The position numbers were made by a program, and so were the translations under genes. Shown here piece after piece: positions 1-64,000 of a DNA stretch of 64,000 nt. The stretch is from NCBI GenBank assembly GCA_963747235.1, contig CAVVEU010000014.1, forward strand, positions 128,001 through 192,000, read 5' to 3'. Source of the DNA: an uncultured Candidatus Rokubacteria bacterium. GTDB lineage: Bacteria; Methylomirabilota; Methylomirabilia; Rokubacteriales; CSP1-6. Under the pieces are notes generated by a model. The model was given only the letters and a program-made list of their open reading frames with translations, ran no database searches and was not told the DNA's origin. The stretch's first letter is position 1, and each line of letters opens with the position of its first letter.

Positions 1-628
1 CGTGCATCGAGTGGAAGAGATGGAGGCGCCGGCCGGTGAGCACCAGCCGCGCGACCTTCTTCCTCGTGAAGACCTTCCGGGCCCCGGGGGGTGGGCTGTA
101 GAGCGCGGCCACCATCGGGGTGGTGACCGGCCGGATCCCGAAGAGGGCATGCCCGGCGTCGCTGTACGTGAAGCAGGAGTCGGGGAGGTCCGCCCAGCCC
201 GTCGTGTCGAGCCGCCAGCACGCGAGCGCGTCCCCCGGGTCGAGCCCCTTGGTGGTGGCCACGGGCAGCTTGGTGACCTGGCGGGCCAGCCGGGCCACCT
301 CGATGCCCGCGTCGACGAACAGGCCCGCGCCCGATCGGCTCCCGCAGAGCTCGGCCAGGCGCTTGGTGAATCCGCCCACCATCCGCGTGCCGGCCAGCCC
401 CGGAAAATCCGCCGCGATGGCCGCGTCGGCCCCCACCAGCGCGCGGGCGCTCGCGGCCTGGACCTCGTACCCGGGCGACGGGGTCGCGACCAGGCTGACC
501 TCGACCGCGCGGTCCGGGTCGGTGATCCGCACGGTGTGGGTGAACGCCGCGTCGTGGGTGTTGTCCACCCACCCCTCCATCACCCGCTCGTAGCGGTCGC
601 GGCCGATGAGGAAGGGCGACCCGATCAC
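1..628 (-). CDS. Hypothetical protein, possibly DUF2889-like; runs off the left edge
   Basis: Hand translation from GTG at 628: MIGSPFLIGRDRYERVMEGWVDNTHD...LPDSCFTY...RLHLFHSMH. Open to the window edge; start overlaps the YHS gene stop (GTGA). The + strand ORFs here are antisense shadows. Confidence 0.65.
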   Translation of the reverse strand, partial: MIGSPFLIGRDRYERVMEGWVDNTHDAAFTHTVRITDPDRAVEVSLVATPSPGYEVQAASARALVGADAAIAADFPGLAGTRMVGGFTKRLAELCGSRSGAGLFVDAGIEVARLARQVTKLPVATTKGLDPGDALACWRLDTTGWADLPDSCFTYSDAGHALFGIRPVTTPMVAALYSPPPGARKVFTRKKVARLVLTGRRLHLFHSMH

Positions 629-777
629 TTGCGGAGATATTTCCCGGGATCGGCGTCGAACCTGGTCTTGCAGCCGACCGCGCAGAAGTAATAGGTCTGC
701 CCCTGGTACTGCGACTGCGCGGCCGCGTGCTTCGGCTCCACGTCCATCTGACACACCGGATCCTTGGCCATCGTCAT
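625..777 (-). CDS. Small YHS/TRASH-domain metal-binding protein (50 aa)
   Basis: Not in the ORF track. MTMAKDPVCQMDVEPKHAAAQSQYQGQTYYFCAVGCKTRFDADPGKYLRK has the DPVC...YYFCxxxC...F..DP..Y YHS signature, with SD AAAGGAG. Confidence 0.9.
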   Translation of the reverse strand: MTMAKDPVCQMDVEPKHAAAQSQYQGQTYYFCAVGCKTRFDADPGKYLRK

Positions 778-822
778 CGCTCCTTTCGACAGGTCTGGGT
801 GACGGGATCGAGCATACCGCTC

Positions 823-1101
823 CTAGCGTCCGGAGAACCGCGAGAAGACGTCGAGCAGCTCGTCCATCTTCCGCTGGCGATCGCGCGTGCTCGGCGCGCG
901 AACCGCCTCCGCGACGCACGCCTCGAGGTGCTGGCCCAGCAGGAGCTTCTGCACCTGCTCGACCGCCCCCTGGACCGCGGCGAGCTGCAGGAGGATGTCC
1001 ACGCAGGACTTGTCCTCCTCGACCATGCGCTGGATCCCCTGCACCTGGCCTTCGATCCGGCGCAGCCGGCCCAGCGCCTTCGTCGTCGTCTGGCTCTCCA
1101 T
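823..1101 (-). CDS. csoR: CsoR/RcnR-family metal-sensing transcriptional repressor
   Basis: RLRRIEGQVQGIQRMVEEDKSCVDILLQLAAV...HLEACV, with the C-H-C ligand set. Confidence 0.88.
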   Translation of the reverse strand: MESQTTTKALGRLRRIEGQVQGIQRMVEEDKSCVDILLQLAAVQGAVEQVQKLLLGQHLEACVAEAVRAPSTRDRQRKMDELLDVFSRFSGR

Positions 1102-1111
1102 CGTCGTGTCC

Positions 1112-1879
1112 TCAGGCCGGCCGGCGGTGCCGGAGCATGCGCAGCACCCAGTACCCCGCGAGCGCGGCCAGCAGATGTTTGAGCGTGTGCCCGCTGACCA
1201 CGCGGGTCGCCGAGAGAATCCACCCGTCCAGGAGCTCCGGCACCTTGGCCGCCGCGTAGGTCACCGCGGCGGCCAGGAGCTCGCCCCCGCGCGTATAGCG
1301 GGGCGGCAGCCACCACAGCATGAGCGGGATCGCGACGACCGGATAGAACTGGACCAGGGCGTAGAGCCGCAGATCGCCCGTGCCCCGCTGCTCGGTCCAG
1401 TGCCAGTAGATGACGGAGCCCACCGCGATCACGATGAGGGGGCCCAGCAGCCACAAGCCCACCCTCACCCCGATCCGCTCCGCGATGGTGGCGGCCAGGA
1501 GACCCATCAGGGTGATCGCCAGCGGCAGCCGGTCCCAGGCCAGCCGGGCGTTGCCCGGCTCCCAGTGATAGTACGCAGAACCGAATCCGGTCAGCAGCAG
1601 GCCGCCGAAGAAGACCGCGTACGGCCACCGCTCGCCCGGCTCCCGGAAGGCGCAGCCTCCGCCCCCGCCGCCCGCCACGAAGGCCAGACCCAGCGCGCCG
1701 ACCAGGAGAAACCCGGCATTGGACAGCACGTTCAGGACATTTGGGATGCCGAGCCACGGGCGGGAGTCCGCCAGGCGGTGGTACGCGGGATCTTGGGGAA
1801 TCGGCGGGACCAGCAGGAAGGCCGCGGCGGCCAGCACCGCGAGCCCCCCGATCAGCCCGATCGCGCTCCGCCGTCCCAT
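1112..1879 (-). CDS. Ceramidase-like (CREST superfamily) membrane protein
   Basis: Multiple TM helices; NVLSN, GSAYYH, WDRLP and SGHTLKH motifs. Confidence 0.75.
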   Translation of the reverse strand: MGRRSAIGLIGGLAVLAAAAFLLVPPIPQDPAYHRLADSRPWLGIPNVLNVLSNAGFLLVGALGLAFVAGGGGGGCAFREPGERWPYAVFFGGLLLTGFGSAYYHWEPGNARLAWDRLPLAITLMGLLAATIAERIGVRVGLWLLGPLIVIAVGSVIYWHWTEQRGTGDLRLYALVQFYPVVAIPLMLWWLPPRYTRGGELLAAAVTYAAAKVPELLDGWILSATRVVSGHTLKHLLAALAGYWVLRMLRHRRPA

Positions 1880-1943
1880 CCGGCTTCCCAGCTTATACCC
1901 TACCCGGGTAGGTGCAGGCGAGCCGAGATCGGCCCGGGCGCGG

Positions 1944-2297
1944 TCAGAGCTCGGGGAAGAGAGACGGCTGAGCGGTGGCGGCCGCGGGGCGCGGGCGGCG
2001 GACGCCGGCGCGGCGCTCGGCGCCCCGCTTGGGCTTCGGTTTGCGCGGCTCGCGCGGCAGCTTCACCCACCCCTTCTGGTGCGCGATCTTGTCGCCCTGC
2101 TTGATCACGGTCAGGTCCACGAGGCGCGCCAGGGGATGCGTCAGGAGCTGCATGTACTTCTGCCAGTACCGGGGCGAGTACGCCCACGTCTTCATCTGGT
2201 CCACCGCGAGGGTCAGCGCGGCGCGGTCCCCCTTCGTGGCGGCGAGCCGGAGCTGTCCGACGATGACGCCGCGGCTGATACGCGAGGGTCGAGTCAC
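1944..2297 (-). CDS. Hypothetical basic protein
   Basis: 117-aa ORF starting 3 nt after the rng stop, with coding-like codon bias. Confidence 0.65.
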   Translation of the reverse strand: MTRPSRISRGVIVGQLRLAATKGDRAALTLAVDQMKTWAYSPRYWQKYMQLLTHPLARLVDLTVIKQGDKIAHQKGWVKLPREPRKPKPKRGAERRAGVRRPRPAAATAQPSLFPEL

Positions 2298-2300
2298 GGG

Positions 2301-3845
2301 CTACTTGACGGTCAGCTCGTACTGCTCGCGATGATAGGACCCCATCGCCTGGATCACGATCTTCCGCCCGATCAGGGCCTGCAGCTTCTCGAGGCCCTCC
2401 CGCTGGCTCGACTCGAGGTGATGGGCCATCTCGGGGTGGACGCGGATCACCACGTCCCGCCCGACGCCCTCCTTGTGCTGCGCCTGGATCTTGCGGAAGA
2501 TCTCGGCGGACAGGGTCACGTCCGACTTGACCACGCCGCTGCCCTTGCAGGTCGGACACGGGGCGCAGAAGAGCGACTGCAGGCTCTGCCGGACCCGCTT
2601 GCGGGTCATCTCGACCAGGCCGAGCTCCGAGATCTCGAGCACGTTGGTGCGGGCCTTGTCGTCGGCGAGCGCGTGCGTGAGCGCCTTGAACACCTGGTCG
2701 CGGTGCTCGGCCCGTTCCATGTCGATGAGGTCGATGATGATGATCCCGCCAAGGTCCCGCAATCGGATCTGGCGCACCACCTCGGTGGCCGCTTCCAGGT
2801 TGATCTTGAGCACCGTCTCCTCGAAGTCGCGCTTGCCCACGTACTTGCCGGTGTTGACGTCGATGGCGACCAGGGCCTCGGTGTGGTCGATGACGATGTA
2901 GCCGCCCGACTTGAGCCAGACCCGACGCCGGAGCGCCTTCTCGATCTCGCGCTCGATGCCGGTGGCCTCGAAGATCGGCTGGTCCTTGTCCCACTGCTTG
3001 ACCCGGTCGGCGAGCTGGGGCACGAGCTGGCTGGCGAACTCGAGGCACTTCTCGTAGGCGGCGGGGCTGTCGACCAGGAATTCCTCGATCTCGGGGGAGA
3101 AGAGGTCGCGCACCACCCGGAACGTGACGTCCATCTCCGCGTGGAGCACGGACGGGGCCTTGGCCGACTCGAACCGCGTGAGAACCTGGGCCCAGAGCCG
3201 GCTCAGGAACTGGATGTCGGCGGCGAGCTCCTCCTCACCCTTGCCCTCCGCGACGGTCCGGACGATGAATCCTCCCGTCTGCGCGGGCAACCCCTTGACG
3301 ATGGCGCGAAGCCGATCCCGCTCGGCATCGTCGTGGATCCGGCGCGACACCCCGACGTGGTGCGACTGGGGCATCAAGACGATCGAGCGGCCCGGGATGG
3401 ACACGAAGGAGGTCACCCGCGCCCCCTTGGTGCCGAGCGGCTCCTTCGAGACCTGCACCAGAACCTCCTGGCCCTTGCGCAGCATCTCCTCGATGGGCGC
3501 GACCGCCTGCCGGCGCGGCTCGACCTCCCCGTCGCCGTCCGCCTCGCCCTCGTCCACCACGTCGGCGGACTCCTCCTCCACGGGCGGCGCGGCCTGGTCG
3601 TCCGCGCTGAGCTTGGCGGTGTAGTCGCCCGCGTAGAGAAAGGCGTCCTTGGCGAGCCCGATGTCGACGAACGCGGCCTGCATGCCGGGCAGCACGTTGG
3701 TGACCACGCCCTTGTAGATGTTCCCGACGATGGAGCGCCGGTCGGCGCGCTCGATGTACAGCTCGGTGAGGAGATTTCCATCCTGGACGGCGAGACGAGT
3801 TTCCGTCACACCGGCGTTGACGACGATGCGCTTTCCCACGGCCAA
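2301..3845 (-). CDS. rng: Ribonuclease G/E family
   Basis: S1 domain GNIYKGVVTNVLPGMQAAFVDIG; IDVNTG; RLRDLGGIIIID; CPTC motif. Confidence 0.95.
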   Translation of the reverse strand: MAVGKRIVVNAGVTETRLAVQDGNLLTELYIERADRRSIVGNIYKGVVTNVLPGMQAAFVDIGLAKDAFLYAGDYTAKLSADDQAAPPVEEESADVVDEGEADGDGEVEPRRQAVAPIEEMLRKGQEVLVQVSKEPLGTKGARVTSFVSIPGRSIVLMPQSHHVGVSRRIHDDAERDRLRAIVKGLPAQTGGFIVRTVAEGKGEEELAADIQFLSRLWAQVLTRFESAKAPSVLHAEMDVTFRVVRDLFSPEIEEFLVDSPAAYEKCLEFASQLVPQLADRVKQWDKDQPIFEATGIEREIEKALRRRVWLKSGGYIVIDHTEALVAIDVNTGKYVGKRDFEETVLKINLEAATEVVRQIRLRDLGGIIIIDLIDMERAEHRDQVFKALTHALADDKARTNVLEISELGLVEMTRKRVRQSLQSLFCAPCPTCKGSGVVKSDVTLSAEIFRKIQAQHKEGVGRDVVIRVHPEMAHHLESSQREGLEKLQALIGRKIVIQAMGSYHREQYELTVK

Positions 3846-3891
3846 CCTCGATCCGGGGTCCCGGCGGGGGACCCGGCCAGCAATAATGCGG

Positions 3892-4983
3892 TTAGTGGAA
3901 CTGCCGCATTCGGATCGAGATCAGGAGACCCAGCGCTGTCAACGAGACCACCATGGACGATCCGCCGTAGCTCATCAGCGGCAGCGGAATCCCCACGATG
4001 GGGAGCAGGCCCGTCACCATCCCGATGTTGATCAGGATCTGGACCGCGAACACGCTCGTCACGCCGAGGGCCAGGATGCGCCCCCGCGTTTCCCGCGTGC
4101 CGGCCGCGATCTCGAACCCCCGCAACACCAGGAGCGCGTAGGCCACGATCAGCACGAGACAACCCAGAAACCCCCACATCTCCGCGAACACGGCAAAAAT
4201 GAAATCAGTGTGCCGCTCGGGGAGAAAGGCCAGGCGGCTCTGCGTCGCGCCGCCGATGCCCTTCCCCAGGAGCTGGCCCGAACCAATGGCGATCTTCGCC
4301 TGAATGACATTGTAGGCCGTTCCGAGCGGATCGCGGAACGGATCGAGATAGACCAGGAGCCGGTCGCGCTGGTAGGGCTTGAGCACGAACCAGGCAAGCG
4401 GCATGAGGGCCACCGACCCCAGCGCGAGCCCCCCCAGCACCTTCATGCGCAGGCCGAGGCCCACCAGGGTGGCTCCCAGCACCGGGACCAGCACCAGCGC
4501 GGTGCCCAGGTCCGGCTGCTTGACGACCAGGAAAAACGGTACGCCGAGCAGCACGAAGGTGCCCACCAGGGCCGCCCGGCTCAATCGCTCCCCGCGGGCC
4601 GAGGTCAGCGCCCAGGCCAGGGTGATGATGAAGATCAGCTTGAAGAGCTCCGAGGGCTGCACCGTCAAGGGCCCCACGTGGATCCAGCGCCGCGCGCCCG
4701 AGACGGTGCGGCCCAGGATGAACACCGAGAGCAGGAGCCCGAGGCCGATCACGTAGAACACGGGGGCAAATCGCACCAGGTTCCGGTAGTCCACGCTGAC
4801 CACCACCAGCAACCCGATCATCCCGACGCCCACCCAGGAGAGCTGGCGCCACATCAGGGCCGAGATTCCGCGCCCCGGGTTGAGGCTCCAGAGACAGGTG
4901 AGGCTGAGCCCGATGATGAACAGCGCGGCGCCCAGCAACAGCCAATCGACGTTCTGGAGCAGCCGCCGGTCCATCTTCAGCAT
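3892..4983 (-). CDS. rodA: Rod shape-determining protein RodA (SEDS)
   Basis: C-terminal part of ORF 3892..6840: GARRWI, QPSELFK, QPDLGTA, FLPERHTDFIF, PLMSYGGSS. Confidence 0.93.
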   Translation of the reverse strand: MLKMDRRLLQNVDWLLLGAALFIIGLSLTCLWSLNPGRGISALMWRQLSWVGVGMIGLLVVVSVDYRNLVRFAPVFYVIGLGLLLSVFILGRTVSGARRWIHVGPLTVQPSELFKLIFIITLAWALTSARGERLSRAALVGTFVLLGVPFFLVVKQPDLGTALVLVPVLGATLVGLGLRMKVLGGLALGSVALMPLAWFVLKPYQRDRLLVYLDPFRDPLGTAYNVIQAKIAIGSGQLLGKGIGGATQSRLAFLPERHTDFIFAVFAEMWGFLGCLVLIVAYALLVLRGFEIAAGTRETRGRILALGVTSVFAVQILINIGMVTGLLPIVGIPLPLMSYGGSSMVVSLTALGLLISIRMRQFH

Positions 4984-6786
4984 CAGCCGGACTCGCCGAG
5001 CGTCACCTGGGCCACCTTCTGGAGGAAGATGGCTTCGTAGATCTGCCGCGCGATCGGAGCCGCAACCTGGCCTCCCTTGCCGCCCCGCTCCACCAGCACC
5101 ACCACGACGTACTGGGGATCGTCGACCGGGGCGAACGAGGCGAACCACGCGTGGTCCTGCCCCTTGGAGGAGTCGCTCTTCGAGATGGTCTGGGCGGTCC
5201 CGGTCTTCCCCGCGATCTCGAACCCGGGCACGCGGGCCAATGCCCCGGTGCCGTCCTTGACCACCGCGGCGAGCGCGTGGCGCAGGAAGCCCCAGACGAC
5301 CGGGGAGAGGTCCACCCGCTCCGTCATCTGGCTCGACGAGCCGTAGGCGAGGGTCCCGTCCGCGCGCTCGACGCGCTGGACCAGCCGCGGCTTCCACATC
5401 ACGCCGCCGTTGGCCACCGCGGCCATCATCCGCGCGATCTGGAGCGGCGTCACCAGGAGCTGCCCCTGGCCGATCGACATGTTCACGGTGTCGCCCGGCA
5501 GCCAGGCCCTCTTGGTGCGCAGGCGCTGGGCGGGCGTGAACGGCACCAGCCCGAAGCGCTCGCCGCCCAGGTCGATGCCGGTGGGCGACCCCAGGCCGAA
5601 GGCCTGCGCGTACTTCGCCATCATGTCGCCGCCCACCTTGAGCCCGGCCTGGTAGAAGAAGATGTCGCACGACTGCGCGATGGACTGGTGCAGGTTCACG
5701 TGGCCGTGCCCGCCCGGCTTCCAGTCCTTGAAGGTCCAGTTGCCCAGGGTGAACTCGCCGTTGCAGTAGATGTTGTCCATCGGGGTCAGCGAGCCTTCCT
5801 GGAGCCCGGCGGCCGCGACGATGATCTTGAAGACCGACGCGGGCGGGTACATGCCCTGCAGCGCGCGGTTCATGAGCGGAGACATGGGATCGCGCACGAG
5901 GCGCACCCACTCGTCCCGGTCCAGGTTTCCGGTGAGCCGATCGAGCGGGAAGGCGGGGCTCGAGGTGAGCGCCAGCACGTCGCCGTTGCGCGGATCCATC
6001 ACCACCACCGAGCCGGCCTTGCCGACCATCGCGCGCTCCGCCGCTTCCTGGATGCGGCGGTCGATCGTGGTGATGACCTGGGCGCCCGGATCGGGCTCCT
6101 CGCGCCGCATGATCTGCACCGGCCGGCCGAGCGCGTCCACCTCGATGCGCTCGCCGCCGTCGCGCCCGCGCAGGTGCTCGTCGAGGAGCCGCTCGAGGCC
6201 GGACTGCCCGATCATGTCGCCGCGGCGGTAGCGGCCGCCGCTTCATCTGCTCGTCGCTGACTTCCCGGACGTAGCCCAGGAGGTGGGCCGCGAACGTGCT
6301 GGTGGGATAGGTGCGCTGGGGCTCGACCTCGACGATGACGCCCGGGAGCTCGAGCTTGCGCTCCTCCACCATCGTGACGTCCTCCAGCGACAGGCCGCGC
6401 CGCACCCGCACCGGGCGGATCGAATCCGCGGGCACCTTCTCCAGCGCCTCCATCAGCTCGCCCACCGGCATCTTGAGCAGGACGGCCAGCCGCGCCAGCA
6501 CCTGGTTCCGGTCCTCCATCTCGCGCGGGATCAGCGAGAGGGTGAAGGCCGGGCGGTTGTCCACCAGCGCGAGCCCGTTCCGGTCGAAGAGGATGCCCCG
6601 GGGCGCCGCGACCGGACGGATGCGGATCCGGTTCCTCTCCGACAGCTCCTGCATGCGGCCGCCTTCCAGCACCTGGAGGTACCAGAGCTGGCCGACCAGC
6701 GCGACGAAGCCGATGGAGCTGACCACCGCGAGCGCGAGGACGCGCCGGCCCCAGGCCTCCCGACGATTGGAGAGCGCCGCGCTCAC
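4983..6786 (-). CDS. mrdA: Penicillin-binding protein 2 (frameshift near 6235)
   Basis: APRGILFDRNG N-terminus; SVFK (SxxK), SCD and KTGT motifs in the second frame. Confidence 0.92.
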
Positions 6787-7283
6787 GACTGCCACGAGCG
6801 CCTCCGCATCAGCTCGTAGCCGGCCTCGGCCAGGATGCACAGGGTGCCGATCAAGCCGTTGTAGAGCGCCTGCGGCAGGATCACGTGGAGCATCAGCTCA
6901 CCGAAGGCCGCCGGGTAGTGGAACATCTGCAGGAGGAGGAATCGCGCGAGCCCCTCGGTCACGCTCAGCAGCACGAGGCCGGGCACCTGCACGAGCGGAT
7001 TCGTGACCCAGAAACGGCCCACCAGCAGGCCCATGCCGAAGCCGGCCAGTCCCTTGGTGAGCGCCTGCACGCCCACGAGCCCGCCCCCGGTGGCGTCCTG
7101 GAGCAGCCCCGCCACGAAGCCGGCGAGACAGCCGGACTCCGGCCCATTGCGGAGCGCGATCAGCACGGTGAGGATGAGCGGCACGTCGGGCGTGACCCCG
7201 CCCACGCCCCGCGCCGCGACCACGGTGGACTGCAGGACGCCGCCGCCCACGGTGACGAGGAGCAGGAGCAGACGCAGGCCCAT
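6783..7283 (-). CDS. mreD: Rod shape-determining protein MreD
   Basis: Hydrophobic, PDVPLIL...GLLQD; lies between mreC and mrdA. Confidence 0.88.
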   Translation of the reverse strand: MGLRLLLLLVTVGGGVLQSTVVAARGVGGVTPDVPLILTVLIALRNGPESGCLAGFVAGLLQDATGGGLVGVQALTKGLAGFGMGLLVGRFWVTNPLVQVPGLVLLSVTEGLARFLLLQMFHYPAAFGELMLHVILPQALYNGLIGTLCILAEAGYELMRRRSWQS

Positions 7284-7285
7284 GG

Positions 7286-8126
7286 CTAGCCATCCGACGG
7301 GAACAGCGCCGCCACGTCCTGGGTCGTTTGCCCGGTGAGGAGCAGCACCTCCTCGACGCGGGAGACGTCCACGGCGGGCGTGAGGACCGCGAAGTGGAAC
7401 AGGGCCGAGCCCTTGTCCTCGATCTTGACGACGCGGCCGACCGGCAGACCCTTGGGGAAGAGCGTGCCCAGGCCCGAGGTGACCACGAGGTCGCCCGGCG
7501 CGACGCTCGCCGCCGTCGCGCGCCATGAACTTGAAGCGCACCGCGCCGCCCGCGTCCCCTTCGACGAGCCCGGCGGTGCGGGTGCGCTGCACCACCGCGC
7601 CCACCGTGGAGGCCGGATCGTTCAGGAGCTGGATGACCGCGGCGCTCCGGTGCACCTGGACGACGCGCCCCACCAGCCCGTCCGGCACGATGACCGGCGT
7701 CTGCTGGGCGATGCCGTCGCCGCGCCCGCGATTGACGGTCAGGGAGCGCACCCAGCCCCCCGCCTCGCGCCCGATGACCTCGCCCGCCACGGTGGCCAGG
7801 GGCAGCCGGTCCCGCAGCACGAGGAGCCGGCGGAGCCGCGTGTTCTCCTCGCGCGTCTCGCCGGCCTGGAGCGCCTGGACGCGGAGCTGCTCGTTCTCGC
7901 CGCGGAGCGTGACCACCTCCCGGCGCACCACCTTCCAGTCGACGTAGTTGGCCCAGAAGCCGAGGGCGCCGCGATGGACGCGCACCAGCAGGCTCTGGAC
8001 CGGGGTGAGCACGACGGCCAGCAGCTCGCCCGCCCGCCCGGTGCCGCCCCCGCGTGTCTGCACCGTCAGGAGCAGGAACGACACGAGTAGCACCGCGAGA
8101 AGGATCCCGTATCTGCGAACTCTCAC
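7286..8126 (-). CDS. mreC: Rod shape-determining protein MreC (frameshift near 7510)
   Basis: TM helix, coiled coil, GLVGRV; C-terminus VTSGLGTLFPKGLPVGRV in ORF 7286..7486. Confidence 0.9.
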
Positions 8127-8186
8127 CGCTCCGTCACCCCGCGGTCGCGATCGTCCTGGCCAAGGCCGCGCGCCGAGGCCGTGCGC

Positions 8187-9227
<1,041 letters not shown>

Positions 9228-9405
9228 TTATCAAATAGGTCGTTTGAGACGGGGTCGAGCTCACGGCTGAGTCTAGCACCCTGATTTTTTCGCAACAAGG
9301 AAATCGTAGGCTTTTCGGCAAGATGGACAGCACGCGCGACCGCCGCTCGGGATCTCCAGGCGGTCCCGCGGAGGCGGTCGGTAAAACGGGCGGGATTTCG
9401 GTCAG

Positions 9406-9966
9406 TTAGGGTGACTCGACCCTCGGCCGGGCCAGGGTCGGCGCGATGCGGTCCCGGTAGAGCTGGACCGCGTCGCGGATCACCTGCTCGGCCGCGGCCC
9501 GCCCGCGGATGCGGTCGACGTCGACCGCCTTGTTCTCGAGGACCTTGTAGTCCAGGAAGAACCGCTGCATCTCCTTGAGGCGGTGCGGGGGCAGCTCCGC
9601 GACGTCCCGGTAGTGGGCGTACTCCGGGTCGTCCACGTGGACCGCGATGATCTTGTCGTCCTGCCCCTTGTCATCGCTCATGGTGAGGACGCCGATGGCC
9701 CGGGCCCGCAGAATGCACAACGGCACCACCGGCTCCTGGCCGAGCACGAGCACGTCGAGCGGGTCGCCGTCGTCACAGTAGGTCCGGGGCAGGAAGCCGT
9801 AGTTGGCCGGGTAGTGGACGGCCGAGTGGAGCACGCGGTCGAGCCAGAGCAGGCCCGTCTGCTTGTCGAGCTCGTACTTCACCTTGGAGCCCTTCGGGAT
9901 CTCGATCACGCAGCGAAAGTCGCGCGTGATGTCCGGCCCGAGATCCACGTCGTGCCACGCGTTCAC
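9406..9966 (-). CDS. ppa: Inorganic pyrophosphatase (family I)
   Basis: [17 protein letters not shown] and DGDPLDV; GTG start 6 nt after TATACT. Confidence 0.95.
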
Positions 9967-10043
9967 GACCCGAGTATAGCGCCCCGGTTGGATCTGCCGG
10001 CTTCGCTGTGGCACCATGCCGGCGCCGGCGAAAGGACACGATC

Positions 10044-11080
10044 GTGGACGATCTCGAGGTCTGGTTCGACAAGGGCGTGACGGACGGCCTGCCCGTGATC
10101 CCGCCGTCGCGGGAGCGCGTAGAGCGGATGCTGCGCGGCACCACGCGCGATCGCGCAGGAGCTGGTGGGCGAGGTCGCGCCCAACTACGGCCGCGCGACG
10201 GTCGAGAAGGTCGCGGTCAACGCGGTGATGGCCGGCTGCCGGCCGGAGTACCTGCCGGTGGTGCTCGCGGCGGTGCAGGCGGTCACCGATCCCGCCTTCA
10301 ACCTGCACGGCGTCTCGACGTCCACCCACTTCTCCGCTCCGCTGCATCGTGGTGCACGGCCCGATCCGGGAGCGGATCGCGCTCAATTGCTCGTTCGGCG
10401 TGTTCGGTCCCGGGCACCGGGCCAACGCCACCATCGGCCGCGCCCTCCGCCTCGTGATGATCAACCTGGGCGGCGCGAAACCGGGCGAGACGTCCATGTC
10501 CACCTTCGGCCATCCCGGCCGCTACACCTACTGCATCGGCGAGCACGAGGAGGCGAGCCCGTGGCCGCCCTATCACGCGGACCGCGGGCTCGCGGCCGGA
10601 GCGACAGCGCGGTGACCGCGTTCGCGGGCGAGGCGCCCCACGGCATCTCCGATCACGCCAGCCGCACCGCCCGCGCGCTGGCCGGCTCGCTCGGCTGGTC
10701 CATGGCCTCCCTGTGGAACGCCAAGCACTTCCCGCTCTACTCGCACACCATGCTGGTGGTCGGGCCGGAGCACGCGCGCACCTTCGGCGACGAGGGCTGG
10801 AGCAAGCGCGATCTCATGCGTCATCTCTTCGAGACGATCCGCGCCCCGTACGCGAGCCTCCAGCCTGCCGAGGACAACGGGGAGGGCACCAACCTGCGCT
10901 TCGCGAAGGGAGCCGCGCCCGCGCCCGGACCAGATGATCCCCAAGTTCCCCTCGCCCGAGGAGCTGCACGTGGTGGTGGCCGGCGGCACCGCCGGGCGCT
11001 TCTCGATGGCCATCCCCGGCTGGCTGGGGACCCGCAACGGCTCGCGGCCGATCACCGTTCCCATCCGGGATATCGCTTGA
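10044..11080 (+). CDS. Conserved hypothetical protein (TDGLPVIPP / [11 protein letters not shown] family), several frameshifts
   Basis: Pieced together from ORFs 10008, 10165 and 10349; SD AAAGGA before GTG at 10044. Confidence 0.7.
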
Positions 11081-11105
11081 CAGGCCCAGGACGCTCGGCT
11101 AGGCT
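11077..11105 (+). promoter_or_regulatory. Sigma-70 promoter of the first csp gene
   Basis: TTGACA-N17-TAGGCT. Confidence 0.75.
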
Positions 11106-11155
11106 GCGGGGCAGGTTACGGGTCACTCGGTAGTCGGATTCAGAAGCTCGATACC

Positions 11156-11270
11156 AACGCCGCGAGGACCTCAAGTCCGCGTGGCGTTTTTGTTTGCCCT
11201 CCGCTTCAGGAGGGCACCCCCGTCATGGTGACGGGGAATCACCGAGGCGTTCAACGTCTCACGGAAAGAG
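11156..11270 (+). ncRNA. Structured 5' leader of csp #1 with terminator-like hairpin
   Basis: Four hairpins; the first is followed by a U-tract. Same architecture as 11641-11760. Confidence 0.6.
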
Positions 11271-11278
11271 GACAGTAG

Positions 11279-11479
11279 ATGGCTCAGGGCAACGTGAAGT
11301 GGTTCAACGACGCGAAGGGGTACGGGTTCATTTCCCAGGAGGATGGCGAGGACGTGTTCGTGCATTTCAGCGCCATTCAGGCCCAGGGCTTCAAGAGCCT
11401 GGCCGAGGGCGATCGAGTCGAGTTCGAGGTCACCCGGGGGCCGAAGGGTCTCCAGGCCGCGAACGTCCGCAAGGTCTAA
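11279..11479 (+). CDS. cspA: Cold-shock protein
   Basis: [12 protein letters not shown] (RNP1) and DVFVHF (RNP2). Confidence 0.97.
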
Positions 11480-11487
11480 GCGTCGCA

Positions 11488-11525
11488 TCCCCGGGCCCCG
11501 GACCTCTCCGGGGCCCGGCTTCCCC
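11488..11525 (+). terminator. Hairpin after csp #1
   Basis: CCGGGCCCCGGA-cctc-TCCGGGGCCCGG followed by a weak pyrimidine tail. Confidence 0.55.
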
Positions 11526-11540
11526 CCTGCAGAAACAGTC

Positions 11541-11570
11541 TTGACAGTGGTTCCGCCCCTTTGCTAACCT
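11541..11570 (+). promoter_or_regulatory. Sigma-70 promoter of the second csp gene
   Basis: TTGACA-N18-TAACCT with an extended -10 TG. Confidence 0.7.
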
Positions 11571-11640
11571 GCGCGCGATTTCAGGACCCTGAAGTGTTGT
11601 TCTCTCGTACGTGAACGAAACTCGGTTCCAGGGAACGGTG

Positions 11641-11760
11641 GCGCCATGAGGACCTCGGTCCTCAGTGGCGCTTTTTTTGTTCCCCCCGCTTCCGGGGGGA
11701 AACCCCAGCCATGGTGGCGCGGGGCCTAGCGGGCGGTCCATCCCCGCCCAAGAGAGAGGG
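11641..11760 (+). ncRNA. Structured 5' leader of csp #2 with intrinsic terminator
   Basis: GCGCCA-TGAGGAC-ctcg-GTCCTCA-g-TGGCGC-TTTTTTT, then three more hairpins. Confidence 0.62.
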
Positions 11761-11769
11761 AACAGACGT

Positions 11770-11973
11770 ATGGCACAGGGCACGGTCAAGTGGTTCAACG
11801 ACGCAAAGGGGTACGGGTTCATCCAGGTCGAGGGCGGAGAGGATGTCTTCGTCCACTACAGCGCCATCCAGGCCCAGGGCTTCAAGAGCTTGGCCGAGGG
11901 CGACAAGGTCGAGTTCGAAGTGACGAAGGGGCCCAAGGGGCTACAAGCTTCCAACGTTCGGAAGTCGGCGTAA
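11770..11973 (+). CDS. cspA: Cold-shock protein (second paralog)
   Basis: [18 protein letters not shown]...DVFVHY; ATG at 11770 after SD AGAGAGGG. Confidence 0.96.
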
Positions 11974-11987
11974 GCGTCGCCGACCAC

Positions 11988-12030
11988 TTGACGGCCCGCC
12001 GGGGAGATCCGGCGGGCCGTTTCTTTCTCT
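11988..12030 (+). terminator. Intrinsic terminator of csp #2
   Basis: ACGGCCCGCCGG / CCGGCGGGCCGT stem followed by TTCTTTCT. Confidence 0.8.
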
Positions 12031-12054
12031 CGCCCCGTCCCGACAGATCCCGAC

Positions 12055-12400
12055 AGAAAAAAGAACCCCGACGGATGCTGCGGCGGCAGTCTTGCGCTTC
12101 CGCTGCCGTGCCGCCCCGCTGGTGAAGAGCGGGTCCGTCGGGGCCGGTGGTTCCTGGGTCCTCCAGGGCCACCTGCAACTGCTACTTCGGGGCCTTAGGA
12201 GGCGACCACCTCACAGATCACCGTAGGGGTACACATCGGCTGGATCACCTCCCTTTCTCGGCGCGGCCCATCCTGGGCCCAGGACCCGCTCACCTCGCTC
12301 CGGACGCCGACTCCCGGCGGGAGGCTCGGTCACGTTGCTTCCGGCGAAATTGCCGGAAAGGAACGCTCAAAGGAGCCTGTGTTCGCTCCGACCGATTTCG
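12055..12400 (-). ncRNA. Putative structured small transcript carrying an anti-16S segment and an sORF
   Basis: -10-like TACGAT at 12411-12406; nested stems; 3' 10-bp closing stem (12143-12134 with 12075-12066) followed by a U-tract. Confidence 0.55.
12195..12236 (-). CDS. 13-aa small ORF MCTPTVICEVVAS
   Basis: ATG directly after AGAAAGGGAGGTGATCCAGCCG (extended SD); TAA stop. Confidence 0.55.
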   Translation of the reverse strand: MCTPTVICEVVAS

Positions 12401-12441
12401 GGGTCATCGTACATGAGGCCGACGCGGCGGGAAAGCATTTT

Positions 12442-12738
12442 TCACTTCACGACGATCCGCCCCGCGTTCTTCTCGATCACGCCCTTGCCGACGCCGTCGA
12501 CCTTCTCCAGATCCTGCGCCTTCTTGAACGGCCCATGGGCATCCCGGTACTCGATGATCTTCTGCGCGCCGCCCGGGCCGACGCCCGCGAGCTTCATGAG
12601 GTCCGCCTTCGACGCCTCGTTGATGTTGACCTTGCCCTCCGCCTTGGCCTTGGCGGGCTTGTCGTCCGCCATCACCGCGCCCCCGCCGAGACACCACATC
12701 GCCAGCACCACCGCCCCCAGCCATCGCGTCGTCTTCAT
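12442..12738 (-). CDS. comEA: ComEA-like helix-hairpin-helix DNA-binding protein with signal peptide
   Basis: KVNINEAS...LAGVGPGGAQKIIEYR..HGPFK..DLEKVDGVG; SD AGGAGGAG. Confidence 0.88.
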   Translation of the reverse strand: MKTTRWLGAVVLAMWCLGGGAVMADDKPAKAKAEGKVNINEASKADLMKLAGVGPGGAQKIIEYRDAHGPFKKAQDLEKVDGVGKGVIEKNAGRIVVK

Positions 12739-12840
12739 TACCCACTCTCCTCCTGGAATTGAGATGAGCTGCTGACGCGATTCCACGCCGCGGGACGCGG
12801 GCGGTCAATGCGGACAATTTCAGACGGGCGGGTGTATCTA

Positions 12841-13145
12841 CTATTCGGCGGAGGGGTCGAGCGTATCGAGGTAGGCCTGCCACTCCCAGACGAGCAGCGA
12901 TTGCTTCCTGGTGTTGCAGTCCTTGCACGCGGGCACCATGTTGGCGCGGATCGAGCGGCCGCCCCGCACGAGCGGCACCACGTGGTCGAGGGTCAGGGCC
13001 TTCGCGCCGACCGCGCGCCGGCAGTAGTGGCAGAGGCCCGGCGCGACGCGCCGCCGCCACCACGACGTCTGGCGGAGCTCGCGCGCCCGCGCCTTCTCGC
13101 GGCGCAGCGTGTCGTCGTCGACCTCGCGCGTGTAGCGATCCTCGC

Positions 13146-13149
<4 letters not shown>
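12841..13149 (-). CDS. HNH endonuclease
   Basis: CHYC...LTLDHVVPLVRGG...N..PACKDCN; GTG start overlaps the ABC-F stop. Confidence 0.9.
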
Positions 13150-15247
<2,098 letters not shown>

Positions 15248-15284
15248 CGTCGTTCGCTCCGCAAGATCCCCTATCCCCCCGCCG

Positions 15285-15680
15285 CTATCCCATGACCTGG
15301 ACGCGCTCGGGCGCGATCTTGTAGATGACGCGCACCTCGCCCGGCTTGCGGTAGGGATACTTGTCCTGCCCGAGGTACTTCTTGGCGAGCGAGTCGATGT
15401 GGGCGTCGGCCCCCGACTCGGTGACGTCGGTGACGCGGCCGCGCACCTGCAGGTACCGGTACGGGTTGTCCGGATCCAGGATCGAGAGCGCCACCACCGG
15501 ATTGCGCCGCAGGTTCTTGTCCTTCAGCCGGCCCTTGGCGGTATTGAAGCGGACGTGGGTGCCGTCGAAATCCACCCACACCGGCGTCACCTGCGGCGTG
15601 CCGTCGCTGTTCACGGTGGCCAGGTTGGCGAACGCCTTCTTCTGCAGGATGTCCTTGTAGCCGTCGGGAATGCTTGCCAT
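15285..15680 (-). CDS. PPOX-class (F420/FMN split-barrel) oxidoreductase
   Basis: LATVNSDGTPQVTPVW...KDKNLRRNP.VALSI.D..NPYRY. Confidence 0.88.
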   Translation of the reverse strand: MASIPDGYKDILQKKAFANLATVNSDGTPQVTPVWVDFDGTHVRFNTAKGRLKDKNLRRNPVVALSILDPDNPYRYLQVRGRVTDVTESGADAHIDSLAKKYLGQDKYPYRKPGEVRVIYKIAPERVQVMG

Positions 15681-15704
15681 GGCTCTTCTCCTTTTCGGTC
15701 GATC

Positions 15705-16250
15705 TCAGCTTCGGTCGATCTCGGGCGGTCCAACCGGCCCGCCGTCGGTGAGGGCCCGCGCGCGCTCCTCCGCGAGCCCACGGACCGCGAGCAGCAGGCG
15801 CACGAGGCATTGCTGCACGAGCTGCGAATCCTGGGCGGTCGGATCCGCCATCCAGTCCTGCGCCCACTCGCGCTTCTCGGCCTGGAACCCGAGCGTGGGC
15901 GACAGGGCCTTCAGGCGAAGCAGCATGTCGTCGGCCGGCAGGCCCGAGGCCCGCAGCCGCGCCACCACCGCTCCCCGCACCGCCGCGTTCCAGATCCCGG
16001 TCAGCGCCTCCAGCAGCGCCGCGTAGCAGGTGCCGGCCGGTCGCTCCTTGAGATGCTCGATGACCATCCCGAGTAGCGGGTGGGCGGCCGGTTCCCCCTG
16101 CTCGTCCACCCCGAGCAGCCCGGCCAGCAGGGGCTCCTTCGAGAGATCGGGAATCCCCTCCAGCAGGCGGATCAGCTCCGAGACCGGGACGGCCGGCAGG
16201 CCGGCGAGCCGATCGAGCAGGGGAATGTCCGCACCGCCCGGGCCGCTCAC
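15705..16250 (-). CDS. Hypothetical protein
   Basis: 181-aa ORF overlapping the MFS stop (GTGA), in an operon context. Confidence 0.6.
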   Translation of the reverse strand: MSGPGGADIPLLDRLAGLPAVPVSELIRLLEGIPDLSKEPLLAGLLGVDEQGEPAAHPLLGMVIEHLKERPAGTCYAALLEALTGIWNAAVRGAVVARLRASGLPADDMLLRLKALSPTLGFQAEKREWAQDWMADPTAQDSQLVQQCLVRLLLAVRGLAEERARALTDGGPVGPPEIDRS

Positions 16251-17803
16251 GCGTTGGTGCCCGATGGGCTGACCGGCTCGCGGCTGACGGCCAGGTCACG
16301 CACCTGCCCCCGAGGCACCAGGAAGGCGGACAGCAGCGCGGCCACCGCGATCAGCAGGCCGACCACGAACACCCCGCCGATCGCGTGGGCCAGCACCGGC
16401 CGCATCTGGCCCAGGAGGGCCTCCCCGAGCGTCGCCCGGGTGATCGGATTCACCGCGAGATCGGGATGGGCGGCCAGCCACCGCAGGGGCTCCTGGAGCT
16501 GGGCGGGCGCGGTCGCGACCAGGCCGTCGAGGGCGCGCTCGAGCCGGTGCGTCATCGCCGCCCCCATGACCGAGACGCCCACCGCGCCGCCCACCGTCCG
16601 GAAGAACCCGGTCAGCGAGGTGGCCGACCCCAGCAGGGACCGCGGCACCGAGTTCTGCACCGCGATCAGCATGGGCACGAAGACCAGCCCCATGCCGACG
16701 CCGGCGAGCGTGATGTCACGGGCCGCGGTCAGCCGCGTGAGCGACTCGTCCCAGCCCGCGAGCAGGACGAAGGCGAGCACGAGCGCGCTCATCCCCGCCA
16801 CGACGACCCGACGGTACCCCACGCGCATCACGAGCCGGGCGCCCACCACCGAGAAGACCACCCAGCCCAGCACGAACGGCGTCAGCACCCAGCCGGCCTG
16901 CGTCGCGGTGCTCCCGGTGACGGCCTGCAGGTAGAGCGGCACGTAGGTGATGGCGCCGAACATGGCCATCCCGGAGAGCAGGCCGGTGGCCGCGGCCGCC
17001 CGCAGCATGGGATTGCCGAAGAGACGGAGCGGAATCACCGGCTCGGCCACCCGGCGCTCCACGAGGACGAACACCACGAGCAGGACGGCCGAGAGCACGA
17101 GCAGCCCGACCCCGCCCGGCCGGCGGGCCTCGCCCGCTCCGATCTCGACCATGCCCACCAGCAGCGCCGAGATCGCGGCCGCGAACACGCCCATGCCGAG
17201 CAGGTCGAACGAGGCGCGGGGCCGGTCGCGGCGCTCGTCGCGCAGCCCGATCGCGATGGCCGCCGCGGCGAGCAGGCCGAACGGCAGGTTGATGTAGAAG
17301 ACCCAGCGCCAGGACACGCGATCGGTGAGGAGCCCGCCCACGAGCGGGCCGACCAGGGACGCCACGCCCCAGACGCTCGAGAAATAGCCCTGCATCTTCG
17401 CCCGCTTCTCCACCCCGTAGAGGTCGCCGACGATGGTCATGCCGATCGAGATCAGGGAGCCCGCGCCCAGTCCCTGCAGCGCGCGGAACGCGATGAGCTG
17501 CTCCATGCTGCGTGACAATCCCGCGAGCGCCGAGCCCAGGAGGAAGAGCGCGAGCCCGGCCAGGTAGGCGGGCCGTCGGCCCAGCTGGTCCGCGAGCCGG
17601 CCCCAGATCGGCATCGTCACGGTCGAGGTCAGGAGATAGGCGGAGAACGTCCATGAGTAGATCCGGATGCCGCCCAGGCTCGCGATCACGGTGGGCATCG
17701 CGGTGGCCACCACCGTCGATTCCATCGCGGCCAGGAACACGGCGGCCATCACGCCGCTCAGCACGAGCCGGCGGCGCGCCGCGGCGTCCAGCTCCCCGCC
17801 CAT
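16247..17803 (-). CDS. MFS drug/H+ antiporter (DHA2, 14 TM)
   Basis: ESTVVATAMPT, GRLADQLGRR and WRWVFYINLP motifs. Confidence 0.92.
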   Translation of the reverse strand: MGGELDAAARRRLVLSGVMAAVFLAAMESTVVATAMPTVIASLGGIRIYSWTFSAYLLTSTVTMPIWGRLADQLGRRPAYLAGLALFLLGSALAGLSRSMEQLIAFRALQGLGAGSLISIGMTIVGDLYGVEKRAKMQGYFSSVWGVASLVGPLVGGLLTDRVSWRWVFYINLPFGLLAAAAIAIGLRDERRDRPRASFDLLGMGVFAAAISALLVGMVEIGAGEARRPGGVGLLVLSAVLLVVFVLVERRVAEPVIPLRLFGNPMLRAAAATGLLSGMAMFGAITYVPLYLQAVTGSTATQAGWVLTPFVLGWVVFSVVGARLVMRVGYRRVVVAGMSALVLAFVLLAGWDESLTRLTAARDITLAGVGMGLVFVPMLIAVQNSVPRSLLGSATSLTGFFRTVGGAVGVSVMGAAMTHRLERALDGLVATAPAQLQEPLRWLAAHPDLAVNPITRATLGEALLGQMRPVLAHAIGGVFVVGLLIAVAALLSAFLVPRGQVRDLAVSREPVSPSGTNA

Positions 17804-18135
17804 CAGTGGCCCCCGGTGCAGCCCGCGCACCGGCAGAGCGCGCGGAGCGTGGAATACGGATAGAGGCTCTCGCGGCCGTCCAGCCACACCACCCGCAGCG
17901 TATCCGGGAGCTTCTTGATCTCCTTCGGCCACGTCATCTCCTGCGTGAGGGCGGCCGCCTGATCCGCCTCGCCGCCCGCGGGATCGTCCAGCCGGAGCCG
18001 GTCGAACGGATAGATGCTGCCGTGATCGTCCGCCCAGGTCACGCCCACCGCGTAGCGGCCGACCAGGTGCACGTCCTTCGGCTGGGCCGGATCGGGCTGG
18101 CCCACGATGGGGAGGAACTTCCCGAGCGGCGTCAC
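17803..18135 (-). CDS. DUF971 / GBBH-N-like small protein
   Basis: VGRYAVGVTWADDHGSIYPFDRLR and LRVVWLDGRESLYPYSTLRALCRCAGC. Confidence 0.75.
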   Translation of the reverse strand: MTPLGKFLPIVGQPDPAQPKDVHLVGRYAVGVTWADDHGSIYPFDRLRLDDPAGGEADQAAALTQEMTWPKEIKKLPDTLRVVWLDGRESLYPYSTLRALCRCAGCTGGH

Positions 18136-19055
18136 GCCCCACCTCCCGCGGCGGCCCGCGCCTCGAGCCGGCGACCGGCGAGCAGATAGTGGACGGCCAC
18201 GTTCTGATGGGCGCGCCACGTGGCGGCGCGGCGGCGGACCGCCGGCTCACTCATCGCGCGGCCTCGACCGTAGAAATGCTCGAAGGCGCGCCGCACCGCC
18301 AGGTCGCCGGCCGGACACACGTCGCCCCGGCCGAGACAGCGGGCCAGGAACCACTCGGCGCTCCAGCGCCCGAATCCACGCACCGCAGTCACTCGCTCGA
18401 TCACCTCGTCGTTGGGCAGGCCGGCCAGGGCGTCGAGGTCGAGCGCCCCCGAGGCCACCTGCCGAGCCAGTCCGACGACATACTCCGCTTTCATCGTGGT
18501 GAGCTGCATTCGCCGCAGGTCCGCCACCCGCGCGCCGGCCAGCACCGCCGGCTCCGGAAACGCATAGAGCGCCTGGCCGCCCGCGGCGATGGGCTCGCCG
18601 AAGCGCCGCACCAGCCGCGCCCGCACCGTGAAGGCGAAGCGCAGGTTGACCTGCTGCGCGCACACCGAGCCCACCAGCATCTCGAACGGTCCGGGCGACA
18701 GGGTCGGGCGGAGCCCGTAGAGCCGTGACGCGAGTCCGCTCAGGACCGCATCGCCGGCGGCCGCCGCATAGAAGGACGGCAGGTCCAGGTCCAGCCCGCA
18801 GATCCGCCGCACGTCGGCGACCGCCGCGTCCACCGCCCCCGCGCGCCGCACTCCGGGAACCGAGACGCAGAGCCGCGGAGCGTCGGGGCCGCCGTGAGAC
18901 CGCAGCTCGTATCCACGCCACCGCCCGTCCCACTTGACGGCCCGCCGGAATACACCGTCGGCGAAGCGGTTGGCCGGGTCTTCACCCCAGAGGTGGAACC
19001 GGGAGAGCGTCCCGGCCACGTCCAGGGGACCCGGGACGACGAAGCTTGCCTCCAT
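18132..19055 (-). CDS. AlkA-like DNA-3-methyladenine glycosylase (HhH-GPD)
   Basis: VCAQQVN, AFPEP, VRGFGRWSAE and PAGDL motifs. Confidence 0.88.
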   Translation of the reverse strand: MEASFVVPGPLDVAGTLSRFHLWGEDPANRFADGVFRRAVKWDGRWRGYELRSHGGPDAPRLCVSVPGVRRAGAVDAAVADVRRICGLDLDLPSFYAAAAGDAVLSGLASRLYGLRPTLSPGPFEMLVGSVCAQQVNLRFAFTVRARLVRRFGEPIAAGGQALYAFPEPAVLAGARVADLRRMQLTTMKAEYVVGLARQVASGALDLDALAGLPNDEVIERVTAVRGFGRWSAEWFLARCLGRGDVCPAGDLAVRRAFEHFYGRGRAMSEPAVRRRAATWRAHQNVAVHYLLAGRRLEARAAAGGGA

Positions 19056-19100
19056 GACGGCGCCTCAGTGTACCAGAGGCGCCCGGAGAGCGGAACGCGA

Positions 19101-19145
19101 CGCCCGGCTCAGTGTCGCCCGGCTCAGTGTCGCCCGGCTCAGTGT
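19101..19145. repeat. Perfect 15-bp tandem repeat x3 over the GNAT stop codon
   Basis: CGCCCGGCTCAGTGT three times. Confidence 0.9.
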
Positions 19146-20110
19146 CGGATGTCGAAGTAGATGGGCCCGGGGGGGAGCGGCCCCGCGCCGTTGAGGCGCT
19201 TGATGACGAAGTTGAACTCCAGGATCTCCGCGGCGTAGGGCTCGAGCACCGTCCGCATGGCGGGATCGTGCGGGAGCGGCATCAGGACATGGTCGAGGCC
19301 CGCCTCCCGGAGGGTGTTGGCGATACCCGAGAAGGCGCGGAAGCCCCCCGCCCCCTTGAGGGTCACGTCATAGGCCTTGACCGCCCGGACCACGTCGGGG
19401 TCCAGGCCGCGCCGGACCCGGTCGTCCCAGAGGGACACCCAGGCGCTGCCCCCGGGGCCGAACGCGGTCAGGCTCCCCATGTAGGCACCCTTGGGGTATG
19501 GCGTGAAGAGCTCGGAGACCAGGTACCGGGGCACGAAGTGGTGGAGCGAGACCTCCCCGAACCGCCACGCGGCATGGGCCGGGTCGCCGAGGGCATCCAC
19601 CTTCCGGATCCGTACCGCGGGGTCGGGCTCGAACCGGGCCAGGTCCAGGATCAGATAGTCGAAGCGGGCCGCGGTCTCCCAGCCCAGCGCCCCGACCATC
19701 TTCATTGACGCGGTGTTGGAGACGCCGATCAGGCCCGTGACATACCGGCAGCCCTGGCGCTCGAGCCACTCGGCTCCCGCCTTCATGAGCCGGGTGCCCA
19801 GGCCCCGGGCCTGGTGGCCCGGCGCGACGCGGGTATTGAACGAGTAGCCGGCCGCGCAGGGCTGACCGGCCACGCGGACGGGGGTCAGGGCCAGGCACTG
19901 CACGCCGACCACCTGGCGCTCCACCTCGGCCACCAGGACGTGGGTACGGTCGTAGGCGGCCATGCGGGAGAAGAAGTTCCGGCGGGCCTGGAGCATCCTG
20001 GCGCGCGAGTCCGGGGCGGCGCCCTCGAGGGCCTGCAGCGCGTCATGATCGGCTGCGGTCGCGGTCCGGATCGTGACGAGGGGCGCCTGCAGGGCCGGGA
20101 ACGAGGTCAT
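19139..20110 (-). CDS. GNAT-family N-acetyltransferase
   Basis: RVAPGHQARGLGTRL acetyl-CoA motif; N..S motif B; extra C-terminal domain. Confidence 0.8.
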   Translation of the reverse strand: MTSFPALQAPLVTIRTATAADHDALQALEGAAPDSRARMLQARRNFFSRMAAYDRTHVLVAEVERQVVGVQCLALTPVRVAGQPCAAGYSFNTRVAPGHQARGLGTRLMKAGAEWLERQGCRYVTGLIGVSNTASMKMVGALGWETAARFDYLILDLARFEPDPAVRIRKVDALGDPAHAAWRFGEVSLHHFVPRYLVSELFTPYPKGAYMGSLTAFGPGGSAWVSLWDDRVRRGLDPDVVRAVKAYDVTLKGAGGFRAFSGIANTLREAGLDHVLMPLPHDPAMRTVLEPYAAEILEFNFVIKRLNGAGPLPPGPIYFDIRH

Positions 20111-20202
20111 GTCGGCCCAAGAATACTCATCTGAATTCCTTCAGCAAGCCCGACCAAGGCCCCACGCCAAAGGGGTACCCGCGGACATCCGACGCCTTAT
20201 GT

Positions 20203-20290
20203 CCGTCTACTTCTTCAAGCTCTCCATATGCGGGGGCCCAGACATGGCCCCCGCACTCCCCCAGGCCGCGGACAGTCGCGGACATCCGGC
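20203..20290. repeat. Dispersed palindromic repeat family A, copy 2 (intergenic)
   Basis: Matches 13414-13506. Confidence 0.85.
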
Positions 20291-20291
20291 A

Positions 20292-22115
20292 CTACCGGCG
20301 CAGGTGATAGGGCACGTCGGTCACGACCACGTTTCTCCGGAACAGGAGCGCGCCCTTGATGACCAGCGCGGTCTGGTTGTGGAGGAGCTGCTGCCACCAC
20401 TTGGCCGGGATGAACTCGGGGATGACGATGGTCACCATGTGGTTCTCGCCGAGCGCGAGGAGATGGTCCACGTACTCGAGCAGCGGCGACAGCAGCAGCC
20501 GATAGGGTGAGGTCAGCACCACGAGCGGCACGCCGAAGCCCCACTTGCCCCACTTCTCCTCGAGCCGCCGCGTCTTCTCCGGATCCATCTCCACGTAGAC
20601 CGCCTTGGCCGACGGCGAGAGCGTGCGCGCGTACTGCAGCGCCTGCACGACCCCCTTGTGCAGGTCGCCCACCAGGACGAGCACGGTGTGCTGCATGGGA
20701 GGCGGGCCCGCGTAGCCGTCGAGCGAGAGCTGACCGGCGACCTCGCGATAGTGGCGGTTGATGCTCACGAAGCCCGCGATGAGGGCGCCCGCGATCACCA
20801 CCACGATCCACGCGCCGTCCGCGAACTTGGCGAGCGCGGTGACCACCATCACCAGCCCGGTGGTGGTGGCGCCCAGCCCGCTGATCAGCGCCTTCGGCCG
20901 CCATCCCACGGGCCGGCGCGTGAGCCAGCGGCGCACCATGCCCACCTGCGACAGCGTGAACGACGTGAAGACGCCGAGGGCGTAGAGCGGGATCAGGGAA
21001 TGCGTGCTCCCGTCGAAGAGCGCGATCAGGGCGGACGCGGCGACCGCCAGGATGATGACGCCGTTCGAGAACACGAGCCGGTCGCCCCGGCTCGCGAACT
21101 GCCGGGGCAGGAACCCGTCGCGCGCCATGAACGACGCGAGCCGGGGGAAGTCGGCGAACGCGGTGTTGGCGGCCAGCGCCAGGATCACCATCGAGACGCC
21201 CTGGATGAAGTAGTAGAGCAGGCCGCCCCCGAAGACCTCGCGGGCGAGCTGGGAGACCACCGTCTCCTGGTCGTGCGGCACGATCTGGTAGCTGGCCGCC
21301 AGCACCGTGATGCCGAGGAACAGGGTGATCATGATCAGTCCGAGGATCGCGAGCACGGCCTGGGCGTTCTTCACCTCCGGCGGCCGGAACGCGGGGGTGC
21401 CGTCCGAGACCGCCTCGATCCCGGTGAGGGCGACCGCGCCGGAGGCGAAGGCGCGCAGGAGCAGGAACACCCCGAGCTCGGCGAGGGGCGGCGGCGGGGG
21501 CGCGACCGACTCGACCGGAGGGCGGCCCCAGATCGCGAGCGCCGCGAACCCGTAGATCATGAGCAGGGCGTACCCGGCGATGAACAGATAGCTCCACACC
21601 GCGAACACCCGCCCGGACTCGCGGAGGCCCCGCAGGTTCGCCACCGCGACGAGCACCACGAGGCCGACGCCGAGCAGGACGCGGTACGGATAGAGCACGG
21701 GAAAGGCGGAGGTGAGCGCGGCGACTCCCGCGGAGACGCTGACCGCCACCGTCAGGGTGTAGTCGATGAGGAGGGCGGCGCCCGCGGTCAGGCCCGGGAA
21801 CACTCCCAGGTTGTCCTTGGCCACGATGTAGTCGCTGGCGCCCTGCGGGTAGGCCGCGATGTTCTGACGGTACGACAGGATCACGATGCCGATCACCGCG
21901 CCGATGCAGACCCCGATGGGCACCGAGAACGCGAGCGCGCCCACGCCCGCGAGGAGGAGCACACGAAGAATCTCCTCGGTGGCGTACGCGACCGAGGAGA
22001 GGTTGTCGGAGGCGAAGACGGCGAGGCCGGTGACGGGGCCGAGCCGCTCGTGGTGGGCCTGGGCCGTGGCGATCGGCGTGCCCACGAACCATCGTTTGAG
22101 CTTGGAGAGATTCAC
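20292..22115 (-). CDS. KimA/YdaO-like APC transporter (K+ uptake), paralog 2
   Basis: FASDNLSSVAYATEE, TGIEAVSDG, FADFPRL, and C-terminal IPEF...LLHNQ. Confidence 0.9.
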   Translation of the reverse strand: MNLSKLKRWFVGTPIATAQAHHERLGPVTGLAVFASDNLSSVAYATEEILRVLLLAGVGALAFSVPIGVCIGAVIGIVILSYRQNIAAYPQGASDYIVAKDNLGVFPGLTAGAALLIDYTLTVAVSVSAGVAALTSAFPVLYPYRVLLGVGLVVLVAVANLRGLRESGRVFAVWSYLFIAGYALLMIYGFAALAIWGRPPVESVAPPPPPLAELGVFLLLRAFASGAVALTGIEAVSDGTPAFRPPEVKNAQAVLAILGLIMITLFLGITVLAASYQIVPHDQETVVSQLAREVFGGGLLYYFIQGVSMVILALAANTAFADFPRLASFMARDGFLPRQFASRGDRLVFSNGVIILAVAASALIALFDGSTHSLIPLYALGVFTSFTLSQVGMVRRWLTRRPVGWRPKALISGLGATTTGLVMVVTALAKFADGAWIVVVIAGALIAGFVSINRHYREVAGQLSLDGYAGPPPMQHTVLVLVGDLHKGVVQALQYARTLSPSAKAVYVEMDPEKTRRLEEKWGKWGFGVPLVVLTSPYRLLLSPLLEYVDHLLALGENHMVTIVIPEFIPAKWWQQLLHNQTALVIKGALLFRRNVVVTDVPYHLRR

Positions 22116-23929
22116 CGGAGATGGAAGGGGACGTCGACGACCACGACGCCCTTGCGGAACAGCAGCGCTCCCTTGATGAGCAGGGCGGTCTGGTTGTGGA
22201 GGAGGTGCTGCCACCAGCGGGCCGGCACGAACTCGGGGATCACGATCGTGACCACCTGGCGCTCGCTCAGCGCGAGGAGGTGGTTGACGTAGTCGAGGAA
22301 CGGGGTGAGCAGCGACCGGTAGGGCGACGTCAGCACCACCAGGGGGATGCCGAGCCCCCACTTGCCCCACTTCTCCTCGAGCTTCTGGGTCCGCTCCGGA
22401 TCCATCTCCACGTAGACCGCCTTCACCGACGCGGAGAGAGTCTGCGCGTAGCGCAGCGCGGACGCCACGCCGCGGTGCAGGTCCCCCACCAGCACGAGCA
22501 CGGTGTGGTCGATCGGGGGCGGCCCGCCGTAGTCGTCGAGCGAGAGCTGGCCCGCCACGTCCGCGTAGTGGCGGTGGATCATCATGAAGAGCGCCACCAG
22601 CATGGGGATCAACAGCACGACCATCCAGGCCCCGTGGCTGAACTTGGTGACCGCGATCACCAGCATCACGAGCCCGGTGGTGGCCGCCCCCACCGCGTTG
22701 AGGACCCAGCGCCACCGCCAGCCCGGCTCGCGCCGCGTGAGCCAGCGCCGCACCATGCTCGCCTGCGAGAGCGTGAAGGAGAGGAACACACCGACCGCGT
22801 AGAGCGGGATGAGGGCGTGGGTGGCCCCGCCGAACAGCGCGATGAGGAGCGCGGCGAGGCCGCCCAGGATCAGGATCCCGTTCGAGAAGACGAGCCGATC
22901 CCCGCGGGTCGCGAACTGGCGGGGGATGAAGCCGTCGCGGGCCAGGAAGTAGGCCAGCCGCGGGAAGTCGGCGAAGGCGGTGTTGGCCGCGAAGACCAGG
23001 ATGAACATGGTGACGACCTGGATCTCGTAGTACAGGAGCCCGTCCCCGAAGATGAGACGGGCGAGCTGCGAGATCACCGTCTCCTCCGCCCGCGGCACCA
23101 CGTGAAGGTGGCGGGCCAGGAACGTGATGCCGACGAACAGGGTGATCAGGATGATGCCGAGCCACGCGAGGACGGCGCGGGCGTTGCGCGCCTCCGGGGG
23201 CCGGAAGGCGGGCACCCCGTCGGACACCGCCTCCACGCCGGTGAGGGCCGCGCAGCCGGAGGAGAAGGCGCGCAGCACCAGGAAGAGCGACAGGTCCTGG
23301 GTCGTCGCGAGATCGCCGGCCGGCGGCGGCGGCGTCTCCCATCCCGCGACCCAGCGGACGAACCCGTAGGCGAGCATGCCCGCGAAGCTCACCACGAAGA
23401 GGTAGGTGGGGACCGCGAAGAGATTGCTCGACTCCCGCAGGCCGCGCAGGTTCATGGTCGCGATGCCCGCGATGAAGAGCACGCCGAGCGGGATGCGATA
23501 GTCGTACAGCGCGGGGAACGCGGAGGTGATCGCGGCCACGCCCGCGGCCACGCTCACCGCCACCGTCAGCACGTAGTCGATGAGCAGCGCCGCTCCGGAG
23601 ACGAGCCCGGGCACCTGGCCCAGGTTGTCCTTGGTGACGATGTAGGAGCCGCCGCCCAGGGGATAGGCCAGGATGGTCTGCCGGTACGAGCTCACCACCA
23701 CCGCGATGAGCACCGCGATCGCGAGGCCGATCGGAATCGAGTAGACGAGCGCGGCGGTGCCCGCGATCACCAGGACGAGCAGGATCTCCTCGGTGGCGTA
23801 GGCGACGGAGGAGAGCGCGTCGGACGAGAACACCGCGAGCGCGGACGTCTTCGAGAGCCGCTCGTGCCGGGCCTGCGCCGTGGCGAGCGGTGATCCCACG
23901 AACAGCCTCTTCACGGCGCTGATCTTCAT
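22112..23929 (-). CDS. KimA/YdaO-like APC transporter (K+ uptake), paralog 1
   Basis: FSSDALSSVAYATEE, TGVEAVSDG and LLHNQ. Confidence 0.92.
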   Translation of the reverse strand: MKISAVKRLFVGSPLATAQARHERLSKTSALAVFSSDALSSVAYATEEILLVLVIAGTAALVYSIPIGLAIAVLIAVVVSSYRQTILAYPLGGGSYIVTKDNLGQVPGLVSGAALLIDYVLTVAVSVAAGVAAITSAFPALYDYRIPLGVLFIAGIATMNLRGLRESSNLFAVPTYLFVVSFAGMLAYGFVRWVAGWETPPPPAGDLATTQDLSLFLVLRAFSSGCAALTGVEAVSDGVPAFRPPEARNARAVLAWLGIILITLFVGITFLARHLHVVPRAEETVISQLARLIFGDGLLYYEIQVVTMFILVFAANTAFADFPRLAYFLARDGFIPRQFATRGDRLVFSNGILILGGLAALLIALFGGATHALIPLYAVGVFLSFTLSQASMVRRWLTRREPGWRWRWVLNAVGAATTGLVMLVIAVTKFSHGAWMVVLLIPMLVALFMMIHRHYADVAGQLSLDDYGGPPPIDHTVLVLVGDLHRGVASALRYAQTLSASVKAVYVEMDPERTQKLEEKWGKWGLGIPLVVLTSPYRSLLTPFLDYVNHLLALSERQVVTIVIPEFVPARWWQHLLHNQTALLIKGALLFRKGVVVVDVPFHLR

Positions 23930-23945
23930 CGTCCCTGAGGCACCT

Positions 23946-23975
23946 ACGCTAGAGGCGGGGGCGCCCGGGTGTCAA
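23946..23975 (-). promoter_or_regulatory. Sigma-70 promoter for the KimA-like pair
   Basis: TTGACA-N18-TAGCGT on the minus strand. Confidence 0.6.
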
Positions 23976-24003
23976 GCATTCGCGTCTCCCGAGACGGCCC
24001 GCG

Positions 24004-24204
24004 TCACGCCGACTTCGGTCCGTCCGGCCCCGGGCCGCTGCCCGGCTTCGGCTCGGGGGGCGCGTCCGGCGTCTCCACGCCGCGCTTGAACTCGCGGATC
24101 GCCTGCCCCAGCGAGCGGCCGAGCTCCGGGATCTTCGCACCACCGAACAGCACCAGCGCGATCAGCAGGATCAGCATCAGCTCCTGAGCACCCAGACCGA
24201 ACAT
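24004..24204 (-). CDS. tatA: Twin-arginine translocase TatA
   Basis: MFGLGAQELMLILLIALVLFGGAKIPELGRSLGQAIREFK; SD GAGGAGG. Confidence 0.95.
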   Translation of the reverse strand: MFGLGAQELMLILLIALVLFGGAKIPELGRSLGQAIREFKRGVETPDAPPEPKPGSGPGPDGPKSA

Positions 24205-24282
24205 GCGCATCCTCCTCGACGGTAGGATCTCGACCACGATGCGGGCGGAGACACCGCCCGGGAACGGCGCGTGGAGAGGAGA

Positions 24283-24576
24283 CTAGGCGAGAGGTGGAGC
24301 GCGGAAGCGGACGCGGGCGGGCGCGACACCGCGCGGGCCCGCGGGCGGGCCCGGCGCGACCATCGCGAGCGCGGCCAGGAGCGGGATCACCCCGCCCGCC
24401 GCCGCGGCCAGCGCGGGCAGCCGCTCGGAGAGCGGGAGCGGTCCCGCGTCGCCGTCGTCGCCGTCGAAGTAGCTCGGGGCCCACGCGACGTCGGCGGTCT
24501 CGAGGGTCACCGTCGCGGCGAGCGCCAGGTGCAGCAGCGCCAGCCCCAGCACCACGAGCGTCCGTCGCTCCCACAT
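24283..24576 (-). CDS. Putative RAPP-type ribosome-arrest leader peptide (97 aa)
   Basis: MWERR plus hydrophobic segment, YFDGDDGD, second hydrophobic stretch, ends RFRAPPLA-stop. Confidence 0.7.
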   Translation of the reverse strand: MWERRTLVVLGLALLHLALAATVTLETADVAWAPSYFDGDDGDAGPLPLSERLPALAAAAGGVIPLLAALAMVAPGPPAGPRGVAPARVRFRAPPLA

Positions 24577-24583
24577 GCCGCCG

Positions 24584-24612
24584 AGCCTACGGCCGTGGTG
24601 CCCGCGTGTCAA
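24584..24612 (-). promoter_or_regulatory. Sigma-70 promoter giving a leaderless uORF transcript
   Basis: TTGACA-N17-TAGGCT, with ATG 7 nt downstream. Confidence 0.75.
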
Positions 24613-24662
24613 ATTCGGCCCCGATCCGTCTCGACGGGTGCGATGCTGAAGGCCGAAGCCTC

Positions 24663-25145
24663 ATGAACATCCTGGTCCCCGACATCACCATCGTCGAGAA
24701 GGTGCTGCGCGCGGGGGTGGTGTACGCGTTCCTGCTCGTGGCCTTCCGTCTCTGCGGCAAGCGGCAGCTCGGCCAGCTCAGCGCCTTCGATCTCGTCGTC
24801 CTGCTCCTGATCAGCAACGTGCTGCAGAACGCGATGATCGGGGACGACAACTCGCTCACCGGCGGGATCATCGGCGCGGTGACCATCCTCGTCCTGAACT
24901 CGGTGGTGGCCTATCTGACCTTCCGCTTCAAGCGGGTCGACCGCGTGGTGGAGCACTCCCCCACCGTGCTCGTCCGCCACGGCCGCATCATCCGCGACAA
25001 CCTGCGGCGGGAGCGGCTCGGTCCCCGCGATCTGCGCGCGGCCCTGCGTCACCACGGGGTCGTCTCGCTGCGGGACATCCGGTACGCCTTCCTGGAGGAG
25101 GACGGCCACGTGAGCGTCGTCACCCGCCGGCCCGCCGGCGAGTGA
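24663..25145 (+). CDS. DUF421 / YetF membrane protein
   Basis: GKRQLGQLSAFDLVVLLLISN...PTVLVRHGRI...LEEDGHVSV. Confidence 0.9.
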   Translation: MNILVPDITIVEKVLRAGVVYAFLLVAFRLCGKRQLGQLSAFDLVVLLLISNVLQNAMIGDDNSLTGGIIGAVTILVLNSVVAYLTFRFKRVDRVVEHSPTVLVRHGRIIRDNLRRERLGPRDLRAALRHHGVVSLRDIRYAFLEEDGHVSVVTRRPAGE

Positions 25146-25167
25146 GTCCCCGCGTCGGCGAGGGTTC

Positions 25168-25785
25168 GTGAGCGATCTCCACGAGTTCGTCGGGCACTGG
25201 GGTTACCTCGCCATCTTCGTGGTCGTGGTGCTGGGCAACGTGGGCCTCCCGGTGCCGGAGGAGACCATCCTGGCCCTCGCCGGCTACCTGGTCTGGCGTG
25301 GCAAGCTCCGCCTCTCCCTGGTGCTCGCGGTCGGCATCGTGAGCGCGGTGGTGGGCGACAACATCGGCTACTGGCTCGGGCGTCGCTACGGGCAGACCGC
25401 GATGCCGCGTTACGCGCGCTGGGTGCTCGGCCACCCCGAGCGCCTCGAGACCATGAAGGCGTTCGTGGGCCGCCGCGGGCCGCTGGCGGTGTTCGTCGCC
25501 CGGTTCGTCCCCGGCGTCCGCTTCACCGCGGGGCCGCTCGCGGGGGCTCTCGGGATGCGGTTCGCGGCGTTCCTCATCGCCAACGTGGCGGGCGCCCTCG
25601 TCTACGTGCCGGTGGTGGTGGGCGCCGGCTACGCGGTGGGCTACGGCTTCGGGGACTACGTGGAGCGCCTGCGCTACGTGGTGGGGGAAGTGGAGCGGAT
25701 CGTGCTGATCGTCGTGCTGGTCGGCATTCTCGCCCTCGTGGCGGTGCGCATCGTGCAGGCGATGCGCCGGCGCGACGCGGTCTGA
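25168..25785 (+). CDS. DedA family membrane protein
   Basis: GLPVPEE, GDNIGYWLGR and ARFVPGVR motifs. Confidence 0.92.
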   Translation: MSDLHEFVGHWGYLAIFVVVVLGNVGLPVPEETILALAGYLVWRGKLRLSLVLAVGIVSAVVGDNIGYWLGRRYGQTAMPRYARWVLGHPERLETMKAFVGRRGPLAVFVARFVPGVRFTAGPLAGALGMRFAAFLIANVAGALVYVPVVVGAGYAVGYGFGDYVERLRYVVGEVERIVLIVVLVGILALVAVRIVQAMRRRDAV

Positions 25786-25835
25786 ATCGCCGCGGCGACC
25801 GGACGCGCGGCGCGCCCGATCGCCGCGGCCCCGGC

Positions 25836-26807
25836 TCAGTGCCCCCTGGCCTCCCCGAAGCCGTCGGAGCCCTGCAGGCGCTCCGCGGTGCCCGGGATGA
25901 ACCGGCGCTCCAGCTCCTGGAAATGTGAGACCCGGGCCATCACGTGGTGGCTCTCGGTGGGATGGCCCGCCTTCAGCCGCTCGAGCGTCCACTGGGCCTG
26001 CTCCTCGTTCTTCACCAGCTCCTGCATGAAGTTCCACACCGAGTGCATCGCGGCGTGGGCCCCGAACAGCGTGATGAAGATGAAGCGATAGCCGAGCTCG
26101 CCGAGCTCCCGGAAGGTGAGCGGATTGTCGTCCTTGTGCCAGCGGAACGACGAGGAGTAGTTGAAGGCGAGCGGCAGGTTCGGATGGGTCTCCTTCATGG
26201 CGCGCGCGAACTCGATCGCGGGCCCCCGGTCCGAGTTCGACAGCTCGGCCCAGACGAGATCCACGCCCGCGTCGGCGTAGGCCCGGCCGCGCCAGATCGC
26301 CTCCTCCATGCTCCCGCCCACCGCCCCGTAGGCGTCGGTGCGCGCGATGACCACGAAGTCGCGGTCGAGCCGGTCGCGCTCCGCGAGGGCGGACCGGTAC
26401 TTGCCGAGCGCTTCCTCGCGCGACACGATCGTCTTCCCCGCGATGTGGCCGCAGCGCTTCGGGAAGCGCTGGTCCTCGAGGTGGATGCCCGCCACCCCGG
26501 TCTTCACGAACTCCTGCACCGTGCGCATCGTCGAGAGCGCGTTGCCGTAGCCGTCGTCGGCGTCCGCGATGATCGGCACCTCGACCGCGCTGGCCACCAT
26601 CGACGCCGCCTTCGTCACCTCGGTCATGGTGAGGAAGCCCATGTCGGGCCAGCCGTTGAGCATGGCCAGCGAGTAGCCGCTCAGGTAGATGGACTTCATG
26701 CCGGCCTGCTCGGCGATCTGGGCGTCGAGCGGCGAGTAGATGCCGCCGGTGAAGAGATAGGGCTCATCCTGCAGCAGCCGGCGGAACGTCTTTCCCTTGG
26801 ACTCCAT
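25836..26807 (-). CDS. Isocitrate lyase / PEP-mutase family lyase
   Basis: YLSGY, DADDGYG, HLEDQ..PKRCGH, ARTDA, AFNYSSSF and FIFITL motifs. Confidence 0.88.
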   Translation of the reverse strand: MESKGKTFRRLLQDEPYLFTGGIYSPLDAQIAEQAGMKSIYLSGYSLAMLNGWPDMGFLTMTEVTKAASMVASAVEVPIIADADDGYGNALSTMRTVQEFVKTGVAGIHLEDQRFPKRCGHIAGKTIVSREEALGKYRSALAERDRLDRDFVVIARTDAYGAVGGSMEEAIWRGRAYADAGVDLVWAELSNSDRGPAIEFARAMKETHPNLPLAFNYSSSFRWHKDDNPLTFRELGELGYRFIFITLFGAHAAMHSVWNFMQELVKNEEQAQWTLERLKAGHPTESHHVMARVSHFQELERRFIPGTAERLQGSDGFGEARGH

Positions 26808-26882
26808 CGTGACGCCTCCCTCGGAGCGATCGCGCCGGCGCCATGGCGAGCGCGCGCCGGCGGCAATAGGTGTCGGAACGGA

Positions 26883-27056
26883 TCAGGCCTGGGCGGCCCA
26901 GGGCAATTCCAGCAAGCTCTCGGCGCAGGCCGAGCAGTAGCTGGCGGACTCGAGCTCATACGAGCACGCGGGGCAGCACGCGGCCCCACACGCGATACAG
27001 CCTAGGTGGTTGAACGAGAACTGGACGTCGGTTCCGCAGCGGCACTGAGCCCCCAT
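26883..27056 (-). CDS. Small Cys-rich (B-box/Zn-finger-like) protein, 57 aa
   Basis: CRC...CIACGAACCPAC...YCSAC; SD AAGGAGGAG. Confidence 0.75.
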   Translation of the reverse strand: MGAQCRCGTDVQFSFNHLGCIACGAACCPACSYELESASYCSACAESLLELPWAAQA

Positions 27057-27093
27057 TGGCTCCTCCTTGAGCACGAGATGCTCTCGGATGGAG

Positions 27094-27108
27094 ACAAGAA
27101 GCGTTCCA
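27094..27108 (-). promoter_or_regulatory. Sigma-54 (-24/-12) promoter candidate
   Basis: TGGAAC-GCTTC-TTGT versus consensus TGGCAC-N5-TTGC. Confidence 0.6.
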
Positions 27109-27170
27109 GGGCTCAGAACGACCGGAACTAGCTGATTAGGCTACCTGTATGCAAAGCGACGACACAGCAA

Positions 27171-27295
27171 AAGAGACACGTATGACTCACTCCAAGTGGG
27201 GATATTTCTGCGTAGTCTAGCTGTAAGAGATTGATCTGGATGGAGTTTTCGTACATGATCCAGAATGAGTCTTCAATGACTCATATATGAGTCAT
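27171..27295. promoter_or_regulatory. Enhancer-like TGACTCA palindromes and IHF-like site
   Basis: Perfect 20-bp palindrome ATGACTCATATATGAGTCAT (27276-27295), further half-sites, and ATCAA-N4-TTA at 27235-27224. Confidence 0.6.
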
Positions 27296-28648
<1,353 letters not shown>

Positions 28649-28656
28649 CTGCCCGG

Positions 28657-30018
28657 CTAGAAGGGCTGGGCCTCCGGGCGCTTGGCGAGGCGCTCGAAGG
28701 AGGCGTACTCGGGGATGAACGTGACCTGGACCTTGCCGGTGGGCCCGTTGCGCTGCTTGCCGATGATCACGTCGGCCACCCGGTCCCCGTCCTCCGACTG
28801 CAGGCCGTACCGCTCGGGCCGGTAGAGGAAGAGGATGACGTCGGCGTCCTGCTCCAGCGCGCCCGACTCGCGCAGGTCCGAGAGCTGCGGCTCCTTGCGC
28901 TCGCGGGTCTCCACCGCGCGGGAGAGCTGCGACAGCGCGACCACCGGCACGTACAGCTCCTTGGCGAGGGCCTTGAGCGAGCGCGAGATGTCCGAGATCT
29001 CCTGCTGGCGGTTCTCCTGCTGGTGGCGGCCGCGCATGAGCTGGAGATAGTCGATGACGATCAGGTCGAGGCCGTGCTCCGCCTTCATGCGCCGCGCCTT
29101 GGCGCGCGCTTCGAGCACGGTGAGCGCGGGCGAGTCGTCGATGTAGACCGGCGCCTCCGCGAGCCGCCCCGCCGCATTGGTGAGGCGCGTCCAGTCGCGC
29201 GGGTCGAGATAGCCGGTGCGCACCTTGTGGGAATCCACCTTGGCCTCCGCGCACAGCAGCCGCTGCACGAGCTGCTCCTTGGACATCTCGAGGCTCAGCA
29301 CCAGCACCCGCTTGTGGTCCTCGACCCCCGCGAACTTGGCGATGTTCAGCGCGAAGGCGGTCTTGCCCATGGAGGGCCGGCCCGCGATGATGATGAAGTC
29401 GCTGGGCTGGAAGCCCGAGGTCATGCGGTCGAGGTCGTCGAAGCCGGTGGCGAGCCCGGTGATGTGCTCCTTGCGGTCGTACAGCTTCTCGATGTGCTCG
29501 AAGGTGTCCTTCAGGATGGCCCGCACCGGGAAGGCCGAGCCCTGCATGCGCCGCTCGGAGATCTGGAAGATCAGCCGCTCCGCGTCGTCGAGCAGCTTGT
29601 CCACGTCGTCGCGGGCCTCGTAGCTCTGCCCGATGATCTCGGTGGCGATGCGGATGAGGTCGCGCAGGAGCGCCTTCTCCCGCACGATCGCCCCGTAGGA
29701 CAGCAGGTGGGCCGCGGTCGCCGCCTCCTCGACCAGGCTCGCGAGGGCGGCCGCGCCGCCCACCTCTTCCAGGGTCGCGCGACGCTTCAGCTCCTCCGAC
29801 ACGGTGAGCAGGTCCACCGGCTCGTTGCGCTCGAAGAGCGCGAGGGTGGCGTCGAAGATCTTGCGGTGCCCTTCCTTGTAGAAGTCGGCGGGCTTGAGGA
29901 GCTCGATGGCCTTGGGCAGGCTCTCCCGCTCCAGCAGAATCGCCCCCAGCACGGCCCGCTCGGCCTCCAGGCTGTGGGGCGGGATCTTGGAGGTCAGCAG
30001 GTCGGTGAGGGTGGCCAC
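28657..30018 (-). CDS. dnaB: Replicative helicase DnaB
   Basis: GRPSMGKT, IDYLQLM, LSQLSR and DLRESGALEQDAD. Confidence 0.97.
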   Translation of the reverse strand: MATLTDLLTSKIPPHSLEAERAVLGAILLERESLPKAIELLKPADFYKEGHRKIFDATLALFERNEPVDLLTVSEELKRRATLEEVGGAAALASLVEEAATAAHLLSYGAIVREKALLRDLIRIATEIIGQSYEARDDVDKLLDDAERLIFQISERRMQGSAFPVRAILKDTFEHIEKLYDRKEHITGLATGFDDLDRMTSGFQPSDFIIIAGRPSMGKTAFALNIAKFAGVEDHKRVLVLSLEMSKEQLVQRLLCAEAKVDSHKVRTGYLDPRDWTRLTNAAGRLAEAPVYIDDSPALTVLEARAKARRMKAEHGLDLIVIDYLQLMRGRHQQENRQQEISDISRSLKALAKELYVPVVALSQLSRAVETRERKEPQLSDLRESGALEQDADVILFLYRPERYGLQSEDGDRVADVIIGKQRNGPTGKVQVTFIPEYASFERLAKRPEAQPF

Positions 30019-30020
30019 CG

Positions 30021-30464
30021 CTACTCCCGGGTCACGGACACCTTCAACTGGGCGGTGACGTCGTGATGCAGGCGCACCGGCACCGAGAACTCGCCGAGCG
30101 TCTTGATCGGCTCGTCGAGCGCGATGCGGCGTCGCTCGACCTCGATGCCGTGCTGCGAGAGGAAGCTCGCGAGATCGGCGCGACCCACCGAGCCGAAGAG
30201 CCGGCCCTCGTCGGAGGCCTGCCGGCGCTGGGCGAAGTGCAGGGCCTCGATGGCCTGGGCCTGGCTCTGCGCGTCCGCGTGGAGCTTCGCCGCCTGCGCG
30301 TTCTGGCGCGCCTTGATCTGCTCGATGTTCTTGAGGTTCGCCGGGGTGGCGTGCAGGGCGAGCTTCTGGGGCAGCAGGAAGTTGCGCGCGTAGCCGTCGG
30401 AGACGTCGCGGACCTCGCCGCGTCGGCCCAGGGTCGGCACGTCGTCCATCAAGATGATCTTCAT
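30021..30464 (-). CDS. rplI: 50S ribosomal protein L9
   Basis: MKIIL..DV..LG..G....VSDGYARNFLLP and LFGSV. Confidence 0.96.
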   Translation of the reverse strand: MKIILMDDVPTLGRRGEVRDVSDGYARNFLLPQKLALHATPANLKNIEQIKARQNAQAAKLHADAQSQAQAIEALHFAQRRQASDEGRLFGSVGRADLASFLSQHGIEVERRRIALDEPIKTLGEFSVPVRLHHDVTAQLKVSVTRE

Positions 30465-30484
30465 GGCAAGATGATCTTCATGGC
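30451..30484. repeat. Perfect 17-bp tandem duplication of the rplI start
   Basis: AAGATGATCTTCATGGC twice. Confidence 0.9.
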
Positions 30485-30485
30485 G

Positions 30486-30731
30486 TCACTCGGCGGTCTG
30501 GGCGAGCAGGGCCACCGTGCGCGCGCGGCGGACGGCGCGGGTGAGCTGCCGCTGATGGCGGGCGCAGCTCCCCGAGATGCGACGCGGGGTGATCTTGCCG
30601 CGCTCCGAGACGAAGTTGCGGAGCCGGCGAATATCCTTGTAGTCGACGAGGCTGACCCGGTCGACGCAGAACTTGCAAACCTTGCGGCGACCGAACCGAC
30701 GCCGCTTGACGGGCTTTCCACCTGGCGGAAT
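30486..30731 (-). CDS. rpsR: 30S ribosomal protein S18 (Zn-binding type), apparent ATT start
   Basis: Not in the ORF track. RRKVCKFC...DYKD...[24 protein letters not shown]; GAGGAGG-N8-ATT. Confidence 0.92.
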
Positions 30732-30776
30732 GGCTTGTTCCTCCTCTCGGAACGGGACTGCTTGGAACGGGACTGG

Positions 30777-31193
30777 CTAGAACGGCACCTCGTCGTCGGC
30801 TTCACCGGCGCCCGCCTCGACCGGCTCGGGCACCCCGCCGGGCGCGGAGGCGGCGGCGGACTTGCTGCGTCCCATGAACTGCACCCGCTCCGCGACGACC
30901 TCGACGACGCTGCGCTTCTGGCCGTCCTTCGTTTCCCAGTCGCGAGTCTGCAGCCGTCCCTCGACCATGATCGGGCTGCCCTTGTCGAGGTACTCGCCGC
31001 AGCTCTCGGCCTGCTTGCCCCACACGACCACGGTGAGGAAGCAGGTCTCTTCGCGCTTCTCCCCACCCTGCGTGGTGTAGTTCCGGTTGACGGCGAGCCG
31101 GAGATCGGCCACCGCGGTGCCGCTCGGCGTGTACCGCAGCTCCGGAGTCCGCGTCAGATTGCCGATCAGGAATACTCGGTTCAGGTTCGCCAT
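30777..31193 (-). CDS. ssb: Single-stranded DNA-binding protein
   Basis: NRVFLIGNL..PELRYTPSG; C-terminal DDEVPF. Confidence 0.97.
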   Translation of the reverse strand: MANLNRVFLIGNLTRTPELRYTPSGTAVADLRLAVNRNYTTQGGEKREETCFLTVVVWGKQAESCGEYLDKGSPIMVEGRLQTRDWETKDGQKRSVVEVVAERVQFMGRSKSAAASAPGGVPEPVEAGAGEADDEVPF

Positions 31194-31537
31194 CAGACGA
31201 CCTCCTCCACTGCCGGAGCCGGCGGCTTCGGCGCCGTCCGGACCCGCTTGGGCGCCGGAACGCGGGTCGTGAAATACCGGAGGACCTGCTCGTTGAGCTT
31301 CAGCTGGCGTTCGAACTCCTTGATGGTGGCCGGCTCCGCCTTGGACTCGAGGACCGCGTAGGTGCCCTCGCGCTGCTTGCGCATGTCGTAGGCCAGCCGC
31401 CGCTTGCCCCAGCTCTCCGCCTTGCCGATTTCACCGCCGAGCGTCTTGAGCGTCTCCTGCACCTTGGTGAGGAGCGCGGCCACTTCTTCCTCGTTCAGCC
31501 GGGGATCCAGGATCAGTAGGGTCTCGTACGGGTACAA
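31193..31537 (-). CDS. rpsF: 30S ribosomal protein S6
   Basis: YETLLILDP...WGKRRLAY; TTG start after GAGGAGGTGA. Confidence 0.95.
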   Translation of the reverse strand: MYPYETLLILDPRLNEEEVAALLTKVQETLKTLGGEIGKAESWGKRRLAYDMRKQREGTYAVLESKAEPATIKEFERQLKLNEQVLRYFTTRVPAPKRVRTAPKPPAPAVEEVV

Positions 31538-31634
31538 ATACTCACCTCCTCGCCAGTTTCGCTAAGTTTCGCTATTTGAAGCGCTTAACGTTACCAGAGC
31601 CTGCCGTGAAAGACAACCTCGGTCAAGAGTGCAC

Positions 31635-31672
31635 AAAAGAGTACGGCCCTTGCCGTCGCCGGCAAGGGCCGC
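31635..31672 (-). terminator. groL terminator
   Basis: CGGCCCTTGCCG / CGGCAAGGGCCG stem followed by TACTCTTTT on the minus strand. Confidence 0.7.
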
Positions 31673-31701
31673 CCTCCCGCACCCGGCCGCTCTCGCCGGG
31701 T

Positions 31702-33321
<1,620 letters not shown>

Positions 33322-33404
33322 GCTGAGTCTCCTCCGATTCGATGGAATTGGCCGCGCCCCTGTGGGCCCGGCCGGGTTTGTTTGGGTTGCGCTCCTCGAA
33401 GGAA

Positions 33405-33692
33405 CTACTCGATGATCGCGAGCACGTCCTCTTCACGCAGGATCAGGTACTCCTCGTCGTCCAGCTTGACCTCGGAGCCCGAGTACTTGCCGAAGAGGAT
33501 CTTGTCGCCGGCCTTCACGTCGAGGGGGATCTTCTTGCCGTCCTCGTTCACCTTCCCGCCCCCCACCGCGATGACCTTCCCCTCCTGGGGCTTTTCCTTC
33601 GCGGTGTCCGGGATGATGATCCCGCCCTTCTTGACCTCTTTCTCCTCTTCCCGCTTCACGAGAATTCGGTCATGCAACGGACGAATCTTCAT
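33405..33692 (-). CDS. groS: Co-chaperonin GroES
   Basis: [10 protein letters not shown]...[16 protein letters not shown]. Confidence 0.98.
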
Positions 33693-33752
33693 AGTCAACG
33701 CGCCTCCAGATAGTAAGATGTTTGGCCTTGCGGGCTGGTCCCGCTGCAGGGC

Positions 33753-33779
33753 TTAGCACTCAACCAAGCCGAGTGCTAA
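33753..33779. promoter_or_regulatory. CIRCE element (HrcA operator)
   Basis: Perfect TTAGCACTC-N9-GAGTGCTAA, overlapping the minus-strand promoter TTGACA(33805)-N16-TATATT. Confidence 0.95.
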
Positions 33780-33849
33780 TATAGCAGCGCTTCCCGGGAT
33801 GTCAATTCAAAAAGAGCCTTAAAAATAAGCACCTTGGAAAGGCAGGCTC

Positions 33850-34845
33850 ATGGCCACTGGCGCCGGTAGACCCGCGATCCTGATCTCCCGTCAGCTGCCC
33901 GAGCCGGCCGTCCAGCTCGCGCGGAGCCGGGCCGAGGTCGACGCGTACGCCAACGACGCGCCCATGCCGCGGGCGGAATTGCTCGAGCGTCTGGCCGGCA
34001 AGCAGGGCCTCATCTGCGTGATCAGCGAGGTCATCGACGAGGCGCTGCTCGCGACGCGGCCGGGCCTGCGCGTGGTCTCCAACGTCGCGGTGGGCTACAA
34101 CAACGTGGACGTCGCGGCCTGCACGCGGCGCGGCGTCGTGGTCACCAACACGCCCGACGTGCTCACCGACACCACCGCCGACTTCGCCTGGACCCTGCTC
34201 ATGGCCACGGCCCGCCGCCTGGTCGAGGCCGATCGCTACACGCGCGAGGGCCGCTTCCGGCAGTGGGAGTACATGCTGCTGCAGGGCGGCGACGTGCACG
34301 GCAAGACGCTCGGCGTGGTCGGCTTCGGGCGCATCGGCCGCGCCATGGCCCGGCGCGCCCTGGGCTTCGGCATGCGCGTGCTCTACCAGGACGCGGTGGC
34401 CGCCGATCCCGCCACCGAGCGCGCGCTCAACGCCACCCGCGTGGACCTGGCCACCCTGCTGCGCGACGCCGACTTCGTGACCCTGCACACCCCGCTCATC
34501 CCCGAGACGCGCCACCTGATCAACGCCGAGTCGCTCCGGACCATGAAGAAGACCGCGTACCTGATCAATGCCGCGCGCGGCCCGGTGGTGGACGAGGCCG
34601 CGCTGGTGGCTGCCCTCACGGAGGGCCGGATCGCGGGCGCGGGCCTCGACGTCTTCGAGGAGGAGCCCACGGTGCACCCGGGGCTCATCGGGCTGTCCAA
34701 CGTCGTGCTGGCGCCCCACATCGCCAGCGCCTCGCACGAGACCCGCCTTCAGATGGCCACGCTCGCGGTCGAGAACTGCCTGGCCGTGCTGGAGGGCAAG
34801 ACCCCGCCGACGCCGGTGAATCCCGAGGCCTTGAAGCGCGCCTAG
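33850..34845 (+). CDS. D-glycerate dehydrogenase / glyoxylate reductase
   Basis: VGYNNVD, TNTPDVLT, GFGRIG, NAARG, LDVFEEEP and PHIAS. Confidence 0.92.
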   Translation: MATGAGRPAILISRQLPEPAVQLARSRAEVDAYANDAPMPRAELLERLAGKQGLICVISEVIDEALLATRPGLRVVSNVAVGYNNVDVAACTRRGVVVTNTPDVLTDTTADFAWTLLMATARRLVEADRYTREGRFRQWEYMLLQGGDVHGKTLGVVGFGRIGRAMARRALGFGMRVLYQDAVAADPATERALNATRVDLATLLRDADFVTLHTPLIPETRHLINAESLRTMKKTAYLINAARGPVVDEAALVAALTEGRIAGAGLDVFEEEPTVHPGLIGLSNVVLAPHIASASHETRLQMATLAVENCLAVLEGKTPPTPVNPEALKRA

Positions 34846-34847
34846 CC

Positions 34848-35876
<1,029 letters not shown>

Positions 35877-35882
35877 TCCCCA

Positions 35883-35918
35883 CCTCATATCCCTCTCCCC
35901 CGAGGGGAGGGTGAGGGG
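35883..35918. repeat. CCCTCTCCC/GGGTGAGGG REP-like palindrome (family B) between convergent genes
   Basis: Related to 63126-63210. Confidence 0.65.
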
Positions 35919-35925
35919 TCGCAGG

Positions 35926-37581
35926 CTACCGTCGCGACGACGTGAGCCGGATCAGCAGGATCACCGGCAGCAGCCCCACCGCCACCAGCGTCAGCGCCGG
36001 CACCGCCGCCTCCTGCCACATCGATTCCGCGGTGCGCTCCCAGATCTCCACCGCCAGGGTATTGAGCCCGAAGGGACGCAGCAGCAGGGTGGCCGGCATC
36101 TCCTTCATCGTCTCGACGAAGACGAGCACGACCGCGGTGAGCAGCCCGCCCCGGATGAGCGGCAGGTGCACGCGGCGGAGCGCCGAGCCCGCCCGGGCGC
36201 CCAGCACCCGCGCCGCGTCGTCGAGGCTCGGCGGGATCCTGCCGAGGCTCGCGTCCACCGTCTGCAGGCCCACCGCGAGGAAGCGCACCACGTAGGCCAG
36301 GATGAGGCCCGCCGCGGAGCCGGTGAGCAGCAGCCCGAGCGGCCGGCCGAGCGCGCGCTCGAGCGCGGGCACCAGCGCGTGGTCGGCCCAGGCGAGCGGG
36401 AGCAGCACGCCCACCGCGATCACCGCGCCCGGCAGCGCGTACCCCATCGAGGCGAGCTGGGCCGCCACGCGGACGGTGGCGGTCCCGTGCAGCCGCCCCG
36501 CGTAGGCCAGCAGCACCGCGAGCAGCGAGGCCACCGCGGCGGTGGCGCCCGCGAGCGCACAGGTGTGCCAGAGCAGCGTGGCGAAGTCGGGCGCCACCTG
36601 CCCCGCGCGGATCGCGCTGATCGCCCACCACGCGAGCTGGCCCACCGGGAGCAGGAACGCGAGCGCGAGCACGCCGACGCAGGCGCCGGTCGCGGCGGCG
36701 GCCCGCCACCCGGCGAGGCGCACCGGCTCCACCACCGGCCGGCGCCGGCCGCTCTGGGTGAAGCGGGCGCGGCCACGCGAATGCCGCTCGAGCAGGAGCA
36801 GGCCTGCCGCGAAGACGAGCAGCAGGCTGGCGAGCTGGGTCGCCGCGATGCGGTCGAACATCCCGTACCAGACCCGGTAGATCGCCTCGGTGAGGGTGCG
36901 GTAGCCGAAGCTGGCGACGGTGCCGAAGTCCGCCAGCGCCTCCATCATCGCGAGGGCCACGCCGGCGACCAGCGCCGGGCGCGCCATGGGCACCGTGATG
37001 CGGAGGAACGCGGCGCCGCGCGACCGCCCCAGCATCCTGGCCACCTCGACGGAGGCGGCGCCCTGCTCGCGGAAGGCCACGCGCGCCAGCAGGTACACGT
37101 AGGGATAGAAGACCAGTGTCATCATCACCACGACGCCCGCGAAGGAGCGGATCTCGGGCAGCCGCGCGCCGGCGCCGATCCAGCGGCGCAGCCCGCTCTG
37201 CAGCGGCCCCGCGTACTCGAACAGGCCGATGAACGCGAAGCCGATCACGTAGGCCGGCACGGCGAGCGGCAGGATCAGCGCCCATTCGAGCACGCCGCGC
37301 CCGGGGAAGCGATGGTGCACGACGAGCCAGGCGAGCCCGCCCCCCACCACCAGGGTGCCGACGCCGACCCCGACCAGCAGCAGCAAGGTCTGCCCCACGA
37401 GCTCGAGGAGCTGGGTGCGCCAGAGATGGAGCCAGACGTCGCCCGCGGGAATCGCGAGGGAGGAGACGACCGCCGCGATGGGCACCGCGAGGACCGTCGT
37501 GATGCCGACCGCGAGCCAGGTCCAGAGGGACGGCCCCGCCGGCCGCAGCGCGAACACGCGGCCGGCGGGCCCTACCGCCAC
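35926..37581 (-). CDS. Fe3+ ABC permease (FbpB/FutB-like)
   Basis: Duplicated permease: PLAVPAYV, MEALADFG, YALPGAV and KEMPATLLLRP. Confidence 0.92.
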   Translation of the reverse strand: MAVGPAGRVFALRPAGPSLWTWLAVGITTVLAVPIAAVVSSLAIPAGDVWLHLWRTQLLELVGQTLLLLVGVGVGTLVVGGGLAWLVVHHRFPGRGVLEWALILPLAVPAYVIGFAFIGLFEYAGPLQSGLRRWIGAGARLPEIRSFAGVVVMMTLVFYPYVYLLARVAFREQGAASVEVARMLGRSRGAAFLRITVPMARPALVAGVALAMMEALADFGTVASFGYRTLTEAIYRVWYGMFDRIAATQLASLLLVFAAGLLLLERHSRGRARFTQSGRRRPVVEPVRLAGWRAAAATGACVGVLALAFLLPVGQLAWWAISAIRAGQVAPDFATLLWHTCALAGATAAVASLLAVLLAYAGRLHGTATVRVAAQLASMGYALPGAVIAVGVLLPLAWADHALVPALERALGRPLGLLLTGSAAGLILAYVVRFLAVGLQTVDASLGRIPPSLDDAARVLGARAGSALRRVHLPLIRGGLLTAVVLVFVETMKEMPATLLLRPFGLNTLAVEIWERTAESMWQEAAVPALTLVAVGLLPVILLIRLTSSRR

Positions 37582-37588
37582 CGCGGGC

Positions 37589-38612
37589 TTACTTGTACCC
37601 CGCCCGGTCCGCCAGCTTCGTCGCGGCCGCCTGGAACTCGCCGGCCGCCGCGATGTTGGTGTCGTCCTGCTTGAACTTGCCCCATGAGGCGATCAGGGGA
37701 TTCACGCCCGCCTGCGGATTCGCCGGGTACTCGAAGTTGGAGTCGGCGAACATCTGCTGGGCCTCGGGGCTCGTGAGGAACTCGATCAGCTTGATGGCCT
37801 CGGCGCGGTTCTTCGCGTGAGTCGTGACGCCCGCGCCCGAGATGTTCACGTGCGTCCCGGTCGTCTGCTGGTTGGCCCAGAAGGCGGCCACCGGGAACGC
37901 CGCGTCCTTGGCCAGGATGCGCCCGAGGTAGTACGTGTTGGTCAGGGCCACGTCGCACTGCCCGGCCGCGACCGCCTCCAGGATCTTGGTGTCGCCCTGG
38001 ATGAGGGTGGGATTGTTGGCGACCCAGCCCTTCACGATGCTCTCCGCCTTCGGCTCGCCGTACCGCTTGATCATGGTGGCCAGCAGCGACTGGTTATAGA
38101 TGTGGGTCGAGCTCCGCAGGCAGAGCCGGCCCTTCCACTTGGGATCGCCGAGCGCCTCGTAGGTGGAGAGCTCCTCCGGCTTCACCTTCTTGGTGTTGTA
38201 CATGATGGTGCGGGCGCGCACCGTGAGCCCGACCCACCGGCTCTCCGGATCGCGCAGGTGGGCGGGGATATTGACCTGGATCTCGGGCGAGTCCACCTCG
38301 GCCGAGCAGCCCCGCGCGCGCCGCGTTCCAGAGGTTGCCCGCGTCCACGCTGATCAGCACGTCGGCCGGCGTCTTGTCGCCCTCGGCCTTCAGGCGCTCG
38401 AAGAGCGGGCCGGACTCGCCGCCGAAGCTCTTCACCACGATGCCGGTCTTCTTGGTGAAGGCCTCCATCGCCGGCTCCTGCCCGTAGTGCGCGCGCGCCG
38501 AATAGACCATCACGTCCGCGCTCTCGCCCGTGGCGGCCACGCTCGCGGCGGCCAACCCGAGCGCCACCGCCAGGATCCGGGCCCCGCCTCGTCTCGTCTG
38601 CCGTGCCGTCAT
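37589..38612 (-). CDS. Fe3+ ABC substrate-binding protein (FutA/FbpA-like), frameshift near 38305
   Basis: VYSAR.HY, PADVLISVDAG, YNQSL, NTYYLGR, HVNISGAG and NFEYP. Confidence 0.9.
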
Positions 38613-38650
38613 GGTCGTCTCTCCCTCGCCGTGCCGTGGTGGGTGAAGCG

Positions 38651-38692
38651 GAGAGTGAGGCTACCCTAACCATCAGAGTGTGTCAAACCTAA
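38651..38692 (-). promoter_or_regulatory. Promoter overlapped by two DtxR/IdeR-like boxes
   Basis: TTGACA-N17-TAGCCT; TTAGGGTAGCCTCAC and TTAGGTTTGACACAC. Confidence 0.6.
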
Positions 38693-38713
38693 AACGGGCG
38701 GGTAGAATGCCTC

Positions 38714-39352
38714 ATGGACCCGCAGCTCTGGGCCTTCCTGCTGGTGGCGACCCTGCTCGCGGTGACCCCGGGGGCGGACACCCTGCTCGTGGCGCGCAAT
38801 GTCCTCGGGCGCGGCCGGACCGCGGGGCTCGCGACCATCGCCGGCATCGCCGCGGGCTGCTTCGTCCACGCCGCGCTCTCCGCGGTCGGGGTCTCGCTCA
38901 TCCTGGTGCGCTCGGCGGAGGCCTTCCACGCGCTCAAGTGGGGCGGCGCGGCCTACCTCATCATCCTGGGCATCCAGTCGATCCGGGGCTGGTGGCGCGC
39001 CGACGACGTGGCGCCGGCCGCCGCGGAAACGGATCGGGAGCGGACGGGAGCCCGACGGCTCCGGTCCTTCCTGGAGGGGCTGCTCACCAACGTGCTGAAC
39101 CCGAAGGTGGGGCTCTTCTACCTGGCGTTCCTGCCCCAGTTCATCGGGCCGGGCGATCCGGTGTTCGCGCGGTCGCTGCTCCTGGGCGGGCTGCACGTCG
39201 GCATCGGCGTCGTCTGGCTCTCGCTGCTGTCGTTCTCGCTCGTGCGGATCCGCCCGCTGGTGGAGAGCCGGCTCTGGCGCGCCCGGCTCGAAGGCGCGAG
39301 CGGGGCGGTGCTGATCGCGCTCGGGGTCAGGCTGGCTGCCGAGCGCCGCTGA
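38714..39352 (+). CDS. LysE/RhtB family exporter
   Basis: TPGAD, GAAYLI and NVLNPKV..F..AFLPQF. Confidence 0.92.
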   Translation: MDPQLWAFLLVATLLAVTPGADTLLVARNVLGRGRTAGLATIAGIAAGCFVHAALSAVGVSLILVRSAEAFHALKWGGAAYLIILGIQSIRGWWRADDVAPAAAETDRERTGARRLRSFLEGLLTNVLNPKVGLFYLAFLPQFIGPGDPVFARSLLLGGLHVGIGVVWLSLLSFSLVRIRPLVESRLWRARLEGASGAVLIALGVRLAAERR

Positions 39353-40588
39353 GGCCCGCGACCCGCTCGAGGCGCCGGCCCAGCCGCTCCAGGCGGTGCT
39401 CGAACGCGGCGAGCACGCGCGCGGAGGCGCGGTGCCGCCGGGCGAGCGCCAGGGCCTGCTCCACCACCTGGAGCGCCGCCGCGAGATCGCGCCGGCGATG
39501 CTCGTGGACCTTGGCGATCTCCTCCCACGGCCGCGGGTCGAACTCGCGGGGTGAATGGGCCGCCGCCTCCCACAGCGCGCGCGCCTCGTCCCAGCGCGCC
39601 AGGCGCTTCTCGCGATGCGCGAGCCGCAGCAGCAGGCGCTCGCGCGAGGGCGTCGGCAGCCCGGTGTCGAGCGCCAGGCGATAGCACGCCAGGCTCCGCT
39701 CCGGGTCCGCGCCCTCGAGCATCCGGCCGAGACCGGCCAGCGCTTCCGGATCGAGCTCGGGATGCGGCGCGCGCGCCACCGCGTCCGCGACCCAGCCGGT
39801 GAGCGCGGCGAGCGAGAGGATGTCGTGCCGGTTGTGCTCGAACACGCGCGGCAGCTCGTCCGGCCGCTTGCGCCGCAGGTACTCGAAGTACACGGTGGGG
39901 ATCAGCGCGCCCGGCAGGTCGTCGTCTCGGAGAAAGCCCAGCACGTCCTGCTCGACCGTCCCGAGCCGGCAATCGGCCAGGCGCGCGCTCCAGAGCCGCC
40001 GCGCCGGGCCGAGCAGGTCCACGTGGAAGACGTCGCCGGGAAACCGGCGGCGGCCGAGCACGAAGCGCGTCTCGAGCAGCGGCAGGTCGAAGCCGGCCCC
40101 GTTGTAGGTCACGAAGCCGTCGAACTTCCGGAACGTCTCCTCGAGGACGGTCAGCAGCGCCGGCTCCTCGTCGAGATCGCGCATGAAGAACTGGCGCACC
40201 TCGAACTCGTCGCCGTCGAAGAAGCCGACGCCGACCAGGAACGCGTAGGTGCCGGTCCCGCCCGCGAGCCCGGTGGTCTCGGTGTCGAGGTAGAGCAGGC
40301 GGCGCCCGTCGGCGACCGTCTCGCCGCCGCGGCTCAGCAGGGCCAGCGCGGCCGGCGTGGCCTCGCGCGCGGCCAGCAGCGGCTGCGCGCCGTGCCGGTG
40401 GCCCACCGGGTACCGGCGGCGCACCACCAGGAGCTTGCCCGCGCTCGGTCTCCTCGACGGCGCCGCTCGAGCAATGCCTCCAATGTCGGGCGGGCCGCCG
40501 CCGAAGACGAGGCGAGCGGATTCGACGTCCGCGTCTTCGCCTCGATGCGGCGAATGATCCGGGTCAGCTCGGTGAGATCGCGCGCCAC
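39327..40588 (-). CDS. YprB/MrfB-like RNase H-fold exonuclease with TPR tail (frameshift near 40440)
   Basis: [21 protein letters not shown] and HNRHDILSL. Confidence 0.88.
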
Positions 40589-40601
40589 GGGGACGGAAGG
40601 G

Positions 40602-42955
40602 TCAGCGCCGGGCCACGAGACGCTTGAGGATCGCGAGCGTGATCGGCTTGGCCTGGCGCCCCACCTCGTTCACGGGCCCCACGCACGAGGGACAGCCGCT
40701 CCGGCAGCCGCAGGCCTCGAGCGTCTCGAGCCCGCGCGCGAGCAGATCCGGCAGCACCTCGAAGATCCGCTCGGCCAGCCCGATGCCGCCCGGCTGGTTG
40801 TCGTAGAGGTAGATCGTGGGCGTGAAGGTCTCGCCCTGGAGGAGCTGGGCCCGCATGGTCTCGCGCGTCACCACCTGCCCCGCCTGCGACGGCGAGCCGT
40901 CGCCGAGCCACGCCCCCACGTCGCGGATGTCGCACAGCAGGAAGATCGGGGCCAGGCTGTGGAGGAGATGGGTGAGCGCGCGGAGCCCGTCCACCAGGTC
41001 GTCGCGGCGCGGGGAGATCTCGGCGAGCAGCCCGGGATGGAGCGTGAGCCAGACGCTGGTGGTCTGCATCTCCTGCTGCGGCAGCTCCACCTCGCCCGAG
41101 CCCACGTTCTCCAGCGTGCCCATCTTGATCTTCTTGAAGCCGACGACCTTCTCGGCCACCAGCACCTCGCCCTGCTCGGCGAGCAGGCCGGGCGTCTCCT
41201 GCCGGCCGAAGCGCTGGAGGATCCACACGCCCTTGGCGCTGATCGCGTCGGTGAAGTAGTCCACCTGCACCCGCTTGACGTAGGCCACCTTCTCCTCGTC
41301 CTCGCGGTAGTGGAGCTCCTGCACCTCGAAGGGATCGCCCTCCAGCATGTAGATCGCCTTCGGATAGATCATGGAGAAGGCGCTCTTCCAGTCCACCTCC
41401 GCGATGATCTGCCTTCGCTTGACCTGGGCCGCGTCGCGCGCCGTGGTGTCGATGACCAGGAAGTTGTCGGAGGTGACGGTGCGCAGCGAGATGTGGTCGG
41501 CCGGATAGGTCTCCGAGCTCCAGTGGAAGTGCTCCCCCGCCCGGTGGAGCACCCCCTCGTCCTCGAGCGCGGCCAGGTGCGCGGACACGTCGCCACCGAA
41601 GGCCTCCTCCGCTCCGATCGGCAGCTCGAAGGCCGCGCACTTGACGTGGTTGATCAGGATGAAGGGATTCTCCGGATTGATCCGCGCGTGCTCGGGCGAC
41701 GCTCCGAAGAGATAGTCGGGATGCGCGGCCAGGTACTGGTCCATCGGGGAGCTGGTGGCCACCATCACCGCGGCGGACTCGCCGGTGCGCCGGCCCGCGC
41801 GACCCGCCTGCTGCCACATGGACGCGATGGTGCCGGGATAGCCCGCGAGCACCGCGACGTCCAGGTGCCCGATGTCGATCCCCAGCTCGAGCGCGCTCGT
41901 GGACACCACGCCGAGGACGTCGCCCGAGCGCAGCCCCTGCTCCACCTCGCGCCGCCGCAGCGGCAGGTACCCGCCGCGGTAGCCGCGCACGATGCCGGAG
42001 TCGCCCGTCTTGTCCTCGACGCCCTTCTTGATCGAGGCCAGCACGACCTCGGTCGAGAGGCGGCTCTGGCAGAACACGATGGTGGCGACCTTCTGCTTCA
42101 GGAAGCGCGTCGCGAGCTTGGACGCCTCGCCCAGATAGGGCGCGCGGATGCCGAGCTCGGGATTCACCACCGGCGGGTTGTAGACCATGAAGGTCTTCTC
42201 CCCGGTGGGCGCGCCGCTCTCGTTCAGCTCGACCACCGTCTCCCCGGTGAGCCGCTGCGCCAGGTCGCCGCGGATTGGCGATGGTGGCGGAGGCCATGAT
42301 GAACTGCGGCGTCGCCCCGTAGTGCCGGCAGATGCGCTTGAGCCGGCGCAGCACGTTGGCGAGATGGCTGCCGAAGACGCCGCGATAGGCGTGCAGCTCG
42401 TCGATCACGACGTACTTGAGGTTCTGGAAGAGGTTCACCCACTTGGTGTGATGCGGCAGGATCCCCGAGTGCAGCATGTCGGGATTGGTCAGGACCAGGT
42501 TCGCCCGCGCGCGCACCGAGCGGCGCGCGTCCTGCGGGGTGTCGCCGTCGTAGGTGAACATCCGCATGTCGGGCAGCGTCTTCGACAGCTCCATCAGCTC
42601 GGCGAGCTGATCCTGCGCGAGCGCCTTGGTGGGGAAGAGGTAGAGCACCCGCGCCTCCGGCTGCTGCACCAGCGCCTGGAGCACGGGCAGGTTGTAGCAG
42701 AGGGTCTTGCCGGAGGCGGTCGGCGTGACCACCACGAGGTGCTCGCCCTTGGCCACCGTGTCGAAGGCCTTGGCCTGGTGCGAGTAGAGCTGCCCGACGC
42801 CGCGCGCCTTGAGCGCCTCCACGATGCGGGGGTCGAGCGAGGACGGAAACGGCGCGAACACGGGGGGTTTGGCGTCGAAGTGCCGGAGCGGCGGTGATGA
42901 GCGGGCCGGTCTCGAGCGACGTCAAGAGCTCATCGAGGAGCTCCCGGATTTGCAT
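40602..42955 (-). CDS. MrfA/YprA/Hrq1-like DEAH helicase with DUF1998 (frameshifts near 42270 and 42880)
   Basis: [38 protein letters not shown] and [10 protein letters not shown]. Confidence 0.9.
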
Positions 42956-43021
42956 GGCTCATCCTATGTTTAGTGAGCGCGGGTTGTCAACTTCGGGCCC
43001 CCTGTGCCACGCTAGACCACC

Positions 43022-43600
43022 GTGACGACGGCGCTCCGATTCCTGCCGCCGCTCGCGTGGTCGGTGCTGATCGCGTGGTTCTCGGGCGCCCGGTATCACG
43101 GGGGCGCCACGGCGCCGCTCGTCGAGCCCTGGCTGCGCGCGCTCCTGCCCTGGGCCACCCTCGAGCAGATCGCGGGAGCCCACTGGCTCCTGCGGAAGAC
43201 CGGCCACGTCGTCGAGTACGCGGTGCTCGCCCTGCTCTGGCGCCGCGCCCTGGCCGGCCCGGACGCGTCCGCGCCCTGGCGGTGGCCCCTCGCGCTCGCG
43301 GTGCTCACCGCCGGGCTCGACGAGATCCGCCAGGCCCTGACGCCCACCCGCGAAGGACGCGTCGCCGACGTGCTGCTCGACGGCGGCGCGGCGGCGGGCG
43401 CCCTGCTGGTGGCCGCGCTCGGCGCGCGGCGCGCCGCCGACGGGCTCGCGTGGGTCCTGCTCTGGGCCGCCGCCGCCGGCGGCACCGTGATGCTCGCGAT
43501 CGATGTGGCCGCGGCGGCGCCGTCGGGCTGGCTCTGGCTGAGCGTGCCCGCCGCGTGGCTCGCCCTCTGGGTCTGGCGGCGGAGGCGCGCCCGCGCGTGA
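43022..43600 (+). CDS. VanZ-family membrane protein
   Basis: LRKTGHVVEYAVL...DEIRQ..TP.R.G...DVLLD. Confidence 0.85.
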   Translation: MTTALRFLPPLAWSVLIAWFSGARYHGGATAPLVEPWLRALLPWATLEQIAGAHWLLRKTGHVVEYAVLALLWRRALAGPDASAPWRWPLALAVLTAGLDEIRQALTPTREGRVADVLLDGGAAAGALLVAALGARRAADGLAWVLLWAAAAGGTVMLAIDVAAAAPSGWLWLSVPAAWLALWVWRRRRARA

Positions 43601-45067
43601 GCGATCTGCCCGCGTGGCGGCAGGGCGACCTGCCGCACGCGCCCGCCTACACCCCCATCAACCTGGTCCGGGTCATCGGGCCGGGCGCGATCCTGCTCGG
43701 GGTCTCGCTGGGCGCGGGCGACTGGCTGCTCGGCCCGGCCGTCGCGGTCGCCTACGGCCCGGCCCTCCTCTGGATCTGCACGCTGTCGATCCTGCTTCCA
43801 GGGCGTGCTCAACGCGGAGATGGCGCGCTACACCCTGGCCACCGGCGAGCCCATCTTCACGGGCTTCATGCGCCAGCGGCCGGGCGCGCGCTTCTGGGCC
43901 GCCGGCTACTCGCTGCTGCATCTGGCCCAGGTCGGCTGGCCGGGCTGGGCGCTCGCGGGCGGCTCCGCGCTGGCCGCGCTGCTGCTCGGCCGCGTGCCGC
44001 GCGCGGAGGACCGCGACGCGGTGGTCGGCCTCGGATTTCTGATCTTCCTCGGCGCGGTCGGCCTCCTGCTCCTCGGGCGGCGCGCCCAGCGCGCGCTCGA
44101 GATCACCGAGTGGATCATGATGGCGTGGATGCTGGGGCTCCTCGTGGCGCTGGCCGCCCGCTTCGTGCCCGGGCGGGCCTGGGCGGTGCTCGCGTGGAGC
44201 TTCGCGGGGCGGCCGCTGTGGGAGCCGGGGTGGATCCCGTCGAGCTTTCCCGCCGCCACGGTCGACTGGGCGCTCATCGCGGCCTTCGCGGCCTATTCCG
44301 GCGCGGGCGGCACGATCAACGCCATGCTCACCTACTGGCTGCGCGACAAGGGCTTCGGGATGGCGGGCACGGTGGGCGCGCAGCCGACACCGGTGGGCGA
44401 TCAGACGATCCTGCTGCCGCGCGACGGGGCCATCTTCCCGCCCAGCGAGGCGAACCTCGCCAAGTGGCGCGAGTGGTGGCGCTACCTCCGGGCGGACCTC
44501 TCCTATCTCTGGACGGCCGGCTGCCTGATCGGCATGGGGCTGCCGGTGCTGCTCGCCCTCGACGCGATACCGCCGGGCACGGACATGGGGGGCTTCGGGG
44601 CGGGCGCGGTCTTCGCGCGCGAGCTGGCCCGGCGCTACTCGGGGCTGCTCTGGCTGCCCGCGCTGCTGACCACGCTCTGGATCTTCTTCTCGACCCAGGT
44701 CGGCATCGTGGAGGGCTTCGCGCGCAACGTGACCGAGATGCTGTGGACGGCGGGCGTGCGACCCGCGACCGCGGGCGCGGGCTGGGTCTACTACCCGGTG
44801 CTCGCGCTCTTCGTGCTGGCCGGGTGCCTCGCCATGACGGTGGGCGACCCGCTCACCGTGATCGTGATCGGCGCCAACGTCGCGGCGCTGAACTTCGCGG
44901 TGCTGTCCTTCCACACCCTGCGCCTCAATCGCGCGCTGCTGCCGGAGGCGCTGCGGGCGCCGCTCTGGCGCGAGATCGTGGTGGCGGTGGGCGGGCTCGG
45001 GTTCGCCGCGCTGGCCCTCCTCGCGGCGGCGGCCCGGCTCGGGCTGCTCGCCGCGCCCGGCCGCTGA
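43597..45067 (+). CDS. Nramp/APC-fold membrane transporter-like protein (frameshift near 43800)
   Basis: IGPGAILLGVSLGAGDWLLGP; N.EMARYTLATGE; YWLRDKGFGM. Confidence 0.75.
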
Positions 45068-45082
45068 GCGGACGCGGCCGAG

Positions 45083-46287
45083 CTACGCCGCCAGATGACG
45101 CGGCCGTTCACGCAGCACGAGCTTCAGATCGGCGAGCGCCTCGATGCGCTCGGCCGGGTCCGCCCGCCACCGCGATCAGATCCGCCGCGTAGCCCGGGGC
45201 CACGCGCCCGATCACCTCGCCCAGGCCCAGGCACGTCGGCCGCGGTCGACGGTGGCGGAGCGGATCGCCTCGAGCGGCGTCATGCCGTACTTCACCATCA
45301 GGGCGAGCTCGGGCAGCAGCGAGCCGTGGAAGTTGAGCGGCGTGCCCGAGTCGGCGCCCGCCGCGATCCGCACGCCCGCGCGATGCGCGAGCTGGAAGCT
45401 CGCGACGTGGGCGGGCATGACCTCCTCGGACTTGCGCACCATGAACGTCGGGAATCCCCGCCGCGAGCGCCGCCCGCCGCGATGGCGGTGGGCGCGTTCA
45501 GGGTGGGCACCAGGAAGGTCCCGTCGCGCCGCATGTGGGCCACGATCTCCTCGGTGAGGAAGATGCCGTGCTCGATCGAGGTGATCCCCGCGTCGATCGC
45601 CTCGCTGATCCCGGTCGCGGCCATGGCGTGGGCCGCGGTGCGCCGCCCCGCCTTCGGCTAGCCTCCTCGATGGCCGCGCGCATCTCCTCGAGCGTCAGCT
45701 GGGGCGAGCCGGGCTCCACCCCCGGGGTCATCACGCCGCCGGTGGCGATGATCTTGATCACGTCGGCGCCCGCCTTGAGCTGCTCGCGCACCGCCTTGCG
45801 CGCGTCGTCGGGCCCGTCGGCCTCGCGGCCGAGCCAGTGCCCGTGCCCGCCGGTCATGCACACCGGCCGGCCGGCGGCCAGGATGCGCGGCCCGTCGATG
45901 AGCCCCTCCTGGATGGCGCGGCGCGCCGCGATCTCCACGTACTCGCGGCCGCCCAGGTCCCGCACCGTGGTCACCCCGGCGCGCGCCGTCTCGCGCGCGC
46001 GCAGCAGCGCCTTGATCGCGGTCAGCGCCAGCGGCTCCTCGCGCAGCGGCCGCACCGGATCGGCCTCCGCGCCCGAAGCAGAGGTGCACGTGGCAGTTGA
46101 TGAGCCCGGGCAGGAGCGTGTAGCCCGCCAGGTCGACGCCGTTGCCGCGCGGCGCCCGCGCGTCGTCCACCACCGCGGTGATGACGCCCGCTCCTCCACC
46201 ACCGACGGCGCGGCCGCGCACGGGCTCGGCCCCCGTGCCGTCGATGATCCGCGCCCCACTCAGCACCAGCGTGTCGGAGGTGTCCAT
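45083..46287 (-). CDS. Metal-dependent amidohydrolase (Xaa-Pro dipeptidase-like), several frameshifts
   Basis: PGLINCHVH, GVTTVRDLG, GADVIKIIATGG, SIEHG and AAGADSG across three frames. Confidence 0.85.
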
Positions 46288-46299
46288 GGGCCCTCGGGG

Positions 46300-47259
46300 T
46301 CAGACCTTGAGGCGCGGGTCGAGCGTGTCGCGCAGCCCGTCGCCGAAGAGGTTGATGCCGAGCACGGTGATGAGGATCGCGAGGCCCGGGAACGTGGCCA
46401 GCCACCACGCGGTCGAGAGATAGACGCGGCCGTCGGCGAGCATGCCGCCCCAGGTGGGCGTGGGCGGCTGCACGCCCAGCCCCAGGAAGGACAGCGCGGA
46501 CTCGATCACGATCACGCGCGCCATGTCGAGCGTGGCCACCACCAGCCAGGGCGTGAAGGTGTTCGGCAGCACGTGGGTCATCAGCACGCGCCAGTGCCGG
46601 CTGCCGAGCGCCACCGCGGCGTGCACGTACTCGCGCTCGCGGATCGAGAGCACCTCGCCCCGCACCACCCGCGCGTAGACCACCCAGGACGACACGCCGA
46701 TGACGATGATGATGTTGCGCAGGCTCGGCCCCAGCACGCCGATGACCGCGATCGCGAGCAGGATGAACGGGAAGGCGAGCTGGACGTCGGCCAGGCGCAT
46801 GAGGAAGTCGTCCAGGCGGCCGCCGAAGTAGCCGGCGACGAGCCCGATGATCATGCCGAGCACGCCCGAGATCAGCACCGCGGCCAGCCCGACCAGCAGC
46901 GCGATGCGCGAGCCGAAGATGATGCGCGACGAGGATGTCGCGGCCCGAGGTGGTCGGTGCCGAGCGCGTGCACGCGCCCCTGCGCGTCCTGCCAGCCCGG
47001 CTCCCGCAGGCGCTGGCCGATGTCCTGCTCCAGCGGATCGAACGGCGCGACGAGCGGGGCGGCAGCCGCGGCCAGCATCACCGCCAGCACCACGAGCAGG
47101 CCGAAGAGCGCGGTGCGGCGCCGCACCAGCCGCCGCAGCAGCGCCACCCACTCGCGCTCCGCCCAGGGGCGCGCGCGCGCCGGCGGCGCGACCGCGGGCG
47201 GCGGCGGCGGCGCGGAGCTGCGCGCCTTCGGCGGGCGTGGAGGGCGGCAGCGCGGCCAT
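46300..47259 (-). CDS. Peptide ABC permease DppC/OppC-like (frameshift near 46935)
   Basis: LGTDHLG, AFPFILLAI, EYVHAA.ALG, and ESALSFLGLG..PP.P.WG. Confidence 0.9.
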   Translation of the reverse strand: MAALPPSTPAEGAQLRAAAAARGRAAGARAPLGGARVGGAAAAAGAAPHRALRPARGAGGDAGRGCRPARRAVRSAGAGHRPAPAGAGLAGRAGARARARHRPPRAATSSSRIIFGSRIALLVGLAAVLISGVLGMIIGLVAGYFGGRLDDFLMRLADVQLAFPFILLAIAVIGVLGPSLRNIIIVIGVSSWVVYARVVRGEVLSIREREYVHAAVALGSRHWRVLMTHVLPNTFTPWLVVATLDMARVIVIESALSFLGLGVQPPTPTWGGMLADGRVYLSTAWWLATFPGLAILITVLGINLFGDGLRDTLDPRLKV

Positions 47260-48177
47260 CAGCGGTACCGGATGCGCGGATCGAGGTAGGTGTAGACCAC
47301 GTCCACCAGGAAGTTGACGATCACGAAGGTGCTGGCGAGCAGGAACACCGCCGACTGCACGACGGGATAGTCGCGGTTGAAGATCGCCTGCACCGAGAGC
47401 CGCCCCACGCCCGGCCACGCGAAGATGGTCTCGGTGATCACGGAGCCGCCGAGCAGCGTGCCGAGCTCGATGCCCACGATGGTGACGATCGGGATCGACG
47501 CGTTCTTGAGCGCGTGCTTCCACACCACCGGCGGCTCGCCGACCCCCTTGGCGCGCGCGGTGCGGATGTAGTCCTGGCCGAGCACCTCCAGCATCCCGGA
47601 GCGCGTGAGCCGCGTGATGCGCGCGGTGGTGAAGAGCCCGAGGGTGATCGCGGGCAGGATCAGGTGCTCGAGGCCGCCGCGCCCCGAGGAGGGCAGCCAG
47701 TTGAGCCGCACCGAGAAGACCAGGATCAGCATGATCCCGAGCCAGAAGGTCGGCATGGCCTGGCCGAGCAGCGCCACCACCGTCGAGACGTAGTCGACCG
47801 CGGTGTTGCGCTTGACCGCCGAGATGATGCCGGCCGGGATGGCCAGGCACAGCGCGATGAGCAGCCCCGCGCCCGCGAGCTGGAAGGTGGCGGGCAGCCG
47901 CTCGAGCACGAGGCGCCATCGCGGGCTCGCCGTGGCGCAGGGACTCGCCGAAGTCCCCGCGCACCGCGCCCTTGAGGAAGCGGAGGTACTGGACGGCCAC
48001 CGGATCGTCGAAGCCCATCGCGGTGCGGAACTTCGCGATGTCCTCGGCGGTCGCGTCGGGCGGCAGCAGGAGCGCGGCCGGGTCACCGGTCAGGTGCAGG
48101 ATCAGGAACACCACCATCGAGACCCCGAAGAGGACGAGCAGCGACTGCCAGAGGCGGCGCAGCAGGTACGACTTCAC
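47259..48177 (-). CDS. Peptide ABC permease DppB/OppB-like (frameshift near 47915)
   Basis: GDFGES, PTFWLG, DYIRTARAKG and ETIFAWPGVG. Confidence 0.9.
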
Positions 48178-49550
48178 GAGCCCGACGCGCTCCAGCCGGG
48201 CCACCGCCTCGATGTGCGGGGTGTGCGGGAACATGTCCACCGGCTGCACCCACTCGAGCCGGTAGCCGCCGCGCACCAGCTCGCCCAGGTCGCGGGCCAG
48301 CGTGGTGGGGTTGCACGAGACGTAGACGATGCGGCGCGCGCCGAGCGTGATCAGCGCGTGCAGCGCCTTGGGATGGAAGCCCGCGCGCGGCGGATCCGCC
48401 ACCACCACCTCCGCGGTCACTCCCTTCGCGATCAGGGAGGGCAGCACGAAGCGGACCTCGCCGCACACGAACGTGCAGTTGGTGATGCCGTTGGCCGCCG
48501 CGTTGCGCTCCCGCGTCGTCCACCGCGGCCTGGGCCACCTCGACGCCGTAGACCCACCGGGCGCGCCGGGCCAGGAGCAGGCTGATGGCCCCGGTGCCCG
48601 AGTAGAGATCGTAGACCGTCTCGGTTCCGGTCAGGCCCGCGGACTCGAGCACGAGCTCGAAGAGGCGCTCGGCCTGCCGGGTATTGGTCTGGAAGAACGA
48701 GCTGGCCGAGACCTGGAAGGTGAGCCCGCCCACGCCCTCGCGGATGTGGTCGCGCCCGCCCAGCAGGTGCTCCTCGACGCCGACCGCCACGCTGGCCTTC
48801 TTGGGGTTCACGTTCATGACCACGCTGGTCGTGCCCGCGTCGCGCGCCTGCAGGCGCTGGGCGAGCGGGGCCAGCTCGGAGACCGCGGGCGCGGACGTCA
48901 CCACGTTGGCCATGAGCTCGCCGGTGTGGGTGCCCTCGCGCAGCATGAGGAAGCGCAGGAGCCCCTCGCCGCTGTCCTGCTCGTAGACGGTGAGCCCGCG
49001 CTCGATGAAGAAGGCGCGCGCCTCGCCGAGCAGCGCGTTCATGCGGTCGGACTGCAGCAGGCAGCGCTCGATGTCGAGCACCGAGTCGTAGCGATCGGCC
49101 TCGTGGAGCCCCACCACCAGCGGCTCCTTCGCGCCCCGCGCCACCGTGAACTCCATCTTGTTCCGGTACCCGAAGGTCTCGGTCGCGCCGATGATGGGCC
49201 GGACCTCGATGCCCTTGAGGCCGCCGAGCCGCTCCAGCGCGTCCACCACCTGCTTGGCCTTGAAGGCGAGCTGGGCCGGATAGGCCATGTGCTGGAGGCG
49301 GCAGCCGCCGCAGCGCCCAAAGTATGGGCACGGCGCCTCGACGCGCTGCGGCGACGGCTCCTCGATGGCGTCGATGACGCCCGCGGCCGAAGCGCGAGCG
49401 CACCTGCACGAGCCGGACCCGGAGGCGATCCCCGGGCAGGCCGCCCGGGACGAAGACCACGTAGCCATCGGCCCGCCCGACGCCCTCGCCCCCGAAGGCC
49501 AGGTCGTCGATCGTCAGGGACAGAATCTCCCCGCGTTTGGGTCGCGCCAT
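48174..49550 (-). CDS. rlmD: 23S rRNA m5U1939 methyltransferase (frameshifts near 49385 and 48510)
   Basis: TRAM domain, CPYFGRCGGC, YRNKMEF, SFFQTN, DPPRAG, YVSCNP and DMFPHT.HIE. Confidence 0.9.
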
Positions 49551-49648
49551 GGTAGCGACACTATAAATGTCGCTACGATCGGAGTCAATTTGCCCCCGCC
49601 TCGTTCAAGCTGGCGAGTACATACCCGGTCAAGTATCATGGATCCACG

Positions 49649-50110
49649 ATGCGCTCGGGGCGCTTCTCCTTTCCGGTCCGTGTAGGCTCGATGCTGACCG
49701 CCGCCCTGCCCGCGCTCGAGGAGCGCCTGCTGGGCGAGCGCATCCGCCAGGGCTGGCGCGGGGCCGTCGGCGCCGAGCTGGCCCATCGCAGCCGGCCCGG
49801 CGATCTGCGGGCCGGCACGCTCACGGTAATGGTCGACAATTCCCCCTGGCTCCAGGAGCTCTCCATGCGATCCGCGGAAGTCCTCGAGGCGGTCCGCGCC
49901 CGGTTCGGACCGACCGTCACCGCGCTACGCTTAAGCCTCGCCGGGCCCGCGCCGGCTCCGGAGCGCCCGGCCTCCCGCCGCGCCGCGCCCGCGGCCCCGC
50001 TGCGGCTCGACGCCGACGAGCTGGCCCTCGTGGAAGGCGCCGCCGCGCCGGTGCGCGACGAGGCGCTCGCTTCCACCGTTCGACGCATCATGGCCAAGGG
50101 CCTCATCGCG
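49649..50110 (+). CDS. DciA / DUF721 domain, continuing in frame into the TPR lipoprotein signal
   Basis: W..AVG.ELA..SRP..L..GTL.V.VDNSPWLQEL; no stop codon before the lipobox. Confidence 0.7.
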
Positions 50111-51884
50111 CGCCGGGGCGGGACCCTCATGGTGGTCCTGCTCGCGGCGGGCGCGCTCGCCGGCTGCGCCACCACGCAGACGAGCGAAGCCGAGCCCGCC
50201 GCGGCCCAAGACCATCACGATCCCGCCCGGCCGCCGGGCGGTCGGCGTCCAGGGCGAGGCCTACGACCACTACGTGATCGCGCAGATGGAGGCCCGCGCG
50301 GGCCGGATGCCGCAGGCCATCGCCCAGCTCCGCGAGGCCATCAAGTTCGATCCCAACACCGCGGTCCTCTGGATCCAGCTCTCCCAGTGGCTGATCCGGA
50401 TCAACGACACCGCGGGCGCCTTCACCGCCGCGCAGAAGGCCGTCGCGCTCGAGCCCAACAACGCGGGCGCCCACATGACGATGGCCGACCTCTACAAGCG
50501 CCAGCGCAAGCCGGCGGAGGCGGAGGCCGAGCTGGAGCGGGCGGTGGCGCTCGATCCGCAGACGCCGGACGGCTACCTGGCCCTGGCCCAGCTCCACTTC
50601 GAGGGCAAGAGCTACGACAAGGCGCGCGCGGTGCTGGGGCGGCTGGTCGCCGCGCGCCCGAATCTCTCGCAGGGCTACTACCTGCTGGGCCGCATCGGCA
50701 TCGAGAACGAGCAGTGGGACGAGGCCCTCACCAATCTCAAGCGCGCGGTGGACCTCGACCCGGATCACGACGGGGCGTGGTCCGCGCTCGGCTTCGTCTA
50801 CGAGGCCCAGAACAAGCTCGACGACGCGGTCGCGGTCTACAAGGAAGCGCTCAAGGCCAACCCGGACAACGCGGCCTTCGTGGAGCGCCTGGGCGACCTG
50901 CTCGTGAAGCTCGGACGCTACGGCGAGGCCCAGAGCGAGATCGAGTCGCTGGTGGACTCCCTGCCGCGCGATCCGCGGGTGTGGCTGAAGCTGGGCGCGA
51001 TCCACTACGAGCAGAAGCAGTACGACAAGGCGGTCGCCGCCTTCCGTCAGGCCGTCTCGCTCGAGCCCGGCAACATGCGGACGCGCTACTACCTGGCCAC
51101 CGCGCTGATGGACTCGGGCAAGGACGACGAGGCCCGGAGCGAGCTGGAGAAGATCCTCAAGGCGGATCCCCGCTCGGTGGACGCGCGCGTGCAGCTCGGC
51201 TTCCTCTACGGGCGCGCCAAGCGCTACGACGAGGCGGTGGCCACGCTGCAGGAGGCGGTGAACCTCGAGCCCAAGCGGCCCGAGCTCTTCCTCTACCTGG
51301 GCACCGCGCTCCAGCGCGCCAGCCAGTACGATCGCGCCGCGACCGTGCTGCGCGAGGGGCTCTCGGTGGACGACAAGAACAAGGATCTCCACTTCCAGCT
51401 CGGCGTGGTGCTGGAGAAGCAGCAGCGGTTCGACGACTCCATCAAGTCGTTCCGCCGCGTGCTCGTCATCGACCCCAAGCACGCCGAGTCGTACAACTAC
51501 ATCGGCTACATGTACGCGGAGAAGGGCACGAACCTCTCCGAGGCCATCCAGCTCATCCAGCAGGCGCTCGCGCTCGAGCCCGAGAACGGCTACTTCATCG
51601 ACAGCCTGGGCTGGGCCTACTACCAGCAGGGGCGGTATCCCGAGGCCCTGCGCGAGCTGAAGCGCGCGGTGAGCCTGGCCAAGGAAGACCCCGTGCTCTA
51701 CGAGCACCTGGGCGACGCCTACCTCAAGAACAACCTCGCGAACGAGGCCATCGAGGCGTGGGAGAAGTCGCTCCAGGTGGACCCGAACGCCCCGACCGCC
51801 CCGCAGGTGAGGAACAAGATCCGGGACACGCGGGAGAACCAGCTCCGGGTCAAGGGTGCGCCGCCCAAGGCCGAGCAGAAGTAG
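50090..51884 (+). CDS. TPR-repeat lipoprotein (frameshift near 50220-50250)
   Basis: MAKGLIARR...LAGC lipobox; many TPRs; NYIGYMYAE and DSLGWAYY; position upstream of lolB/ispE. Confidence 0.85.
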
Positions 51885-52650
51885 CCGGCTCCGCTGGGCC
51901 GGCGGGCTCCTGCTGGCCGCCAGCCTGTCCGCCTGCGCCACCGTGGCGCCGGCGCCCGCGCCGCCGCCCATCGCCGAGGAAGCCCGCGCGGCCCTGGCCC
52001 GCATCGAGCAGCATCGCCGCTCGCTGGTCGATCTCCGGTCGCTGGCCGACATCACGGTGCGCCGCAGCGGGCGCGCGCAGCGCCTCTCCGGCGTCATGCT
52101 GCTCCTGGGGGAGCCCGCCTCGCTCCGCTTCGAGGCGCTCGCCCCCTTCGGCACGCCGGTGCTGATCGTGGCCGGCGACCCGCAGAGCCTCACGCTCTGG
52201 GAGGTTCTCGACAACCGGGCCTATCTCGCCCCCGCCTCTCCGGACGCCAACCGTCGCTGGCTCGGCCTGGCGCTGGGCGGCGAGGATCTCGTCGCGCTGC
52301 TCGGGGCCCGCGCCCGGCCGCTGCCGGACCCGACCCGCGTGGAGCTGGTCGCCCCCGACGAGACCGGCCCGTCGCTCCGGCTCACCGGGCGCGACGTCGA
52401 GCAGCGCATCTGGTTCGACCCCGCCAGCGGGCAGGCGAAGCAGATCGAGTGGACCGGCAAGAACCCGGCGCGGGTGACGTTCACCCCGACGCCGCCGGAC
52501 GCCCCACCGGCCGGGCTCAGGCTCGAGACACCGGACGGGACGCTGCGCGTCTCGGTCACCTACCGCGACCCCAGGATGAACACCGCGCTCGACCCCGCGC
52601 TGCTGAAGCTGACTGTCCCGGAACACGTTAGAATTCAAGACTTCCGTTGA
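51856..52650 (+). CDS. LolB-like / DUF4292 lipoprotein
   Basis: LSAC lipobox; LRFEALAPFG.P; lies between the TPR gene and ispE. Confidence 0.7.
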   Translation: MRRPRPSRSSRLRWAGGLLLAASLSACATVAPAPAPPPIAEEARAALARIEQHRRSLVDLRSLADITVRRSGRAQRLSGVMLLLGEPASLRFEALAPFGTPVLIVAGDPQSLTLWEVLDNRAYLAPASPDANRRWLGLALGGEDLVALLGARARPLPDPTRVELVAPDETGPSLRLTGRDVEQRIWFDPASGQAKQIEWTGKNPARVTFTPTPPDAPPAGLRLETPDGTLRVSVTYRDPRMNTALDPALLKLTVPEHVRIQDFR

Positions 52651-52676
52651 CACTATTTCGCGGCGCATGGTAGCCT
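52647..52676 (+). promoter_or_regulatory. Sigma-70 promoter for ispE-tRNA-prs
   Basis: TTGACA-N18-TAGCCT with extended TG. Confidence 0.65.
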
Positions 52677-52708
52677 ACGCTGCCTTGTCGAAGCGGTCAC
52701 GGGGCAGC

Positions 52709-53581
52709 ATGGAGGTGGTGCTTCGCACCTCCGCCAAAGTGAACCTGGCCCTCGAGGTGCTGGGCAAGCGGGGCGACGGGTATCACGAGATCGCGACGGT
52801 GCTGCAGGCGGTGGACCTGTTCGATCGCCTGAAGCTGGAAGCGGCCGACACCCTTTCGCTGCACACGGACGATCCCGACTTGCCCACCGACGATGGCAAT
52901 CTGGTGATGCGCGCCGCCCGTCTGCTCCAGAAGGCGGCGGGGATCGAGGCCGGGGCCCGGATCCGGCTGATCAAGCGCATCCCGGTCGCGGCGGGGCTGG
53001 GCGGCGGATCGAGCGACGCGGCGGCGACGCTCTGGGGGCTCAATCGGCTGTGGCGGCTCCGCTGGCCCAAGGCGCGGCTGCGGAGCTGGCGGTGGAGCTG
53101 GGCATGGACGTGCCGTTCTTCCTGGGAACGGGACGCGCGGTGGCCAGGGGGCGCGGTGAGCATCTGACCGTGCTGCCCGGGGGCGGCGGCTACGCCCTGG
53201 TGCTGGTGAACCCCCGCGTGCCGCTGTCCACGCGGGAGGTGTACGGTCGGGTTCCGGTGGGCTGGCGGGCCGAGCCCACCGGCACGGAGCGGGTGATCGA
53301 GGCGTTGAGGACGCGCAACGTGACGCAAGCTGGCGGGGGCGTTGACGAACAATCTGGAGAGCGTGGTCGAGCCGGTGTTGCCGGTGATCGGCCGCATGAA
53401 GGCGGCCCTCTTGGCGGCGGGCGCGCTTGGAGCGATCATGTCGGGCAGCGGACCGACCGTGTTCGGGATGGCGCGCTCCCTGGACCACGCGCGCCAGATC
53501 CGCACCCGGGTGAGCCGGGCGGGCTGGGGCTGCTGGGCGGTCCGCACGAACTCCGGCCCCGCGATCCGGGTGACCCGATGA
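52709..53581 (+). CDS. ispE: 4-diphosphocytidyl-2-C-methyl-D-erythritol kinase (frameshifts near 53080 and 53325)
   Basis: AKVNLAL, DGYHE, KRIPVAAGLGGGSSDAA, GMDVPFF and MSGSGPTVF. Confidence 0.92.
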
Positions 53582-53599
53582 AGCTGAACGGGATTTTAC

Positions 53600-53673
53600 T
53601 GGGGCGTCGTTCAGTGGTAGGACTCGGGGCTTTGGCCCCCGCAATGGAGGTTCGATTCCTCCCGCCCCAGCCA
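53600..53673 (+). tRNA. tRNA-Gln(TTG)
   Basis: Cloverleaf TGGGGCG...CGCCCCA-G-CCA, anticodon loop CT-TTG-GC, GGTTCGATTCC. Confidence 0.95.
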
Positions 53674-53699
53674 CACAGGGGTCGAGTCGCCGCCTAGCC

Positions 53700-53749
53700 G
53701 CAGTGGCTGGCGAGGCGCAGCCGAAGGCGAGCCGAGCGGATACAAGAAG
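53700..53749 (+). repeat. tRNA-trailing repeat family C, copy 1
   Basis: GCAGTGGCTGGCGAGGCGCAGCCGAAGGCGAGCCGAGCGGATACAAGAAG. Confidence 0.85.
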
Positions 53750-53787
53750 AAGAGCGGCAACGTCAGTCACGGGAGACGAGTCTGACC

Positions 53788-54730
53788 ATGGCGTACGATC
53801 TGAAGCTCTTCTCCGGCAACGCGAACCGGCCGCTGGCGGAGGAAATCGCCAAGACCCTCCACGTCCCCCTGGGCGACGCGGACGTCTCGCGCTTCTCCGA
53901 CGGCGAGGTGTACGTGCAGATCAACGAGAACGTCCGCGGCCAGGACATCTTCGTGATCCAGCCCACGTGCCCGCCGGTGAACGATCATCTGATGGAGCTG
54001 CTCGTGATGATCGACGCGTTCAAGCGCGCGTCCGCCCGGCGGATCACCGCCGGTGCTGCCCTACTACGGCTACGGCCGCCAGGACCGCAAGGTGCAGGGC
54101 CGGATGCCGATCACCGCCAAGCTCGTGGCCGACCTGCTCACCGCCGCCGGCACCCAGCGCCTGCTCGCGGTGGACCTCCACGCCGGGCAGATCCAGGGGT
54201 TCTTCGATATCCCGGTGGATCACCTCTTCGCCGCGCCGCCCGTGATCATCGACTACCTGGCGAAGAAGGACCTGAAGGACCCCGTCCTCGTCTCGCCCGA
54301 CGCGGGAGGCGTGGAGCGCGCGCGGGCGCTCGCCAAGCGGCTCAAGGCCGGGCTGGCCATCATCGACAAGCGGCGCGAGGGCAACAACGTGGCGGTGTTC
54401 ATGCACCTCATCGGCGACGTCAAGGACAAGGACGTGGTGATCGCCGACGACATGATCGACACCGCGGGCACCCTGATCCAGGCGGTGGACGCGCTCCGGC
54501 GCGAGGGGGCGCGGCGCATCCTCGCCTGCGCGGTGCACGGCGTGCTCTCCGGCCCCGCCATCGCCCGCATCAAGGAGTCGATCCTGGAAGAGGTCATCAT
54601 CACGAACACGGTTCCGCTGACGCCCGAGCGGCAGCTGTCCAAGATCCGCGTTCTCTCGGTCGCCCCGCTGCTCGCGGAAGCGATCCGTCGCATCCACGAC
54701 GAGGAGTCCGTCTCGACCCTCTTCGTGTAA
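53788..54730 (+). CDS. prs: Ribose-phosphate pyrophosphokinase (frameshift near 54050)
   Basis: FSDGE...[33 protein letters not shown] and DDMIDTAGT. Confidence 0.95.
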
Positions 54731-54760
54731 GACCAAACTTTCACTTGAAGGAGCTGAGTC

Positions 54761-55456
54761 ATGGAAATGCGTGAGTTGACCATCCGGAAGCGCGAGGGCA
54801 TCGGCAAGGGCCCCGCCCGGCGCCTGCGCCGCGCGGGCCAGGTGCCGGCCACCCTCTACGGCGGCGCGGGCCCGGTGAACGTGGCGGTGACGCCCAAGGA
54901 CGTCCTCCGTCTCATCCACGGCCACGAGGGCAGCACCCAGCTGTTCCGGGTGACCTTCGAAGGGACCACGGACGCCAAGATGGCGATCATCCGGGACATG
55001 CAGTTCGATCCGGTCTCGGAGAACCTCATCCACGTGGACCTGCAGGAAGTGGCGATGGACCGCGCCATCCAGGTCACGGTGGCCGTGCACCACGTCGGCG
55101 AGGCCATCGGCGTCAAGGACACCCAGGGCATCCTCGAGATGGTGCTCCGCGAGGTGCGGGTCTCCTGCTTGCCCGGGAATATCCCGGATCACCTCGAAGC
55201 GGACATCACGAACATGGCCATCCACGACGTGCTGACCGTCAAGGACCTGAAGGTCCCCGAGGGCGTGCGCGTCCTCAACGACCCGAACCAGGCCGTCGTC
55301 ACGATCGCCCCGCCGGCGGCCGAGGAAGCGGTGGTGGCGGCCGCGGCGACGACGGAAGCGACGGCGGCCGAGCCCGAGGTGCTCACCGAGCGCAAGCCCA
55401 AGGAGGGGGAAGCCGCCGAGGGCGACGCGAAGGACAAGGGCGAGAAGAAGAAGTAG
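54761..55456 (+). CDS. rplY: 50S ribosomal protein L25 / Ctc
   Basis: R...GKG.ARRLRR.GQVPA.LYG; Q.DPV...IHVD. Confidence 0.93.
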
Positions 55457-56000
55457 GTGGCCCAGGCCATCGTCGGCCTGGGGAATCCGGGCCCGGAATA
55501 TCGCAACACCCGGCACAACGTGGGCCAGCGCGTCGTCGACGCGCTGGCCCATCGCATTCATGCACGCTTCGAGCGCGACAGCGGCCACGCGGTCGCCGCC
55601 GGCCGCTGGCAGGGCGAGCCGCTCTACCTCATCAAGCCGGGCAGCTTCATGAACGTCACCGGCGCCCCGGTGGCGCGGCTCGCCCGCAAGCTCCACCTGG
55701 GCCCCGCCGACCTGGTCATCGTCTTCGACGACCTGGATCTCCCGCTCGGCAAGGTGCGCGTGCGCACCAGCGGCAGCGCGGGCGGCCACAACGGCGTGCG
55801 CTCGCTGATCGCGGCCTTCGGCACCAACGACCTCCGCCGCGTCAAGATCGGCATCGGCCGGCCCGGCCGGCCCGGGCGAGGATCGGGATCGCGTCTCCGA
55901 TCACGTGCTCTCGCCGTTCTTCCCCGAGGAGCAGGAAGCGATCGCCGCGGCCTGCGACGAGGCCGCGGACGAGGCGCTCCGCCTCGTGGAGCGCCGCTGA
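55457..56000 (+). CDS. pth: Peptidyl-tRNA hydrolase (frameshift near 55870)
   Basis: IVGLGNPG..Y..TRHNVG, FMN, DDLDL and GSAGGHNG. Confidence 0.93.
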
Positions 56001-56014
56001 GGGCCCCGCGCGCG

Positions 56015-58431
56015 ATGAGCCCCGCGTTCCGGCTCTCCGCGGGCAGCGGCGGCCTCGAGTGGCCGCAGGTGCTGGCGCTCCTCGCCCGCGAGGCGCGCAC
56101 GCCGATGGGCCGCGAGCTGGCGACCGCCACGCTCCCGTTCACGGATCCCGGCGCGATCCGGCGCGCGCTCGGCGAGACCCGCCAGGCCCGGGCCGCGATG
56201 GGCCAGACCGGCGTGCCGCCCTGGGAGGGCATCCCCGACGTGCGGCCCACGCTCGAGACCGCGCGCGTGGTGGGCTCGGTGGCCGAGGCCGCGGACCTGG
56301 CCGCGCTGATCCCGCTGCTGGAGGCGGCGGGGCGCCTGCTCGCCTACGGCCGCGCCATCCAGCCGGTGGCGCCCGATCTCGCGGCGGCGCTCGCGGGCTT
56401 CCCGCGTCAGACCGAGCTGGCCGACCTGCTCCGGCGCTCGCTCGACGCCGACGGCCAGGTGCGCGACGAGGCGTCGCCCGCGCTGCGCCGCGTCCGCCAG
56501 AGCATCCGCGACCTGCGGCGCGATCTCGTGAAGCGGCTCGAGGCCTACTTCGGGGCGCCCAACGCCGACACCACGTTCCAGGAGCGCTACGTCACGGTCC
56601 GGCACGGCCGCTACGTCCTGCCGATCCGCGCGGAGGCCAAGAGCCGCCTGCGCGGCATCGTCCACGACCGCTCGCAGAGCGGGGCCACGCTCTTCGTGGA
56701 GCCGGAGGCGGTGGTCGAGGCCAACAACGACCTCGTCCAGGCCGCGCGCGAGGAGGAGACCGAGATCCTCCGCGTCCTGGCCGCGCTGACCGACGCGGTG
56801 CGGGCGGCGCTGCCCGAGCTCGACGACCTGGTGGCGGGCATCGGCGGCCTCGACCTGATCTTCGCCCGCGGCGCCCTCGCCGAGCGCATGGACGCGGTCG
56901 AGCCCGCGATCGCCGACGAGCGCGACGTGGTCCTGCCCGGCGCGCTGCAATCCGCTGCTCCTCGCCCAGAGCTGGGCAGCCGACGGCGGCCGCCCCGTCA
57001 TCCCCATGGACATCGAGATCGACGGCCGAGCGCCCGCTGCTCGTGATCACCGGCCCCAACGCGGGCGGCAAGACGGTGGCGCTCAAGACCCTGGGCCTGC
57101 TCGTGCTCATGGCGCAGTCGGGCTGCCACGTGCCCGCGCGCGACGGGGCGCGCCTGCCCGTCTTCTCGCAGTGCTTCGCCATCGTCGGCGACGAGCAGAG
57201 CGTGGCGGAGAACCTCTCGACGTTCTCCGCCTTCGTCAAGCAGCTCCGCGAGGTCCTCGAGCGCGTGGACGCCCGCTCGCTCGTCCTGCTCGACGAGCTG
57301 GGCGCGGGCACCGACCCCGACGACGGCGCCGCGCTGGCCCAGGCGGTGCTCGAGGACCTGGCCGAGCGCGGCGCGGTGGTGCGTGGCCTCCACCCACCTC
57401 GAGCCGCTCAAGGGCTTCGCCTCCACGCATCCGAAGGCCCGCAACGCCTCGGTGGAGTTCGATCGCCGAGCGGCTCGCGCCCACCTTCCGGCTCATCTAC
57501 GATCGCCCGGGGCAGAGCTACGCGCTCTCCATCGGCGCCCGCCTCGGCCTGCCCGCCGCGCTGATCGAGCGGGCGCACGCGCATCGCTCCACCCAGCAGC
57601 GGCAGCTCCAGGAGCTGCTGGCCCGCCTCGACGACCGCGATCGCAAGGACGCCGAGCGCGGCGCGCTGCTCGAGCGGCGCGAGGCGGAGAGCGCGGGGCT
57701 GCTCGCGCGGGCCCAGGCCGAGCTCGAGGCGGCGCGGACGAGCGCGCGCGAGACCATCGCCCGCGCCAAGGCGGAGGCGCAGCGCCTGGTCACCGAGGTG
57801 CGACGGCACGTGAACGAGGAGTGGGACCGGCTCAAGCGCGCCGAGAAGAGCCGGCCGGAGCTGGAGCGCGCGCGCAAGCGACTGGTGGAAACCGCGCAGA
57901 AGGTGGAGCACACTGCGGGGGCCACCGGGCCCGAGCCGGACGGGGCGGGCCCGGTCACCGTGGGCGATCGCGTCGAGATCACGCACCTCGGGCTCAAGGG
58001 GGACGCGCTGGGCGTGGACGGCGAGACGGTGACGGTGCAGGCGGGCGCGGTGACGGTGAAGGTGCCGATGCAGGCCGTCGCGGGTGATCCAGCGTCAGCC
58101 CGCTCGCCCCCGGGCGGAGCCTCGCGCCCGCGGGGGAGGGGCGGTCGCGCAGGCTCGGATCACCACCCCCTACAAGAGCACGGTGGGCGGGGAGCTGCAC
58201 ATCATAGGACGGACTACCGATGAGGCCCGCGATCTGCTAGAAAAGTACCTCGACGATGCATTCCTGGCCGGGCTCCCGTCGGTTCGTATCATCCACGGCA
58301 AGGGCACGGGTGCCCTCCGCCGGGCGGTCGAGGAATTGCTGAGCGCCCACCCCCTCGTGGCCGAGCATCGCCCGGGGGCGTCCTCCGAGGGCGGCGCCGG
58401 CGCCACCGTCGCGACGCTCACCCAGGGCTGA
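56015..58431 (+). CDS. mutS2: MutS2 endonuclease with Smr domain, several frameshifts
   Basis: GIVHDRSQSGATLFVEP, ITGPNAGGKT, LSTFS, LDELGAGTDP and IIHGKGTG. Confidence 0.92.
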
Positions 58432-58441
58432 GGCGAACCCG

Positions 58442-60372
58442 ATGCCGGGCGGATACTCCCAGCAGCTCCTCGACGAGATCCGCTCCCGCGCCGACATCCT
58501 CGAGATCGTCGGCCAGGTCGTGAAGCTCAAGCGGACCGGGGAGAACTGGAAGGGCCTCTGCCCCTTCCACACCGAGAAGACGCCCTCCTTCACCGTGAAC
58601 CCGAAGCGGAACATCTATCCACTGCTTCGGCTGCGGCGCGGGCGGCGACGCCTTCAGCTTCCTCATGCGCCAGGAGCGCGTGGCGCTTCCCGGAGGCGGT
58701 GCGCGCCCTGGCCGACCGCGCCGGCGTCGCCCTGCCCGACGCGGGCCAGCGGGCGCCCGAGGTGGACGGCAAGCTCGAGGCGCTGCGGCGCGCGATGGCG
58801 CTGGCCGCCGAGTTCTACACCCGCTCGCTCTGGGAGCCCGGCGGCGAGAAGCCCCGCGCCTATCTCGAGCAGCGCGGCGTGGACCCGGAGGTGGCGAAGC
58901 GCTTCGGGCTCGGCTACGCGCCCGAGAGCTGGAACGCGCTGCTGGGCGTCATGGCCCGGCAGGGCATCGGCGAAGACGTCCTGGTGCAGGCCGGGCTGAT
59001 CCTCGCGCGCCAGAACGCGCCCGGCTTCTACGACCGCTTCCGCGGCCGGCTGCTCTTCCCCATCCGCGACGTGCAGGGTCGCGTGGTGGCCTTCGGCGGC
59101 CGCGCGCTGTCGGGCGAGGAGCCCAAGTACCTCAACTCGCCGGAGACCCCGCTCTACGTGAAGGGCCAGATGCTCTACGCCCTCGACGTGGCCCGCGATC
59201 GCGATGCGGGAGCGGAGCCGCGCCATCATCGTCGAGGGCTACCTCGACTGCCTCATGGCGCATCAGCACGGCTTCGGCGAGACGGTGGCCGCGCTCGGCA
59301 CCGCGTTCACGCCGGCCCAGCTCGGCCTGCTGCGCCGCTACGCCGACGAGGTGGTGGCGCTCTTCGACGCCGACGCGGCCGGGCAGAAGGCCTCGCTCGC
59401 GCCTCGAGGAGATGATGAACGACGTGATGGACCTGCAGAACCTCGGCTGGTCCGTCTCGCGCACCGGCGGCTTCGAGAAGGCGGGCCACCTGCCGATCCG
59501 GGTCGCGCTCCTGCCCCCCGGCCACGACCCCGACAGCCTGCTGCGCGCCGAGGGCGCCGCCGCGCTCACCGCGCGGCTCGACGCGGCGCGTCCCCTGCTC
59601 TCCTTCGTGCTCGAGAAGGCATTCGCCGACGAGGACCTGACCACGGCGCGGGGCCGGGCCAATGCCCATGCCCGCGTGGCCCTGATCCTCTCCAAGGTCG
59701 CCAATGCCGAGGAGGCCACCGTGCTGGCGCGGGAGGCCGCCCGGCAGCTCGGCGTGGACTCCACCCAGCTCTGGATCGAGGCCCAGCAGCTGCAGGGCGC
59801 CCGCGCGCGGGGTCGGCGGCCCGAACCGCCTTCCCAATCCGGGCGCGGAGCCGGGGAATCGGATTCCTGGCCGCCTCCGGTCCCCTTCGAGCGGGATCTC
59901 GTGGCCCTCCTCTTGCAAGTCGATGAGGCCCGGGCCGAGCTCCTCCCCGTGCTCGCGGATGAGGACGTGGTGCACCCAGGGCTGCGCCTCGTGCTGACCG
60001 CCCTGCGGCGGACGCCCGGCGCGCTGCCCGAGGCACTGATGGCCGAGCTGCCCGGGGGATCGCGAGCGGGGGCTGCTGGCCGCCCTCCTGGTCGAGGAGC
60101 GCAAGTGGGGCGATACACATAGTCACGTCGCGGAGCTAAAGAGGCGGTACCATATCCGGCATCGCAAACACCGGGTCCATCAGGTGACGCGGGCGATCAT
60201 CGACGCCCAGGCCACCGGGGATCCGGCGCTGCCCGCGCTCGAGGACGAGCTTCGAGGCCTGCAGCGTGACCTGCAACGGGAGGCGGAGGCGGTCAGGGAG
60301 CTGGCCCTGGCGCGCCCGGCGCTGCCGGACGAGTGGCCGATGAGCCATCAGCGTCAAGCGGACACACCCTAA
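58442..60372 (+). CDS. dnaG: DNA primase, several frameshifts
   Basis: LCPFHTEKTPSF, DRFRGRLLFPI, KYLNSPET, VEGYLD, FDADAAG and DPD. Confidence 0.93.
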
Positions 60373-60395
60373 CCCCACCAGGAGAACGGCGAGGC

Positions 60396-62214
<1,819 letters not shown>

Positions 62215-62243
62215 GCCCCGGCCGCGGTGGTATGATGGCCGCC

Positions 62244-62319
62244 GGGCCCATAGCTCAATTGGCAGAGCCCCCGGCTCATAACCGGTCCGGTCTTGGTTCG
62301 AGTCCAAGTGGGCCCACCA
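62244..62319 (+). tRNA. tRNA with CAT anticodon, probably tRNA-Ile2 (lysidine)
   Basis: GGGCCCA...TGGGCCC-A-CCA, loop CT-CAT-AA; lacks initiator features; lies after rpoD; TGGTATGAT -10 upstream. Confidence 0.9.
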
Positions 62320-62335
62320 TCACGGTCAGGTAGGG

Positions 62336-62386
62336 GCAGTGGCAGGGCGAGGCGCAGCCGAAGGCGAGCCGAGCGAATACAAGAAG
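62336..62386 (+). repeat. tRNA-trailing repeat family C, copy 2
   Basis: GCAGTGGCAGGGCGAGGCGCAGCCGAAGGCGAGCCGAGCGAATACAAGAAG. Confidence 0.85.
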
Positions 62387-62414
62387 CGATGGCTTCCGAG
62401 GCGAGTGCGAGATA

Positions 62415-63122
62415 GTGGACCAGAAGCTCCAGACACTGATCAGTCTGCAGGCGATCGACTCGCGCATCGCCGCCCTCGAGGCGGACGCCGCGCGGCTCCC
62501 TCGGGAGATCGCCGCCATTCACGCCGGGGTCGAGGACGCCAAGAAGCAGGTCGAGCAGGCCAAGGCCCGGATCGACGCCGCCCGCAAGGACCAGCGCGCG
62601 AAGGAAAAGGACCTGGAGGTCGTCCAGGCCAAGCGCAGCAAGAACGAAGCCCGCCTCTACGAAGTCAAGACCAACAAGGAATACTCCGCCGTCCTGATCG
62701 AGATCGAGGACATCAAGCAGGAAAAGGCCAAGATGGAGGAAGAGGTCCTGGTCCTCATGGAGGCCCAGGAGCGGCTCGCCGGCGACATCCGCGAGGCGGA
62801 GGCGCTCTTCAAGCAGCGCGAGGCCGAGGGCCGCAGCCAGGAGGCCACCGCCAAGGAGCAGCTCCGCGCCGTCGAGACCGAGCTGGCCGGGGTGCGCACC
62901 GAGCGCAAGGAGCTGGCCGGCCAGCTCCCCGGCCCCATCCTGGCCGACTACGACCGGATCCTGCGCGCCCGCGGCGGGCTGGCGCTCGTGCCGGTGACCC
63001 GGCCGAACTTCTGCGGGGCCTGCCGCATGACGATCACGCCCCAGCGCCTGCAGGAGCTCCGCGCGCAGGCGTCGCTGATCCCCTGCGAGTCCTGCGGCCG
63101 CTACCTCTACTGGCCGTCTTAG
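62415..63122 (+). CDS. Coiled-coil protein with C4 zinc ribbon (DUF164 / CT398-like)
   Basis: LQAIDSRI, long coiled coil, CGAC...CESCGRYLY. Confidence 0.9.
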
Positions 63123-63125
63123 AGA

Positions 63126-63210
63126 CCCCCCTCACCCTGCCCTCTCCCCCTCCGGGGGCGAGGGTTTTCACGATCCCCTCTCCCCTCAGGGGAGAGGGCA
63201 GGGTGAGGGG
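63126..63210. repeat. REP-like palindrome (family B)
   Basis: CCCCTCACCCTGCCCTCTCCCC...GGGGAGAGGGCAGGGTGAGGGG inverted repeat. Confidence 0.85.
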
Positions 63211-63245
63211 CGAAGGTCCGATGCCGCCAACCTCCCGCCATCGTC

Positions 63246-63674
63246 ATGTACACGGACGGCGCCTGCTCGGGCAATCCCGGGCCCGGCGGCTGGGGCGCCA
63301 TTCTCTTCGAGGACGGCCGGGAGCTCGAGCTCTCGGGCGGCGAGAACCCCACCACCAACCAGCGCATGGAGCTGACCGCCCCGCTCGAAGGCCTCCGCTC
63401 GCTCGCGGGTCGCCGGCGCGTCGCCATCTACAGCGACAGCGCGTACGTCATCAACTGCTTCCGCGACCGGTGGTACGAGCGCTGGCGGAAGAACGGCTGG
63501 ATCAACAGTCAGAAGAAGCCGGTGGACAATCGCGATCTCTGGGAGCCCCTGATCGCGCTGGCCCTCGAGCAGCACGACGTCACCTGGCACAAGGTCGCCG
63601 GCCACAGCGGCGACCCGCTGAACGAGCGCGCCGACGCCCTCGCGCGCTCCGCGATCGTCCGCGTCGCGCGCTGA
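63246..63674 (+). CDS. rnhA: Ribonuclease HI
   Basis: YTDGACSGNPGPGGWG, TTNQRMEL, SDSAYV, N.DLW and H....NERAD. Confidence 0.95.
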   Translation: MYTDGACSGNPGPGGWGAILFEDGRELELSGGENPTTNQRMELTAPLEGLRSLAGRRRVAIYSDSAYVINCFRDRWYERWRKNGWINSQKKPVDNRDLWEPLIALALEQHDVTWHKVAGHSGDPLNERADALARSAIVRVAR

Positions 63675-63688
63675 CCGGCGGTTACCCC

Positions 63689-64000
63689 CTACCCGATGAA
63701 GAGGCCGCCGTTGGGCGAGAGCCACTGCCCCGTGAAGAAGGACGCGTCGTCGGAGGCCAGGAAGGCGGCGGTGGCCGCGATCTCCTCCGGCTCGCCCCAG
63801 CGCCCGAGCGGGGTGCGGGCGATGATCAGCCGCTGCGCGAGCGGCGACATGGGCTTGGTCATCGGCGTGTCGATGTAGCCCGGGCAGATCGCGTTCACCC
63901 GGATCCCGCGGGAGGCCACCTCGCGCGCGACCGCGCGGGTGAAGGCCAGGATGCCGCCCTTGGCCGCGCTGTAGTGCACGGCCGCCTCGAGGCCCATGAG
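63689..64000 (-). CDS. SDR oxidoreductase (FabG-like), 3' part only
   Basis: YSAAKGG, VNAICPG.IDT, PLGRWGEPEE and FTGQ. Confidence 0.9.
   Translation of the reverse strand, partial: LMGLEAAVHYSAAKGGILAFTRAVAREVASRGIRVNAICPGYIDTPMTKPMSPLAQRLIIARTPLGRWGEPEEIAATAAFLASDDASFFTGQWLSPNGGLFIG

Follow-up and report, generated by a model that had tools for sequence, protein, structure and literature searches.

Comparative sequence analysis of a 64,000-nucleotide stretch of DNA from an uncultured Candidatus Rokubacteria bacterium of the phylum Methylomirabilota (referred to below as the window) indicates that a minus-strand locus between a ComEA-like gene and a cold-shock gene holds a genuine stand-alone gene, whose RNA is ∼345 nt long and tightly knotted. 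The same comparisons identify this RNA as the long form of the Ms_IGR-5 type of small RNA (Rfam RF02471), to which a 150-nt 5′ domain has been added. On balance, we think it probable that it is a stand-alone translated RNA that engages ribosomes and has its output at the level of the RNA, with the encoded peptide as a by-product; this view draws on sequence conservation and on analogy with a characterized system. An initial reading of the window from its letters alone (the sequence-only reading) had described a discrete, structured RNA around a short open reading frame (sORF). All elements that it named are present where it had placed them on the minus strand, and conservation, frame retention and covariation support a gene for a discrete, structured and conserved RNA with a real sORF. 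The features of the locus and its two neighbours are as follows.

12442..12738, minus strand: ComEA-like helix-hairpin-helix protein, upstream neighbour (Pfam HHH_3)
12406..12434, minus strand: putative sigma70-type promoter, with −10 element TACGAT at 12411-12406 and a weak −35 candidate 17 nt upstream, read by eye
12055..12399, minus strand: predicted transcript of ∼345 nt, 5′ end placed from the −10 box and 3′ end from the U tract
12326..12395, minus strand: 5′ domain P1, enclosing hairpins P2 and P3 (covariation)
12395-12390 and 12331-12326, minus strand: P1 strands TCGGTC and GACCGA
12389-12385 and 12376-12372, minus strand: P2 strands GGAGC and GCTCC
12381-12377, minus strand: element a, CACAG in the P2 loop
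12358-12352 and 12345-12339, minus strand: P3 strands TTCCGGC and GCCGGAA
12292..12325, minus strand: hairpin P4, with two-sided changes in 4 of 10 pairs
12310-12305 and 12263-12258, minus strand: predicted pseudoknot between UCGGCG in the P4 loop and CGCCGA just upstream of SD1
12237..12260, minus strand: SD1, extended Shine-Dalgarno sequence, with 16 nt at 12252-12237 that complement the 16S 3′ end perfectly
12195..12236, minus strand: sORF of 13 codons, MCTPTVICEVVAS, ATG to TAA
12218..12222, minus strand: element c, GGUGA in the ORF (partner, terminator inner loop)
12212..12216, minus strand: element a′, CUGUG, the 'Cys' codon and its flanks (partner, element a)
12205..12212, minus strand: SD2 or element d, the intra-ORF sequence GAGGUGG, 9 nt upstream of the stop codon (partner, CCACC at 12151-12146)
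12198..12203, minus strand: anti-SD GCCUCC at the ORF end, able to pair with SD1 (long form)
12146..12194, minus strand: post-stop hairpins, containing the CCUGG/CCAGG stem and d′ (ACCACC, 12151-12146); variable, insertions tolerated
12167-12153, minus strand: CCTGG/CCAGG stem
12055..12144, minus strand: branched intrinsic terminator, with a long outer stem, an inner hairpin, a variable second hairpin and a U tract
12143-12134 and 12075-12066, minus strand: terminator stem, followed by the T tract at 12065-12055
12125-12121, minus strand: c′, UCACC in the loop of the terminator inner hairpin
11773..11973, plus strand: cold-shock gene, downstream and convergent (Pfam CSD)

Sequence conservation starts and stops at the limits of the predicted transcript. 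A −10-like hexamer, described by a loose expression, lies 146–156 nt upstream of SD1 in all 50 homologs compared. A simple consensus scan missed both the promoter of the RNA gene, whose −10 element falls below the threshold of that scan, and the branched terminator. Part of the region 11600–12800 is contained in 18 of 21 listed sequencing runs, three of which are recorded as RNA (shares of 0.21–0.28), figures that constitute no evidence of expression.

The fold of the single sequence was modestly better than chance (z = −2.68, with 1 of 100 shuffles as good). Covariation, which the sequence-only reading had proposed as a check, was found among the homologs: a 73-pair model that includes the pseudoknots, derived in part from the same 43 sequences on which it was tested, had 98.0% of its cells paired and 20 pairs changed on both sides. 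None of 500 shuffles reached these values, and slid controls were 37–49% paired. RNAalifold, applied to the 43 aligned homologs, gave double changes in 19 of 67 pairs. Helix by helix, two-sided changes were present in the same 43 homologs in P1 (3 of 6 pairs), P2 (2 of 3), P3 (2 of 5) and the outer stem of the terminator (4 of 11).

Two of the pairings first proposed were revised. TCGGCG and CGCCGA, originally read as a stem closing a second domain, form instead a predicted pseudoknot, since TCGGCG sits in the loop of the covarying hairpin at 12325-12292; one G-C pair of this pseudoknot is replaced by A-U in 8 of 43 homologs, all in a single clade. The hairpin proposed downstream of the ORF keeps its CCTGG/CCAGG stem, whereas the outer GGTGG/CCACC helix is probably not the main pairing, CCACC being more likely paired with the GGTGG inside the ORF. 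Six long forms (L189, L190, L191, L192, L096 and L057) carry inserts of ∼60–130 nt in this post-stop hairpin region, which therefore tolerates expansion.

DNA searches found a single copy of the RNA gene in its own genome and matches in 53 of 61 relatives, including all 23 of high quality. A motif pattern (SD1, 20–50 nt, GAGGTG, 9 nt, TRR) was matched in 151 of 170 Methylomirabilota genomes (96 of the 104 high-quality ones), and its reversed counterpart, used as a control, in 7 genomes of the same set; of the 150 matches listed, 149 terminate in a stop codon and not in TGG. Judged from these sequence matches, the RNA gene is a core gene of the Methylomirabilota and nearly always single-copy. 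One genome (L193, G013:C9:870700-876600) contains two inverted copies, each with csp genes downstream and comEA-like sequence upstream.

The csp/comEA neighbourhood pointed out in the initial reading is present here and is typical of the organism's own order, with a comEA-like gene upstream in 39 of 70 loci and a convergent csp gene downstream in 41 of 70. The wider arrangement, with HNH and comEA-like genes upstream and csp genes downstream, is typical of that order only; the neighbourhood is thus lineage-specific and not part of the element. A survey of 46 loci across lineages, based on Pfam labels with 143 of 328 candidate ORFs scanned, found the downstream gene convergent in 21 loci, co-directional in 9 and unlabelled in 16, with no shared family. 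Such unrelated downstream genes in mixed orientation argue for a stand-alone RNA. We also considered a cis-acting attenuator leader controlling a downstream gene, for which a short ORF, alternative pairings and a terminator would be suitable parts and the co-directional loci a suitable setting; given that the next gene is convergent here, as it is in 21 of the 30 loci whose downstream gene carries a label, and that the downstream families are unrelated, we regard this explanation as scarcely credible. A partnership with HNH of the HEARO kind was rejected: an HNH gene lies upstream only in the organism's own order, and the neighbours in other lineages are unrelated.

Several further observations concern the surroundings of the locus. 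The convergent cold-shock gene is one of two tandem, near-identical genes on the plus strand (11279-11479 and 11773-11973), and positions 11664-12022 match the cspA thermoregulator below threshold (36.6 bits). On the minus strand, the first ATPase domain of an ABC-F family gene (13202-15247) is split over two frames, the second piece being the ORF at 13437-15185; this split could reflect frameshifts, assembly errors or a pseudogene. A mreC/mreD-like region (6783-8126, minus strand, named by eye) reads as one fused, frameshifted ORF, and an unlabelled plus-strand gene (10008-11133) extends across two or three frames. Indel errors seem to be present in the assembly.

The sequence-only reading had recognised no tmRNA, RNase P or 6S signature, and this agrees with our searches: the true genes for these RNAs and for 16S rRNA lie elsewhere in the genome (the tmRNA gene on a different contig), and Rfam and ARAGORN searches were negative at the locus, so that these identities, as well as a 16S pseudogene, were rejected. 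No match to SRP RNA was found within the window. No Rfam family reached its gathering score at the locus, where only unrelated weak matches appeared up to an E-value of 10. The Ms_IGR-5 model likewise gave no match there up to that value, its gathering threshold of 45 bits not being reached; it gave none at the locus in a search of the organism's own genome (150 of 616 candidates scored), and of four other long forms one reached 26.8 bits. The earlier description of the RNA as undescribed holds in the sense that no Rfam family matches it; it fails in that the locus is a long-form homolog of Ms_IGR-5, a validated but uncharacterised sRNA.

The link to Ms_IGR-5 runs through intermediate members. 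Families f6, f11 and f13 of the same phylum carry a short form of ∼200 nt, and all 12 short-form copies scored from that phylum pass the Rfam Ms_IGR-5 cut-off (50–84 bits). A profile built from these 12 relatives ranked the window locus first in the genome, covering positions 10–210 (E = 1.7e-4); a profile of 45 actinobacterial copies also placed it first in the 5.57 Mb genome (E = 6.8e-4), and a combined actinobacterial and short-form profile gave E = 2.9e-5. With the actinobacterial and short-form profiles, the 16S end ranked second in the genome. The motif order of Ms_IGR-5 (leader, SD1, UGUGAGGUGG, CACC, branched terminator) is present at the locus, with the leader motif displaced into a 5′ hairpin loop. 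We conclude from these comparisons that the locus is homologous to Ms_IGR-5 through intermediates, although it falls below the Rfam threshold itself.

In common with this copy, Ms_IGR-5 has a leader ACAC, an SD1 of the form GGAGGUG(G/A)UCC, a short frame that ends in E-V plus three codons, a hairpin, the motif CACC and a branched terminator with an inner loop that pairs with the ORF. The two differ in that Ms_IGR-5 measures ∼184–200 nt and has actinobacterial hosts, whereas the RNA described here measures ∼345 nt in a Methylomirabilota host, adds the 5′ domain, supplies the leader motif from a hairpin loop, has GGUGA/UCACC in place of GGAC/GUCC and extends the complementarity to 16S rRNA to 16 nt. 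The Rfam entry describes a non-coding actinobacterial sRNA, and its consensus structure contains none of the pseudoknots.

Outside the phylum, a cross-phylum pattern scan over 185,579 species genomes returned at least 120 matches, which carried the labels Methylomirabilota/Rokubacteria, Binatia and other deltaproteobacteria, Nitrospiria, Acidobacteriota and Actinomycetota; the named records whose motifs are nearly identical belong to Rokubacteria/Methylomirabilota. The stop codon, which has no place in that pattern, falls exactly three codons after E-V in 116 of the 120 listed matches; four of the 120 (L064, L065, L073 and L094) were dropped as chance, as were the Acidobacteriota matches L250 and L261. 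The strict pattern was matched in 127 of 251 sampled Actinomycetota genomes (125 with a stop-ending match; four of the genomes with matches are unpublished), in 18 of 151 Acidobacteriota genomes (16 stop-ending), in 2 of 101 genomes from the phylum of the Nitrospiria record and in 2 of 81 from that of the Binatia record. The Rfam model found 48 of 141 sampled Actinomycetota genomes, three of them unpublished. Eight of nine actinobacterial pattern matches tested scored above the Ms_IGR-5 threshold, as against none of 11 other matches; in three of four non-actinobacterial genomes the model did match the same loci at sub-threshold scores (39, 33 and 22 bits). Assignment to the long or short form is noisy outside the phylum. 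One small actinobacterial genome contains two nearby copies of the motif (G770:C1:2586-2642 and 5550-5606).

Actinobacterial members have been reported as expressed sRNAs, and we count this in favour of the reading preferred here. S. coelicolor scr4389 may be the same RNA. M. smegmatis IGR-5 is reported to be validated, uncharacterised and NAD-capped (bioRxiv 10.1101/2021.12.14.472595), to be detected as ncMSMEG15794c (PMC10454040) and to occur in alternative lengths (both sources); Ms_IGR-5 is also recorded in S. avermitilis (PMC8780764) and Streptomyces lividans (PMC8079986). We found no report of an ORF, an extended SD or pseudoknots in Ms_IGR-5 in the literature covered, which excludes most subscription journals and in which supplements may list an sORF. 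A preprint on Rv0810c concerns another locus and was set aside as a source on this RNA.

The comparison of long and short forms suggests that the 3′ half of the ORF is paired with the 5′ leader, the CACC motif and the terminator loop, and so forms a knot, which begins 14–18 nt beyond the start codon. No signal came from an initial pseudoknot test that took a 180-nt window (5.47 versus 5.31); one emerged only with the first terminator loop. In shuffle tests of the individual long-range pairings, which ignore kinship among copies and so overstate significance, c and c′ were cognate in 116 of 149 copies against 54.5 ± 5.2 (first terminator loop only, 35 of 184 copies having been dropped where no 3′ stem was located), the leader of the short forms covaried with the codon before GAG (a:a′) in 63 of 88 against 21.6 ± 3.6, and d:d′ runs of at least eight pairs were found in 40 of 87 against 29.2 ± 2.4. 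The c:c′ combinations comprised GGTG/CACC (53 copies), GGAC/GTCC (44), cross combinations (2) and several rarer forms, and a:a′ in the short forms was represented by about ten different matched pairs. For the GGTG after the stop codon, 60 of 77 folds contained an upstream partner; as the competing CCACC was left out of them, the existence of such a partner is all that they show.

The three ORF helices are almost invariant among long forms, and support for them comes therefore from the short forms and from differences between lineages. The long-form partner of a′, CACAG in the P2 loop, is paired in 97% of cells with no double changes, and SD1 is paired with the anti-SD at the ORF end in 99.6% of cells with one-sided changes only; GCCUCC is absent from the ORF of the short forms f6 and f11.

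The same pairings bear on a second possibility, that of an sRNA that acts in trans and is gated by being translated itself: anti-SD-like seeds would be hidden by the knot (CCACC and the loop UCACC), and translation or processing would free the 3′ domain to pair with the ribosome-binding sites of target mRNAs. The 3′ domain is indeed the best-conserved block and carries the CACC motifs, and alternative lengths of M. smegmatis IGR-5 and shorter processed RNAs from rreB of Bradyrhizobium (PMC5711450) would suit such a mechanism. Since the terminator loop changes together with element c, however, an internal partner fits better than a set of shared targets, and we consider a trans-acting role unlikely.

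The mRNA footprint of an initiating ribosome ends at about +14 to +18. In 165 of 168 copies, element c begins no earlier than +14 (+14 to +18 in 145), which fits the edge of an initiating ribosome. SD2, GAGGUG, lies exactly 9 nt upstream of the stop codon; with the stop codon in the A site, it would end 6 nt before the P-site codon, a spacing like that of initiation.

The reading frame that contains these elements has been kept. The sORF is intact in all 50 close homologs, where it starts with ATG or GTG and changes length by whole codons. Among 202 distinct copies across the family, in which the frame spans 12–19 codons, the stretch from SD1 to the stop codon is interrupted by an in-frame stop in none, as against 158 and 191 in the other frames (the +2-frame count is inflated by TGA inside conserved motifs); ATG, GTG, TTG or CTG is present in frame in 198, as against 48 and 25. 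The stop codon is UAG in 158 of the 202, compared with 536 of 1569 long ORFs of the organism's own genome. Distant relatives keep the frame open by way of a GTG one base earlier, and the geometry is retained in 45 of 46 actinobacterial loci found with the Ms_IGR-5 model. The start codon is other than AUG in 116 of the 202 copies, and many copies start at UUG, CUG, AUU, AUA or ACG. Near-cognate starts are common among the Actinomycetota copies, one group of which (for example G714, G312 and G802) has an apparent ATA or ATC start and longer frames.

The peptide itself behaves differently. Variant codons in 34 ORFs of the organism's own lineage comprised 20 non-synonymous and 5 synonymous changes, and of 45 actinobacterial copies found with the Rfam model, only 7 have Cys as the residue preceding E. 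A conserved Cys metal ligand was accordingly rejected as an artefact of a pattern that demanded TGY, copies found without TGY showing other residues. Because the Cys codon is free to change (it tracks the leader) and non-synonymous changes dominate, the codon data indicate a frame that is under selection and a peptide without visible selection. The dual-function label given to the RNA in the initial reading is weakened to the same extent: its reading frame is real and kept, and its peptide sequence bears no visible mark of selection.

A peptide product nevertheless deserves consideration, in the form of a tightly repressed 12–19 aa peptide with an E-V core (a signal, metal-binding or nascent-chain regulatory peptide) whose synthesis the fold merely keeps low. 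All copies retain the frame with its start and stop, E-V and exactly three following residues are invariant, and the RreB and RreR peptides are reported as conserved within their own clades (PMC5711450). The invariant E-V may matter as peptide, which would count against the by-product view. GAG GTG, on the other hand, is not replaced by GAA or another GTN codon in any of 71 own-lineage copies, and among 45 actinobacterial copies it is kept in 44, with GAG GGG in the remaining one; in L237 (G201:C5:1-600), a weak Ms_IGR-5 match, GAGGTG lies 8 nt and not 9 nt before TAG and would be read in another frame. Together with the variable Cys and the predominance of non-synonymous changes, this leads us to rate the peptide as an improbable product. 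Searches of literature and supplements with peptide words found nothing relevant.

Type I toxin mRNAs (tisB, hok, ldr and fst) have long structured UTRs, a sequestered SD, a pseudoknot and a small ORF, and the locus, a self-contained structured mRNA whose strong SD would be sequestered (opening SD1 costs 12.6 kcal/mol in the nested fold), could be taken for one that is locked by long-range pairing. Unlike those mRNAs, it lacks a conserved hydrophobic membrane peptide: the encoded peptides are not long enough, nor are they hydrophobic throughout the family (GRAVY −1.9 to 2.2, mean 0.37, above 1 in 62 of 202). It is, moreover, a single-copy core gene, and none of 33 pattern matches in viruses has the architecture; these were judged by eye to be chance, so that the pattern scan yielded no phage copies. 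A simple promoter scan found no antisense promoter on either strand. We consider a toxin mRNA very unlikely.

The 16 nt of SD1 that perfectly complement the 3′ end of the organism's own 16S rRNA stop at the base directly before the ATG and are extended by five more pairs past a one-base bulge; the duplex is predicted at −38.5 kcal/mol. SD1 is one of two non-rRNA 16-nt matches in the genome to the last 30 nt of 16S rRNA; the other (G000:C11, minus strand) has no GGAG core and is probably due to chance. SD1 and the ORF start together form an almost colinear pairing with the final 40 nt of 16S rRNA (−60.9 kcal/mol, compared with −18.3 kcal/mol for the helix 45 hairpin by itself). This raises the possibility that the RNA acts in antisense to chaperone or remodel the 16S 3′ minor domain: CCCCUACGG, beyond SD1, would pair with the 5′ strand of helix 45 and could unfold that helix in immature or damaged 30S subunits. 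The helix 45 match reaches at least 9 nt, and up to 12 nt, in 40 of 248 copies, yet it is shorter than 7 nt in 178 of them; the bases involved also encode the ORF and element c, and the match may be a relic of an origin from an inverted 16S end. We therefore hold remodelling of helix 45 to be most improbable as the function of the RNA.

The closest characterized parallel is with rreB and rreR of the Alphaproteobacteria, which are also stand-alone small mRNAs with 16–17 nt of 16S complementarity running up to an ORF of 14–18 codons and an SD predicted to be partly hidden in structure. The rre type is defined by complementarity of at least 16 nt directly before an sORF, as is found here, and by a GTG start whose G is the last complementary base; this copy has ATG, and 21 of the 50 close homologs have GTG at the rre-type position. 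In Bradyrhizobium, rreB, with an SD of 17 nt and an ORF of 14 codons, is reported to co-sediment with 30S subunits and to be weakly translated, and changing its start codon to a stop stabilises it, pointing to start-codon-dependent decay (PMC5711450). The RreB frame, as far as it can be read from the oligonucleotides in that paper, has no E-V and no internal GAGGUG, so that the similarity is limited to the SD; rreB is also shorter (165 nt) and has simple hairpins, as opposed to a knotted RNA of ∼345 nt. The consensus of CC2171 (RF01867), reported as validated in Methylorubrum (bioRxiv 10.1101/2022.01.24.477521), begins with the same extended SD, and its model found no match in the organism's own genome. 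By this analogy, the locus is probably a functional analogue of the rreB/rreR mini-mRNAs.

Our preferred reading, that of a translated RNA whose output is the RNA, is based on the core-gene distribution, the homology to Ms_IGR-5, selection on the frame without selection on the peptide, the knot, the stand-alone context and the rreB precedent. SD1, in the long form once freed from the anti-SD, would capture a 30S subunit, which would then sit on the start codon with the knot at its mRNA entry side. Its departure would be slowed by the excess length of the SD duplex and, in most lineages, by a weak start codon; in S. aureus, extended SDs with non-canonical starts are reported to lower initiation (PMC13009471). 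An elongating ribosome would unzip the knot, and at the stop codon SD2 could re-pair with the 16S tail at initiation-like spacing. Ribosome occupancy and translation would in this way set the fate of the RNA, which would be knotted and stable or opened and turned over, and the RNA would serve as a sensor or a small store of initiating ribosomes.

Some observations weigh against parts of this scheme. The conservation of SD2 has an intramolecular explanation, its pairing with CACC, so that a second 16S contact is not required, and the copy in the window starts with ATG and not with a weak codon. Twenty-fold overproduction of rreB is reported to have left growth unchanged (PMC5711450), which argues against simple sequestration of ribosomes. 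A bolder version of the preferred reading, which we advance only tentatively and regard as rather doubtful, is that of a multi-phylum class of ribosome-parking RNAs, in which the initiating ribosome would be clamped between a maximal SD duplex and an entry-side knot and handed to SD2 as the stop codon reaches the A site. The 5′ leader, tied to the ORF, could close a ring around the 30S neck, and in the organism's own lineage the RNA may also open helix 45 of 16S rRNA; such an RNA would be a counterpart of hibernation factors or an initiation-fidelity sensor.

For a decade, Ms_IGR-5 has figured as an actinobacterial sRNA that is non-coding and has no known function. The sequence comparisons indicate instead that RNAs of this type are translated and pseudoknotted, with a fixed geometry on the scale of the ribosome, and that they are core in Methylomirabilota, present in about half of the sampled Actinomycetota and patchy in Acidobacteriota, Nitrospirota and Binatia-labelled genomes. 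An orphan sRNA is thereby turned into a precise, testable hypothesis of translation control, with M. smegmatis and Streptomyces as tractable carriers. tmRNA (RF00023) offers a comparison: it too measures ∼350 nt, arranges several pseudoknots around a short ORF and engages ribosomes, whereas the RNA described here has no tRNA-like domain and has its own SD and start codon. If it is true that this RNA parks or senses ribosomes, it would represent a new class of ribosome-directed RNA beside tmRNA.
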